A stretch of DNA of 63,230 nucleotides, counting the filler. It is 10 parts of 10 records of this genome, joined end to end, with 100 filler letters (N's around TTAATTAATTAA, not from the genome) between each part and the next. Parts side by side here need not be neighbours in the genome. Positions count along the whole stretch, not along the records: positions 29,684 to 34,899 come from SRR31147125_5572; 9 more parts are not named here. One strand, 5' to 3'. Under the pieces are notes generated by a model that was not told the origin of the DNA, did not search any database, and saw nothing but the letters and a program-made list of their open reading frames with translations. The position numbers were made by a program, and so were the translations under genes. Of the stretch, positions 1 to 63,230 are shown one piece after another (position 1 is the first letter of the stretch; each line of letters begins with the position of its first letter).

Positions 1-79
1 TTGACTTAAAAAATATATAGAATATTTTTCAAGGCAAAGTCAAATTGAATCGTTTTGACTTATAAAAATATATAAGGAG

Positions 80-1540
80 TTGGAAAACATGGGATATGTA
101 CATAATTATGGATTAACTAAGAAAATTAAAGAGATACCTGCTGAAGCAGTTGAGATGATAAAGAAAACTGTTGAGGTACACAAAGATATATTGAGACTTG
201 ATTTTGATGAGGATAAACCGCCTGTTATTACAAATAAAGAGATTCAACTAAATGGTTATGGAGATAAAGGTTATGAGACTTTCTACTTCTCTACTAAACA
301 AACAGAATACTACTGCAAAACTAATGAGAAAGATTATGACAGGACTGTTACTAAAATTCTTCTGATCCTTTACCACTGCATACCAGAGTTTAAATTAAGT
401 AGTGATGGATTCTGGATCTCTGAGAGACAAGCTAAGGAATTTAGGAAAAGTGGGAAAGTTAACTTAGCTGATTTCTGGAATGAAGCTCTTGAATATATGG
501 ATGAAAGGTATGATATTAAGTTCAAGTGGAAACTGAAAACATCTAAAAGTGGTAGCCACGAATACTACTGCATGAATATACAGAGACAAGTTATAAAGGA
601 AAAAGCAAGCTCTAATAAAGCCAAAACAAAAAAAGTTAAATACACAAAAGAAGAGAAAGCTGAGTATTTTAAGAAGCAACTTCAGGACCTGAAAGACTCT
701 ATTGAGGATAAAATTATTGATTTCATTGAGAACTCAGAAGAGCTAAAACGCTTTATTATGTTTAAGAAAAAACATTTTAAGACCTATAGTATGAGAAATT
801 CTCTACTAATCTACGACCAGTTCCCTAATGCAAGTTATGTTGCTGGATATGTCAAATGGAAAGAACTTGGCTACACAGTTAAAAAAGGCTCGAAAGGTAT
901 AAAAATATTAATTCCACTAATCAAGAAAAAAGAGGAAAAAGGTGAAGAGAAGCAGGAGCTATACGGCTTTAAAGCTGTATCGGTATTTGATATAGCACAA
1001 GTTGAAGCTGGCCCAGATGCACAAGCTATTCCATCAATTAACCTGGATATCCATTCTACTGAAAATATGCAATATGACGAAAACTTACTTTTCCAAGCTG
1101 TTAAGAGCTTTATAACTTTACAATGTAGATTGAATATTGTAGATGATAAGTCGCTAGGAAGAGCACTTGGTATGACAGATGGTAAAGAGATCTATCTCTT
1201 AGACACAGGTAAACCACTAGATATGGCAACTATCCTAATTCATGAGTTCTCGCATTTTCACAATCATTTCAAAGATAATAGAAAAGAGTTAACTAAAGGA
1301 CAAAAAGAGACAGAGGCAGAAATCACAGCGATGATATTTGCCTCTTATTTTAATTTAGACCACGAAAATAGATTTAAATACCTAGCCATGTACAGAAAAG
1401 AAAGAGAGCTTGATAAATGCTTCAACACTGCATTAAACACATTCGACTACATCATATTAGATGAAGAGGATAAAACTGGCTTAGAATCAATATTACAGCG
1501 TCTAAACGAGGAGGAAAACTATGAACCTAAAGCAAGTTAA
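80..1540 (+). CDS. Polyvalent ArdC-like protein: uncharacterised N-terminal domain, ArdC-type ssDNA-binding domain, HExxH metallopeptidase-like domain
   Basis: YSMRNSLLIYDQFPNASYVAGYVKWKELGYTVKKGSKG is typical of ArdC-N; HEFSH followed by EAE; RBS AAGGAG before the start region. Confidence 0.8.
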   Translation: MENMGYVHNYGLTKKIKEIPAEAVEMIKKTVEVHKDILRLDFDEDKPPVITNKEIQLNGYGDKGYETFYFSTKQTEYYCKTNEKDYDRTVTKILLILYHCIPEFKLSSDGFWISERQAKEFRKSGKVNLADFWNEALEYMDERYDIKFKWKLKTSKSGSHEYYCMNIQRQVIKEKASSNKAKTKKVKYTKEEKAEYFKKQLQDLKDSIEDKIIDFIENSEELKRFIMFKKKHFKTYSMRNSLLIYDQFPNASYVAGYVKWKELGYTVKKGSKGIKILIPLIKKKEEKGEEKQELYGFKAVSVFDIAQVEAGPDAQAIPSINLDIHSTENMQYDENLLFQAVKSFITLQCRLNIVDDKSLGRALGMTDGKEIYLLDTGKPLDMATILIHEFSHFHNHFKDNRKELTKGQKETEAEITAMIFASYFNLDHENRFKYLAMYRKERELDKCFNTALNTFDYIILDEEDKTGLESILQRLNEEENYEPKAS

Positions 1541-1763
1541 TGATCTATTTAAAGAATCTGAAAAGAAAAATATAAATAGAGATGAATTACCAAATGAAGT
1601 ACAAGCCCTATTATCAAAAGATAAGTATACAGGAGTTCAAGAAGCTATAAGAGAAAATGCTGACCTACTATTGCTTCAAGAACAACAATCACAAAAACCA
1701 AAAATACTTCTGCTCCTTGAAAGAGAACCATATGGAGTAGAGGTCATAAAGGAGTTCATCTGA
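1521..1763 (+). CDS. Hypothetical protein
   Basis: 80-aa ORF with GAGG RBS, overlapping both neighbours in an operon. Confidence 0.6.
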   Translation: MNLKQVNDLFKESEKKNINRDELPNEVQALLSKDKYTGVQEAIRENADLLLLQEQQSQKPKILLLLEREPYGVEVIKEFI

Positions 1764-2242
1764 TGAGTAAAAAATCAAGTCAAAATATTAACTTAAAAGT
1801 TTTAGTGCAAGTTCAAGGTGGTATAGCTGATGTAATAACTAACTCAAGTGAAATAGAAGTATTTCTAATAGATTATGACAATGAAGACTGCTGTTTAAAT
1901 GAACTAGACTGCTATACGAAAGATCTCTATCAAACATTAAAAAAATCAGGGAGAAAAACAATGGATAAATTTAAAAATAGGCTATTTACAACAAGGGCAG
2001 TTAAAGAGGAGCTACCCCCTGAACTAATATGCTTAATTATTAAGCTCACTCAAAATCTACATTTAGAAACACAAGTAGATTACCTACAGATATTTAAAAT
2101 TAGAAATAACGTACTTATCCACAAGCAAGAGGTTCCAAAGTATAGAAAAGGCCATAAGCTACCAATTAATATTAACAGGTGTCAACTATTCTTCATTGAT
2201 AGCGGAGAATACAGCACACTTATGTTTAGTCATGAATACTAA
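1763..2242 (+). CDS. DUF960-like protein (from internal ATG 1961) preceded in frame by a small VQGG...IDYDN domain; probably two genes
   Basis: FTTRAV...DYLQIF...HKQE...STLMFSHEY resembles DUF960; GGGAG RBS before ATG 1961. Confidence 0.6.
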   Translation: MSKKSSQNINLKVLVQVQGGIADVITNSSEIEVFLIDYDNEDCCLNELDCYTKDLYQTLKKSGRKTMDKFKNRLFTTRAVKEELPPELICLIIKLTQNLHLETQVDYLQIFKIRNNVLIHKQEVPKYRKGHKLPININRCQLFFIDSGEYSTLMFSHEY

Positions 2243-2310
2243 GGAGCTACTATGTAAAAATTGTCTATGTAACTTTAAGAGATATTTTAAAAATAGGGTG
2301 GTGAGAAAAG

Positions 2311-2694
2311 ATGTGGATAGATGATGTTGTGTATATTAAAAAAGAACTTGAGGTCCAGCTAATAACAGATAAAACAAAAATAACAAGAAAAGCTGAAATA
2401 TATCTAGAAGTTGAAGTAATAGGTGAACTTAATTATTCACTTAATCCTGAAGATTATGCATTCCCTGATATTGAAATTAAGTCACTACAAATATATTTAC
2501 ATTCATTTCATAACAATATTAACATCAACTCTATTGAAATTCCTAACTTTACTAGTGACCTAACAGTGAAAACAGATAGCTTTGATAAAACAATAGAAAG
2601 CTATGAGTTTATTGATTTACCTAACCTAAATACTACACAACTTCTATTATCCCAAGATAATATACAGCTAAAGTATGAAAGAGAGGCAGCATAA
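2311..2694 (+). CDS. Hypothetical protein
   Basis: 127-aa ORF, GGTGGTGAG RBS-like sequence upstream, same operon direction. Confidence 0.6.
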   Translation: MWIDDVVYIKKELEVQLITDKTKITRKAEIYLEVEVIGELNYSLNPEDYAFPDIEIKSLQIYLHSFHNNININSIEIPNFTSDLTVKTDSFDKTIESYEFIDLPNLNTTQLLLSQDNIQLKYEREAA

Positions 2695-2873
2695 TGAGAA
2701 GAGGAAATGTTTATCAATATATGTATGATGGAGATTCAAGTAAACTTAAATATCCAGGCCAGATAGGGAAACAGTTTAAATTCCAAAACTTAACAGAAAA
2801 TATTATAGAGGTGCTTCCAAAAGCATCTCTTCAAGGTTTAGTTGAAGTAAAAACAATTGAGGTGAATGGCTAA
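2694..2873 (+). CDS. Small hypothetical protein (59 aa, MRRGNVYQY...IEVNG), absent from the ORF track
   Basis: ATG overlaps the upstream TAA (TAATG), GAGAGG RBS, open frame to TAA 2871-2873. Confidence 0.6.
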   Translation: MRRGNVYQYMYDGDSSKLKYPGQIGKQFKFQNLTENIIEVLPKASLQGLVEVKTIEVNG

Positions 2874-2945
2874 TGGATATATCAAAACAATATCTAATAG
2901 AATCACTATATCATGATAAATGCGAGAAAGGTTGTGAGATGTAAG

Positions 2946-3437
2946 ATGAAGTTATATGAAATTGAAGAAGCATTAATTGAAACACTAAATATATTCCTTG
3001 AAAGTGACGGCTCAGAAGAGGACCAAGAACTTTACAAAGAGATGATGGATTTGCTACAAACAGAACTCTCAAGGAAGTCTAGTAACATACTAAAATACAT
3101 AAATAGCTTGCAAGCTGATATTGACTATATATCTAACGAAAAGAAACGACTTGATAAAATCAAAAAGAGTAAAGAGGTAAAAATTAATAGATTGTCTAAT
3201 TATATTATTATGGTGATGGCAAATTTAGACAAAGCAAAAATAGAAACAGAGATAGGGAACTATGCCCTAAGAAAAAGCACCAAAGTAGATGTAGTAAATG
3301 AAGAGCTTATACCGGAAGAGTATTTTAAAGTTAAAACAGATAAAACTGTTGATAAAACTACCCTTAAAGAGATTTTAAAATTCAAAGCCGTTCCTGGGGT
3401 GAAGCTAACCACAGGCTACAATTTAAACATTCAGTAA
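2946..3437 (+). CDS. Siphovirus Gp157 family protein
   Basis: MKLYEI start, coiled coil, C-terminal LRKSTKVDV..IPEEY..VDKT..VPGVKL..NLNIQ pattern. Confidence 0.85.
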   Translation: MKLYEIEEALIETLNIFLESDGSEEDQELYKEMMDLLQTELSRKSSNILKYINSLQADIDYISNEKKRLDKIKKSKEVKINRLSNYIIMVMANLDKAKIETEIGNYALRKSTKVDVVNEELIPEEYFKVKTDKTVDKTTLKEILKFKAVPGVKLTTGYNLNIQ

Positions 3438-3462
3438 TACATCACTGATAAGTTATAAGGAG

Positions 3463-4110
3463 ATGGAGAAAACAATGGAAATAGATGAAACTAAAAAGAA
3501 GCTTCAGGAACCATTTCTTGAAGAAGATATTAAATGGAAAATTACAGCAACAACTCAAGACAAAGCTAAAGGTCTCGCTGTACCTTATCTCGACACCAGA
3601 GCTATCCAAAGACGCTTAGATGATGTTCTAGGCATAGAAGCATGGAAAACATCCTACAAAGAGATTGAAGGCGGCTTCATCTGTAGCTTAAGCTTGAAAC
3701 TAGATAATAAATGGATTACGAAAGAAGACGGAGCAGATAAAACAGAGTATGAGAAAATCAAAGGTGGAATATCCTCTGCATTCAAAAGAACTGCAAGTAG
3801 TGGCTTTGGAATTGGTAGAAGTATCTATGATATCCCTAGTCAATGGATTAAAGTAAAGAAACAAGGCAAATCCTATGTTCCAGATGAAAAAATTAGCTTA
3901 CCTAAAGAATATGTAAAAAATACAAAAGAAGACTTAACCCAATTCTTAAACCTAAAAATGCCTGTAGGAAAATATCAAAATATGAGTTTAAAAGAAATAA
4001 TTGATAAAGAACCAAATTATTTAAATTTTATACTTAAGAAATCAAACCAATTATCAAGTGATTTAGTTTTAGCTTGTGCTGTTTTGAAAAAGGAATATAT
4101 GATTGCTTAA
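3463..4110 (+). CDS. Rad52/Rad22-family (Sak-like) ssDNA annealing protein with small C-terminal MPxGKY domain
   Basis: LQEPF..DIKW, YLDTRAIQRRLDDVLG, KEDGA, KGGISSAFKR..FGIGR motifs; AAGGAG RBS. Confidence 0.85.
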   Translation: MEKTMEIDETKKKLQEPFLEEDIKWKITATTQDKAKGLAVPYLDTRAIQRRLDDVLGIEAWKTSYKEIEGGFICSLSLKLDNKWITKEDGADKTEYEKIKGGISSAFKRTASSGFGIGRSIYDIPSQWIKVKKQGKSYVPDEKISLPKEYVKNTKEDLTQFLNLKMPVGKYQNMSLKEIIDKEPNYLNFILKKSNQLSSDLVLACAVLKKEYMIA

Positions 4111-4313
4111 AATAAGAAGGTTATTGTAAAAGTTTTAAAATTATAAATTCTACAGGGTTTTAAATCTAATAAAAATTATAAATTGACTTTTTCAGTAACC
4201 TCAAAATAAATATAACTTTAGAAGTAGCTTTATTATTCTAATTATAATCTATATATAAACTAATATAGAAGATATAAAAACATTGATTTTATTAAATCAC
4301 AGCGCTGATTATA

Positions 4314-4761
4314 AATGTAATAACCTACCTTTTCGAAGTTAATATACTACTTTATTATATTTAATTTCCCACCTTTTTGAAGTTAATAACCTACCTAATT
4401 TGGTGTTGATATAATACCTTTTTAAAGTTAATAACATACTTTTTAAGTAAGTAAACGAGTGCTTTGTATAGTTATTTTTCTCTTAAAGTTAATAACCTAC
4501 CTTGTTGTAGTATTTATATTTAATATCCTACCTAACTGCTAGCAGTATATCATATTTGAAGTTAATAACCTACGTTTAATCATTAAAGGTATAATATTAA
4601 CTTTAAAAAGTGTTGTATTTTATTAAAAATAGTGTATAATTGTTACTGTAGGGTATAATATCAACTTTAAAATAAATTGAAAGGTATAATATAGAATGCA
4701 AATGCGTACTTAAAGTATGATATCAAGTATAAATATTTAGTGAAAGGTATGATATTAAATA
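4314..4761. repeat. Iteron array of the plasmid origin, consensus AAGTTAATAACCTACC
   Basis: Direct copies at 4314, 4336, 4358, 4380, 4403, 4425, 4486, 4517, 4559; inverted copies at 4588, 4652, 4683, 4714, 4746; directly upstream of rep, next to an AT-rich tract. Confidence 0.8.
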
Positions 4762-6619
4762 TGGATAACGAGTTAATACCAAAAACTGGTGTTTTAGATA
4801 TAAAAAGAGAAGAAACAGAAATTTTTTATGATATCAAAGATGAAATAGAAGAGGAAAATAATAGTAATATTGTCAGATTCGAAATGACTGTGCTTAGATT
4901 TCCGTTTTTTACATATTCAAAAAATACTTAAAGAAAAATAGAGTTTTGAATTATTCTTTTAGTAAAGAAAGAGACGAGTATTTAAAAATTGTTCCTGGTA
5001 TGGATAGGTCAGTTCCGGGAGAAGTTGAAGAAAAAATATATTTTGCTTTGACAATTATTTTAAAAAGAAACGGATATGCTAATCCTTTTTATACAACGCC
5101 TAAAGAAATAGCTGATATTATTAATATAACTTATAAAGGATATGCTAAAAAAATTACAGAAGGTTTATATAAGCTAAGTACTACTACATACGAATATAAA
5201 AATTTATTCAAACCGACAGAAAATAATAATTTAAAATCTGAAGGAGCTTATAAAATCATAGACTTTACTGCTTATACAAGAGCAGAGGTAGATAAAAATA
5301 TTTTAGGTGAAATAAATGATAGATCACAAACAATCTATAAAGTTTCCTTTGCAAATGATTTTTATAAAAATATTTTAGAGAGTGGTTATTTAGCATTAGA
5401 TTCTGAGAAAATATTAAAAATTAAGAAAACTACAGCCAGAAAACTTTATTCTTTACTAGAAGTTCATAGATTTTATAAACTTGAGTATACAGCAAGCAGT
5501 AGATTTTTAGCTGCAAAGATTCCATTAGTTTGGAGCCCAAATCAATATTCGCAGACTGTAAAAGCTATTAAAGAAGCAGCTGAATATTTAAAAAATGAAG
5601 AATATTTAGAAAATTTTATTTTTAATAGTGAGAAAGGTAATGGGAAATCATATTTTACGTTTTATTATGATTCAGATAAACATAATAAAGAAAAGAAAAT
5701 AGGGTACTACGAAGACAGAGCTGAGTTTAGTCAGTTCGCTGAAGAACTTGAAGCGAAAGGGTATTCTGTTAAAATAGCAAGTGAGTATAATATTAACAAT
5801 TTAAGTGTGGATGCACAAAAAATATTTGATATAATGCCAGATAATGCTAAGAACTATGCAGGGTTAATAAAGCTTGTTAATGACGTTATTAGTAAATATG
5901 GGTATTATTATGTTGAGTATATTGCGTTAAAAATGAGGAACAATGGGAAAAAAATAAAGTTTCCTCTTAAATTTTTCAAAGTTCTTTTAAATGATAAAGC
6001 TATACATTTAGAGGCATCCAAATATACAGAAAATAAAAGAATTGAGAACGAGAATATTATTAAAGCTGAAAAAATAGAAGAAAAAACTAAACTAGTAGCT
6101 TCCTTTTATTCTTTTAATAAAGAAAAACAAGAGGATTTATTGAATAAATATTTATCTTCATTTGGACTAGGAAGAAAAGCAATTGAAAAAGCTTTAAATA
6201 TTGAGAGCTCTAGAGATGATATAATAATAGATTTAATGGAAAAACTAAAGGAAGCTGAAAATCAACTTGCAGAGAAAAAAGAAGAAGACATTGCAGAAAA
6301 AAGTAAATCATCAAAAGTAGCCAATGAAATAGCAAAAGAAACAGAAATTGAAAACATAGAACCAATCGATCAAGAGATAAAAAAAGAAGTGGTTAATTCT
6401 GAAGAATTATTATATGATCTAGAGGAAAAATTTACTAGTATAACTTCTTTTGCTATGAAAATATTAGAAATATTAGAAAAATTAGAAATTAAGAGCTCAA
6501 ATAAAGTTTTATCTGTTCTAAAAATATTTGAAGAATTTGATGATATTATTGAAAATTATAAACTAGAGTTAAAGTATAATTCAGATGAGAAAAGTTACAT
6601 AAAAATTAAAAAGGCTTAA
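4761..6619 (+). CDS. repA: Plasmid replication initiator (RepA-like), split by a one-base frameshift near 4919-4924
   Basis: IVRFEMTVLRFPFF N-terminal motif; adding one A to the A6 run joins ORFs 4740-4931 and 4946-6619 (TYSKKYLKKNRVLNY); lies between iterons and parA. Confidence 0.7.
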
Positions 6620-6630
6620 GGGGGACAGGA

Positions 6631-7368
6631 ATGAAGGTTATTTCAATTATCAATCAAAAAGGCGGAGTTGGAAAATCAACTACTGCTGTAAATTTAGCAG
6701 CAAGTCTTTCTAAAAATAAGAAAAAAGTTTTACTTATAGATATGGATCCACAAGGAGATACTACAGATTACTCAGGTATAATAGAAGAGCAAGAAATTAC
6801 AACTAAAGAATTTTTACTTGATGGCAAGGCTAATGTTATTGAGTTAAATTATTTTGATTTAATACCAGCAGATATTTCTTTAGCTGATTTTGAGCTTGCT
6901 GCTGCAAATAAATTCAGTAGAGAATTTTTATTAAGAGAACAATTGGAAGAGGATAAATTCAATAAATATGATTTTGTAATTTTGGATTGTCCACCTAGTT
7001 TAGGGTTACTATCTCTTAACTCATTAGTTGCGTCAGACCTAGCTTTAGTTCCGATAAAACTAGAAAGATTTAGTATAAAGGGAATAAGAGGGCTTTATGA
7101 TACTGTTCAAGAAGTAAAAAAAGCGAATAAAAAACTAGGGATAAAAATATTAGTAAACAATATAAATAAAAGTTTTAAGCATCATATAGAAAATTTAGAG
7201 GTAATAGAAGATCAAATAGGACAATTTAAACTAAAAACGCAAATAAGACAAGATGTTGCAATAGCAAAATCACAGAATGAAACACAGAACATATTTGATT
7301 TTAACTCTAAAAGCAAAGCTGCAGCAGATTATTTACAATTAGCTAAGGAAGTGATTAAACTTGGGTAA
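6631..7368 (+). CDS. parA: ParA/Soj family ATPase
   Basis: NQKGGVGKST Walker A, IDMDPQG, ILDCPPSLG. Confidence 0.95.
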   Translation: MKVISIINQKGGVGKSTTAVNLAASLSKNKKKVLLIDMDPQGDTTDYSGIIEEQEITTKEFLLDGKANVIELNYFDLIPADISLADFELAAANKFSREFLLREQLEEDKFNKYDFVILDCPPSLGLLSLNSLVASDLALVPIKLERFSIKGIRGLYDTVQEVKKANKKLGIKILVNNINKSFKHHIENLEVIEDQIGQFKLKTQIRQDVAIAKSQNETQNIFDFNSKSKAAADYLQLAKEVIKLG

Positions 7369-8089
7369 AAAGAAAAGCGTTGCATTATTAAGTGGTTTTG
7401 GAGAAGAAGAGAAAAAAGAAAAATTAGCAGTAGTTGAAATTCCTGTTCAAAGTTTAAATAAAGAGATAGTAGCTCAAAGTTATGATTTTGAATATTGTGA
7501 ATCGGATGAAATAAAAGATTACTTAACGGAACAATCGGTAAAAGTTCAAACGATAGTATCAAAAGGACATACTGAAATAGGAAGAGTATTAAAAGAGACA
7601 CAAGAAAGACTTTCAGGAGATAATCAATATAATGGATATTTTGAGAAATGGTATACATCTCAAGGTTTTAATAAAAAAGGAGTGTATAGATATATTAATC
7701 GGTTCAATTTGATTAGCTCGTGTCAAAATGACACGACTAAAGAATTAATTGAATCTATGCCTATTACGCTGAGTTATGAAATTTCAAACCCAAATTGTCC
7801 AGATAACTTAAAAGAAGCAGTTTTAAAAGGAGAAATAAAAACATTAAAGGAGTTTAATGCTAGAAAGCTCATCGATTATAGTAAAGGGGTTGATTCTGGT
7901 GAAAGGCCTCCAGTTTCAATTGAAACATTAAATGATAAATTTAATGCTGTAATGGGAAATAGAAGTAAGATAATAGAAAGAATTAAAAAAATAGAAGTAG
8001 ATGAAACTGAAATGGAAAAAGCAATGAGTTACTTAGAAAAAATAGAAAAAGACTTTAATAAACTTATGAAGTTTTTAAAAGTAGATTAA
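7361..8089 (+). CDS. Atypical ParA partner / putative centromere-binding protein (no ParB CTPase motif)
   Basis: Overlaps the parA stop; basic N-terminus; helical EIGRVLKE...FEKW...VYRYINR block; no GxRR motif. Confidence 0.6.
   Translation: MGKKKSVALLSGFGEEEKKEKLAVVEIPVQSLNKEIVAQSYDFEYCESDEIKDYLTEQSVKVQTIVSKGHTEIGRVLKETQERLSGDNQYNGYFEKWYTSQGFNKKGVYRYINRFNLISSCQNDTTKELIESMPITLSYEISNPNCPDNLKEAVLKGEIKTLKEFNARKLIDYSKGVDSGERPPVSIETLNDKFNAVMGNRSKIIERIKKIEVDETEMEKAMSYLEKIEKDFNKLMKFLKVD
7715..7736. promoter_or_regulatory. Intragenic palindrome TCGTGTCA-AAA-TGACACGA, candidate centromere site
   Basis: 22 bp identical to the palindrome at 8094-8115. Confidence 0.6.
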
Positions 8090-8090
8090 T

Positions 8091-8124
8091 AACAGCTCGT
8101 GTCAAAATGACACGAGCTGTTTTG
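8091..8124 (+). terminator. Perfect 14-bp-arm inverted repeat plus T tract: terminator and/or candidate centromere site
   Basis: AACAGCTCGTGTCA-AAA-TGACACGAGCTGTT then TT, starting 2 bp after the stop codon. Confidence 0.75.
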
Positions 8125-8237
8125 AAGTAATAAATTCTTATCAAAATAATGTATGATATGAGAGATATTGAAAACTTTTTCCTTAAAAAGAAAAAGAAAA
8201 CTTAGGACTTCAAAAACGCACAAATTAAAAGAAGACA

Positions 8238-8441
8238 GTGCAGAAAAGCGAATTTAATAATAAGTCTGTTAGAAAACTTGAAAATGAAATAAACCAATTA
8301 AGGAAAAGAAACACAGAGCTTGAGCTGAAAGTTGATTCACTAAAAAGAAAAATGGGAAGAAATCCTAAAACTAGAGAAGAACTAAAAATAGCTGCAAAAA
8401 AAGTAGTTAAGTTTAAAGCTGAAAAAAAATTAGCTGATAAA
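8238..8441 (+). CDS. Coiled-coil N-terminus fused to the C-terminal half of an HU protein (partial, contig end)
   Basis: MGRNPKTREELKIAAKKVVKFKAEKKLADK matches the HU arm and C-terminal helix. Confidence 0.55.
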
Positions 8442-8541
8442 NNNNNNNNNNNNNNNNNNNNNNNNNNNNNNNNNNNNNNNNNNNNTTAATTAATTAANNN
8501 NNNNNNNNNNNNNNNNNNNNNNNNNNNNNNNNNNNNNNNNN
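8442..8541. other. Artificial contig linker N44-TTAATTAATTAA-N44; also at 17715, 24150, 29584, 34900, 40526, 45668, 50983, 57028
   Basis: Identical 100-bp spacer with stops in all six frames; composition and gene content change at each. Confidence 0.98.
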
Positions 8542-9438
8542 CGCCCCCCGCTCGTCCTGATTCCTTTCCCCGTAGAAGACCAGCCTGTACTTACAGAGAG
8601 ACTGGCAGATCTGGCAGGTCGTAATACGCAGATCAGTGTCGGACAGCGCGGCAACCGCCGCACCCTCGTGGCCATGGCAACCGCCAATGCCAGCCAGCGA
8701 TTTGCCGATTTCGAGAAGAAGAGAGAAAGCTGGGGAAATCTGTGCTGCGACATCGAAAAACGGTTGCGGCTCTCGACCGCTCCGCAGACCGTCGAGTGTC
8801 TGGACATATCCAATACCAGCGGCACCAACAGCGTCGGCTCGCTCGTTCGTTTCGAGCATGGAGACCCGGCACCGTCGAAATATCGCCATTACAGGATTAC
8901 CACCATCACCGGTCCGGATGACTACGGTTCGATGCGCGAGGTTCTCATGCGGCGATTTTCAAAAGCGGAGGAAGATCTCGATTTACCGGATCTTCTCATG
9001 GTCGACGGAGGTAAGGGGCAACTCGCCGTTGCCGAATCGGTACTCGCAGAGGTCAACCTGACCAACCGGATAGACTTGGTCGGGATTGCGAAAGAACGGG
9101 AGGACGAAGGAGAAAAATTGTACAAGCCGGGCCGTAAAAACCCGATTGTACTCCCATACCACAACCCGGTCTTACTCTACCTGATGCGAATCCGCGACGA
9201 ATCGCACCGCTTCGGTGTGCGCTTTCACCGGTCTTTGCGAAATAAACAGACCCTGGCCTCCCAGCTCGACGAAATTCCCGGGATCGGGCCGACCAGAAGA
9301 AAACGTCTCCTGAAACAGATCGGTAGCCTGAAAAAAATCTCCGAGGCTGGTGTGGATGAGTTACACCGGGTAGAGGGTATCGGTCTGGAACTGGCCGAGC
9401 AGATTCACACCTATTTCAACACGGATCCTGGCGGATGA
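8542..9438 (+). CDS. uvrC: Excinuclease ABC subunit C, C-terminal part
   Basis: ECLDISN, PDDYGSM, VDGGKGQL, IRDESHRF, HhH motifs. Confidence 0.95.
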   Translation, partial: RPPLVLIPFPVEDQPVLTERLADLAGRNTQISVGQRGNRRTLVAMATANASQRFADFEKKRESWGNLCCDIEKRLRLSTAPQTVECLDISNTSGTNSVGSLVRFEHGDPAPSKYRHYRITTITGPDDYGSMREVLMRRFSKAEEDLDLPDLLMVDGGKGQLAVAESVLAEVNLTNRIDLVGIAKEREDEGEKLYKPGRKNPIVLPYHNPVLLYLMRIRDESHRFGVRFHRSLRNKQTLASQLDEIPGIGPTRRKRLLKQIGSLKKISEAGVDELHRVEGIGLELAEQIHTYFNTDPGG

Positions 9439-9463
9439 GACTGATATCGAAACGACATCAGTC

Positions 9464-9838
9464 TCAGTGACAGCCGCAATCGCACGAACCGGAACAACTC
9501 CGGGTCTTCTGAATCTCGGCCATCGCAGAAACAATTTCCGTGGACGCGGGCTCGCTCATCTCCTCAAGGGTGAACTCAAGGCGTGCCAGCTGTTTCAACT
9601 CGACCAGCTTCGTTTGCTTGATAAACAGCGGAAACAGACGGTCCATGAATGAAGCCGGATCGAATTCTTCGAGAACCAGTGTAAACGTGTCCCCCGGTTC
9701 GAGGGAGCTGATCGCTATTTCAAACTCGCTCAGCCCTTCAGGTACGACACCGTAAATAAATGAAAAACGGTGCGAGGAATCCGCCTCCGATCGAACCGAA
9801 AATTCCAGTTTCTTGAGAACCTTTGCCTGCTCTTCCAT
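9464..9838 (-). CDS. Degenerate SlyD/FKBP-like protein with Cys-rich tail
   Basis: FSFIYG..GLSEFE...LEPGD resembles the SlyD N-terminus; ends SCSGSCDCGCH; start MEEQ has AGGG RBS. Confidence 0.55.
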   Translation of the reverse strand: MEEQAKVLKKLEFSVRSEADSSHRFSFIYGVVPEGLSEFEIAISSLEPGDTFTLVLEEFDPASFMDRLFPLFIKQTKLVELKQLARLEFTLEEMSEPASTEIVSAMAEIQKTRSCSGSCDCGCH

Positions 9839-9864
9839 AATTCTTTCCCTCTGAGGATGCATCT

Positions 9865-10635
9865 TCAGATGGAGGAGCGACTGCCAGAACGCTCGGCCAG
9901 TGTCTGAAGAAGTGAAAGCTGTGCGTGAATTGCCGTGACTGCGGTTTCCACCTTCAATATTCGTGTTCCGATATTGAAATCCCTGAAGCCCAGTGTGTTG
10001 AACAGGTCTGTCTCGAAATCGTTCCACCCGCCTTCGGGGCCAATGGCTACCAGGATCGAGTCTCCGGCCTGAATATCGACATCACCAAGGGACATCGCAC
10101 TTCCGGGATGGGCTACCAGCATCTGAGCATAGCATGTGCGAATCTCGGGAACCACGCTAGTCATGAACGGTTTGAACCCACGGTGGAATTCGAAGTCCAC
10201 GAAGCGTGTATCAACTGCCTGTTCAAGCCCGGTAATTACGAAATCCCGCCAGCCTTTCTCGGATACGACAGATGATTCCCAATAACTTTTCTCTACTTTT
10301 GCCGCATTGACGATGTAGACCCGCCCGACCCCAAGCGATGTCAACTGATGGATAATTCGTTTGAATACGATTGGACGGGGAAGCGCCAGCAACACATCAA
10401 TATTCGATACCGGCGGAGGATCAGTTTCGATTCTCAGAAAAAGTTTGACTTGAAAAGGTCTTTTCCTGTCTATTTCCTCTATCACCGCACTACCGGTTTT
10501 CCCGTTCTCAATTCCGACGGTTACCGTGTCGCCCACGTTGGAGCGGAGAATTTTCACGATGTGTTCAGCTCGGTAATCACTGATATTCGTATGATTTTCA
10601 GTGATTTCTTCCGGCTTGAGTAAAATGATGTTCAT
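9865..10635 (-). CDS. rsmE: 16S rRNA m3U1498 methyltransferase
   Basis: HIVKILR, EQAVDT, IGPEGGW, GTRILKVETA. Confidence 0.9.
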   Translation of the reverse strand: MNIILLKPEEITENHTNISDYRAEHIVKILRSNVGDTVTVGIENGKTGSAVIEEIDRKRPFQVKLFLRIETDPPPVSNIDVLLALPRPIVFKRIIHQLTSLGVGRVYIVNAAKVEKSYWESSVVSEKGWRDFVITGLEQAVDTRFVDFEFHRGFKPFMTSVVPEIRTCYAQMLVAHPGSAMSLGDVDIQAGDSILVAIGPEGGWNDFETDLFNTLGFRDFNIGTRILKVETAVTAIHAQLSLLQTLAERSGSRSSI

Positions 10636-10715
10636 TTTCTGTAAGGGGTGCCCGGTACTATTGGCTGAATTATCGGAAACTGATTTTCAAGACGTCACGT
10701 TCGAGCACAATACCC

Positions 10716-11974
10716 ATGCGTTTATTCTATAACCTTATACAGCTTCTTCTCGCTCCGGTTTTTTTTATCGTTCTGCCCGTCTATTTACTCGCACGACCGG
10801 AGAAATGTAAAACAATTTTTCCAAAGCTCGGTCTCGGTGTTGAGCCCGTTACCAGACAGGAGGGTCCGGTTGTCTGGATACATGCGCTATCGGTAGGTGA
10901 AGTGACGTCGGCACTCCCTCTTGTCCGCCGTTTGAAGGAAACATGTGACCCCACCCCTGCCATTGTTTTTACAGCCTCAACCGTGAGGGGCTCGAGGTTG
11001 CCCGCAGATTGCTTCCCCGATACTGTGATCAACTGACCTACGCCCCGATTGATATTCTTCCCGCAGTGCGTCACTTCATCAAACGAATAGACCCGAATCT
11101 CTTTATTCTGGTAGAGACCGACTTCTGGCCCAACCTACTCCACTCGCTCAAGGCAGCTGATATTCCAGCCCTTCTGGTTAACGGCAGAGTATCCAATTCA
11201 TCGATGAGGAAATACCGCAGGTTCGCCTTCTTTTTCCGACCGCTTTTCGATCGATTCGATGCTCTCTGCATGCAGAGCGAAGCGGATGTCGTCAAGATCA
11301 CGCAGCTCGGTATCGATGAGGCAAAAATTCACTTGCTTGGAAACCTGAAATTTGGACACCTGTATACCCCTGTACCGGAATCATCCGGACCGGCCCCCTT
11401 CCCCGAGGACCAGCTGGTGATTCTCGCCGGTTCCACTCACGATGGGGAAGAGAGGATGATCTTCGAGCAACTCAACGCCATCAGCGCCGATTTCAAAGAA
11501 ACTCACCTGGTCATAGCCCCTAGAAATATCGATCGTGCTCAGGAAATCTCCACAATGGCGGAACAGTATGGGTTGCGTACCAGCCGGTTTTCCCGAGCCG
11601 GGAATGTTCCTCGAGATGTAACCATCATTGACACGATCGGTGATCTCTCCGGACTCTACGCTTTCAGCGATATCTGTTTTATCGGAGGCAGCCTCGTCGA
11701 CCAGGGGGGCCACAATCCCATAGAAGCTGCGAGCGCCGGCAGACCCGTGCTGTTCGGACCCTCCATGGATGACTTCACAGATGTCAGCCGGGGGCTTATT
11801 AATGCCGGTGGTGCAATACAGGTTCTCGATGCAAAGGAGCTGGGCCGGACACTCAAAGCCCTTCTTGACTCCCCGGATGAGCGCTCCGCATGCGGTCGAA
11901 AAGGGTTTGAATTCGTACTGCAGAATCAGCACGTACTGGACGATCACCTGACTGTCATCAGTCCGTTTCTGTGA
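10716..11974 (+). CDS. waaA: Kdo transferase, frameshift near 10981
   Basis: VWIHALSVGE, ETDFWPN, AGSTHDGEE, GGHNPIE; one extra C joins the two ORFs (STREGLEVARRLLPR). Confidence 0.9.
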
Positions 11975-14556
11975 TCCCCCATCAGCACAACTGGTCTGCC
12001 CACCTTCTGATCACAGTGGTTTTGAGTTATTGCCTCGGGATCGGGGTGTCCCGCGTTATTGATTTTTCATCCAGCGCCGCGACTTCTGCCACATGGCTGC
12101 TTCTCGCTACAACATTGTCCGTAAATTCTATCCGTTACCGGCGCACAGCTGTTTTTCTGCTGGCCCTTGTGTTCTGTATGTTCGGTCTGATGTATGGGGA
12201 ACGAGCAGCACATCCCAGGCTGAAGCCAACCCACCTCGTTCATAGGGTGGATAACGGACTCGATGCAGTCATTGTCGGCAGACTTGCTGAGAGCGTTACC
12301 ACGCAGGACAATACCAGTAAAGCACATATCGATGTTTCCCATATTCTGACAGAACCCGACACACCGTTCAGCGCCACCGAAGGCAGAGTCCTCCTCAGGG
12401 TTAAGGGGAAATGGCCCGACGATATCAGACCCGGCGACCAGGTGATGGTGCGGACGTCACTTCAGCCACCTCCGATCGCCAACACGCCGGGAACGTTTAA
12501 CTATCGCGAATATCTTGCTCATGATGATGTTTTTGTTACCGGAACGGTCGACCATCCGGTTCTCATCTCTGCGTTCAGCCGATCGGAGCCACCGTTTCCC
12601 GAACGTCTCTTCTTCAACATAGAACGCATTCGCACTAATATCGGGAACGTAATCGATTCAACCCTCGCCTCCCCCGCCTCATCCATTTACAAAGCTCTTC
12701 TTATAGGCGATCGAACCGGAATCCCACCCGATACAATGGATGTGTTCAAAAAAACAGGAACGATGCACCTACTCGCGGTCTCCGGGATGCACACCGGTTT
12801 CATCGCAGCCGTACTGTATCTGGCAATCAATTGGACACTCAGACGTTCGACACTTCTGGTACTGAACGCAGACATCAGGAAATTATCACTGCTGGCGACC
12901 GTGCCGCCCATACTCTTTTACGCACTTCTGACCGGGGCTCAAGCCCCGGTTGTACGGTCTCTCATCATGCTCGGTGTGTTCGTAGCAGCCTTCAGCATAA
13001 ACCGACTGCACCGCCCGTTGTGCGCCCTGACAGCAGCAGCGTTCGCCATTCTTCTATACGATCCGACAGCATTTTTTTCTGTTTCCTTCCAGCTCTCATT
13101 TGTCGCCGTCGCTGCAATAGTGGTTGGTCTCCCTCGTCTCTTGTCTGCGTTCAAGGTGTCGCCCCAGACTCTCCGAACTGGAAATCCCATCTTCCGTATA
13201 CTCTGTATTTTTTTCACTATCGGTGCGGTGACCATCGTTGCAACGATCGGTACGGTTCCGCTGATGCTCCACCATTTCAATTTCTTATCCCCGTTCGCAC
13301 TTCCTGCAAATCTCCTCATACAGCCACTGATCTGTTTCTGGAGTCTTCCGCTTGGCATCGTATCCATATTCGTGTGCTGGTTTTCTCCGGATCTGGCCGC
13401 AGTCACCTTCCAGGCCGGAGCACTCGGTATCAAGACGACTCTCTGGATCGGGACCTTTTTTGCAAACAGTTCCTCCAGCCAGATATGGCTTCCCGGCCCA
13501 TCGATTGCCATCTGCATTGTATACTATTCAGGCCTGATACTGCTGATAGTAGATCTCCCGCTCAAGATCAGGCTATCCTGTTCTGCCCCCCTCCTTCTGT
13601 TTTCCATTTTATCCATGTTTAATCTCTCGGCCATAAGACCGGGAACAATGCAGGAAGGATGGTCTGTCTCAGTCCTCGATATCGGACACGGAAGTGCCAA
13701 TGTCATCGAGATGAACAACGGCCACATCGTTCTTGTGGATGGGGGTGCCAAGACTTCTCCCGGTTACAACTGCGGCGAACGTACGATCGCTCCCTTTCTG
13801 TGGCATCGAAATGTTTTCCGAGTCAACGATATTGTCATCACCCACGACGATGCTGACCATTACAACGGAATACCGGCGATTATCGAGCGCTTTCGCCCTC
13901 AGCGGCTTTTCCTTCCCTACGTGGAATCACCCAAATCCGGGTTGCGCATGGTTATGGATTATGCCGACAGGTACGGGGTCGATATCGTCACCCTCGAACA
14001 CGACACCGAAATCTCGCAGAACGGAGAAACGCTGCACATACTTGTCGCTACCGGGAAAAGCGTCGATGGCCACAGCGGATCTAAGACACAATCCGAAGAC
14101 GACAGCGGGCTGATAGCGAGATTTGAGGCAGGTAATTTTTCAATGCTTTTTCCTGGCGATATTTCAAAAAGCAAAGAACATGATCTTGTTGAGAGCGGCA
14201 GACTCATCGAATCAACCGTGCTTCTTTCAGCGCATCACGGTTCTTCCACATCAAACTCGTACCGTTTTTTTGAAGCGGTCAGCCCGGAGTACCTGATATT
14301 TTCAACAGGAGGGCGCAACAACCCACTTTTTCCCTCGCAACAGGCCCTGAAAAATGCCGGTTTATTGGGTATCAAGACAGGTTCGACCGCTCTTGACGGA
14401 AGCGTACTGCTTTCTTACGATCATTCGACCGGGTACCGGATCAACACATTCAGCAGGTCGACTCTGCGATACTACCGGAATGCCGGGAGTATGCCGGACG
14501 CCTTACACTTCGGTAAAGTCAGACGGCGGCTTTCTGAGGTATTTGAGGAATTTTGA
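11971..14556 (+). CDS. comEC: Competence protein ComEC/Rec2
   Basis: HLLAVSGMH competence domain; THDDADH metallo-beta-lactamase motif; HHGS. Confidence 0.93.
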   Translation: MIPHQHNWSAHLLITVVLSYCLGIGVSRVIDFSSSAATSATWLLLATTLSVNSIRYRRTAVFLLALVFCMFGLMYGERAAHPRLKPTHLVHRVDNGLDAVIVGRLAESVTTQDNTSKAHIDVSHILTEPDTPFSATEGRVLLRVKGKWPDDIRPGDQVMVRTSLQPPPIANTPGTFNYREYLAHDDVFVTGTVDHPVLISAFSRSEPPFPERLFFNIERIRTNIGNVIDSTLASPASSIYKALLIGDRTGIPPDTMDVFKKTGTMHLLAVSGMHTGFIAAVLYLAINWTLRRSTLLVLNADIRKLSLLATVPPILFYALLTGAQAPVVRSLIMLGVFVAAFSINRLHRPLCALTAAAFAILLYDPTAFFSVSFQLSFVAVAAIVVGLPRLLSAFKVSPQTLRTGNPIFRILCIFFTIGAVTIVATIGTVPLMLHHFNFLSPFALPANLLIQPLICFWSLPLGIVSIFVCWFSPDLAAVTFQAGALGIKTTLWIGTFFANSSSSQIWLPGPSIAICIVYYSGLILLIVDLPLKIRLSCSAPLLLFSILSMFNLSAIRPGTMQEGWSVSVLDIGHGSANVIEMNNGHIVLVDGGAKTSPGYNCGERTIAPFLWHRNVFRVNDIVITHDDADHYNGIPAIIERFRPQRLFLPYVESPKSGLRMVMDYADRYGVDIVTLEHDTEISQNGETLHILVATGKSVDGHSGSKTQSEDDSGLIARFEAGNFSMLFPGDISKSKEHDLVESGRLIESTVLLSAHHGSSTSNSYRFFEAVSPEYLIFSTGGRNNPLFPSQQALKNAGLLGIKTGSTALDGSVLLSYDHSTGYRINTFSRSTLRYYRNAGSMPDALHFGKVRRRLSEVFEEF

Positions 14557-15585
14557 TTTTTCAATCGCATTTGTATATGCATCGTCAGGGCTGATCATCC
14601 GCTTTTCAAGCAGATCCATGATCCCGTCGTCCATGGTCTGCATGCCGTATTTCTTGCCTGTCTGCATGACCGAAATGATCTGGTAGGTTTTCGCTTCACG
14701 GATCATATTCCGGACAGCGGGAGTGGCGACCAGGATTTCGAGCGCGGCAACTCGCCCTTTCACATCCACACGTTTGAACAGTGTTTGAGACACGATTGCC
14801 CGCAATGCATCGGCCAGCGTTGATCTGACCTGAGTTTGCTGGTGGGCGGGAAACATTTCAATGGCGCGGTCGACCGTTTTCATCGCGTTGAGCGTATGCA
14901 GCGTACCAAAAACGAGGTGACCGGTCATCGCCGCTTCCATGGCCAGCGACATCGTCTCCAGGTCACGCATCTCACCGACCATGATGATATCGGGATCTTC
15001 ACGAAGCGCCCCTCTGAGCGCCTGGCTGAACCCTTTGGTATGGGTACCAACCTCGCGATGATTGATGACACATTTATTTGACTGATGGACAAATTCAATC
15101 GGGTCTTCAATGGTGAGGATATGATCTTTTCTCGTACGATTCGCTTCGTCAACTATTGCAGCCAACGTTGTCGACTTACCGTGACCGGTCGGCCCCGTAA
15201 CAAGCACAAGTCCCTTAGGCAAGTGGGCGAGTCTCGAAATGACCTTGGGGAGGCCAAGTTGCTCGACACTGAGGATATCTGACGGAATCTCCCTGAAAAC
15301 GGCTCCCATCCCGTTTTTCTGGTTGAAGAAGTTACAGCGATACCGGGCAAGTCCGGGGATTTCATAGCCAAAATCAATGTCTCCTGTCTCTTCAAAGACC
15401 TTGATCTTGGATTCAGGGCAGATCTCGTATAGCATGGCCTTAAGCTCATCGTTTTTCATAACCTTGAACTTAACGCGCTCCATGTCCCCTCTAATCCTCA
15501 GCACGGGCTGCTGCCCTGCGACCATGTGTAAATCGGATGCACCTTCATCGTTCATCAACTTGAAAAACGCATCGATTTGTGCCAT
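14503..15585 (-). CDS. pilT: Type IV pilus retraction ATPase
   Basis: ASDLH, GPTGHGKST, LREDPD, GEMRD, TGHLVFGTLHT, AVRNMIRE. Confidence 0.95.
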   Translation of the reverse strand: MAQIDAFFKLMNDEGASDLHMVAGQQPVLRIRGDMERVKFKVMKNDELKAMLYEICPESKIKVFEETGDIDFGYEIPGLARYRCNFFNQKNGMGAVFREIPSDILSVEQLGLPKVISRLAHLPKGLVLVTGPTGHGKSTTLAAIVDEANRTRKDHILTIEDPIEFVHQSNKCVINHREVGTHTKGFSQALRGALREDPDIIMVGEMRDLETMSLAMEAAMTGHLVFGTLHTLNAMKTVDRAIEMFPAHQQTQVRSTLADALRAIVSQTLFKRVDVKGRVAALEILVATPAVRNMIREAKTYQIISVMQTGKKYGMQTMDDGIMDLLEKRMISPDDAYTNAIEKSKFLKYLRKPPSDFTEV

Positions 15586-15684
15586 GAGCTCACCTCTATG
15601 TTCCTAATTTATCCTGAAACCGGATCAGACAAGTCGTCCACCATCCACTCAAGCAGTATAACTATCTCGCTGAAATAATACAAA

Positions 15685-16350
15685 TTATACTATTACCGTT
15701 TTTTTGACGTACTCAACCACCTCAGAGGGATCATCTAATATTTCAAATAGTTGCAAATCATTTTCACTGATTGTGCCGTTGCCGACAAGACTCTCTTTCA
15801 TCCATTCAACGAGTCCGCCCCAGAAACTTTTCCCCACCAAAATGATCGGAAACGGCTTGATTCTCTCGGTTTGAATAAGGGTAAGAGACTCGAATAACTC
15901 ATCCATCGACCCGAAACCACCGGGCATGCAGATAAAGGCCATAGAATACTTCATGAACATGACCTTGCGGACGAAAAAATATTTGAAATGAAGAGGGAAA
16001 TTAGCATACGGATTCGGCTCCTGCTCGTGCGGCAAGCTGATATTGAGACCGACAGAGATCCCGCCCCCTTCACTCGCCCCTTTATTCGCCGCCTCCATGA
16101 TCCCCGGTCCGCCTCCGGTAACCACTGCATAACCACTCCTGGCGAGTTCTCTGGCGATATCGACCGTCATTGTATACCAGGGGTGATCCTTGGGCGTCCG
16201 GGCCGACCCATAAATGGTGACCGCCGGTGCTTCAACGGTTGACAAGGCATCAAACCCGTCAACAAACTCTCCCATGATCCGAAACATCCGCCAAGAATCC
16301 CCAACTACGGTATTATCCAATTCATACTTTGGTTCAATCATTTTATGCAT
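15685..16350 (-). CDS. LOG family (TIGR00730) protein
   Basis: TGGGPGIMEAANKG, FFVRK, PGGFGSMDE. Confidence 0.9.
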   Translation of the reverse strand: MHKMIEPKYELDNTVVGDSWRMFRIMGEFVDGFDALSTVEAPAVTIYGSARTPKDHPWYTMTVDIARELARSGYAVVTGGGPGIMEAANKGASEGGGISVGLNISLPHEQEPNPYANFPLHFKYFFVRKVMFMKYSMAFICMPGGFGSMDELFESLTLIQTERIKPFPIILVGKSFWGGLVEWMKESLVGNGTISENDLQLFEILDDPSEVVEYVKKTVIV

Positions 16351-16354
16351 CCCG

Positions 16355-17714
16355 TTATGGTTTATCTTTGTCCTGCTTCCCGTGTTCTTCTGAGAGCAGT
16401 CGTGCCTGCATTATCTGTTCTTTGGAACTGTTTTTCCCATTGAGAACCTTGCCCGCGAAAAAATCGCCTTTTTTCACCTCACCAACCCGATACGCGTGGT
16501 CGGCTGCTTCCAGCCATGCCTCGCACCGTACCAAGGCTGATCTGCAACACTGGGAAATGATTTCAAACGCCAGGTTGTGGTGGCCGCACAAAGATAATAC
16601 GCGGCCGTAGCGCAATTTCAAGCGTGGATTGTCAGGTTCGATCTCTATGCTTTTTTCTGAGAATTTACGCGCAATATCATCCCCCTCCCCGGTAATCATA
16701 TAGATCTCCGCCAGCAGGCTCAGCGCTTCCGCATCCGATTCATTCACGGTAAGCGCACGCTGCAGCCAGGTCGAACTGTTTCCGTAATCCTGCAGATGAT
16801 AGTAACTGATGCCGAGATAACGCGCACAACGCATCCGAATGCGCTCATCCCCTCGGGCCCGATACCACTTCTTCAAGAGAATCACCGCTTCCCGATAGTT
16901 CTGCTGCCTGAACTGACACATGCCCAGTTGGTAGATGATGTCTTCACGAACAGCAGCCTCATCTGCGTCCCGTGCATCGGCGTGCTCCAGCGCGTTGATA
17001 AAACTGTAGATAGCATCCGCGTCGTTGCCGGTCGACAGCTCACTGAGTCCCTTGTTGTACCATGCCATGAAATTTTCCGGATGATGGGCAAGCACCTGCT
17101 CAAATGTCGCCAGAGCCAGAGGTGTTCTCCCCATGAGACCGTACGCCACGCCAAGGCTGTTGAGCAGGTTCACGTCGCCTGGAGACAATTCCAGACCCCG
17201 CTGGTATTCCCTGACGGCCATGGCCATGTCCCCCTCGCCAAAACAGGCATCACCGCTGACGTTCAGGCTGAGCGAATCAAAAACGACAACACTCCCCGGC
17301 CCATAGAACGACGCGTGGTATAAAGCCTTCGCACTGTTGTGTACAACATCACCCTTTTTGTAGTCATGGAAGGGAAAGGAAGCGATTCCGGCAGAAAACA
17401 GTACCGTTTCCCCCTGCTCTCTGACGATTTTTTCCTTCAGCGAGTCGAGCCATTTTTTGGTCGCCTGCCCGGATATCCCATTCCGGATAATTATATAGGC
17501 ATCACCATCGACGAGATAATCATGACCATTGAGATGCCTGGCGAAAATCGGCTCGTATTGCTCCCCGGATTTCGCATCGGGTTTGACCACCACGAGCGAA
17601 AACGTATCGCTCTCTTTCATCCGATAACTCAATTTGCCCCGGGTGCTGTTGGTGACCTGCCTGATCGGGAATATAGCCGGGTTTACGAACAGTTCGAAAT
17701 CGCAGAAGGAATAG
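16355..17714 (-). CDS. TPR-repeat protein with degenerate GGDEF-like N-terminal region (5' partial)
   Basis: FSAGIASFP...ALYHA resembles a GGDEF C-terminus; multiple TPRs; frame open to the contig edge. Confidence 0.7.
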
Positions 17715-17814
17715 NNNNNNNNNNNNNNNNNNNNNNNNNNNNNNNNNNNNNNNNNNNNTTAATTAATTAANNNNNNNNNNNNNNNNNNNNNNNNNNNNNN
17801 NNNNNNNNNNNNNN

Positions 17815-19928
17815 AAACTTGGATCTGTTGTTTTTTCTGACCAGTCTGAGTATAAGTCTTTTAAGAAGTATTGGTAGTTAATTGGCAGCGCTGTGTATTG
17901 TGGGAAAGCAAATTTTAAGCTTATGTTGTGATAATTGTGTTTAACCCTAATTTTACCACTTTTAGTTGACAGTTTTTGAATATTGTTGCGATTGTTGTTA
18001 ACCTCCAATACCCTGAGTTGTGGGATAAATTGGTTAATTAAAACTGAAGAATCAGATATCGAAGCATCGAGATGTGCGATCCCATTTTGGAGGCATAAAA
18101 TAGCTTTGGTTTCAGAGAGAGGTAGGATATTTTCAAAATCATCAACCAACGGATTGTCATTAAAAATCATAGTGGGATACTCATTTATTAGCATGACAGA
18201 ATCCATCTCAATCTTAAAAAGACCAATAGATTCACTATTAATAAACCAGTAATGATGATTTGGTGCTTTTATAATCCTTTTGGAGCTTGCATATTTATTG
18301 AGTTGCTTGTTTAGGTTTGAATAGGGGATAATCGTATCGTTCAGATCATCATAAGTATACAGTTTCTTAGTAGTTGTAAATACAATTCGATCTTCTACTT
18401 CAAATACATGTATTGAATGATCTTTGCCAAAGGCATTCGTTCCATAATATTTCTCGTGTATAACATTTTCGCGATTGTCATCAAGACGAAGTTTAAAAAT
18501 TCCTCGATGCATATGACTAGCCCAAATATTTCCGCGGTGATCAATTTCAATATATCTGATAAGGTCTATGAAACCCTTTACGATGCTGTTTAGCTCATAT
18601 TTGGCTTCATTCTTTTTATAAGTAGCAAGGCTTGAGTAGGTAGATTGAATTAATAAGTTACTTTGTTCGTAATCTTTTCTTATTGAAAAACCTCCGGAGT
18701 GATTTGTAATAGATGTTGCATTCATTCCATTAACAATGAAAGTTCCCTCGTTGTGCCCTACAAAAAGATTATCATCAATTATTTGTAAATCCCAAACTTG
18801 TGCTTGTGTATTTGGAATAAGTTCGAATGTTGCATTTGAATTATTTGCAGGTTTTGCAAAAAGACCTTGGTTTGTGCCTAAATAAAAATAACCATTATGA
18901 ATAGCAGCCGAATAAGTAGCACCTATATCCGGAATGTTTTGAATAGAATAACTTTGCTTTTCTTCATTCGAAATAAATCCAATTCCTCGGTCAAAAGCCA
19001 ACCATATATTCCCCCATGGGTCGGTATTAATCCCCAGAATTGTATTATTGAGTAAGCCAGATGAGGAGTTTGTTTTAGAGATGAGATTCCCATTTTTATC
19101 AAAAATAATAATCCCATCGATAATCGATCCGATAATAAGATTTCCAGATTTGGTATAATGTCCACGGTTAATCTCATTATCAATAAAATACTGAGTCCAT
19201 TCCGGATTCCATGGGGTAATTGAATTTTTGTCAATAATGAAAATCCCATGAGATGAAGTACCAACCATGATTTTGTCACCTTCGAAAGGAAGCATAAAAC
19301 GTACTAGTTTATCCTGAAAGAAGATGCCAGTATAAAGAGGTTTCGCAGTGTTGTCTTCAACTTGATATATTCCTTTGTCTTTTACCGCAAGAAGTATGCG
19401 GTTATTGACCTTGCTAAGTAAACTTGTAAATCCGGGAAGTTCTATCGGGTATATGGAATCATTTTGGTACGCCAATAACAGAGCAAATGATTGAAAATAT
19501 ACAGTTCCATCTAAATGGACAATATTCCAGAATTCTTCGTTTTTTGAAAAGAATTGTTGAGCTTTGTTTGCAAGAGAGTAAAAACTAAGATTTCCATATT
19601 GGTCAGGTTTCCAGTACCCTAATTCCAGATACCCACTTGAGTATATCAACGAGTCAGAAACAACTTCAACATCGCGTAATGTTGTTTTATTGGGTAAACT
19701 GTGCAACTTCCAACTTACACCGTCAAACTGTAGAAGCCCTTGATGATTTGCAAAATATACAAAACCCTTATTTGTGGTACTTACACTCCAGTTTTGACTT
19801 GCCGCTCCATAATCAAGTTTGTCGTATTGCTTAATTGTAGTGAGCGATTGCACACCAAATAGTTGGAAGCTGATTAAGCTTAAGCAGCAAATAATTATTG
19901 ATCTGGCTATTGATGAAATATGTATCAT
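17815..19928 (-). CDS. Beta-propeller / Y_Y_Y sensor-regulator (3' partial)
   Basis: SQNW...YFANHQGLLQFDGVSW, propeller repeats, YQYFL..W start of Y_Y_Y; divergent from susC. Confidence 0.8.
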
Positions 19929-20258
19929 CGCTTCGAACCTGACTTTAAATGTGAAAAACTTGAGCTAAAGAAATGGTTTTTCTTTATAAATGAAACAAAA
20001 AATTAGGCTTTATTCATATTTTTTTACTCTATATGTTGTATGTCATATAATTAATTATTTTGTAAATATGATAAAAGTGTGTTTTTTATCCTTTTGCAAA
20101 TCAGTATCTTAAAGGAGTTTTTGTTCAAGGTGATGAGGTAATTGAGAGGTGAGATTTCATATTCATCAGGCTTAGAGAATTAGAAGTGTGTTGAGTTCCT
20201 GTAGAAATGTGTTTTGCTACTCTAATTTTGATTTCAAACTGATTCAAAACAATAGACT

Positions 20259-23200
20259 ATGAAAAAAATTACGTTTCTTTTTTATTTGTTCTTTTCGGTT
20301 ACAACTGTTTTTTCGCAACAGAATCATGTTGTGACAGGTAATGTAACTGAATCTGTAAGTGGTGAGCCAATTCCTGGAGTAAGTGTTGTTGTTAAAGGCA
20401 CAACAACAGGTACAATCACTGACTTTGATGGTAACTACACAATTGAGACAGCTGGTACTGATGTGCTTGTGTTTAGTTTTGTGGGATTAGAAACCAAGGA
20501 GCTTGCAATTAATAATATGCGCACCTTAAATGTTTCTCTTCAGGAATCTACTGAGCTTGTTGATGAAGTGGTTGTGGTTGGTTATGGTACGTTAAAGGTG
20601 AAGGATTTAACTTCTTCAATTTCAACCGTAAAAGCTGATGATCTTATAAAAACACCAACTGGTCAGGCAATGCAGGCTTTGCAAGGAAAAGTTGCAGGAT
20701 TACAAGTTGTAAGTGCTGGTGCTCCGGGAGAAAGTCCAACCATTCGTGTACGAGGTATTGGTTCTTATCCTGGAAGGGGAAATGAAGATCCTTTATATGT
20801 TGTTGATGGTGTCTTTTTTGACAATATCGATTTTTTGAATACTGCAGATATTGCATCAATCTCGGTACTGAAGGATGCATCAGCTGCTGCTATTTATGGT
20901 GTTAGGGCTGCAAATGGAGTAGTGCTGATTGAAACTAAATCAGGCTCACATAATCAAAGTGCAGAGATTGTGTATAATGGTTATTATGGACATCAGATTG
21001 CTCAAAATGTATTAAAAATGGCAAATGCAGAGCAGTTCACAAACATGGCTTTAGAATCTGGATCAGCTGCTGATGCGAGTTTTATTTTAAATGCAATGCA
21101 GCGTTACGGGAGAAGTCGAGTTAATCCAAATGTACCTGATGTAAATACAGACTGGTATGACGAGATTATGCGAGTTGCTCCTATTCAAAACCATAGTTTA
21201 AGCGTTTCAGGTGGAAGTGAAAAAGCAACCTATTCCCTTGGCTCAAGCTATTTCTCGCAAGAAGGTATTTTGGATATGAAAAACGAATATGAGCGTTTTA
21301 ACCTTCGTTCAAAAATTGATTATCAGGCAAATGATTGGTTGAAAATGGGTGCAAATATGATTTTCAGCAATGCAACAAAATATTTACCGGAATCAGGTGC
21401 ATGGAATCAAGCTTACTTTGCAGTTCCAATTCTTCCAATTTATGATGAAGAAAACCTGGATGCCAATCCAGTTAATTATGCAAGTGCTCAGAGTATTGGT
21501 TATCGTGGTGGGCAAAACCCATTTCCAACTCTTGAATTTAACGAAAACAGACAAAAGATAAGAAAAGTGCTTGTTAATTTCTATGCTGAAGTTGACTTGC
21601 TTCCAAAGAAACTGAGCTTAAAAACAACCTATAACCAAAGCTTTACTTCAATTAATCAGCGGAATGTGAATTTACCATATTTTATTACAAATGGTTTTCA
21701 GCGAGCTGACGCTGCTGTTACTAAAAGGGTTGAAACATTTTCAAACCAAACTTGGGATAATGTTTTAACCTACAACGATATTTTTGGAGATCATAAACTA
21801 ACGGTTATGGCAGGTTCGTCGTATCGTGATGTGGCATGGGAAATGCTTACCGCAAAAGGATTAAACTTCCCAATTGATCAGGAAGAAGCGTGGTATATTG
21901 AACAATCGGAGACTGTTCCTTCTGAAGATGTTCATGATGACGGAACAAGACAATACGGAATGTCGTATTTCGGAAGGGTATCGTATAACTATAAGGACAA
22001 GTACCTGTTATACGGTACAATGAGAGCTGACGGCAGTTCTAAATATCAACAAAAGTGGGGTTATTTCCCAACAATTGGTGCCGGATGGGTAATTTCAGAA
22101 GAAACATTTTTAGAAAATGATGATGTGATCAATTTCCTTAAACTACGTGCTAGTTGGGGAGAACTTGGGAATGATAAAATTCAGGCAAGTGATGGTGCGT
22201 CAACAACAACTGTTGTTACAGGTGCTTTCGATGATACATTGCTATCTGGAAATACGACTTCAAATACATTCTCTTCATTGAAATGGGAGGTTACTGAAGA
22301 AACAAATGTTGGACTTACAGCTCACCTTTTTGACAGCAGGCTAACAGTTGATGCTGACTATTTTATTCGTGATACTAAAAATGCTGCGATTAACGTAATT
22401 ATCCCATCAATTGGAGGAAGTGTTTTGAAAAATGTTGGAGAAATAAGAAACTCTGGTTTTGAGCTGGCATTAAATTGGAGCAACCAGATATCAGCGGATC
22501 TTAGCTATAATGTTTCTGCTAACATATCAACTTTAAAGAATGAAGTAATCGATTTGTTTGGACAACCTCATATTGATGGTGGCTCGGCAGAGTTCCGTCA
22601 GCGATCAATTGTAGGTGAACCACTATTGGCTTTCTTCGGTCGTGAAGTGTTAGGTGTTTACCAAAATGAAGCTGAAATACAAGCAGACCCAATTGCTGTA
22701 GCCAACAATCTAGAACCGGGAGATTTTATTTATAAAGACCAAAATAACGATGGAGAAGTAGATGATGATGACCGTGTTGTTTTAGGTTCTTATTTTCCTA
22801 CGTTCATGTATGGCTTTAATTTGGGGATTAACTACAAAGACTTTGAGTTCTCGACAAGCATAATGGGGCAATCAGGAAACAAAATATTGAACCGGAAGCG
22901 TGGTCAGTTAATTTGGACGAATGATGGTAACCTTGATGCTGATCTGGCAATAAATCGTTGGCATGGAGAAGGAACCTCGAATAAATATCCTTCGTCTAAA
23001 GGCCTGCGAAAAGGATGGAACCAGAAAATGAGTGACTACTTTGTAGAAGATGGTTCATTCTTCAGAATTCAAAATATTCAACTTGCATATAATATTAGGG
23101 GAAAAATTGGTTCGGAGCTCAAATTCCTGAATCCAGAATTTCCTTAACTGCAGAGCGCCCTCTTACTGTATTTAACTACAATGGATTTAACCCTGAAGTT

Positions 23201-23272
23201 GCAAACGGGATTGATATGCAAACATATCCTGTTCCGGCGGTATATACAATTGGGCTGAATGTTAAATTTTAA
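20259..23272 (+). CDS. susC: SusC/RagA TonB-dependent receptor, frameshift at A run ~23102
   Basis: VLKDASAAAIYGVRAANGV plug motif; adding one A restores ...YPVPAVYTIGLNVKF*. Confidence 0.92.
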
Positions 23273-23291
23273 TTTTTAAAGAGTAATTATT

Positions 23292-24149
23292 ATGAAACTA
23301 TTAAAATATTCTATAAAGCTCACTCTTATTGCAGTTATGCTTTTTGCAGCAACAGCCTGTGAGGACATTTTAGATGAGCCGGCTGAAAATAAATCATTTA
23401 CTGATGAAACTGATTATACCATTTCTGATGATATGATTCTACCTCTTCTAGGTGCATATTCTGAATTTTATTCACGTGGTTGGGAAGAATTTCCATTGCT
23501 AGCCGTTAGAGGTGATGATGTGAATGCCGGTGGTTTAGGCGATCAACAAGATTATGCTGAAACAGATAAGTTTAATTACAATAAAGATTATTGGATGTAT
23601 AATTCTTTGTGGCAGAATTATTATCGTGATATGTACCATGCATATTCATCGCAAGATCAAATTGAGTTGTACAAAGAAAATGGGGCAAATGCATCATTGG
23701 CCGATCAGTATATTGCTGAAACAAAAGTGTTACGTGCTTGGTATCTGTTCAATTTAGCACGTGTATGGGGAGAAATATTAATCCCTACTAGTTCTGATCC
23801 TTCAGATCTGCTAGTTGCCGAATTAGTTTCTAAAGTAGAGGTAATGCAGTTTATTTCAGATATGATGGATGAAGCAACGCCATCTTTGACCGATAGCCAC
23901 CCAAATCAACGAACTGATGTTCCTGGAGGTGTAACCAAGTACACGGCTCTTGCTTTGAAAGCATTAGCAAACCTTGAAATGAAAAATTACCAAGGGGTTG
24001 CAGATGCTACTTCACAAATAATTAGTTCGGGAAGGTTTGCCTTGGAAACTGATTTTTACGAGTTATTCAAAATTCCGGGTAAATTAAGTAATGAGAATAT
24101 TCTTGAACTGCAATATTCTGACTTTGGGCAGGGGGCTGGTGATCAAAAA
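23292..24149 (+). CDS. susD: SusD/RagB lipoprotein (3' partial)
   Basis: Lipobox ATAC, follows susC, LRAWYLFNLARVWG. Confidence 0.9.
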
Positions 24150-24257
24150 NNNNNNNNNNNNNNNNNNNNNNNNNNNNNNNNNNNNNNNNNNNNTTAATTA
24201 ATTAANNNNNNNNNNNNNNNNNNNNNNNNNNNNNNNNNNNNNNNNNNNNCACTGTAG

Positions 24258-24282
24258 TGATCGTGATCGTGATCGTGATCGT
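24258..24282 (+). repeat. (TGATCG)n microsatellite
   Basis: About four tandem copies near the contig edge. Confidence 0.8.
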
Positions 24283-24648
24283 AGTTGTTGCCAATACTCA
24301 TGAAAACGTTGTGTGGGGGGACTGAGACCTGATTTCGCTCTATCGAGTATGAACGGTTATGAACGGACCGGTCCACTCACGTTCCCAGACAATGAACGGA
24401 CAATGAACTGCCACGAACTGTCACGAACTGTCACGCGGACGCTAATCTGCCTGTCGCGTGGACCTGTCGTCTACGTCCTGAGTGCATGTCAGTGTGAAGA
24501 AGGCGTTGTGATATGTCTTTCCCAGGAAGTATTGGAGATTGTAACGAGATACACATCTCAGTAATCTGCGTTTAGAAGAAGAACCCGCGGCACGGGAGGC
24601 GAACATACAGCCACGGAGGGAATAGGAGGGGAACAACACAGTGGAGGC

Positions 24649-26848
24649 TCACAATTCATCATGACCAAAGTCCTCCTCGTCGTCTTCCTCGTCCCCGTAT
24701 CCTGCAGGACCACCTCCTTGCTCTTGATAAATCTTGGTGATGATGGGATTGGCAACCTTTTCAATTTCCTTCAGCTTGGATTCGTATTCCTCCTTCTCGG
24801 CATCCATATTGTCTTCCAACCACTCCAAGGCATCATTGACCGCCTCAGTAATAGAAGCCTTATCCTCGTCGGAAATCTTGCTTCCAATGTTCTCCTCATC
24901 CTCCACCGTGTTCTTCATGGTGTAGCAGTAGTTCTCCAGTTGATTCTTGGCATTGATCTTGTCTCGCAACTCTTTGTCCTCTTCCGCAAACCGCTCGGCC
25001 TCCTCCACCATGCGCTGAATCTCCTCCTCTGATAAACGTCCCTTCTCTGCCTTGATCACAATCTTCTCACTCTTACCCGTCCCTTTGTCTTGAGCCATCA
25101 CTTGCAAGATTCCATTGGAGTCAATCTCGAAAGTAACTTCAATTTGAGGAACACCGCGCGGGGCCGGAGGAATCCCTGTCAAATCGAACTTGCCCAGCAA
25201 GTGATTATCCTTTGTCATGGCTCGTTCTCCCTCGAACACTTGAATCAGAACGGCCGGCTGATTGTCTTGGTAGGTGGAGAAGACTTGGGACTTCTTGGTG
25301 GGGTAGACTGTATTCCGTGTGATGAGCTTGGTGAACACACCGCCCACAGTCTCAATGCCCAGAGACAGAGGAGTTACGTCCAGAAGCAAAATGTCCTTTG
25401 TCAACTCGTCATCCTCCTTCGAAAGGATTCCACCCTGAACAGCCGCTCCATAGGCAACGGCCTCGTCGGGGTTGACGCCCTTGTTGGGTTCTTTCCCGTT
25501 GAAAAAGTCCTTGATGAGTTGCTGAATCTTAGGAATGCGCGTCGAGCCACCCACAAGGACAATCTCGTCAATTTGCTCCTTTCGCATTCCTGAATCGTCC
25601 AAAACATTCTGGATTGGCTTCAAAATCTTCTTAAACAGGTCCATGTTGAGCTCCTCGAACTTTGCACGTGTGAGGGTTTCGGACAAATCAATTCCGTCCA
25701 GCAACGACTCGACTTCCACGCGAACTTGGTGAGTGGTCGACAGGGCACACTTGGCACGCTCGGCCTCACGCTTCAACTTCTGTGTAGCGCGTCGATCCTT
25801 GAAGATATCCTTGTTGTGTTTCTTCTGGAACAGCCGTCGGAAATGGTCCATGATCCGCTGATCAAAGTCCTCGCCCCCGAGGTGAAGGTCTCCACTTGTC
25901 GCAATAACTTCAAAGATTCCACTATCAATGGTCAAAAGCGACACGTCGTACGTGCCGCCACCCAGATCCGTGACGATAATGTTCAGCTCCGCGGTGGCTC
26001 CCTTCTTATCCAGACCGTAGGCGATTGCCGCGGCGGTCGGTTCATTGAGAAGGCGCATCACGTTCAATCCTGCAATTGTACCCCCATCCTTGGTTGCCTG
26101 ACGTTCAAACGAAGGTTGAGGGGGACGAGAAGGGAAAAGCAGGGACCCTAGCTGCGTACCTGCCGCTGGGCGTCGTTGAAGTAGGCGGGACATGTCACGA
26201 CAGCGTTTCGGATTTTCTTTCCCAGAAACGCTTCCGCCGTCTCCTTCATCTTCGTAAGCACCATGGAAGAGATTTCCTCAGGAGAGAACACTTTCTTCTC
26301 GCCCTTAAACTTGACTTCCACGTATGGTTTCTTGTCTCGGTTCACAAGTTTGAAAGGATAGATCTTTCGATCGCGCTGAACTTCGGCGTCGTCCCACGTG
26401 CGACCAATGACACGTTTGATGTCGTACACCGTATTCTCTGGATTAAGGGCCCCTTGATTCTTGGCCGCCTCTCCAATGAGACGTTCAGCATCCGTAAACG
26501 CAACCCACGATGGTGTGATGCGGTTCCCTTGGTCGTGGCAATGATGTCCACACGTCCGTTCCGGTAGATGCCAACCACCTTCGTACGAGAGTCAGGGATG
26601 GCCAAGACAAGAACCCAAACCATATACCAACCGAGTACGTAGTTCCCAAGTCAATCCCTACGACGGTCCCAACGGGTTCATCACTTCCCGACTCGTTGTT
26701 GTCCTCTTTGGCAAGGACGAATGCCGTCACAGCCAAAAAACAAATTACTATAGTTGTGGATGTGTGAGAGAGACGCGTCGTTGTCTTACACACGCGTACA
26801 CACACGCGTACACACACACGCACACAGCACAAACTGCCCAGGCTTCAT
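24649..26848 (-). CDS. BiP: Eukaryotic ER Hsp70 (BiP), 4 exons: 26848-26824, 26747-26632, 26578-26160, 26097-24649
   Basis: Signal peptide [31 protein letters not shown]-terminal HDEL; three GT-AG introns of 76, 53 and 62 nt; one missing A near 26537 (IIANDQG). Confidence 0.9.
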
Positions 26849-27019
26849 CAAAGGAACAAGAGATGGCAAACAAGCAAACAAGCAAACAAGCAACAACAGA
26901 AAGAAAGGAAGTAGTGGTGAGGAAAGTGAGGAAACGTGTGAAGCAGCCCCTCCATCAAACACAAGGACAACGTCAGAGGCCTCTTTTCCAAATATGGAAA
27001 TGGACATAGGAAGATAGAA

Positions 27020-28685
27020 TCAGCTGATTGTGCCACCTTCATTTTCTGCTGCTTCTACTGCTTCTACTGCTTCTACTGCTTCTGCTGCCGTATCAATGAA
27101 GTCCCACAAGGAAACTTTCCGTTCATATTCCAGCTGTGTTCCTCAACCCGTTAATAGCATCAACCAAACAAGAGGAAGGACATACCTCGCCATCGGAACC
27201 CATGTATCGACGTGGTCGTGTGTCAGGAGCGGATCCATCCTTCAGGGCGTGTTTGTAGAAGCATGATGTTCCTGTAGAGTCATTTCTCTGGTCATTACGC
27301 ACCGATTCGTCCCCATCCACCATCGCCGTCGCACCAAACGGACATGTGCCTTCTCCTTCGGCAAAGTATTTGCAGGGAATCTTGCTCATCCTCCCATAAT
27401 AGGCGTCCACTACCTTTGCCTTTTCGTCTCCCGTCACATATTGATCCGATGGAATGACGAAATGGGACTCCACACGACAAACGGGACACGCGCGCACGAC
27501 CTCCTTGTTCTGACCATACGAACTACGCCACGCCCGAATGCATTCCAGGCAAAAGGAGTGATCACAGTTATCTGAGAGTGTGTGTGAGCAGCAATGGTGT
27601 GACAGAGAACGCCACCACACCCAACGTACTCAAAAGACCAAAGCGGCGATGATTGGCCTTCACGAATTCATAGCAAATCCCACACTCCACGTCACTTCGT
27701 TCTCGATCTCGCTCCTAGTGTAGATTCAACGTGAACCCCCACAGGCATAACTACGCCATTCTGCGTACAATTTCCACCTTCTCAACGCACGCCGCCAAAT
27801 GCGCTACACAATTCCATTGTGATCAATCCTCGTCTGTCCGTCTGTCTGTCTGTCTTCACGTACCTTCATTGCCTACAGGATCTGTTGGATTAATCACAGG
27901 TCGTCGACACGAGGGACACTCTTCTCCGTGAATCAGATAACAACGAGTGCCGTAGCGACAGTTTCCCACAATGTTATAAGGACACAACTTCACCTGCCAT
28001 CGTCGTCGTCGTCGTCGTCGTGAACACGCGCCAACCACCACCACCATCACCTCTCTTTCGCTTCGTACCACTTGACTCGTCGGAGTGGGGGACAAAGAAG
28101 GGGGCGGAGGAGCCTTGGGTGTAGAGGCGGGACTCACGTCTCCTGTTCCGGTCTTGGCAACCTCAGCCCACGACGATAGAACCGAAGCAGACGTGGGGAT
28201 AGCTGGTTCACCCCATAGCGAGCTATACGTTTGGGGTCCCCGTGACAGGGAAACCCATCCATCCGGAGGAGACGAGGAAGAGGAAGACCCCAACGCACTG
28301 TAAGGGGGGAGGGTTCGACAGTTGGGGTGAACGGCGTGGGGAAGAGGACGGGTGAGAGGCCTCCTGCTGTGGTGAAGGCTGATGCGTAGGAGGGAGACCC
28401 AGCCGAAAGCCCCGCCGTTGTCCTGACGGGAACAGACGAGCGCGGCAACCCCGAAGAGGAACCAGCAGAGAGCGCACATGCTTCGACTCCCGTCATCCTT
28501 CTGCTTGCTCCCTCCCACCCTTGTACCCGTTCAGTGTACGGCAAGGGGACGTGCGTGAGGGCTTCTTCGTCATCGTCCAGTCCCAATCCAATTGAGAGCT
28601 CTGCCAGCGACGGCAATCGAACGTCCTCCTCCTCTGAAGGTGCAGGGGCATGGGGCGGCCGCCAGTGTGCGGTGGCGTCCTCCAT
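27020..28685 (-). CDS. MKRN: Makorin-like E3 ubiquitin ligase (CCCH + RING + CCCH), multi-exon, start approximate
   Basis: CPYNIVGNCRYGTRCYLIH; CGICYE...RFGLL.NCDHSFCLECIRAW..CPVCR; CKYF..GEGTCPFG.SCFYKH across short GT-AG introns. Confidence 0.85.
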
Positions 28686-28774
28686 GCGCAATGCCCGGAT
28701 CCAGAGAAGGGAAATGGGGATGATCTCTTTCTTTCCTTGCTCTATGTGCATTCGATCCGATCCGGCGCACAACC

Positions 28775-29583
28775 TTACACAGGAGTGCGCCCCACAAGAT
28801 AGAACGTGTGCATGGGACCCTTGCCCTTGACGTCTACCTCTCCTCGGTCCTCAAAAACAAAACGACCCGGACAACGTAATTCAAGTAAGTGTCGATAGGT
28901 GTGTGTCACCTGAGAGTCGTCATATACTTCCCTCCCGCCCGTACGTACTCAGAGACACACCTGGATCTTCCCGGGTTCCGAATGACTTTCCATTCGACTT
29001 GCTGTGTTCACAGGATCACCCCAAAGATCCCAAGCAATCGTACTCTTTCCGATTACTACACCAGGCAGGGGTCAGATAACCATCACACCGTCAACAACAA
29101 CATCATCATCATCACACCTCCTGCTACAACAGGGCCACATGCAATCCCCACACGCATGCTGAAGTGGTGGTCGTTCAGAGCGGGTGGCAATTCAATGTGA
29201 TTCAAACGATCCATCATCTGCACTCGACCACCCGTGTCAGAGGTGTATCCCATCTCTCATCTCTCATCTCTCATCTCTCTGCACGAACGGTCAGTGCCAT
29301 CTCAGCCATAATCTCCGCATGATCCTCTCGAGGATCAGGAACGCCTATGGCCCCCATCCACGAATCCCCTATTGTTTTCACTTTCAACACGCCCAGTTGG
29401 CATGCCGTCGAGTCAAAATCCGAGTAGATGCGATTCAAAACATCCACAACGGTTTCCGGTACAATGCGAGACGAAAGAGATGTGAAGCCCACCAGATCAG
29501 CGAACATGATGCTTACATCCTGTGTCATGGCACCAACCCAAGTCAATGGTTGGTTTCTCTTTTTCTTTTCTTTTCTTTTCTTT
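28775..29583 (-). CDS. Class III nucleotidyl cyclase catalytic domain (adenylyl type), multi-exon, 5' partial
   Basis: [60 protein letters not shown]. Confidence 0.85.
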
Positions 29584-29752
29584 NNNNNNNNNNNNNNNNN
29601 NNNNNNNNNNNNNNNNNNNNNNNNNNNTTAATTAATTAANNNNNNNNNNNNNNNNNNNNNNNNNNNNNNNNNNNNNNNNNNNNTTTTCCGGGGACGGTTT
29701 AATGGCTACTGCACGGACACGGGGGGCTTCTGCAGCCCCTGTGTCCGTGCCA

Positions 29753-30418
29753 TCAGTAAGTCCTGAACTTGACCCAGCTGGGGTCCGTGTGGAGCAACAC
29801 ACCAATCTTAGGATGCTGCTTGTCGGGATCCGACTCACCGGACTCTTCAGGTTTGTATTTCGGACCATTGGCGTCCATTGCCATCTGCCTGCTGTCGGGA
29901 ACGTAAAACTCCACGCCGTCAGAGAAAACAAAATCGATCTGGTACGATTTGTCATCGAGCCACCTCGGAAGCGGGAATTTTCGGTGCCAGTACGGCCACG
30001 AACTACCGTGGATCTTCGTCCACCACAACCTGTCCCGATCATCCCCGGAGGCATTGGGATTTCCACCCCAGTTGATCGTCGTCCACTCAGATTCCACAGC
30101 GGCGGACGAAGCTGCATCTTCCTGCTGGGCATCGGTGCTGTCCGCAGTTGCGCTTTCAGTGGTTGATGCCGTCGCTCCTTGGATCTCTGCTTCAGCCTGT
30201 TCAATGGCCTTTACCAGCTCTTCGGTAAATCCACTCGTGGTTGCATGAGCCGGAAGGGCACCAAACTCGATCAGAGGAGTGGTCCACCTGTCGGGCAGCA
30301 GACTGCAGCCGGTTAACGCGGCTGTACCCACTGCCAGTTTTTTAATGACGACTCGTCGATTGCTCTGTACGGAAAGGGAGGGATTACTGCTCTGGGGGCT
30401 GTCGTTGATCGTTGCCAC
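29753..30418 (-). CDS. Exported protein with Tat-like leader and WxxP...LPAHA motif
   Basis: NRRVVIKKLAVGTAALTGCSLLPDRWTTPLIEFGALPAHATTS; GAGG RBS before GTG. Confidence 0.65.
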   Translation of the reverse strand: MATINDSPQSSNPSLSVQSNRRVVIKKLAVGTAALTGCSLLPDRWTTPLIEFGALPAHATTSGFTEELVKAIEQAEAEIQGATASTTESATADSTDAQQEDAASSAAVESEWTTINWGGNPNASGDDRDRLWWTKIHGSSWPYWHRKFPLPRWLDDKSYQIDFVFSDGVEFYVPDSRQMAMDANGPKYKPEESGESDPDKQHPKIGVLLHTDPSWVKFRTY

Positions 30419-30640
30419 TGTAACCTCTTACTGTAGTTAATCTCGTATCCTGGGCGATCACGGCAAATATTGAAGGGAAGATACCTGATTTGTAGAGAAA
30501 AGCAACCATAAGATTCGTGTATGACATTGAAAAAACAGTAAAAATTAAACTAACAGGGCAAGCACCACAACGTATTACCGGTTATTTATTTAATATTTTC
30601 AACAACTTGCGTCGGGCAAAAAACGGTGGTATCGTATTGA

Positions 30641-31096
30641 CTATTCCTCTGAAGTTTCGGGAACCTGGACCATAATCACCCGACCAACAGCGCACACTGT
30701 CTGCGCAGCTTTCAACGATAAATCGACCGTTACTTTACGCCCTTTGATCTCCACGACCCTTCCCCGCACTTCCAGTTCCACCCCCAGGGGGGTCGGCTTG
30801 AGATAATCGACCGTGAGTGACGCGGTAACAAACCTGTTTACCGTTTCACCCATTGCCCTGGCCTTGGCGGCAGCCGCGGTTCCGGCACCATGGCAGTCCA
30901 TGATCGAGGCGATCATCCCGCCATAGAGAAAACCCGGGAATCCCCCACTGTAATGCTGTTTCGGCGTATGTCGGCAGACGCTTTCATCACCGTCCCAGTA
31001 GCTCTTGAGGTGCAGACCGTGCGGATTATTGCGGCCGCACCCGAAACAATGCGCATAATCGTCGGGGTATTGATCCTGAAAAGCCTGCTCTGTCAT
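30641..31096 (-). CDS. PaaI / hotdog-fold thioesterase
   Basis: CFGCG.NNPHGL, YGGMIASIMDCH, TASLTVDYLKPTP. Confidence 0.88.
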   Translation of the reverse strand: MTEQAFQDQYPDDYAHCFGCGRNNPHGLHLKSYWDGDESVCRHTPKQHYSGGFPGFLYGGMIASIMDCHGAGTAAAAKARAMGETVNRFVTASLTVDYLKPTPLGVELEVRGRVVEIKGRKVTVDLSLKAAQTVCAVGRVIMVQVPETSEE

Positions 31097-31283
31097 ACCA
31101 TTACCTCGCAAAGTGGGGTATCTGACGGCCATGGTCGATCACCGCCGTGTCCGTTTCTGTGTTTCGTTGCAGGAGTGGTCATCACCAATAAAATGCATAT
31201 AGATACCAATGCCGGTACCTTTTCATTTCACAACATACGGGAACTCTGAATAATAACACAACCAACCTTGAAATCAGCTTATT

Positions 31284-31766
31284 ATGAACCATCAGAAAGA
31301 CGACGACAAACAAAGAGAGGAAAGCGGTTCCACCACCCTGGATACCTTTTACACGGAACTCGGGCAGACGTACCAATCGATCGCCGGAAGTGCCCAGCCG
31401 CCCATTGCAAAGCTGGGGCTGTTCGCTACACGGTCGCTGCAGCTTTTCGAAACCAGGCAGGAACATTTTGCAGAAAACCCGGAAACGATGATCGGCCCCT
31501 TCACCGGGAACCATCAATCGTGGTTGAGCACCCAATGCGCGTTGTTCGCCGAAACCATCGGTAATGCGGTCACAGGTGGGAAGTTGAGACCAATTGACAC
31601 CGAACGTGCCGGTATGCTGTTTCTCAACGCGATTTTCGGGCTTATGCTCCGCCGCGTTCACCTGGATGTGGCGGAAAGCATCGAAGATGATGTGCGCGGT
31701 CTGATCGATATCTTTCTGAACGGACTCACCCGGTCACGGATACCGGTCCCGGTCAAGCCGGCCTGA
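31284..31766 (+). CDS. TetR C-terminal-like domain protein without an HTH
   Basis: AVTGGKLRPID...FLNAIFG...IDIFLNGL resembles a TetR ligand domain. Confidence 0.5.
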   Translation: MNHQKDDDKQREESGSTTLDTFYTELGQTYQSIAGSAQPPIAKLGLFATRSLQLFETRQEHFAENPETMIGPFTGNHQSWLSTQCALFAETIGNAVTGGKLRPIDTERAGMLFLNAIFGLMLRRVHLDVAESIEDDVRGLIDIFLNGLTRSRIPVPVKPA

Positions 31767-31774
31767 GAAACATA

Positions 31775-31809
31775 CAAAAAGGGAGCGTTCAGACTTAGCT
31801 GAACGCTCC
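31775..31809 (-). terminator. Rho-independent terminator downstream of the octaheme gene
   Basis: 11-bp stem GGAGCGTTCAG/CTGAACGCTCC followed by CTTTTT on the minus strand. Confidence 0.8.
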
Positions 31810-31853
31810 TGGCAAACCGGCTCATATTCCAGGCCGGCACACTCCATACCTGA

Positions 31854-33320
31854 TTAATTGTCCGGCAGTCTCTTCGCTCTCATCGGGTCACCGTCGTAGC
31901 CGAGTGCAACCCAGTCGAGCCGCTTGCCGCTTTTGTGACAGTCCAGACATTTGAGGGCCTTTTCCTTGGGATCAACCTGATGGTTGATCGGCCAGTAGGT
32001 CTCGGTCCTCGCGAACCCATATTCACCGCTGTACTCAAGCCCGCTCACCTTCATTCCTGCTGCAGCCGCCTTGTCCCAGTCAAAGGTCGTCCAGTATGCC
32101 TCGGGATCACCTTTCTCTCCCCAGACCTTCGGGGTAATCAGATAGTTGTAGGTGGAATCATAGATTTGTTTGCCGGTGTGGATCTTAAACGGCATGATCT
32201 TCGCCTCGGAGTCGTCTCTGCTCCCCAACGGGTAGTTCAGCAAGGTCACCCCACTCGGGTCAATCTCATCCCCGATCGTATAGGCCCCGGCCGTTCCGTT
32301 GTACCAGCGGTATGCGGGGACCGCATCGTGCTCGTATACGAACTCACCCTTTTGCGCGATGAATACTTTGTGTCCGTCTTTTGTGATCACGCGTTTGTCT
32401 TCGGGAAGCGTCTTCGGGTCCACCGCTTTTGACCAGTCCCAGGACATCTTGGTGCCATCAGCCTTGGCGAAATGCGAGATATGGCAGGTCTGACAGGCAA
32501 TCCTCTCCGTGTGAGCGTTGTACTGCTCGGCAGTCGGGAAATACCGGTGCGGGCTTTCACCGTGGCAATCGCTGCACGACATGGTGGTTTCACCGCCGGC
32601 GGATACGATCAGCGAGTTTCCGGGTATATCATGGGGGGTGTCGGATGCATGGCATTGCTGGCAGGTAAAATTGAGCCCTTTAGTATCCATGTGCACGTCG
32701 AGTCCCCGCGCCGGGTTTTTCATCGCGTTACTCATATCACCGGCCTTCACGTTATTGCCCCCGCCGCCGAACGCATGACAGACGATGCAGTTCTCGCGAG
32801 TCGGCATTCCGGCATTTCGGGCAATCTCTTCGAGATCGACCGGGTTCTCATCCATCTTTGCATTGTTTGTAAATCCGGCGGGATAACCGGCACCGGCACC
32901 GGGTTTGACATAGTTCCCGGTGGTGTCGTGGCAGACGAGACAATCGACCCGCGTTTCATCGGCAAAATCAAAATTCTCATCCACCCAGCCGTACCCGACA
33001 TGACAGCTCGTACAGCGGGCCCAGTTCGCACCGATAGATACGCAGAAATTATTGATAACATTTGTTTTTCCACGTACCACCTGGCCTTTGCCCGGAATCT
33101 CCTGCAACCGTTTCCAGGTCCAGTGGCTCGTTGCCATCACCTCACTGGCCGCGTCCTCATGACACTCGAGGCACATCTCGGTTACTTCCATGGGTGTGTC
33201 GAAAGGCCCTTCGATTTCGTGATGATCGTTAGCTCGGGCCGCTCCATCCCAGACACTGAGCAGCACGCACACCACTGCCGTAGCGACGACAATCATTGAC
33301 AGGTTTCTCTTGTTAACCAT
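31854..33320 (-). CDS. Octaheme tetrathionate-reductase (OTR) family cytochrome c
   Basis: Eight CxxCH motifs, HWTW, GKTNVINNFC, CTSCHVGYGW; Sec-pathway signal peptide; GAGGAG RBS. Confidence 0.9.
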   Translation of the reverse strand: MVNKRNLSMIVVATAVVCVLLSVWDGAARANDHHEIEGPFDTPMEVTEMCLECHEDAASEVMATSHWTWKRLQEIPGKGQVVRGKTNVINNFCVSIGANWARCTSCHVGYGWVDENFDFADETRVDCLVCHDTTGNYVKPGAGAGYPAGFTNNAKMDENPVDLEEIARNAGMPTRENCIVCHAFGGGGNNVKAGDMSNAMKNPARGLDVHMDTKGLNFTCQQCHASDTPHDIPGNSLIVSAGGETTMSCSDCHGESPHRYFPTAEQYNAHTERIACQTCHISHFAKADGTKMSWDWSKAVDPKTLPEDKRVITKDGHKVFIAQKGEFVYEHDAVPAYRWYNGTAGAYTIGDEIDPSGVTLLNYPLGSRDDSEAKIMPFKIHTGKQIYDSTYNYLITPKVWGEKGDPEAYWTTFDWDKAAAAGMKVSGLEYSGEYGFARTETYWPINHQVDPKEKALKCLDCHKSGKRLDWVALGYDGDPMRAKRLPDN

Positions 33321-33409
33321 ATTTCTCCTCATTGCGTACGTTTCAATGGCAGGGAGCCGAGCGTTCCGGCTGACCCTGCCTGAAGTTGTAGATCTCGTCA
33401 ACCTGACGG

Positions 33410-34761
33410 TCAGGACTTCAGTTTCTGCAACGCCTGCTCCGCCGCTATTGTAATTGGCTCTGCGCTCGGTTCGGATGAAATATCCGGGTTACAGGCCGAC
33501 GTAAAGGTGGTCAATTCTGCAATCGTCCTGCCACCCAGTATGAAGGCACTGACCGCATCGATTTCCCGGGCCGGGGCGATGTCGTGACTGACGATCTGCC
33601 CGCCGATCAGCCTGGTGCTGCTTCGATCGAACACGAGTTTGATTTTCCACGGTTTCATTCCGGGAATCATGTTGTGTTTGCTCCTCGAGTCTACCACCGC
33701 AGAAACCGTGTCGTACCCTTCCTCCACCGCACGGGTTTCCGTCAGACCGGTGGCGGTGATGGTCATATCGAACATCTTGCAGCCGCCGGCATCGAGAACT
33801 CCGGGAAAGGCTATCTCGTATCCGGCCAGGCGCTTTGCTGCCAGCCTGCCTTGCACAACGGCCGGTCCCCGCAGCTGTCCCGGAGTAGGTTTCCCGGTTA
33901 TGAAATTGACTTTTTCGACGCAGTCTCCACCCGCCAGGATATCGGGATCCGACGTTTCCTGGTACTCGTTCACCTTGATACCGAACTGTCCCATCTCCAG
34001 CCCAATCTCCTCGGCAAGCCCGAGATTCGGTCTCACGCCGACATTCATGAACACGACATCGGCGGCTAGTCTGTCCCCGCCATCGAGTTCAACACCTGTG
34101 ACCCGGCCGTCAGCGCCGACTATTTTCTCGACCTTTCTCCCGGTAAACACGTGCAGTCCCTTTTCCTCCAGGTAATCCCGGACAGGGACGGCCATCTCAC
34201 CATCGAGCATCAGCGGCAACGGACGGTCCATCAGTTCGACCACCGATATGTCGTATGAGGAGTCCGATTCTGCGAGCAATGAAGCCACCTCCATACTGAT
34301 GAAGCCGGCCCCGATACATACGATCTTCCGCCCCCGCTCTCGGACAGAAAATTTTTGATTTCCACCGCATCCGGCAGCCCACGCAACGTCAGCACTCCCG
34401 CCAGATCGGCTCCTTCTATCGGCGGAACAAACGAGCGCGAACCGGTTGCCAGAAACAGTTTATCGTAGTCGAACGTCAGCCCTTCCCGGGTATTTACCCG
34501 CTTGTGATCAGCTTCGACGGAAACGACTTCGTCCTGCACCACGTTGACACCAATGCCCTCCAGCATTTTGTCAGGAACGACGATGGAATTCTCAGCGACC
34601 AGACCGGCCGTTACATGGGGCAGCGCTCACCTGACAATGAAGAATTCTTCCTTGCGTACAACCGTGACATCGACTCCCGGCATCAGCTTTTTCGCCATCA
34701 TGGCCGCAGGACCGCCTGCTCCGCTGCAGCCGACAATAATCAGTTTTTCTCCGTCTTTCAT
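33410..34761 (-). CDS. FAD-dependent pyridine nucleotide-disulfide oxidoreductase (NADH oxidase / CoA-disulfide reductase family), predicted selenoprotein (Sec45); extra frameshift ~34331
   Basis: IIVGCSGAG, ATGS, IGAGFISME, TSDPDILAGGD; in-frame TGA 34629-34627 in FIVR-U-ALP at the redox Cys position; GGAGG RBS. Confidence 0.85.
34596..34610 (-). promoter_or_regulatory. Bacterial SECIS-like hairpin
   Basis: CGGCC-GGTCT-GGTCG starting 17 nt after the TGA; apical GGUCU as in the E. coli fdhF SECIS. Confidence 0.7.
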
Positions 34762-34999
34762 GGAAACGCCTCCGTTGATTAGTCAGTTGTGTTCAACACA
34801 TCACCATCATATCCCTTCGAAACTATTTAAGTCTTTGGTTAAACACATATACTCAAAATAAGAGCCGTTGAAAAGGAAAAACGAAACACCTGACAAAAAN
34901 NNNNNNNNNNNNNNNNNNNNNNNNNNNNNNNNNNNNNNNNNNNTTAATTAATTAANNNNNNNNNNNNNNNNNNNNNNNNNNNNNNNNNNNNNNNNNNNN

Positions 35000-36796
35000 A
35001 CCTTTATGTTTTTTTACTATGATATTATACGAGATGTTTAGACCTAATCCAGTTCCCTGTCCAATAGGTTTAGTTGTAAAGAAAGGGTCAAAGACTTTTT
35101 TTACGATAACTTCATTCATACCAGGTCCAGTATCCTCTACTTCGCAATATACATACTCGTCTTCAGTGTAAGTCCTTACAGATATACTCCTTTTTTGATT
35201 TAATTTCATTCCTTTGATAGCTTGAGCAGCATTTACTATTAGATTTAATACAACTTGGTTAATTTCACTTCCGTTGGCTTCAATTATTGGTAATTCACCT
35301 AAATCTTTATTAATATCTGCAACGTATTGATACTCATTTTTTGCTACGCTTAGAGTACTCTCTATTCCTTGATTAAAGTCAAAATTTGATTTTCTTTCAG
35401 AGTCAATTCTCGAGAAATCTTTTAGATTTTTTACTATATGAATAGCTCTCTCTATCCCCTCTTCTGATTCCTCAAATATTGCATTTAAATCTTCAAATAT
35501 AAACTCTAAATCATTTGCAGTTTTAAAATCGACTATATCATCTTTATTATGTTTTAAATGTTTATCGATTATCTCTTCACTGAGTTTGATATAACGATTC
35601 ATCACCGACATATAGTCTTTTAGCACAGTGAAATTACTATTTACAAAACCTAAAGGATTATTTAGCTCGTGGGCAACACCAGCAGCTAATTGCCCAATTG
35701 ATGCTAATTTTTCCTGCTGCAATAGCTGTGATTGGGTAGCCTTTAATTGCTCCAAAGTACAATGAAGTAGAGTATTTTTTTTCAAAGCTTTCTGTTTTCT
35801 TTTCTTTAGTGAAATTTCTCTTTTTTCAATTACCTTAATCATCTTATTAAAGTTCTCTATGAGATTATTTATCTCAACTATATGTGAGTCAATCTCTATT
35901 TTATTCTTATAATCTCCTGTTTCAATTAAAATGGTACTCTCCGTTAACTTTTTAATAGGTTTAATTATGAATTTCCTAAGTAAGAATAATAGTCCGATAA
36001 CTGAAACGAGTGACAAGACAGATATAATTATAATTATCTCGGTTAGCAACTCTCTTATTCCTTTGTTAATATCTGTATTGTCAACGGAAATTTTAATTGA
36101 AAAATCTAAATTATCAAAGAGAATTTCTCTTAGATTTTTATTATTACTACTACCAATTTCATGAATTGCTATATCTTTGTAATAGTATATTTCTTTAATC
36201 CCTTTATAGAGTTCATATTTTTCATCACTAAGGATATTTTCAAATGGGAACTCCATTACTAATACTCCCTCTGGGAGCTGATTATAAAGAATAGGAACTG
36301 CAATCCGCCAGTAATATTTAGACTGATACTCTATTAACTGAGTATAATCGTCAACATCACTATTGATTATACTTTCAAACCACTTAGAGTCGTATTTAAA
36401 TGTTTCAAAAAGTGAATTGGAAGAGATAACATTTCCCTCAAAATCCAATAAAGATATTTGATTTCTTTCGTTTAGAATCTTCAATTCTTTTAGGAAATCT
36501 GATATATTAGCGGTGTTAGCAGATGGCTGCATAACGGTTTGCTTTACTATGGAAAACTCCGTATAGTCTTTCAGTGCAATTTTTCTAGTATCAAGATAGG
36601 TGATAAGTTCATTTTTACGTATCTCATCCTCTCTGTGAAAGTTTAATTGTTGCGCATTCCATATCTCTTTGTTTATCTTAAAAGTCAATGCTGTCGTCAC
36701 CATAATCCCAAGTAAAATAATAAAACTAAAGACTATAAAAGTTGTATACCTCTCCAATGAGAACTTGAATTTAATCTTCATAATAAACAGCTCCAT
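35000..36796 (-). CDS. Membrane sensor histidine kinase with HAMP domain (3' partial)
   Basis: LAAGVAHELNNP, NLIVNA, DTGPG, FDPFFTTK, GTGLGL. Confidence 0.93.
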
Positions 36797-36828
36797 TTCT
36801 TTTTCATCTATTAAAATTACTTAGCAGT

Positions 36829-38055
36829 CTAATCAAGCAATATTATTTCATTATTTTCTCCATATTCGGCAAATCTAATATCATCACCCGAAAGAGCTTC
36901 ATGTGCATCAATGTTCTTTTCATTAAAAATAGAGAAAGGTTTCCTATATGTCTTAATCAAACCTCTTACGGAAATATTAATATTCTCTAACTCAGTTCTA
37001 ATATTATTTCTACTTTCTTTAATATCTCCACTTAGATCAGCTTGTTTCATTGCTTGAATTAATAGTTTAGTTAAATCGAAAGCATGAATGAAACCAGTTG
37101 GAGCCTTAATATCTCTGGCTTTTTTAATGTCATTAGGAAATTCTTTTTTTGCTTGAGCTAAGACAGACTTTTCAAAGGGTTTAAGGTTTTTATTCATAAA
37201 TGAAAAAGATGTCTGGATGAATTTTAAATCAATCTTTGCCCTAATATCTTTTGTAATAACTTTTGAAAAATCACCTCCAGTTATTCCCCAGTGACTCCTA
37301 ATAGGGAGCCTTTCACTTTCATCTAACTCACTCATAGCTTTCATAAATATTTTTCCTTCAGGTGAATTTCCAACGAAAAATATTACGTCAGCTCCACTGG
37401 ATTTTGCGCGTCGCAGCATTACTTTTGCTTGATTTATTCCAATTCCCCAATTAAAGTTCTCAATTCCAACTGCTGTGATATTTAATTTATTGAATGCTTT
37501 ATTCATAGTACTGTTATTTGATTTCCCCCAACCAGTATTTTCAAGGATAAGGTATGGGGATCTATAACCCTCTGAATAAGCGTATTTACTAATAACCTCT
37601 CCAGCTTTTGTATCGTCTATTGATAATCTAAAAATCCAATTTTCGTTCGATGGATATCTAGTGATTGGACCTGCTGCTGCCCAAGGGTCGAGCATAAGTA
37701 TTTTATTTATATTTATGTAATCTCTGGCGGCTAACAATGGTGGTGAATGAAGCCCTGAAAAAATTACCAGTGCATTTTCATCTTGTAAATATCTCTCAAG
37801 GTGTTTGTTTGCCCTAGGAGTACTTCCCCTATGATCTAGAGTGATGATATTTAAATCCATATCTTTAATTTTATATTTTATCTCAGATAAAGCTGTTTTA
37901 ACTCCTTGCTCTATTGCGATTCCAGATTCTTTCGCTCCTGTTCTATCAGCACTGATATAAATGTTAAAAAAACCTTCCTTGGAAAAAACTAAATTTGAGC
38001 TAATTAACATTAAAAACAATAATAAATTTTTCATTAAAATCTCCTTTTTTATCAT
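36829..38055 (-). CDS. Periplasmic binding protein (LivJ-like fold), probably the kinase's partner
   Basis: Signal peptide, LDHRG, GLHSPP, PWAA, WIFRLSIDD; directly upstream of the kinase. Confidence 0.8.
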   Translation of the reverse strand: MIKKEILMKNLLLFLMLISSNLVFSKEGFFNIYISADRTGAKESGIAIEQGVKTALSEIKYKIKDMDLNIITLDHRGSTPRANKHLERYLQDENALVIFSGLHSPPLLAARDYININKILMLDPWAAAGPITRYPSNENWIFRLSIDDTKAGEVISKYAYSEGYRSPYLILENTGWGKSNNSTMNKAFNKLNITAVGIENFNWGIGINQAKVMLRRAKSSGADVIFFVGNSPEGKIFMKAMSELDESERLPIRSHWGITGGDFSKVITKDIRAKIDLKFIQTSFSFMNKNLKPFEKSVLAQAKKEFPNDIKKARDIKAPTGFIHAFDLTKLLIQAMKQADLSGDIKESRNNIRTELENINISVRGLIKTYRKPFSIFNEKNIDAHEALSGDDIRFAEYGENNEIILLD

Positions 38056-38303
38056 TAATATTAAGTGGCTAAATTAACCTATAGAAAACAAAAAACATTA
38101 TATAGAATTAAAGATCTACTATTTGAGTTCTAAAATTCAATACTCTATTCTATGATATACAATTAAATCAAGTAATTTCCTTCATTGATTGCTATAATTC
38201 AAAAAATAGTCTCTTTTATCCTAACAAAATCTTAAAAATCAACGAAAAGAGAAGTATAAAAAATTATAAATTAATTTGCATAATCAAAAAAAATAAAAAA
38301 AAG

Positions 38304-38332
38304 TTGACGGAATAACAAAAATATAGTAAATT
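38304..38332 (+). promoter_or_regulatory. Sigma70-type promoter of the polyamine operon
   Basis: TTGACG-17 bp-TAAATT with an A-rich UP element. Confidence 0.55.
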
Positions 38333-38508
38333 ATATTGGTTGATTAAAATTAAACTCAAAAGTTAGTATTTATAAACTTTTGTATTTTTTTACCTTTTAG
38401 TTTAGTAATACTAACTATTTTTATTATATATAGTATAGTTTAGTTATAGTAAACTATTAATTAAATAAATTAAATTAACTATTTTTTATGGAAAGGACAT
38501 GATGAATA

Positions 38509-39993
38509 GTGTTAGAGCAAAATAGAACACCTCTTTTTTCTGCGTTGAAAGATTTTGGGAAGGAAAATATAATCCCGTTTGATGTTCCAGGGCATAAAAG
38601 GGGAAAAGCATTACCAGAATTCACAGAACATTTTGGTAGAAGGATTATGGAATATGATGTTAATTCCATGAAACAGTTAGATAATCTAAGTAATCCTACC
38701 ACTGTAATAAAAGAAGCTGAAAATCTAATGGCAAAGGCATTTAATGCGGAGCATGCATTTTTCCTTGTAAATGGAACGACATCTGGCGTACAAGCTATGG
38801 TAATGAGTTGTTGTAATCCAGGGGATAAGATAATTATGCCAAGAAATGCACATAAAAGTGCATTGAATGCACTGATTCTTTGTTCAGCAATCCCAATTTA
38901 TGTTCAACCAGATATAAAATTAGAACTGGGGATTACTATGGGAGTTTCGCTCAGTTCAATAAAAAAAGCTGTAGCTGAAAACCCAGATGCAAAAGCAATC
39001 TTTTTGCTAAACCCTAACTATTATGGTGCAGTATCTGAGTTAAAAGAGATTATAGAGTTTGCACATTCTAAAAATATAGCTGTATTAGTTGATGAAGCTC
39101 ACGGTGCTCATTTTAACTTTCATAATGATTTTCCTGCAAATGCTACGAGCTTGGGAGCTGATATGGCAGCAGTTAGTCTTCACAAAACGGGAGGTTCTCT
39201 TACACAGAGCTCTGTCTTATTGATGAATGACGGATTAATAAAAAGAAACAAAGTAAAAAAAATACTAAATTTAACTCAAACAACAAGTGCTTCATATTTA
39301 CTAATGTCAAGCCTTGACGTAGCTAGAAAAAATTTATTTCTAAATGGAAATGAAAAGTTTGGAAAACTTCTAGTTTACTTAGAAGAAACAAGAAAAAAAC
39401 TTAATGAAATCGATAATATATATGCATTTGGAAAAGAGATAACAGATGAAAGTGGAACACCAGATTTTGATTTAACAAAATTAACTATAAACGTAACGAA
39501 GTTAGGTTTAAGTGGTTTTGAAGTTTATGACATTCTAAGAGAAGAATACAATATTCAAGTAGAGTTAGCAGATTCTGATAATATCATGGCAATAGTCAGT
39601 ATAGGTGATACAAAAGAGCACTTAGATTTGCTGGTAGAAGCTTTTATTGATATAGCAAAAAAATACCGTGGAGTAAGGCATGTGGTAGAGCATCCAATAC
39701 TTAAAAATCCAGAGGTTGTTATATCACCTAGGCAAGCATTTTATGCTGAAACTGAGTTATTATACTTGAACGAAGCAAAAGGTAGGATAAGTGGAGAGTC
39801 AATAATGGTTTATCCTCCAGGTATACCAATAGTTGCTCCAGGAGAAAGAATAACGGAGAAAATGATAAATTATATTGAGTTCTTGAAAACGCAAAATGCA
39901 ATATTTAATGGATCGGAAGATTCAAAAGTTAATAAAATTAAAGTACTTATTGATAAAGTAGGAGAAAAAACAGGAGGAAAAAATGAAATTTGA
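38509..39993 (+). CDS. PLP-dependent arginine/lysine/ornithine decarboxylase
   Basis: [37 protein letters not shown]; upstream of speD and speE. Confidence 0.92.
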
Positions 39994-40399
39994 TACACTT
40001 GGGAGACATATATTAGTTGAGTATTATAATTGTGATGAGGATACATTAAGAGATCATAAATTAATTGAGCAATACATGAATGAAGCTGCTGAAAAAGCTG
40101 GTGCAACAATAGTAAATAGTGTTTTCCATCACTTTAACCCATGGGGAGTAAGCGGTGCTGTAATCATATCAGAATCTCACCTTACTATTCATACTTGGCC
40201 AGAGTACGGTTACGCAGCTGTTGACGTATTTACTTGTGGAGATACTGTTAATCCTTGGCTTGGATTTGACCACTTAGAAGAGATGCTTCAAGCTGAGAGA
40301 AGTGAATCTGTAGAAATCCCTAGAGGAATGACAGGGAAAATCCAAAGATTTGCTAATAAGGATCTTGGAGAGATAAAGTTTAAACCTGACGCTGAATAA
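39983..40399 (+). CDS. speD: S-adenosylmethionine decarboxylase proenzyme
   Basis: [25 protein letters not shown]. Confidence 0.95.
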
Positions 40400-40498
40400 G
40401 ACCTACCCCACTAAATCTCACCTTTATCAATAGGGGAGACTTAAAACAACTTGAAACTAAGTATAAAGGAAATATTGAATGAAATTTGGAGGAAAAAC

Positions 40499-40525
40499 AT
40501 GCTAGATTTATGGTATACTGAGAAC
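40499..40525 (+). CDS. speE: Probable spermidine synthase N-terminus (partial)
   Basis: MLDLWYTEN after GGAGG RBS, following speD; only 9 codons visible. Confidence 0.6.
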
Positions 40526-40625
40526 NNNNNNNNNNNNNNNNNNNNNNNNNNNNNNNNNNNNNNNNNNNNTTAATTAATTAANNNNNNNNNNNNNNNNNNN
40601 NNNNNNNNNNNNNNNNNNNNNNNNN

Positions 40626-40983
40626 CCTGGAAGATGCTGCTGAAATTACAGAAGGCGCAAAATTTAAAGACTCAATTCTGGCATTTATTCAGGTAGAAGA
40701 AAGCGACGAAGAAAAAGATGTAAAAAGTCGTGAGAAAAAACTGGTTAACCATCTTAAATGGACCGCTCGAAAAAACAACTGCAAAAGTGTGATATTACAT
40801 TCTTTTGCTCATTTATCAGAATCGAAAGCTTCTGTGGAATTTACAAAAGAACTTTTTATCCTTGCGGAACAACGACTGCAAAATGCCGATTTCAAAACAG
40901 CTCAAACTCCATTTGGCTACTTCCTCGATTTAGATATTAAAGCACCGGGATTTTCGCTGGCACGCATTTGGGCAAGCCTTTAA
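40626..40983 (+). CDS. Archaeal-type threonyl-tRNA synthetase editing-domain protein (5' partial)
   Basis: AFIQVEESD...ILHSFAHLS...TPFGYF...PGFSLAR, open frame from 40627. Confidence 0.7.
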
Positions 40984-41056
40984 TTGAATGTTTTAACAGA
41001 ATTGGTACGCAATTCACTTTATTCGTGCTTCTTGCATTGTGCTACCAACTTTAAAC

Positions 41057-41064
41057 TATCTTTG
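41057..41064 (+). promoter_or_regulatory. Bacteroidota -7 promoter element
   Basis: TATCTTTG matches TAnnTTTG, 17 bp before the helicase ATG. Confidence 0.55.
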
Positions 41065-41081
41065 CCACAAATTGCAATTAC

Positions 41082-42317
41082 ATGAAGTTTGAGGATTATT
41101 CCATTTCGTTTGAGATAAAGAAAAACCTGGCAAAACAGGGATTGCGCCGCCCTACCGATATTCAGTTTAAGGCTATTCCGCCGGTACTGCGTGGCGAAGA
41201 TGTACTGGCCATTGCACAAACCGGCACAGGAAAAACCGCTGCGTTTGCCATTCCTGTAATTCATAAAATTCAGCAAAAAAAGCAAGCCGGACAAGCCTTT
41301 GGAATAAAATGCCTGGTTATGGCTCCTACTCATGAGTTAGCCGAGCAAATTACTGAAGTATTTAAAAAGATTGCACAAAATACCGGAGTGAAGATCACCG
41401 GCATTATTGGCGGCGTTGAACAAGACCCGCAAATTAAACAATTGCAAAGTGGTGTTGATGTTTTAGTTGCTACTCCGGGCCGTTTGTTCGATTTGGTAAG
41501 CCAGGGACATTTAAAACTGCACACTGCTGATATCCTGATCCTCGACGAAGCAGACCACATGTTAGATCTTGGTTTTATAAAAGACATTAACGACCTGGTG
41601 CGTTTTCTGCCTCACAAAAGGCAAACACTTTTCTTTTCGGCAACCATCAATCCGAAAATTAAAAAGCTGGCTTACTCGCTTGTTAACAATCCAATACGAA
41701 TTCAGATTTCACCTAAAAATCCGGTAGCAAAAACCATCGAACACAAGGTTGCTTTTATCGATATGGACGATAAACGTGCTTTTTTAGAACGGTTGGTAAA
41801 AGAAAATCCGGAAGCAAAAATTTTGGCTTTTGTTCGTACAAAAGTTCGTGCCGAACGGGTAAAAAAAGCGATGGATCGTGTTAAAATAACAGCAGACACA
41901 ATTCATAGTGATAAAGAACAAAGCGAACGAAATACTACCATGAACCGCTTTAAATCAGGCGAATTGAAGCTTTTAATTGCCACCGATGTAAGTGCCCGAG
42001 GAATCGACATTCCGAATGTGGAGTACGTAGTAAATTACGATCTTCCTGAAGTTGCGGAAAACTATGTTCACCGAGTTGGCAGAACCGGTCGTGGCAATCA
42101 AAAAGGAAAAGCAGTATCGTTTTGTAGCAACGATGAAAAAGAAATTTTATCTGAAATTGAAGAGTTTCTCGGCAAAGAAATTATAACTATGCCAATTGCC
42201 AAACAAGACTACCAGGAAACGCTTGATTTTACAGAAGATACCGACTACAATTGGAAGAAACTCATTAGCGATAATGAAAATGAGCTAAAGGCTGCTAAGA
42301 AGAAAAGAAAGAAATAA
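41082..42317 (+). CDS. DEAD-box RNA helicase (RhlE-like)
   Basis: AQTGTGKT, TPGRL, DEAD, SAT, ARGID, HRVGRTGR. Confidence 0.95.
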   Translation: MKFEDYSISFEIKKNLAKQGLRRPTDIQFKAIPPVLRGEDVLAIAQTGTGKTAAFAIPVIHKIQQKKQAGQAFGIKCLVMAPTHELAEQITEVFKKIAQNTGVKITGIIGGVEQDPQIKQLQSGVDVLVATPGRLFDLVSQGHLKLHTADILILDEADHMLDLGFIKDINDLVRFLPHKRQTLFFSATINPKIKKLAYSLVNNPIRIQISPKNPVAKTIEHKVAFIDMDDKRAFLERLVKENPEAKILAFVRTKVRAERVKKAMDRVKITADTIHSDKEQSERNTTMNRFKSGELKLLIATDVSARGIDIPNVEYVVNYDLPEVAENYVHRVGRTGRGNQKGKAVSFCSNDEKEILSEIEEFLGKEIITMPIAKQDYQETLDFTEDTDYNWKKLISDNENELKAAKKKRKK

Positions 42318-42364
42318 GCTTTGAAAAATTCACTATCGACTCTATCACAGCGAATTACAAAATT

Positions 42365-43027
42365 CTATAAATTTTTCATCCAAATATTACGGATTTCGCC
42401 GGTGGTTGTCCATGTACAAATTCCAAATGGTTTCGATAAGTCAACCTCGGGTCGGGTACTCAATTCGTGTCCGGTGTAATTGAAATCAACTAATTTTTCA
42501 CCATCAATCCAGCCGGCAATATTTTCGTCGGTCACCTGAAGTTTTATCTTATACCAAACACCTTTATCAAAACGCATCATTGTGTTGGTTTCGTTGTCCG
42601 ATGCATCTAAACCATCAATACAACTTAATCCAAGAACCGGGCCTCCCCAGCCTCCTATTACGAACGAGCAAAACTCTTCTTTTACCGGGAAAGTCATTCC
42701 ACAAAAGAAATCGTTTCCAACAGTTCTTCGGGCTTCCAGATTAACCTCGTAATTTACTTTTGGAAAATCTTGCGTGTAAGTAATTCCACTGCAACCATCG
42801 CCCATATTAATTACAATTTTGCCTTCGCTAATATTTACCGGACCTTCGGTTCCAAAATTGGTAACTTCCCAGCCCTCCATTGTTTTTCCATCAAAAAGTG
42901 CAGTTCCACCTTCGGAAGCAACAAAGGCTGGTGTTTCATTCTGAGCTTTTTTATTTTTTTTGGATGTGTTTGAGTTGCAAGCTGCCACACAAAAAACAAC
43001 GATTATAAGAATATATTTTAGGTTCAT
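42365..43027 (-). CDS. DUF1080 (3-keto-disaccharide hydrolase-like) lipoprotein
   Basis: Lipobox VAAC, LFDGKTMEGW, GVWYKIKL, EIRNIW. Confidence 0.8.
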   Translation of the reverse strand: MNLKYILIIVVFCVAACNSNTSKKNKKAQNETPAFVASEGGTALFDGKTMEGWEVTNFGTEGPVNISEGKIVINMGDGCSGITYTQDFPKVNYEVNLEARRTVGNDFFCGMTFPVKEEFCSFVIGGWGGPVLGLSCIDGLDASDNETNTMMRFDKGVWYKIKLQVTDENIAGWIDGEKLVDFNYTGHELSTRPEVDLSKPFGICTWTTTGEIRNIWMKNL

Positions 43028-43068
43028 TGTTGAATAGATTTACACCGAAGATATTGAACTTATCTCCA

Positions 43069-44372
43069 TTATCCAATAAATTTATAACCTAATTCTTCAA
43101 TCCGTATTCTAACTGCTTCAATGCTGTAACCCGCTCCTCTAATTTTTACTGAATTACTTTTATTGTTGGCAACAACTTCAACAATTTCGGCAATTTTTTT
43201 CAGGTTACTTTTTACATTATTCTCGCAATGCGAGCAAGTCATTCCTTCAACTTTCAGGGTAATTCCATCGTTTGTTTGCATCTGTTTTCTCTTTCGAAAA
43301 ACGTTCAAAAAATAACCTCCTGTTATGGAAAAAATCAAGACAAGTGCAGAACTCAATTGCAACCATTCCGGTAACATTTCGTGTCCGCCTGCATGAACAT
43401 GCATAACTTTCGATAATAAAAATTCAGAAGGAATAAATAAGTTGGTTAAAAGTCCGAAAATAATTGCACCACCAATAATACTAAACAGGTACACAGTTAA
43501 CGATTTCTTTCCCATGGTTTTTCCTAATACCGTAAGTGTGGCGACATTGGTTGCTGGGCCGGCCATTAAAAAAACCAAGGCGGCTCCGGGCGATACACCT
43601 TTTAATAAAAGCACCGCCGCAATTGGAATAGAACCAGTGGCACAAATATAAATAGGAACAGAAGCCAATAACACTATTAAAATTTCCAATAAGCCAAGCC
43701 CCTGAAAACGACTAAAAAAGTCATCAGGAATTAATACAGAAATAAGAGCAGCAACCAAAAATCCAATAATTAACCACTTGGCAATATCCTGCAACAATTC
43801 AATAAAAGCATAATCGGCGACTCTGGTAAATGCATTTCGTTTATTATCGGTTTTATCACTTCCGCAAGCACACGAATCAGAAGTACAGGTTTCGGAATTA
43901 TTTACTGCTCCAGTATCTAATTTAAAATCGGCAAACGGAGATTTGGTTTTTGGCACTTCTTTTACAAACACATTGGTAAGCCAACCGCCCACTACTCCTG
44001 TAGTAAAGGCAATAATAGGCCTTAAAACGGCAAATGGCCAGCCCAACATCGAATAGGTAGCCAAAATGGAATCCACCCCAGTTTGTGGCGTTGAGATTAA
44101 AAATGAATTAGTGGCTCCTTTTGAAGCTCCATTCTTAAAAATGAAATACCGGTTGGAATTACCCCGCACGAACACAAAGGCATAGGAACGCCTAACAAAG
44201 AACCATTTACAGCTGATTTCAAATTTGCTCTTCCTAAATATTTATCGATATGTTTCTGAGGGAAATAGACTTTTAGAATTCCGGCAAACAACAATCCCAA
44301 CAAAAGCCACGGCGCCATTTCGAGTATAAGGAACCACAATTCGTTTAAATATTTTACAACAAACTCTATCAT
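43069..44372 (-). CDS. DUF318 / SO_0444-type metal permease with C-terminal HMA domain, frameshift ~44140
   Basis: PLCSCGVIP, STPQTGVDS, YICATGSIP, AGPATN, GMTCSHC. Confidence 0.88.
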
Positions 44373-44442
44373 GCTATAAGAAACATTTATATAATATTAA
44401 GAGTTCAAATTTTAAAATATTGTTTCAGAATTGGCTCTAATA

Positions 44443-45667
44443 TTATTCCTGAATATCGACATACAACTGAGCAGCCTCAACTTTCGAAACTAAAACCTTT
44501 TCGCCTTTATCGATAAAACCATTTTCGGCAACGGCATCGTAAATTTCTCCTTCAATATTAACTTTTCCTCCGGGGCGTAAAACGGTGTATGCAATTCCTG
44601 TTTTTCCTTTTAATTCAAACAAGCTGGTTTCAACGCTAACATAACCTTCATCAACATGCTGAACGGTATTAAGCGCAAAATTTTTGAATATGCCTTTTTC
44701 GGCTGTAAACATTCTTTTTCCCAAATACAGAGCAAGAATAAAACCGCCAAGAACTCCAAACACAACTGTCGTTACGGCAATCCCAACTCCTCTTATTTCA
44801 ACGCCTTCGAAATCGAAATTTACATTATTTATCAGGCTAAGTACCAAGCCTACAAAAACAAAAGTAATTCCTAATACTCCGGCAATACCAAAGCCGGGAA
44901 TCACAAAAATCTCAACAGCTATTAATATTAAGCCGACAATGAAAACAACAATTTCCCAGTTAGCAGCCAGTCCTTCCAGATAAAGGGGCATAAAATAAAG
45001 TACGGCTGCAAGAATTGCTATTCCAAGAGGGAAGCCAATTCCCGGCGATTGCATTTCGAAATAAATTCCCCCAATTATCGCCATTATCAGCAAACTAGAG
45101 AGTATGGGGTGCACTAAAAAGCCAATAATCTTTTCAATCCACGTAGGTTCGTATTCTACCATTTCGTAATCATCAACACCTACTTGCTGCAGAACTTCGT
45201 CAATATTCTCGGCAGTTCCTTCGCAAAAACCGTGTTCCATTGCTTCAAGCGGAGTAAATGTCAGCACTTTCCCTGTATCAGAAACGCCTTCAACAAAAAT
45301 ACGCTGGTCAACCATGGCTTCTGCAATTTGCGGATCGCGAAACCATTCAACAATTGTATCTCCTTCGGCAGTTATTGTAGTGTCTTTTCCGTGTGCTTCG
45401 GCGGTTGCCCGCATGGTAGAACGCATGTAACTCTGGTACTTATCGGGCATGGCGGCACCGGTCTGATTCACAACTGTCGCTGCTCCAATACTTCCTCCCG
45501 GACGCATATAAATACCATCGCAGGCTATGGAAATTAATGCTCCGGCCGATGCTGCATTATTATCGATAAATACATAAACCGGAATTTTACTTTGCAATAT
45601 TTTTGTACGAATGGAATCGGCATCAACCACCGTTCCACCATAAGTATTCATGTGAATAAGAAAAACA
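44443..45667 (-). CDS. nfeD: NfeD-family membrane-bound serine protease (5' partial)
   Basis: NTYGG, AASAGALI, IGAATVV, EIFVIPGFG, LRPGGKV. Confidence 0.9.
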
Positions 45668-45767
45668 NNNNNNNNNNNNNNNNNNNNNNNNNNNNNNNNN
45701 NNNNNNNNNNNTTAATTAATTAANNNNNNNNNNNNNNNNNNNNNNNNNNNNNNNNNNNNNNNNNNNN

Positions 45768-45883
45768 TTTTTCATTTCAACCTTAAATTCAGCAACCTGG
45801 GTCTTAAAAATATCAATCATTTCTAAAACCAAGTCTGTATTCCCGGCAGACATCTCACGAAGGTAGGTTAAATCTGTTTTCAT
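45768..45883 (-). CDS. Hpt-domain protein N-terminus (partial), absent from the ORF track
   Basis: MKTDLTYLREMSAGNTDLVLEMIDIFKTQV is typical of Bacteroidota Hpt proteins. Confidence 0.65.
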
Positions 45884-46076
45884 TCTTTATTAAGACCAAA
45901 TATAAATGCAATTATACATAAGAATTACAAAAGATAAAAATACGTTATTTTATCGATTAAGTAACAGATATTTTTTTCAAACTTTTAATTTATATAACCT
46001 TTTGCAGCAATATTTCGTTTTAAAATGTTGTAAATATTTGATAAGTTTAAAGATAACTTTCATATACCATAAAAAA

Positions 46077-47123
46077 ATGACAAGATTTTTAACATTCTTG
46101 ATATTTGTTTTTTGGATAGCATCAACTTTTGGGCAAGGATTTGATGCCGATAAATTAAAAAACAAAAAAGAAGCGAAAAGAAATTATAACGATGCCCTAC
46201 TTGCGTTAAAAAGCAATAACAGGGAACTTGCACTAAATCTATTAAATATTTCTGTAGATTTAGATCCGGAATTTGATTTGGCATATCTGCAACGCGGGAA
46301 AATTAAGTTTGAGAACAAGCAATTGCAAGGGGCGCTAAACGATTTTAACTCATCGCTAAGAGCTAATCCTGCTTTGGGTGAAGCCGACTTTTCGTTGGGG
46401 TTTTTGTTTTTTTCTGTTGACTCATTTGACCTGGCTCTGAATTATTTCAATAATGCGGTACAAAAAGGTTTTGATAAATACTATGCATATTACTACAGAG
46501 GGTTAACAAGGTTGTTAAATGAAAGTTATTCGCAAGCAATATTGGACTTTAATGAAGCTATTTTACGGAAAGCCGATTACACAATAGCCTATAACGACCG
46601 GGCAACTGCAAAACGCTATATGAACGATTTTACGGGTGCTATTTATGATTATTCGAATGCTGTAAATTACGATCCCGGATTTGTTACAGCATTTTACAAT
46701 ATGGCCAATGTTAAAGTTTTAACCGGAGATTTCCAGGGTGCTGTTAATGATTATTCAACAGCTATAAAAATGCAGCCCGATTTCTATGATGCTCTAAATA
46801 GCAGGGGGAGTATTAAATATCAATTAGGAGACCTGACTGGTAGTGAAGAAGATTTCCAACAATGTTTAACAATCAAAAGCGATTATTACCCGGCCATCAA
46901 CAATTTGGGTAGCTTAAAATCAAAGCAAGGTAATTACCAGGAGGCGTTGGAGTATTTCAACAAAATAATAGTCGATAACCAAGGTGATGGAGAATCTTTT
47001 TTAAATAGAGGATTGACATACGAATTACTGGGTGAACTCGAAAATGCATGTAAAGATTGGTCTATGGCAAAGGAATTAGGAATTGAATCGGCCGATGAGT
47101 ATTTAAAAGAATGTAATTTTTAA
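46077..47123 (+). CDS. Secreted TPR protein
   Basis: Signal peptide MTRFLTFL, repeated AYxxRG TPRs, ACKDW..A.ELG end. Confidence 0.88.
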   Translation: MTRFLTFLIFVFWIASTFGQGFDADKLKNKKEAKRNYNDALLALKSNNRELALNLLNISVDLDPEFDLAYLQRGKIKFENKQLQGALNDFNSSLRANPALGEADFSLGFLFFSVDSFDLALNYFNNAVQKGFDKYYAYYYRGLTRLLNESYSQAILDFNEAILRKADYTIAYNDRATAKRYMNDFTGAIYDYSNAVNYDPGFVTAFYNMANVKVLTGDFQGAVNDYSTAIKMQPDFYDALNSRGSIKYQLGDLTGSEEDFQQCLTIKSDYYPAINNLGSLKSKQGNYQEALEYFNKIIVDNQGDGESFLNRGLTYELLGELENACKDWSMAKELGIESADEYLKECNF

Positions 47124-47141
47124 TTTGCAAATTTTATTAAA

Positions 47142-49217
47142 ATGCTACAAAAAGTGAAATTCACGTTATTGGTTATTTTCCTGATGTTTTTCTTACAACT
47201 TACCGGTGTTTATGCACAATCAAAAGTTCGTATAAAAAAATCAGAATTTGCAATTGAGAATAAAGAAGTTAAAGCAGCATGGAAAGAAGTTAAAGCTGGG
47301 AATAAATTCTATTCTTATGGCAAAGGCTATTACATTGATGCCAGAAAACATTACCTTGAAGCGGCGAAATACAATTCCAAAAATGCAGAGCTCAATTATA
47401 AGTTGGGTGTTTGTTTTTTAAATACGGATAATAAGTTTGAAGCCATCAAGTATTTAAAAACTGCATATGGCCTAAAAAATTACGTTGCTGATGATATTCA
47501 TTTGCAGTTGGCCCGTGCGTACCACCTTGTGCTTGATTTTGAAAATGCCATTAAAGAATATCAACTCTACAAAAAAGGCAATATTGAACCCATGGAAATT
47601 GCCAGGATAAACAAATACCTGGCTGAGTGCGAGAATGGTAAAAAACTCACAAAAGAACCTCTTAGGGTTATTATCAATAATCCGGGCGAGGAAATTAACT
47701 CAGAATTTGATGATTATAACTCTGTTTTTTCAAGAAATGAAAAGAATGTATACTTCACATCACGGAGGCCATTGAGTACAAAAAGCGAACGAAGCGAAGT
47801 GGATAGCAAGTTTTTCGAAGATATATTCACTAGTAAAATTGTTGATGGTAAAATCCAAAAGGCAAATCGGATTGAAGCCAAAAAATTAAACGGTAAGAAA
47901 AACAAGGAAAATCTGGCAGTTGTAGGAATATCACCAGATGGGGGTACCATTTATATTTATAAAGGTAAAGAAGGTAATGGAGATATTTTTTATTCTGAAT
48001 TTGTAAAAGGAAAATGGAAATCTCTAAAACCGTTTAAAAAAATTAATACCAATGATAAAGAAACATCATTATGTTTTTCCAGCGATGGGAATACCTTATA
48101 TTTCACATCATCAAATAAAAAAGAATCAAAAGGCGGACTTGATATTTTTGTGACAACAAAGAACAGCAAAGGAAAATGGAACAAGCCTGAAAATCTCAGT
48201 CCAATTATTAATACGATTTATGATGAACAAGGAGTGTTTATTACAAGCGATGGTAACACATTGTATTTTAGCTCCGAGGGACATAACTCGATGGGTGGTT
48301 TGGATATTTTCAAGACCTCAAAAGATGAAACCGGGGTGTGGACAGCACCTCAAAATGTTGGATACCCGATAAACTCAGTAGATGACGATGTTTTTTATGT
48401 AGCATCAGAAAGTGGGAAGTACGGATATTATTCAGGAATTAGAGATAATGGTCTGGGTGCAAGAGATATATTTAAAGTAATATACCTGGGTGAAGAAAAA
48501 GAACATATGCTACTTACTGAAGATGTAATTATTGCCGGTATCGATCGTGAGATGCCCAATATTTTCTTTGAAGATCCTGAGCCAATTGTTATTGACGAAT
48601 TTTTTATGTTGCAAGGAACAATAACTGATGCCGGATCGAATGGGCCTATTGTTGCCAAGCTGGAAATAATTGATTTAGATAAAAGTGAAGTTGTTAAAAC
48701 AGCACTATCTGGAAAGGATGGGAAATATAATGTTAAACTTCCAAGCAAGAATAATTACGGGATTGAAATTTCTTCAAGCGGATATATGCTATACCTTGAT
48801 GCAATAGATTTATTGCAGGAGCCTTCAGATGAGATGGCCATTCGGAATTTCCAATTAGAGAAGGTTGAAGTGGGACAAAAAGTTGTTCTTGAGAATATTT
48901 TCTTCGAATTTGGAAAATCTACCCTAAAATCGGAATCGTATACACAGCTTGGGCAGGTTAAAAAGTTATTGGAGAATAGCCCATCGTTGCGTATCGAAAT
49001 TTCAGGCCATACAGATAATGTAGGTTCACTCAAATCAAATACAAAAATAAGTACAGAACGGGCAAAAGCCGTTGCTGATTGGCTTATTGAACAAGGAGTT
49101 GATAAGTCGAGGATTGAGTATAAAGGATATGCATTTAGCCAACCTATTGCTCCGAATGATACTGAAAAAGGAAGGCAACAAAACAGAAGGGTAGAGTTTA
49201 AAATATTGAGCAAGTAG
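47142..49217 (+). CDS. OmpA-family protein with TPR and PD40 repeats (PorE-like architecture)
   Basis: YFTSRR and YFSSEGH PD40 repeats, ISGHTDNVG, RAKAV, NRRVEF. Confidence 0.88.
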   Translation: MLQKVKFTLLVIFLMFFLQLTGVYAQSKVRIKKSEFAIENKEVKAAWKEVKAGNKFYSYGKGYYIDARKHYLEAAKYNSKNAELNYKLGVCFLNTDNKFEAIKYLKTAYGLKNYVADDIHLQLARAYHLVLDFENAIKEYQLYKKGNIEPMEIARINKYLAECENGKKLTKEPLRVIINNPGEEINSEFDDYNSVFSRNEKNVYFTSRRPLSTKSERSEVDSKFFEDIFTSKIVDGKIQKANRIEAKKLNGKKNKENLAVVGISPDGGTIYIYKGKEGNGDIFYSEFVKGKWKSLKPFKKINTNDKETSLCFSSDGNTLYFTSSNKKESKGGLDIFVTTKNSKGKWNKPENLSPIINTIYDEQGVFITSDGNTLYFSSEGHNSMGGLDIFKTSKDETGVWTAPQNVGYPINSVDDDVFYVASESGKYGYYSGIRDNGLGARDIFKVIYLGEEKEHMLLTEDVIIAGIDREMPNIFFEDPEPIVIDEFFMLQGTITDAGSNGPIVAKLEIIDLDKSEVVKTALSGKDGKYNVKLPSKNNYGIEISSSGYMLYLDAIDLLQEPSDEMAIRNFQLEKVEVGQKVVLENIFFEFGKSTLKSESYTQLGQVKKLLENSPSLRIEISGHTDNVGSLKSNTKISTERAKAVADWLIEQGVDKSRIEYKGYAFSQPIAPNDTEKGRQQNRRVEFKILSK

Positions 49218-49310
49218 AATTGCTCAATGTTTTAATCTTTAGCAAGCCTTATAAAAATCAGAAACTATAATGAATAAATAGCATAATTTAGCTTTTCAAA
49301 TGCTAATATT

Positions 49311-50396
49311 ATGGATAAACAAACAGTCTTTTTTGAAAAACATACTGCATTAAACGCAAAGATTATCCCATTTGCCGGTTTTAATATGCCAGTTGAGTAT
49401 AGTGGAGTAACGAATGAACATTTAACTGTTCGAAATGGAGTAGGCGTATTTGATGTATCGCACATGGGCGAAATAATTGTTGAAGGTGAAAAATCTTTAG
49501 ATTTTTTGCAGTTTGTAACCACGAACGATGTTTCGAAGCTATCACCAGGAATGGCTCAATATACATGCTTCCCCAATGGAAAAGGTGGTATTGTTGACGA
49601 TTTATTAATTTATCATCTTGCTGAAAATAAATATTTATTAGTTGTTAATGCTGCTAATATTGAGAAAGATTACAATTGGGTTGTTTTACAAAACTCTTTT
49701 GACGTAACGATAACAAATAAATCTGATACGTATGCCCAGTTAGCTGTTCAGGGACCAAAAGCATTAGATACGCTGCAAAAGTTAACACCAGTAAATCTAT
49801 CTGATATTAAGTTCTATACTTTCACCGTTGATAAGTTTGCAGGTGTGAAAGATGTAATTATTTCGGCTACAGGTTATACAGGTGCAGGTGGTTTCGAGCT
49901 GTATTTTGAAAACAAAAATGCCAGTGAAATTTGGGAAAAAATATTCGAAGCCGGTGAAGAGTTTGGCATAAAACCGATAGGACTGGCAGCCAGAGATACG
50001 TTACGGCTAGAGATGGGGTATTGCCTGTACGGAAACGATATTGATGACACTACGTCTCCACTTGAAGCTGGATTGGGCTGGATTGTAAAACTAAAAGATA
50101 AAGAACAATTTATTGATAGCGACTTCTATAAAAAACAAAAAGAAGAAGGTATTACAAAGAAGCTTGTTGGATTAAAAATGCAGGAAAAAGGTATTCCCCG
50201 GCATGGTTACGAAATAGTTGATGGAGATAGCAACGTAATTGGCGAAGTAACGTCAGGAACCATGTCGCCTGTTTTAAAACAAGGGATTGCAATAGGGTAT
50301 GTAAAAAAGGATTTTGCTTCAATAGGGAATATTGTTTATATTAAAATACGCAATAAAGTTTTAAAGGCATCGGTGGAGAAATTCCCATTTATTTAA
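49311..50396 (+). CDS. gcvT: Glycine cleavage system aminomethyltransferase T
   Basis: [29 protein letters not shown]. Confidence 0.96.
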
Positions 50397-50479
50397 CGGT
50401 AAGTTCACTAGAAAGGTAAAAATATTGTTGTTCAATTACTAATAAAGCGTTATCTTCATAGGTATCAATACATATACAG

Positions 50480-50982
50480 GTGATAAATATTGAAAATATA
50501 AGTCTAAATTCAATTTTTAAGGATATTAAACAAATCCTCATAATTTATGAGTTAAATAGTGAAAATATTCCAGGAAATATTGTGTCGATAAATCCATTTG
50601 GGTTGGAAAAATTAAGCTACACAAAAGAAGATATTGATGGAGCAAAATTGAAGGATTTATTTTCTGATAATATCTACGATAGTATTTTCGAAGATTTGAA
50701 GAACGATCCGGAGTTTAATGATAAAGAGTTTACCGTTTTAAATAAAGAGGGACTTTTTTTGGATGTGAAATTCAACAATAGCCTTTATAGTGTGGATGGC
50801 AATTCACTTGGTATTCTTATTGGTGAGGATATAACAGACAAGAAAAAATTGCAGGATGAGGTAAGGTTTCTTGATGATGAGGTTGTAAATCAAAAAGAAA
50901 ATTACGAGGCACTGATTGATAATTTAACACAAACACAGGAACAGCTTCTTCAAACCGAAAAAATGGCAGCTCTTGGCCAGTT
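50480..50982 (+). CDS. PAS-domain sensor kinase N-terminus (partial)
   Basis: PAS-like region with EDITDKK, then TQEQLLQTEKMAALGQ. Confidence 0.75.
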
Positions 50983-51082
50983 NNNNNNNNNNNNNNNNNN
51001 NNNNNNNNNNNNNNNNNNNNNNNNNNTTAATTAATTAANNNNNNNNNNNNNNNNNNNNNNNNNNNNNNNNNNNNNNNNNNNN

Positions 51083-51096
51083 TTTTCAAGGTTGCC
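51083..51096 (+). mobile_element. MITE-like repeat, right terminal inverted repeat only (contig edge)
   Basis: TTTTCAAGGTTGCC matches the right ends of the other copies. Confidence 0.6.
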
Positions 51097-51120
51097 TGAA
51101 GTTTAGTGGGAATTAAGAGA

Positions 51121-51687
51121 TTATTTGATATTTGAAATCAAAAGTTTTTCATCAAATTTCAATCGGTTTATATCTGCATCAGCGATATCTACCGCATACA
51201 GGATGACCGCTTCGGCTGTTTTTGGGACCACACGGCTTTTTCCGGTGTGTGAAACAATGATGTGGATCACCTCGTCTGGAAGCCCTTCAAGTAATGCTTT
51301 ATTAGCGCCTAGAAGAGCGTGCTGAAAGAGAAGCCCCTTTTTACTTTCTTTTCCATTTGCCCCATCGGGTTCTAATTCCAATAATTTGCTTGCATCATGA
51401 AGAAGAGCTCCTGCAAGGAGTACGTCAAGATTTAGAGACTCATTGTAGATCTCTTTTCTAATTCTAGCATATTCAAGTGCGGCAGTTGTGACTGCAGTTG
51501 TATGTTCTACCAGCGTTATTCCAGGGCATATGGGATTCCATGGTGCTTCTTCAAGTTTATCCCAGTCGCTTTCCTGCCACAATTGATACCAGACGTTTGC
51601 GACCTTAACGGCCATATTTTTATCTTTGAATTTCTTCATCAATGGAAAATAAGTTTCCATCAATTTAGTGATATCTATAGTGCCCAT
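51121..51687 (-). CDS. HD-domain protein
   Basis: LVEHT..V, GALLHDASK, FQHALLG, VIHIIVSH, AD. Confidence 0.85.
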   Translation of the reverse strand: MGTIDITKLMETYFPLMKKFKDKNMAVKVANVWYQLWQESDWDKLEEAPWNPICPGITLVEHTTAVTTAALEYARIRKEIYNESLNLDVLLAGALLHDASKLLELEPDGANGKESKKGLLFQHALLGANKALLEGLPDEVIHIIVSHTGKSRVVPKTAEAVILYAVDIADADINRLKFDEKLLISNIK

Positions 51688-51743
51688 GCGTCCTCCTTAA
51701 GATAAGAACGAGTTTGTATTTCCATTATTCTAACGACGTATAT

Positions 51744-53684
51744 TCATTTTGTTTTCGAGTCAGGAGCCGGAAAGGTGACTGGTGCATTTTGGGGGTGAAC
51801 CTTCCTGGCAATCATATGAATTGAGAAGCCAATCGCCAGAGCTAAAAAACCGAACAAATCAGATAGGAGCCCCGATTTAATCAATAGCAAGGCTCCACCG
51901 AAAAATGAGATTCTTGGAAAAACCGATAATTTTTGTGTAAGTAACATGCCTTGAACTGAAGTTCCGATAGCAAGAATTCCTAAAAGGGCGGTGAACGTAG
52001 TAGTGAAAATGACTAAGAAGCCTCCCTGCATCATAAGACCAGGACCATAAACGAAAGCATAGGGAATCATAAAGCCAACCATGGCAAGTTTAAAGCCAAC
52101 CCAACCAACTTTAGTGGGACTGGCTTGAGCGATTGCAGCGCCGGCATATGAGGCAACCGCTACTGGCGGAGTAACTGGTCCGATACAGGCAAAAAAGAAA
52201 CAAAACATGTGGGCCGTCAAAGGAGCCAAACCAATTTTAATTAATCCCGGGGCAACAACACTGGCAACTACAGCATAGGCGGGGGTAGTCGGTAGTCCCA
52301 TACCCAGAAGCAGACAAACAAACATCGAGATGAATAGAGCCACGAATAGATTTCCCCCGGCCAGCGCAATTAATACCGTGGCAAATTTCAATCCGACTCC
52401 AGTTAATCCTAATACACCAACGATGATACCAGCAGCAGCGCAGACGGCTGCAACCGTTACGATGTCCGTCGCTCCTTTGGCAAGGCCCGATAAAATCTTA
52501 CGGGGGCCCAGGCGTGCTTCCGGTATAAACCAACTTACAAAGATGCAGGTAATTAATGATAACGTTGCCGCCTTAACTGGTGAATAACGCGCGATAACCA
52601 TCGCCCAGATCAGCACCAGAATGGGTATGAAAAATAGCCATCCCTTTTTTAAAGTTTTCCAAAAATCGGGTAATTCAGAGGCAGGTAGACCTTTTAGGTC
52701 TAGTTTGATCGCTTCTATATCGACCATCCAGAATACAGCCGTATAATACAAGAGTGCGGGGATGATGGCAGCAATAACAATGTCAATATAGGGTTGTGAT
52801 ATAAACTCAGCCATGAGAAATGCGCCAGCCCCCATGATCGGCGGCATGAGTTGTCCACCGGTTGAAGCGACGGCTTCGACGGCACCAGCAAAACTGGGTT
52901 TATAGCCAACCCGTATCATGAGGGGAATGGTCATTGATCCTGTTGTCACCGTATTGGCGACCGCACTTCCTGATATAGTTCCCATGAGGCTGCTGGCAAA
53001 AATGGCGACCTTACCAGGTCCTCCTCGAAAACGTCCGGCCATGCTGTACGAGAATTTTACCAGGAATTCCCCCGTCCCGGATATCTGCAGGAAAGCACCG
53101 AAAAGAATAAACATAAAAATGAAAGTCGAGGAAACCCCAATCGTGATTCCGTATATGCCTTCAGTGCTCAGCAGATAACCGGCAGTACGGGGCCATTCAT
53201 AACCTCTGTGCCATAGAAAACCGGGAAAAAAGCGACCCGCCCAGGAATAGAATAAAAAGGTAAGAGCCAGGATGAAAAGCGGTAATCCTACGGTTCTTCG
53301 CGTAAGCTCGAGGACCAGAATGATCAGAACACTTGAAACAATTACATCCATTGTTGATGGAATCATTCCCAGACGCCATAACAGATCTTCAAAATTGTAG
53401 ATGATATAAATCGCTATAGCAGCGCTGGTCAGTGCCAGCACGATGTCGAGAATGCCGAATTGATCTTTGCGGGAGCTAGAAGTGGGTGCGTATAGCAAAA
53501 AGCCTAGCGCGCAGGCGAAGGAAGTGTGCACCGCTCTTAATATCCATGGGTCTGCCGGGGCAATCTGTAAAGTGTAGATTTCGTAAAGTGAAAAGGTGAT
53601 ACCAATAATCGTAATGATTGTTAAATACACCCCTTTAAGCTGGCGTTTTTGGTCTTTTAAGACGTTGGATGTTTTGACAGACAT
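51744..53684 (-). CDS. TRAP transporter 4TM/12TM fused permease
   Basis: GGPGKVA, SGSAVAN, ASTGGQLMPPIMGAGAF, GMGLPT, TPPVA. Confidence 0.93.
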   Translation of the reverse strand: MSVKTSNVLKDQKRQLKGVYLTIITIIGITFSLYEIYTLQIAPADPWILRAVHTSFACALGFLLYAPTSSSRKDQFGILDIVLALTSAAIAIYIIYNFEDLLWRLGMIPSTMDVIVSSVLIILVLELTRRTVGLPLFILALTFLFYSWAGRFFPGFLWHRGYEWPRTAGYLLSTEGIYGITIGVSSTFIFMFILFGAFLQISGTGEFLVKFSYSMAGRFRGGPGKVAIFASSLMGTISGSAVANTVTTGSMTIPLMIRVGYKPSFAGAVEAVASTGGQLMPPIMGAGAFLMAEFISQPYIDIVIAAIIPALLYYTAVFWMVDIEAIKLDLKGLPASELPDFWKTLKKGWLFFIPILVLIWAMVIARYSPVKAATLSLITCIFVSWFIPEARLGPRKILSGLAKGATDIVTVAAVCAAAGIIVGVLGLTGVGLKFATVLIALAGGNLFVALFISMFVCLLLGMGLPTTPAYAVVASVVAPGLIKIGLAPLTAHMFCFFFACIGPVTPPVAVASYAGAAIAQASPTKVGWVGFKLAMVGFMIPYAFVYGPGLMMQGGFLVIFTTTFTALLGILAIGTSVQGMLLTQKLSVFPRISFFGGALLLIKSGLLSDLFGFLALAIGFSIHMIARKVHPQNAPVTFPAPDSKTK

Positions 53685-53736
53685 TCAGAGCTTCCGTTTA
53701 TTGAAAGTGGGCCTTACATACAATCGTTTTTCTATA

Positions 53737-53915
53737 GACAACCTTGAAAACTAGCCTTTTCGACCTAACTCAGGAAGCGATTAAACCGAACTAAGTTGCG
53801 GTATAATCAGGGTTGCGCATGAAAATGTTATCCTCAACATATCAACTATATGCTTGCGGCAAAATTTCCATGCGCGCCTTGATTTTGAATGAAAATTTAT
53901 ATTTTCAAGGTAGCC
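53737..53915 (+). mobile_element. MITE-like repeat, full-length copy (179 bp) flanked by TATA on both sides
   Basis: Ends GACAACCTTGAAAA / TTTTCAAGGTAGCC; aligns along its length with 56859-57027. Confidence 0.8.
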
Positions 53916-53977
53916 TATAGCATGAATTTGAATTGACTCTATGAGTCTGTTTTTACCAGAATTTTTATAGCATTACC

Positions 53978-54997
53978 TTATTTACTCTCAGGAGGTATAA
54001 GCTTGTCAGGGATGCTGATCCCAATCTCCTTGTAGTATCTCAAAGCGCCAGCATGCAATGGAATGATGCTGTTCGTGATGGCCTCTAGGTTTTTAATATT
54101 TTTGGCTGCCTTATGAACATTAACAAGGTCTTCGATGTTACCAATAGTCTGTTTACATATCTCGTATACCATGTCGGCTGGCAGATCTTTACTTGCAAGC
54201 ATATATCCCCACACGTTGATCGTTGGGATGTCTTTTGTCTGGCCTTTGTAGGTGTTGGCCGGAATAGTGGTTCTGCCCAATAGGGGAAGTTTTTCGATCA
54301 CCTTTGGAATATCTTTTTCAGGAATACTGCTTATCACCACATCATGCGTTGATGATAACTCGACACAGCTTGGTGAGGGGATCCCCATCAGTGGCTGAAC
54401 GGCATCAATCAACCCGTCACGAACCCCCGCATTTGCGTCAGACCAACCAAGATTGATTTTCTTAGCTGGATTGATTCCCAGAATCTCCCAAAGAATCGGT
54501 CCTAAAATTCCCGGTGTGGTGCCGGAGCCCCCGACACATACCTTTTTTCCCTCCAGATCGTATATTGAATTGATGCCCCGATCAGCCGGAGCGTATATAT
54601 GGAACGTTCCTGGATAAAGTGGAAGAATTGATCGGGCACTCCGGTATTTCTCTCCCTTGGTCCAGGCCTTTCCTTCCCAGCCTTGATACAAAACCAGATT
54701 TGTCGCAGCACCCAGATCTATCTGGCCTTTGTCAATCAAGATAACGTTTGCCGCTGGTCCTCCCGTACTTTCAACAGCAGTTGCAATATTAACATGTTTG
54801 GCAATCAAATCGCCCCATCCGCCAAGAAGAACAAAATATGTTGAACCCATTGGAGCGGATCCAATGGTAAGGCCTTTGGGCCAGTCTTTTCGGTTCGCAG
54901 TGGCAATGTCCGGGTTAACAGCACCATACAGGAAGGTCACTGAAAGTAGTGCAACGCAAAATAACATTGATTTCTTCATAATGATCTCTCCTTTCAT
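53978..54997 (-). CDS. TAXI-family TRAP solute receptor (start probably MKKS at 54979)
   Basis: GSAPMGSTY, ESTGGPAAN, PLHAGALRYYKE. Confidence 0.92.
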   Translation of the reverse strand: MKGEIIMKKSMLFCVALLSVTFLYGAVNPDIATANRKDWPKGLTIGSAPMGSTYFVLLGGWGDLIAKHVNIATAVESTGGPAANVILIDKGQIDLGAATNLVLYQGWEGKAWTKGEKYRSARSILPLYPGTFHIYAPADRGINSIYDLEGKKVCVGGSGTTPGILGPILWEILGINPAKKINLGWSDANAGVRDGLIDAVQPLMGIPSPSCVELSSTHDVVISSIPEKDIPKVIEKLPLLGRTTIPANTYKGQTKDIPTINVWGYMLASKDLPADMVYEICKQTIGNIEDLVNVHKAAKNIKNLEAITNSIIPLHAGALRYYKEIGISIPDKLIPPESK

Positions 54998-55254
54998 GAA
55001 TTTGTATCAGCAGTCACCTAATGTCCAGAAATTGTCTTCTGGAAAGACTAGCCAGTATATAACATCTGTCATCAGGACCAGTTTCAATCTTGATGCCGAA
55101 GCAAAAGAGCACACGTAACCAGACTTAAATTCCGAGTAATTAAGTCGATGTAAACATAAAAGCAAAATATGTTCCGAAAAATCAATTTTTAAAAGCATTG
55201 CAAAACAGCTAGTTATGGTGGCCTTGTGTCGGAATGACAAAACGATGGCTAAAT

Positions 55255-55293
55255 TTGTTTCAAGATTGAAACAATTTGTTCATAATGAAACAA
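55255..55293. promoter_or_regulatory. Tandem palindromic operator upstream of the TAXI operon
   Basis: TTGTTTCAA-GA-TTGAAACAA, adjacent TTGTTCATAATGAAACAA, partial third copy at 55081. Confidence 0.55.
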
Positions 55294-55553
55294 GAGGTAG
55301 CATACGGTTGATGCCAGGGACACCTTTGCAATTACTCAGCAACCAAAATCTGCATAGATTTCAAGGTAATGCAGTTTCTTCTCTGGTTTGATACTTGTTG
55401 CGAAGTCCCTGGATATTGCTGATACCATCATTGTGCAAATCGGTAGAAATCATGTTATTGAGAAATTCGGGAGTACGTTGATGGTTGCAATAGTTGACTG
55501 GGAAACTGGCCTCTCGTTTCGTCCTCTACGGTTGATATTAATTTATGAGTAGA

Positions 55554-55631
55554 GGCCACTTTGAAAAGTAGCCTTTTCTCCCAAGCTCAGGAAGCGATTT
55601 TGAACGAAAATCTCAATTTTTCAAGGTAGCC
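55554..55631 (+). mobile_element. MITE-like repeat, internally deleted copy (78 bp)
   Basis: Both termini present; interior lost between two GATT microhomologies. Confidence 0.78.
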
Positions 55632-55709
55632 TTAAGAGAATCGGGACATTGACGCGATAAGCTCCAACCAGTAGTATTCGTATGTCTTCAATCGGAAAAC
55701 CAAATTTCA

Positions 55710-56591
55710 TCAATCAAAACCGTATAACACAGAGGGATTTTTAACGAGAATTTGTCTAAGATCTTTCGTGTCGCCGAAACAACGATACAACTCTTCTAAA
55801 AGCCCCGCTGTATCAATATCCCGATAGGGGACTTCTTTATTTTCTCCAATAGTACTACTGTGAATTGGGGGATGAGGCCAATCGGTTCCCCAGATTATTC
55901 GATTGGGATTATATCGATAGAGTCTACGTGTAAGATTACGAATCTCAGGGTTGGAGAAATCATTGGTTTTAGTGTGGTCCAAGCGGTAGGGAGCAGAAAT
56001 TTTTAGCCACAAAGTACCGTTTTCCAATAATTGTTTTATCGCGATCTCGTTTTGACAGATGTCTGACTTGGGTTCAAGTAGGGCAAAGTGGTCGACCACA
56101 ACAGGTACGGGCAAGTTTTGAAGTGAAGGAGCAAGGGCTGAAATTATAGCTGCGGTTGTAAAGATCTGTAAATGCCAGTTGTTGCGCATACACATCCTTG
56201 CAGAATCGTTCAACTGTTCAATGATTTTGTCAATTTTGCTGAATCCGTAAGTCGCAAGATTGATCCGTAGTCCCCGCACTCCTATTTTATTCAATTCATC
56301 AAGATATTCATCAGGAGTGTTGGGCTCTAGTACAGCAACCCCGCGCGCACGAGGACCTATCGACTTTAATGCGTCAAGCAAACAGCTGTTGTCATAACCG
56401 AAAATGCTCGTTTGCACTAACACCATCCGCTCGATTCCCAGGATCTTGTGCATGTTCAGCAAATTGCCCAGTGGGGCATCCATAGGGGTATATACGCGCC
56501 TATTTGCCAGTGGATATCTGCTCTTAGGGCCGATAACATGTAGATGACAGTCACACGAACCAGTTAAGTCACATTGATTTAAATTGCTCAT
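55710..56591 (-). CDS. Amidohydrolase_2 family protein (LigI-like lactonase fold)
   Basis: DCHLHV, VLVQTSIFGYDN, GVRGLR, VDHF, WGTDWPH; start MSNL chosen. Confidence 0.88.
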   Translation of the reverse strand: MSNLNQCDLTGSCDCHLHVIGPKSRYPLANRRVYTPMDAPLGNLLNMHKILGIERMVLVQTSIFGYDNSCLLDALKSIGPRARGVAVLEPNTPDEYLDELNKIGVRGLRINLATYGFSKIDKIIEQLNDSARMCMRNNWHLQIFTTAAIISALAPSLQNLPVPVVVDHFALLEPKSDICQNEIAIKQLLENGTLWLKISAPYRLDHTKTNDFSNPEIRNLTRRLYRYNPNRIIWGTDWPHPPIHSSTIGENKEVPYRDIDTAGLLEELYRCFGDTKDLRQILVKNPSVLYGFD

Positions 56592-56858
56592 AAGAATTTC
56601 TTGTTGCTTCCTTGTATTTAGGGTTTGAAACTGTATCTGATCTTTCCCCATTGACATAGATGGACAATCTGGCTGCATTGTGCATCTTATTCCTTTCCGC
56701 CTCATATGGTGCGGAAATCAGTGCCCGTTCGTTAAATGCCATTCCCTGCAATTGTCGTAGTCTCCAATCTTTTCGAACAGTGCGTGTTTAATGTCCTGAA
56801 TAACAGGGGGACTGGCAAGAAAATATTAACAAAAAAATAGTGGATGTAAATCTCTATA

Positions 56859-57027
56859 GGCCACCTTGAAAAATAGCCTTTTCTCCCAAACTCTGGAAGC
56901 GATTAAAACGAAATACATTTCGGTTTAATCAGGGTTACGTATGAAAATTTTATCCTCAACATTGCAACTATATGCCTGCCGCAAACTTCCCAAGAGCGCC
57001 TTGATTTTGAACGAAAATTTCAATTTT
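56859..57027 (+). mobile_element. MITE-like repeat, near-full copy truncated by the contig end
   Basis: GGCCACCTTGAAAAATAGCC left end after TATA; homologous to 53737-53915. Confidence 0.8.
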
Positions 57028-57127
57028 NNNNNNNNNNNNNNNNNNNNNNNNNNNNNNNNNNNNNNNNNNNNTTAATTAATTAANNNNNNNNNNNNNNNNN
57101 NNNNNNNNNNNNNNNNNNNNNNNNNNN

Positions 57128-58150
57128 AAAATCCGGAACGATACGTAAATGACTGCAGATGGGGCGAATGCCCCACACCCGACCTTCATAAACCAGGGAT
57201 GGTAAATCATACATCATACCATGCACATCCATGAGATATCGTTCGGTCTGTGCTTCTCTTATGCGCATCCATTCGGTGTTCCAGGCGTGATCAAAAGAGT
57301 GGCTGGCTTTGGGCAACAGGTAACGTGTCCAGACACCGTTGTGCAGAACGCGAAGGACTACAGAGGATTTCGTCCATCCTGTGGCGTATAACGTGTTACC
57401 ATAATTTTTACCGACTCCCGGATTCTGTTTTCCGGACACTTCCACAAAAGGATTTCTTTCCAGAATGGTCCATTTTTGACCATCCCATTCTGCCAGGCGA
57501 CCGCCCTGCACTTTGCCAAGAAAGTCATCCTCCCAATAGCGATTCGCAGCGACCACTACCCGCCCCTGGGCTGTATGTCCACCTTTAAAGTGGGGCGCCT
57601 GTCCGGATGGAAAATCGAGTTCCTTATTTAGATCAAAAAGCTGTTTTGATTCCAAAGTTTTTAAATTAATTTCCCACAAATATCCTTCCATTGTGAGGAA
57701 ATAAACCATTTCTTCAGGATTTTTCAGATGACGCATGGTGGCAGCAAGACGAACTTTTTTCATTTCCGGTATTGTCCGGACATGGCCTTCAGCATCTATG
57801 ACATGAGGGCCTATGACCACCTGGTTTGTTTCCCAATGCACCAGACGGTTTGCAAAAGTGCCGGTCACTGACTCGGGATGACGGCGCCAGGTCATATCCT
57901 CGCTTATTTCATACAGACCGATATCACTGCCGGATATGTGAGCGACATAACCAATAGCCCAGAGTTTGTTGGCCCATGGTATCAAAGCGCCGATACCTGT
58001 TTCACTGTTACTGCCAACACCATCGGCCATAACTGTGAGGTGAGGAAATACATTACCCACCTGCACTGATGAAATAGATTTATGATCCTGAGCGAAAATG
58101 ATGGATGAAAAAAGAATAATATTATATACAATACATTTTATTGAATTCAT
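57128..58150 (-). CDS. Secreted hypothetical protein, beta-rich (3' partial)
   Basis: Signal peptide ending IIFA-Q; long ORF with Trp/Gly-rich motifs. Confidence 0.7.
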
Positions 58151-58291
58151 GTTACATCCTTTAATGTTAGCCTGAAATGCAGTGATATTTTGAAAAAATA
58201 TTATTTATCTTAAAAACGAAAGAAGCAGATGCTATGCCGAGAAACAGATTTTGATATTCATATTAGAGTAAAGGTCATTATTTATTTTAAT

Positions 58292-59338
58292 TTAGCGTGA
58301 CTTTGTTTGTGTTTGATTTAATGCCAATCGCTTGACAGAATTGCGACGTATAAGATTTGTGGGCAGTTTAATATTAACGGGTGCCTTTACTGATCTCGAT
58401 TCCATCAAGTCTATCAATAGGTTGACGGTCATCAATCCCATTGCATTGATGGGCTGTTCGACAAAGGTGGTGGAATCACCAAAGTAATCAGAATAAGGTA
58501 TATCATCAAAACTAACAAGGGATATATCCTCAGGTATTTTAAGCCCTTCCTCCCGAATGGCACGCATCGCTCCTATAGCTGTAACGTGACTGAGAGCGAA
58601 AATTGCTGTGGGCCTTTTTTGACTATTGAGTAAAAGTTTTACTTCCAGGTAGCTATTTTTCTGTCCAAATTTATCACTAATTACTTGTATTGCTTCCATT
58701 GGTAGGTTATGTTTTTTTATAGCATCCCTGACGGCCTGCAAACGCTGGTTGTTGATCCAGGCTTGTGGCAGACCATGAATACAGGTTATTGACGTGTGAC
58801 CCATTTGGATCAGGTGTTCTGCAGCATCAAAAGCCCCCTGATAATTGTCGATAGACACCCGGGAGCATTCGAGATTTGGAAATATTCGGTCTGCTACAAC
58901 GATCGGCACATCCTGGTTAAAAAGTTCTTCAAGATGTGCTGATTCAATACCGACAGGTAAAATAATCAGACCGTTCACCTGGTGGTTCTTTAATATGTTG
59001 ATGGCTTTGATTTCATTCCGGGTATTTTCCATGCTATCACAGAGAATGACAGAGTAATCAAGCTTGTAAGCATGAGCAGTCATAATTTGAGTGAGCCTGC
59101 TCAGGTAAAAGTGAGACATATCGGGAATAACAATACCAATGGTCTTTTCCGAAGTATGGTCAGGTCTGAAGAGGTTTTTATAGGGTTCAAAACCCAGGTC
59201 TTTTGTTGCCTGGAGAATTTTATCAACTGTTTTTTTCTTAATGCGATATTTTGCTGCCTGTCCGCTTAGTACACGAGATACAGTCGCCACAGACATGTGG
59301 ACATGTTGAGCGATATCTTTTTGCGTTACTTTGCTCAT
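58292..59338 (-). CDS. LacI family transcriptional regulator
   Basis: VTQKDIA..VSRVL HTH, IDNYQG, IPEDISLVSFDD. Confidence 0.93.
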   Translation of the reverse strand: MSKVTQKDIAQHVHMSVATVSRVLSGQAAKYRIKKKTVDKILQATKDLGFEPYKNLFRPDHTSEKTIGIVIPDMSHFYLSRLTQIMTAHAYKLDYSVILCDSMENTRNEIKAINILKNHQVNGLIILPVGIESAHLEELFNQDVPIVVADRIFPNLECSRVSIDNYQGAFDAAEHLIQMGHTSITCIHGLPQAWINNQRLQAVRDAIKKHNLPMEAIQVISDKFGQKNSYLEVKLLLNSQKRPTAIFALSHVTAIGAMRAIREEGLKIPEDISLVSFDDIPYSDYFGDSTTFVEQPINAMGLMTVNLLIDLMESRSVKAPVNIKLPTNLIRRNSVKRLALNQTQTKSR

Positions 59339-59363
59339 TGATACTCCCGGTTCACTTTGCAAT

Positions 59364-59377
59364 ATGTTGCGCAATAT
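59364..59377. promoter_or_regulatory. Candidate LacI operator
   Basis: ATGTTGCGCAATAT, a near-perfect CG-centred palindrome 25 bp upstream of the lacI start. Confidence 0.45.
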
Positions 59378-59752
59378 AGTTATTGTTGTGAAATGAGTCA
59401 AGAGAAATAAATAGATTATATTTTTTTGTGTTGTATAAGTAAATGTTAAATAATATTTAACGTTGAGACGTTTTGTATGGTAATAATATAATTTGGTAGC
59501 ACAATTATTTGCGCACCAATTTTCGAAGAAATTAATGTGTCGTTACAAAATTATTTTTCCTGTTTAACCTTAAAAAACACAAGCTTTAATTTTTTTTTGT
59601 AAAAAAAGTATTGATAATTTATGCAAAAATGTGTTAAAATAGCTGTTTCAATTTTCTGGATGTGTTGGTATTAAAATAGGTATCCAGTCAGATTGATATA
59701 CAGAATACATTCTGAATCTAAATAATTATTTTTTAATAGAACACAATGTACC

Positions 59753-62277
59753 ATGGGAGTGGGTATGCTTACAAATTGGAAAGTAAAAGATTTTAATCCT
59801 TCTGAAGGCCAGAGTAAGAAGGTGTTTTCAGCAGAGTATGATGATAAAAACTGGCTTCCGATTCAGGCTCCCGGAGATGTGCACTCTGTATTGAAGGCAC
59901 ATAGCATCATTAAAGATCCGTTTTATGATCGAAATGAAGATGAATGCCGATGGGTGGAAGAAAAGGAGTGGTGGTATCGAATTCAGTTTCCAGGTGAAAA
60001 AAGAGAGCTCGAATACGGCGAATCTCTTTTACTTACGTTTTACGGCATTGACACGTTTGCGACAATTTGGTTCAACGGGCGGGAAATTGGCCAGACTGAA
60101 AATATGTTCCGAAAATACGAATTTGATATCAGCGAGAGTTATTTATTCAATGGAACTAATACAATTGCCATTTGTATTGATCCGGCTCTGAGTCATGAAA
60201 ATCGCAATTTGCCATTCCAATCCTGGGGGCCAAATCCGGAGCGAGTCAGCCTGCGAAAAGCGCAATATCACTATGGCTGGGATTGGGGCCCGCGCCTCCC
60301 TACAGTGGGACTCTGGCAGCCAGTAGAAATAAAAAGAAGACGAGGCGCTTATTTCAATGATGTCCATTTTTATACTCTGAATCTATCACCAGATAAGCAA
60401 AAGGCTCTAACCGCCCTGGATGTTCGGGTTCATCCCGGTCTCGAAACACAGCCACTAAAGGTTCTTGTTCAATTGGAGGATCAGGATGGAAACAATGTTG
60501 TTGAACAGTCTCACGAGATGGAACAAAATAACCCGGCAAATATAAATCGTATCTACCTGACCGTAAACAAACCTCAATTATGGTGGACACATGATTTGGG
60601 TGAACCTCATCTCTATAAGCTAAAGGTTCAATTGTTTGCCAGCGACCACCTGGTTGACATTTTTGAGCACAGAGTTGGGATTCGCACCATCGAACTGGAT
60701 CAGTCTCCGGATACGGATGAACCTGGTACACGTTTTTTTCGTTTTGTTATTAATAGAGTACCCATTTTTGCCAAAGGTGCCAATTGGATTCCTTCAGATT
60801 CTTTTGTCGGGTCTTTACAACAAAAAAGATATCAAAACCTTTTACAAAAGGCTCAAGCAGGAAATATCAATATGTTGAGAATCTGGGGGGAGGTATTTAC
60901 GAACATGATTGGTTTTATGATTCGTGTAATCAATTAGGCATATTGGTCTGGCAGGATTTTATGTTTGCCTGTGCTGTGTATCCGGAAGAGCCGGAACATT
61001 TTGTGCAGAATGTGATAACAGAAGCGGAATATCAGGTGAATCGTCTGAAAAATTATCCTTGTATGGCTTTGTGGTGTGGAAACAATGAGAATCAATGGAT
61101 ACATGACTCTGAACATTGGGACGAATTGAATTTTCCGCTTCCCGGTAATCTTTATTATCATACTATTTTACCCGATATTGTGAAAAAGCATGATGGACAT
61201 ATCCCATATTGGCCGGGATCGCCATATGGCGGGGATGATCACAATAGTATGGATGATGGCGACCGGCATAACTGGGATGTCTGGCATGGCAATTTACCCA
61301 GAAAGTTTGGTGAAAAACCTCGTGTAGATCAGGGGCCTGAAGGAGTTGCTTATAAAAACTATGCAAAAGATACAGGGCGTTTTATCAGTGAGTTTGGTAT
61401 GCACGCATCGCCTGTGTTGGAGACACTAAAACGCTGCATGCCTGCGGATCAACTCTATTTTCATAGCCCGTCTATGGATCACCATAACAAGGATTTCCCA
61501 AAAAACAAGGGTGATAATTTAATGCTGCCGGTGACAGGTTTGCCGAAAAATCTGGAAGAATATATTAATTACAGCATGATTGCACAGGCTGAAGGATTAA
61601 AATTCGCAATAGAGCACTTTCGCCGCCGGAAGCCCCATTGTTCCGGTACATTAATATGGCAATTTAATGATTGCTGGCCATGTTTAAGCTGGAGTGTGGT
61701 CGATTATTATGGTTTTGAAAAAGCGGGTTATCACTATATGCGTCGCGCGTTTTCACCTGTGCTGACTTCCTTTAAATCATTGAAAAATGGTGATATCGAA
61801 GTATGGATAACGAATGATACCCTGGATTCAGTAACAGACAATATCGCCCTCAGGCATGCAAAATTTGATGGTCATATTGAATGGTTGAAAGACGTAGAAA
61901 TTAATGTACCTGCCAATACAAGTTTACCTGTTTACACTCTACGAAAAGGGGATATGTTAGCAGATGAATATCACTATTTGTCAGTTGCTTCATATTCTGA
62001 TATGTTTCCGAAAAACCGGCACTTTTTTTATATGATCAAAGACCTGAAAAGAGAAAGGCCGATTATCAATATATCGCATCAGGTTATTGATGACAATTCA
62101 ATTCGATTCGAAATAAGTACTCAAACCTATGCTCATTTTGTTCATTTTGTATTCTCCGATGAAACCATTACTCTTTCTGATAATTATTTTGATTTAGAGC
62201 CTGGAGAAACAAAAATTCTGACCGTCCGACATAACGGATCTCTTCATCCCGGCGACCTATACGTAAAAAATATGTAA
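59753..62277 (+). CDS. GH2 beta-mannosidase-like glycosidase, frameshift in G6 at 60885-60890
   Basis: RKAQYHYGWDWGP, KGANWIP, RIWGGGIYE (restored), WQDFMFAC, WCGNNE, FISEFG. Confidence 0.9.
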
Positions 62278-62293
62278 TTTTTGAAAAATTGTC

Positions 62294-62406
62294 TTGACAT
62301 GTTGGAGAAAATTAGTATATTAAAATCGAAACGTTTCGATAGAAACGATATGAAAATAATATAAAACCTTAAAAAACATAAACTAGAAAGATAAAAACGT
62401 TTCGAT
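62294..62406 (+). promoter_or_regulatory. Promoter plus two LacI operators
   Basis: TTGACA-16 bp-TATATT; perfect ATCGAAACGTTTCGAT at 62325-62340; ATAAAAACGTTTCGAT at 62391-62406. Confidence 0.75.
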
Positions 62407-63230
62407 GAATTCCACAATTAAAGATGTTGCTAAAAAAGCTGGAGTGGCCGTCTCGACTGTTTCTCTGGTTGTGAACCATAAAGGGCCTGTATCAAAAAAG
62501 ACAGAAGATAAAGTGTTAAAGGCGATTGAAGAATTGCAGTATCACCCCCAACGTTCAGCCCGCGGCCTCGTAACAAAGCAGAGCGGAAATTTTGGCTTTG
62601 TGCTTGGTGCTGATCATTTTTCCCAAGCTGAACCTTTTTATACGAAAATTTTTTTAGGAACCGAGTTTGAAGCTCGTGCTTATGATTATTATATTTTGCT
62701 GACAACAATCGGGCGCCATGTTTCTAATCAGAATATTCCCCGTTTTTTGTTGGAACGAAATGTCGATGGTGTAATTCTGGCAGGTACGGTGCCTTGCAAA
62801 ATTGTGGATTATATTCAAAAAAAACGATTGCCCGTGACCCTCATTGATTATGAGCTGCCAAATCCAACCTATTCTACTGTCTTGATTGATAATGCCATGG
62901 GAATGAAGCTTATAATTGACCACTTGCTGGAACTTGGGCATCATGATTTAGCCTTCATTGGCGGTGATATGGAACATCCCAGTATGCGGGAACGATGTGA
63001 AACATTTAAAAGCTATCTCGAACAAAAAGGTATTCATGTTGATGAAGATAGAATAGAATCTTCGCAAACAACGAGTGGAACTGATGCTGGATTTGAGGCT
63101 ACAACGAACCTGCTTGAAAAAAACTTTAATATTTCGTCTATTGTCGCTGCTAATGATGCGATGGCTGTTGGTGCTTTACGTGCCTGTCGTAACCGTAAAA
63201 TAAGAATTCCGGAAGACATTGCCATTACCG
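62405..63230 (+). CDS. LacI family transcriptional regulator (3' partial), absent from the ORF track
   Basis: MNSTIKDVAKKAGVAVSTVSLVVN, IDNAMG, ANDAMA, IPEDIAIT. Confidence 0.92.
   Translation, partial: MNSTIKDVAKKAGVAVSTVSLVVNHKGPVSKKTEDKVLKAIEELQYHPQRSARGLVTKQSGNFGFVLGADHFSQAEPFYTKIFLGTEFEARAYDYYILLTTIGRHVSNQNIPRFLLERNVDGVILAGTVPCKIVDYIQKKRLPVTLIDYELPNPTYSTVLIDNAMGMKLIIDHLLELGHHDLAFIGGDMEHPSMRERCETFKSYLEQKGIHVDEDRIESSQTTSGTDAGFEATTNLLEKNFNISSIVAANDAMAVGALRACRNRKIRIPEDIAIT

Follow-up and report, generated by a model that had tools for sequence, protein, structure and literature searches.

A candidate selenocysteine-containing flavoprotein of the CoA-disulfide reductase/NADH oxidase group in Desulfobacterota

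FAD-dependent oxidoreductases of the CoA-disulfide reductase (CoADR)/NADH oxidase type are entered as a selenoprotein family in tables of PMC9312934, PMC13188914 and PMC1794560. A published example is WP_011365774.1 from Geobacter metallireducens, which is assigned to COG0446/TIGR03385 and carries the motif UGxP. The NADH oxidase family is represented by one selenoprotein, that of Geobacter metallireducens, in the table of PMC1794560, and one family member is recorded for the Olavius delta-1 symbiont in PMC1976440. The first-pass annotation of the locus described here had regarded selenocysteine (Sec)-containing NADH oxidases as known from a few deltaproteobacteria, which agrees with the tables in PMC1794560 and PMC9312934. 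Going by these tables, the enzyme type is already on published selenoprotein lists and no new kind of system is involved.

The locus was found in a window of 63,230 nucleotides (positions 1-63230), by which we mean the whole stretch of DNA that was analysed. It is read from the minus strand and has the following features, with positions counted along the window.

33410..34761, minus strand: Sec-candidate flavoprotein gene of about 450 codons with Pyr_redox_2, Pyr_redox and Pyr_redox_dim domains
34769..34773, minus strand: ribosome-binding site GGAGG, separated by a 7-nt spacer from the ATG at 34761-34759
34711..34731, minus strand: FAD glycine-rich dinucleotide-binding motif GCSGAGG (residues 11-17), containing Cys12, which is invariant in the clade
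34627..34629, minus strand: UGA codon 45 at the catalytic Cys position, predicted to encode Sec (TGA in 76/76 orthologous loci)
34596..34610, minus strand: SECIS-like hairpin, with the 5' arm CGGCC at 34610-34606, the loop GGUCU at 34605-34601 and the 3' arm GGUCG at 34600-34596
33412-33410, minus strand: terminal stop of the flavoprotein gene, a TGA

The start ATG, the GGAGG and the TGA at codon 45 all lie where the first-pass annotation had placed them in the minus-strand reading of the window. Translation from the ATG gives MKDGEKLIIVGCSGAGG...EEFFIVR, then the TGA at codon 45, then ALPHVTAGLV...MLEGIGV, all in one frame. Positions 2-137 of the Pfam profile Pyr_redox_2 span the TGA, and Pyr_redox and Pyr_redox_dim match the remainder of the gene; the three domains cover the full length, both in the two pieces of the window's gene and in an intact orthologue. 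The orthologue in locus L002 has 450 residues and a single TGA.

The protein aligns over its full length with the solved Cys enzymes 6pfz (Archaeoglobus NADH oxidase NoxA-3), 6ruz (Thermus NADH oxidase), 4fx9 and 3kd9 (Pyrococcus CoA-disulfide reductase) and 1joa (Enterococcus NADH peroxidase), with E-values from 9e-67 to about 5e-44, and shares their FAD, NAD and dimerisation domains. The alignments to 6pfz, 6ruz and 4fx9 place the redox Cys of these enzymes at residue 45. The protein encoded here carries a predicted Sec where the solved enzymes have Cys, a His where they have Tyr four residues further on, and Cys12 within the glycine-rich motif. The best NCBIfam models are those for CoA-disulfide reductase and NADH oxidase, both scoring far under their cut-offs. 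The CoADR model TIGR03385 gave 263.3 bits with the intact orthologue against a cut-off of 578.8 (70.5 and 167.8 bits with the window's two pieces), and the H2O-forming NADH oxidase model NF046103 gave 170.5 bits with the intact orthologue against a cut-off of 600. With scores so far under both cut-offs, the substrate may differ from those of the solved enzymes. The NCBIfam search matched no selenoprotein model apart from a weak match to an unrelated sulfide:quinone reductase model.

The window's gene and the UGxP family, as published, share the domain family, a Sec at the catalytic Cys followed by x-x-P, and an origin in Deltaproteobacteria/Desulfobacterota. The motif in the window is UALPH, which differs from that of WP_011365774.1, compared by motif only, in having Ala for Gly after Sec, with the Pro kept. 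The invariant His49 and Cys12 of the window's clade further set it apart from the UGxP family as published. Besides the UALPH clade, a second and distant Sec clade of the enzyme family (32% identity) was observed, whose catalytic column is likewise occupied by an in-frame TGA, here within GA-U-ELPYY.

L081:198-200 and L082:1287-1289: TGA of the UELPYY clade, with L091 and L092 as relatives

A search of the UELP clade for the Geobacter reference protein gave six loci, none of them from Geobacter. Since this distant Sec clade exists, the published family label probably covers several separate clades.

The UGA codon and the redox cysteine column

Relatives were collected from one genome per species; 89 were found and the best 80 were kept. 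In tblastn with the N-terminal piece from the window, 76 of the best 80 loci aligned over the column of codon 45. Three of the others (L034, L046 and L069) are on contigs that end before the column, and the fourth (L041) has no N-terminal part. TGA was present at the codon-45 column in all 76 orthologous loci covering it, flanked by FIVR and ALPHV, and the taxa that bear it include Desulfofustis, Desulfopila, Desulforhopalus, Desulfosarcina, Desulfatitalea, Syntrophobacteraceae and others. One and the same tblastn alignment passes through the TGA column, so that, in agreement with the first-pass annotation, the stop did not arise through an indel. Among 401 genomes sampled evenly across the phylum, exactly one TGA was found in each of the nine listed matches of at least 50% identity; the next three (L083-L085, 41-43% identity) have no TGA and carry Cys at the column. 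An apparent internal TAG in two homologues proved to be the ordinary stop codon at the gene end.

Enzymes of the single-Cys group have one redox residue near position 42-45 in the context C-(G/A)-x-P, and residue 45, where UGA stands in the window, corresponds to it. Among the best 120 database proteins listed, the only full-length one is P0003 (450 aa, encoded on a 1.8-Mb contig, 73% identity). Its residue at column 45 is Cys, and it carries Tyr at the position where all 73 Sec forms have His49, which suggests that the two positions change together. The pairing of Cys and TGA at one column, which had been proposed as a check on the locus, is therefore seen in both forms, with TGA in the 76 orthologues and Cys in L083-L085, in P0003 and in the CoADR/Nox chains. 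In the 73 complete orthologues, 102 columns are invariant, including G11, C12, G14, G16, G17, U45, H49 and C281.

We conclude that the gene very probably encodes an FAD- and NAD(P)H-dependent enzyme of the single-Cys CoADR/NADH oxidase/NADH peroxidase group, of the homodimer type, in which the redox Cys is replaced by Sec. The idea of a Sec-containing flavoprotein, put forward when the locus was first annotated, finds support in the conservation of the UGA, in its pairing with Cys and in the covarying hairpin described below. In the mechanism that we propose, SelB carrying Sec-tRNA(Sec) would bind the hairpin on the translating mRNA and insert Sec at the UGA. Sec45 would receive electrons from NAD(P)H by way of FAD, a route to residue 45 that we infer by homology. 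It would cycle between the selenolate and an oxidised state, either a selenenic acid or a selenenylsulfide formed with a thiol of the substrate or of a protein; candidate substrates are a low-molecular-weight disulfide or persulfide, a peroxide, or O2.

The invariant residues also allow a different mechanism to be considered, which we judge unlikely. The orthologues would then form a separate subfamily of the CoADR/Nox fold, found in many Desulfobacterota, with a Cys12/Sec45/His49 signature; unlike the single-Cys enzymes, it might work through a Sec45-Cys12 selenenylsulfide or on a sulfur or selenium substrate characteristic of sulfate-reducing bacteria. Sec was the state in all 76 species-level loci examined, with P0003 as the only full-length Cys form seen. 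The presence of Sec in every orthologue examined makes the enzyme a handy natural case for the benefit of Sec over Cys, a question that here concerns the sulfenic-acid and mixed-disulfide chemistry of the CoADR/Nox fold.

The reading frame on either side of the UGA codon

The ends of the gene at 33410 and 34761 and the reading of the TGA stood as first annotated. In the window's assembly, however, the frame from 34761 is lost before the gene end, through a homopolymer frameshift that the first-pass annotation had overlooked.

34331..34335, minus strand: G5 homopolymer at which the window's frame breaks, one base short of the orthologues and of the contig from run X1

Beyond about residue 143, the frame from 34761 contains 12 further TGA and 6 TAA or TAG codons, and the C-terminal 305 codons are in a different frame at 34327-33410. 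In the orthologues, the C-terminal piece begins 101 codons from the TGA, a spacing that implies one base more than the window carries. A contig of 11,980 bases from the public run X1 showed no other letters than the window over 33300-34899, with one extra base at the G run. The extra base, one C behind 34330 on the plus strand, is at full depth and makes a G6 that restores the frame. Codon 45 is an unchanged TGA in this contig, and so in a separate assembly; because the window may itself have come from the X1 sample, the contig is counted as a second assembly and not as an independent sample. Given the G6 in an otherwise identical contig, the break at 34331-34335 is an error of the window's assembly and not a property of the gene. 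Runs X2 and X3 contained diverged fragments of relatives only, and the runs listed as containing the sequence included no RNA run.

As assembled, the window's copy combines an in-frame TGA with the break at 34331-34335, as would a pseudogene carrying a nonsense mutation and a frameshift. We consider a pseudogene highly improbable: TGA is conserved in 76/76 orthologues, the X1 contig lacks the frame break and matches at every other base, and genes that look split on other contigs of the window also point to assembly errors.

Still less probable is that the UGA is an ordinary stop, with the product a protein of about 385-410 residues started downstream and the 44-codon frame a separate small ORF or leader. 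This is how the gene has been called in databases, where 119 of the best 120 proteins listed are N-terminally truncated, have about 385-410 residues, and contain neither the FAD motif nor the catalytic residue. The view that ORF callers had missed the gene is borne out by these missing N-termini. Against termination at the UGA, protein-level conservation extends in frame over the 44 upstream codons. All 73 complete orthologues begin with ATG (69) or GTG (4) exactly 44 codons before the TGA with no stop between, and the upstream codons hold the invariant FAD-binding motif that the truncated form would lack together with its catalytic residue. Profile matches cross the TGA, and the hairpin behind it covaries. 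On sequence grounds, the upstream 44 codons are translated. Public protein sets thus truncate the flavoprotein gene almost everywhere (119/120 of the best listed), and the annotation in many Desulfobacterota genomes would be mended by a curated model based on sequences of the UALPH clade.

The hairpin behind the UGA codon and the Sec machinery of relatives

The hairpin CGGCC/GGUCU/GGUCG reported in the first-pass annotation is present at the place given there, and we found it to be conserved and covarying in 76 sequences. It begins after 16 intervening nucleotides, and its loop starts 21 nt past the UGA. The GGUCU loop may be comparable to the apical loop of E. coli fdhF, a likeness pointed out in the first-pass annotation. 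An alignment (A1, 76 sequences) was made of the window's stretch and 75 distinct stretches from orthologues. RNAalifold applied to A1 predicted just this hairpin, and all 5 pairs are standard in 76/76 sequences. Compensatory changes were seen at three of the five stem pairs, namely at pair 23:37 (UA 38, UG 29, CG 9), pair 24:36 (GC 47, AU 19, GU 10) and pair 27:33 (CG 75, AU 1). The stem has 5 bp in the window and extends to as many as 8 bp in other loci. For the 8-pair extension, 88.5% of cells were paired, compared with 18-53% when the 3' partner was slid by one to three columns, and none of 500 shuffles matched the observed percentage paired or the covariation score of the 8-pair version.

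Codon usage adds to this pattern. The invariant residues A46, L47, P48 and V50 are encoded with all four bases at the third codon position. A52 is GCC in 75/76 sequences and G53 is GGT in 74/76, with GGT making up only 22% of the Gly codons elsewhere in these genes. Frozen synonymous sites at A52 and G53 next to free neighbours argue for selection on the RNA. Judged from these substitution patterns, the hairpin is under selection as RNA; it is located in coding sequence, and its conservation is partly at the protein level.

The bSECISearch consensus model, as described in PMC13188914 (Fig. 2 legend), takes a loop of 3-9 nt, a stem of 4-16 bp, G in the first two loop positions, a UGA-to-loop distance of 16-37 nt and an energy limit of -7.5 kcal/mol. 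The window's 5-nt loop, 5-bp stem, GG-first loop and 21-nt spacing are all in the range of this bacterial SECIS model. Its energy is -6.6 kcal/mol compared with the limit of -7.5 kcal/mol, with the 21-nt hairpin alone scored. Across the 76 sequences, the 21-nt hairpin reaches -7.5 kcal/mol in 65 and falls short in 11, with a median of -9.7. No lower stem of the hairpin was found. When the 63 nt that follow the UGA were folded freely, the minimum-energy structure was a different one, no better than shuffles (z = +1.96). Rfam and tRNA scans of the window gave no match, and a permissive Rfam scan of 34540-34660 detected no SECIS family, with only a chance snoRNA match at E = 0.47.

As a proxy for the source organism, we searched the Sec machinery in the genomes of five relatives carrying the flavoprotein gene. 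selA and selD scored over the cut-off in 5/5 relatives, tRNA-Sec in 4/5 and selB in 3/5, with a partial copy of selB in a fourth; the misses of selB and tRNA-Sec fall in incomplete metagenome bins. Each selD in the five genomes (G001-G005; for example G005:C1:4927117-4928043) contains one in-frame TGA, which suggests that selD of these genomes itself encodes a selenoprotein.

The machinery was searched for in genomes of relatives, which leaves a very slight chance that the UGA is read as another residue without Sec machinery (Cys or Trp by near-cognate decoding, or through a reassigned code); TGA also terminates the window's gene and 18/73 orthologues and so is not reassigned, a SECIS-type hairpin is kept by RNA-level selection, and relatives with the gene have selA, selB, selD and tRNA-Sec.

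The contig of the flavoprotein gene and the remainder of the window

The window is made up of 11 separate contigs, each between 5 and 9 kb long, and the spacers that join them consist of N44, 12 nt and N44.

8442-8541, 17715-17814, 24150-24249, 29584-29683 and 34900-34999: N spacers
40526-40625, 45668-45767, 50983-51082 and 57028-57127: remaining N spacers
29684..34899: contig carrying the flavoprotein gene, 5216 bases, GC 0.542, with N spacers on both sides
31854..33401, minus strand: multihaem cytochrome c gene, directly downstream of the flavoprotein gene on the same strand (Pfam Cytochrome_cB, 4.5e-65)

GC varies from 0.29 to 0.54 across the contigs, which probably derive from different source organisms. 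Being unrelated, the other contigs are no stand-in for the genome bin or for the Sec machinery of the source organism. A histidine kinase and a binding protein beyond 34900 were considered as upstream neighbours and ruled out, as they are on another contig.

On the gene's own contig, the cytochrome c gene is the only likely co-transcribed neighbour. A cytochrome homologue was found near the orthologue in 3/76 loci only (L014, L072 and L075), where it is upstream, and no other flanking protein of the window recurs near the orthologues of the 76 loci. When the flanking ORFs of the orthologues were clustered, any one neighbour occurred in at most 15 of the 76 loci, the commonest being a PAS-sigma54 activator (15), an SBF transporter (13) and a thioredoxin (9). 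With no neighbour common to more than 15/76 loci, the flavoprotein gene appears to stand alone, without conserved operon partners. In L010, the Sec gene is directly preceded by the gene for a paralogous pyridine nucleotide-disulfide oxidoreductase (L010:1273-2760), which is 495 residues long and free of internal stops.

Several observations concern the other contigs. A Kdo transferase on the plus strand looks split, over two overlapping frames at 10716-11036 and 11009-11974 (Pfam positions 12-68 and 70-177), and the frame of an Hsp70 at 24649-26193 on the minus strand does not begin until profile position 148; indel errors in the assembly could account for both. At 20259-24149, a TonB-dependent receptor (CarboxypepD_reg and Plug) adjoins a SusD-like gene, and no relatives of this receptor were found in the five Desulfobacterota genomes searched. 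The low-GC contig at 1-8441 carries genes of phage or plasmid type, including those for an ArdC-like protein, Siphovirus Gp157, a Rad52/22 recombinase and a ParA-type ATPase.
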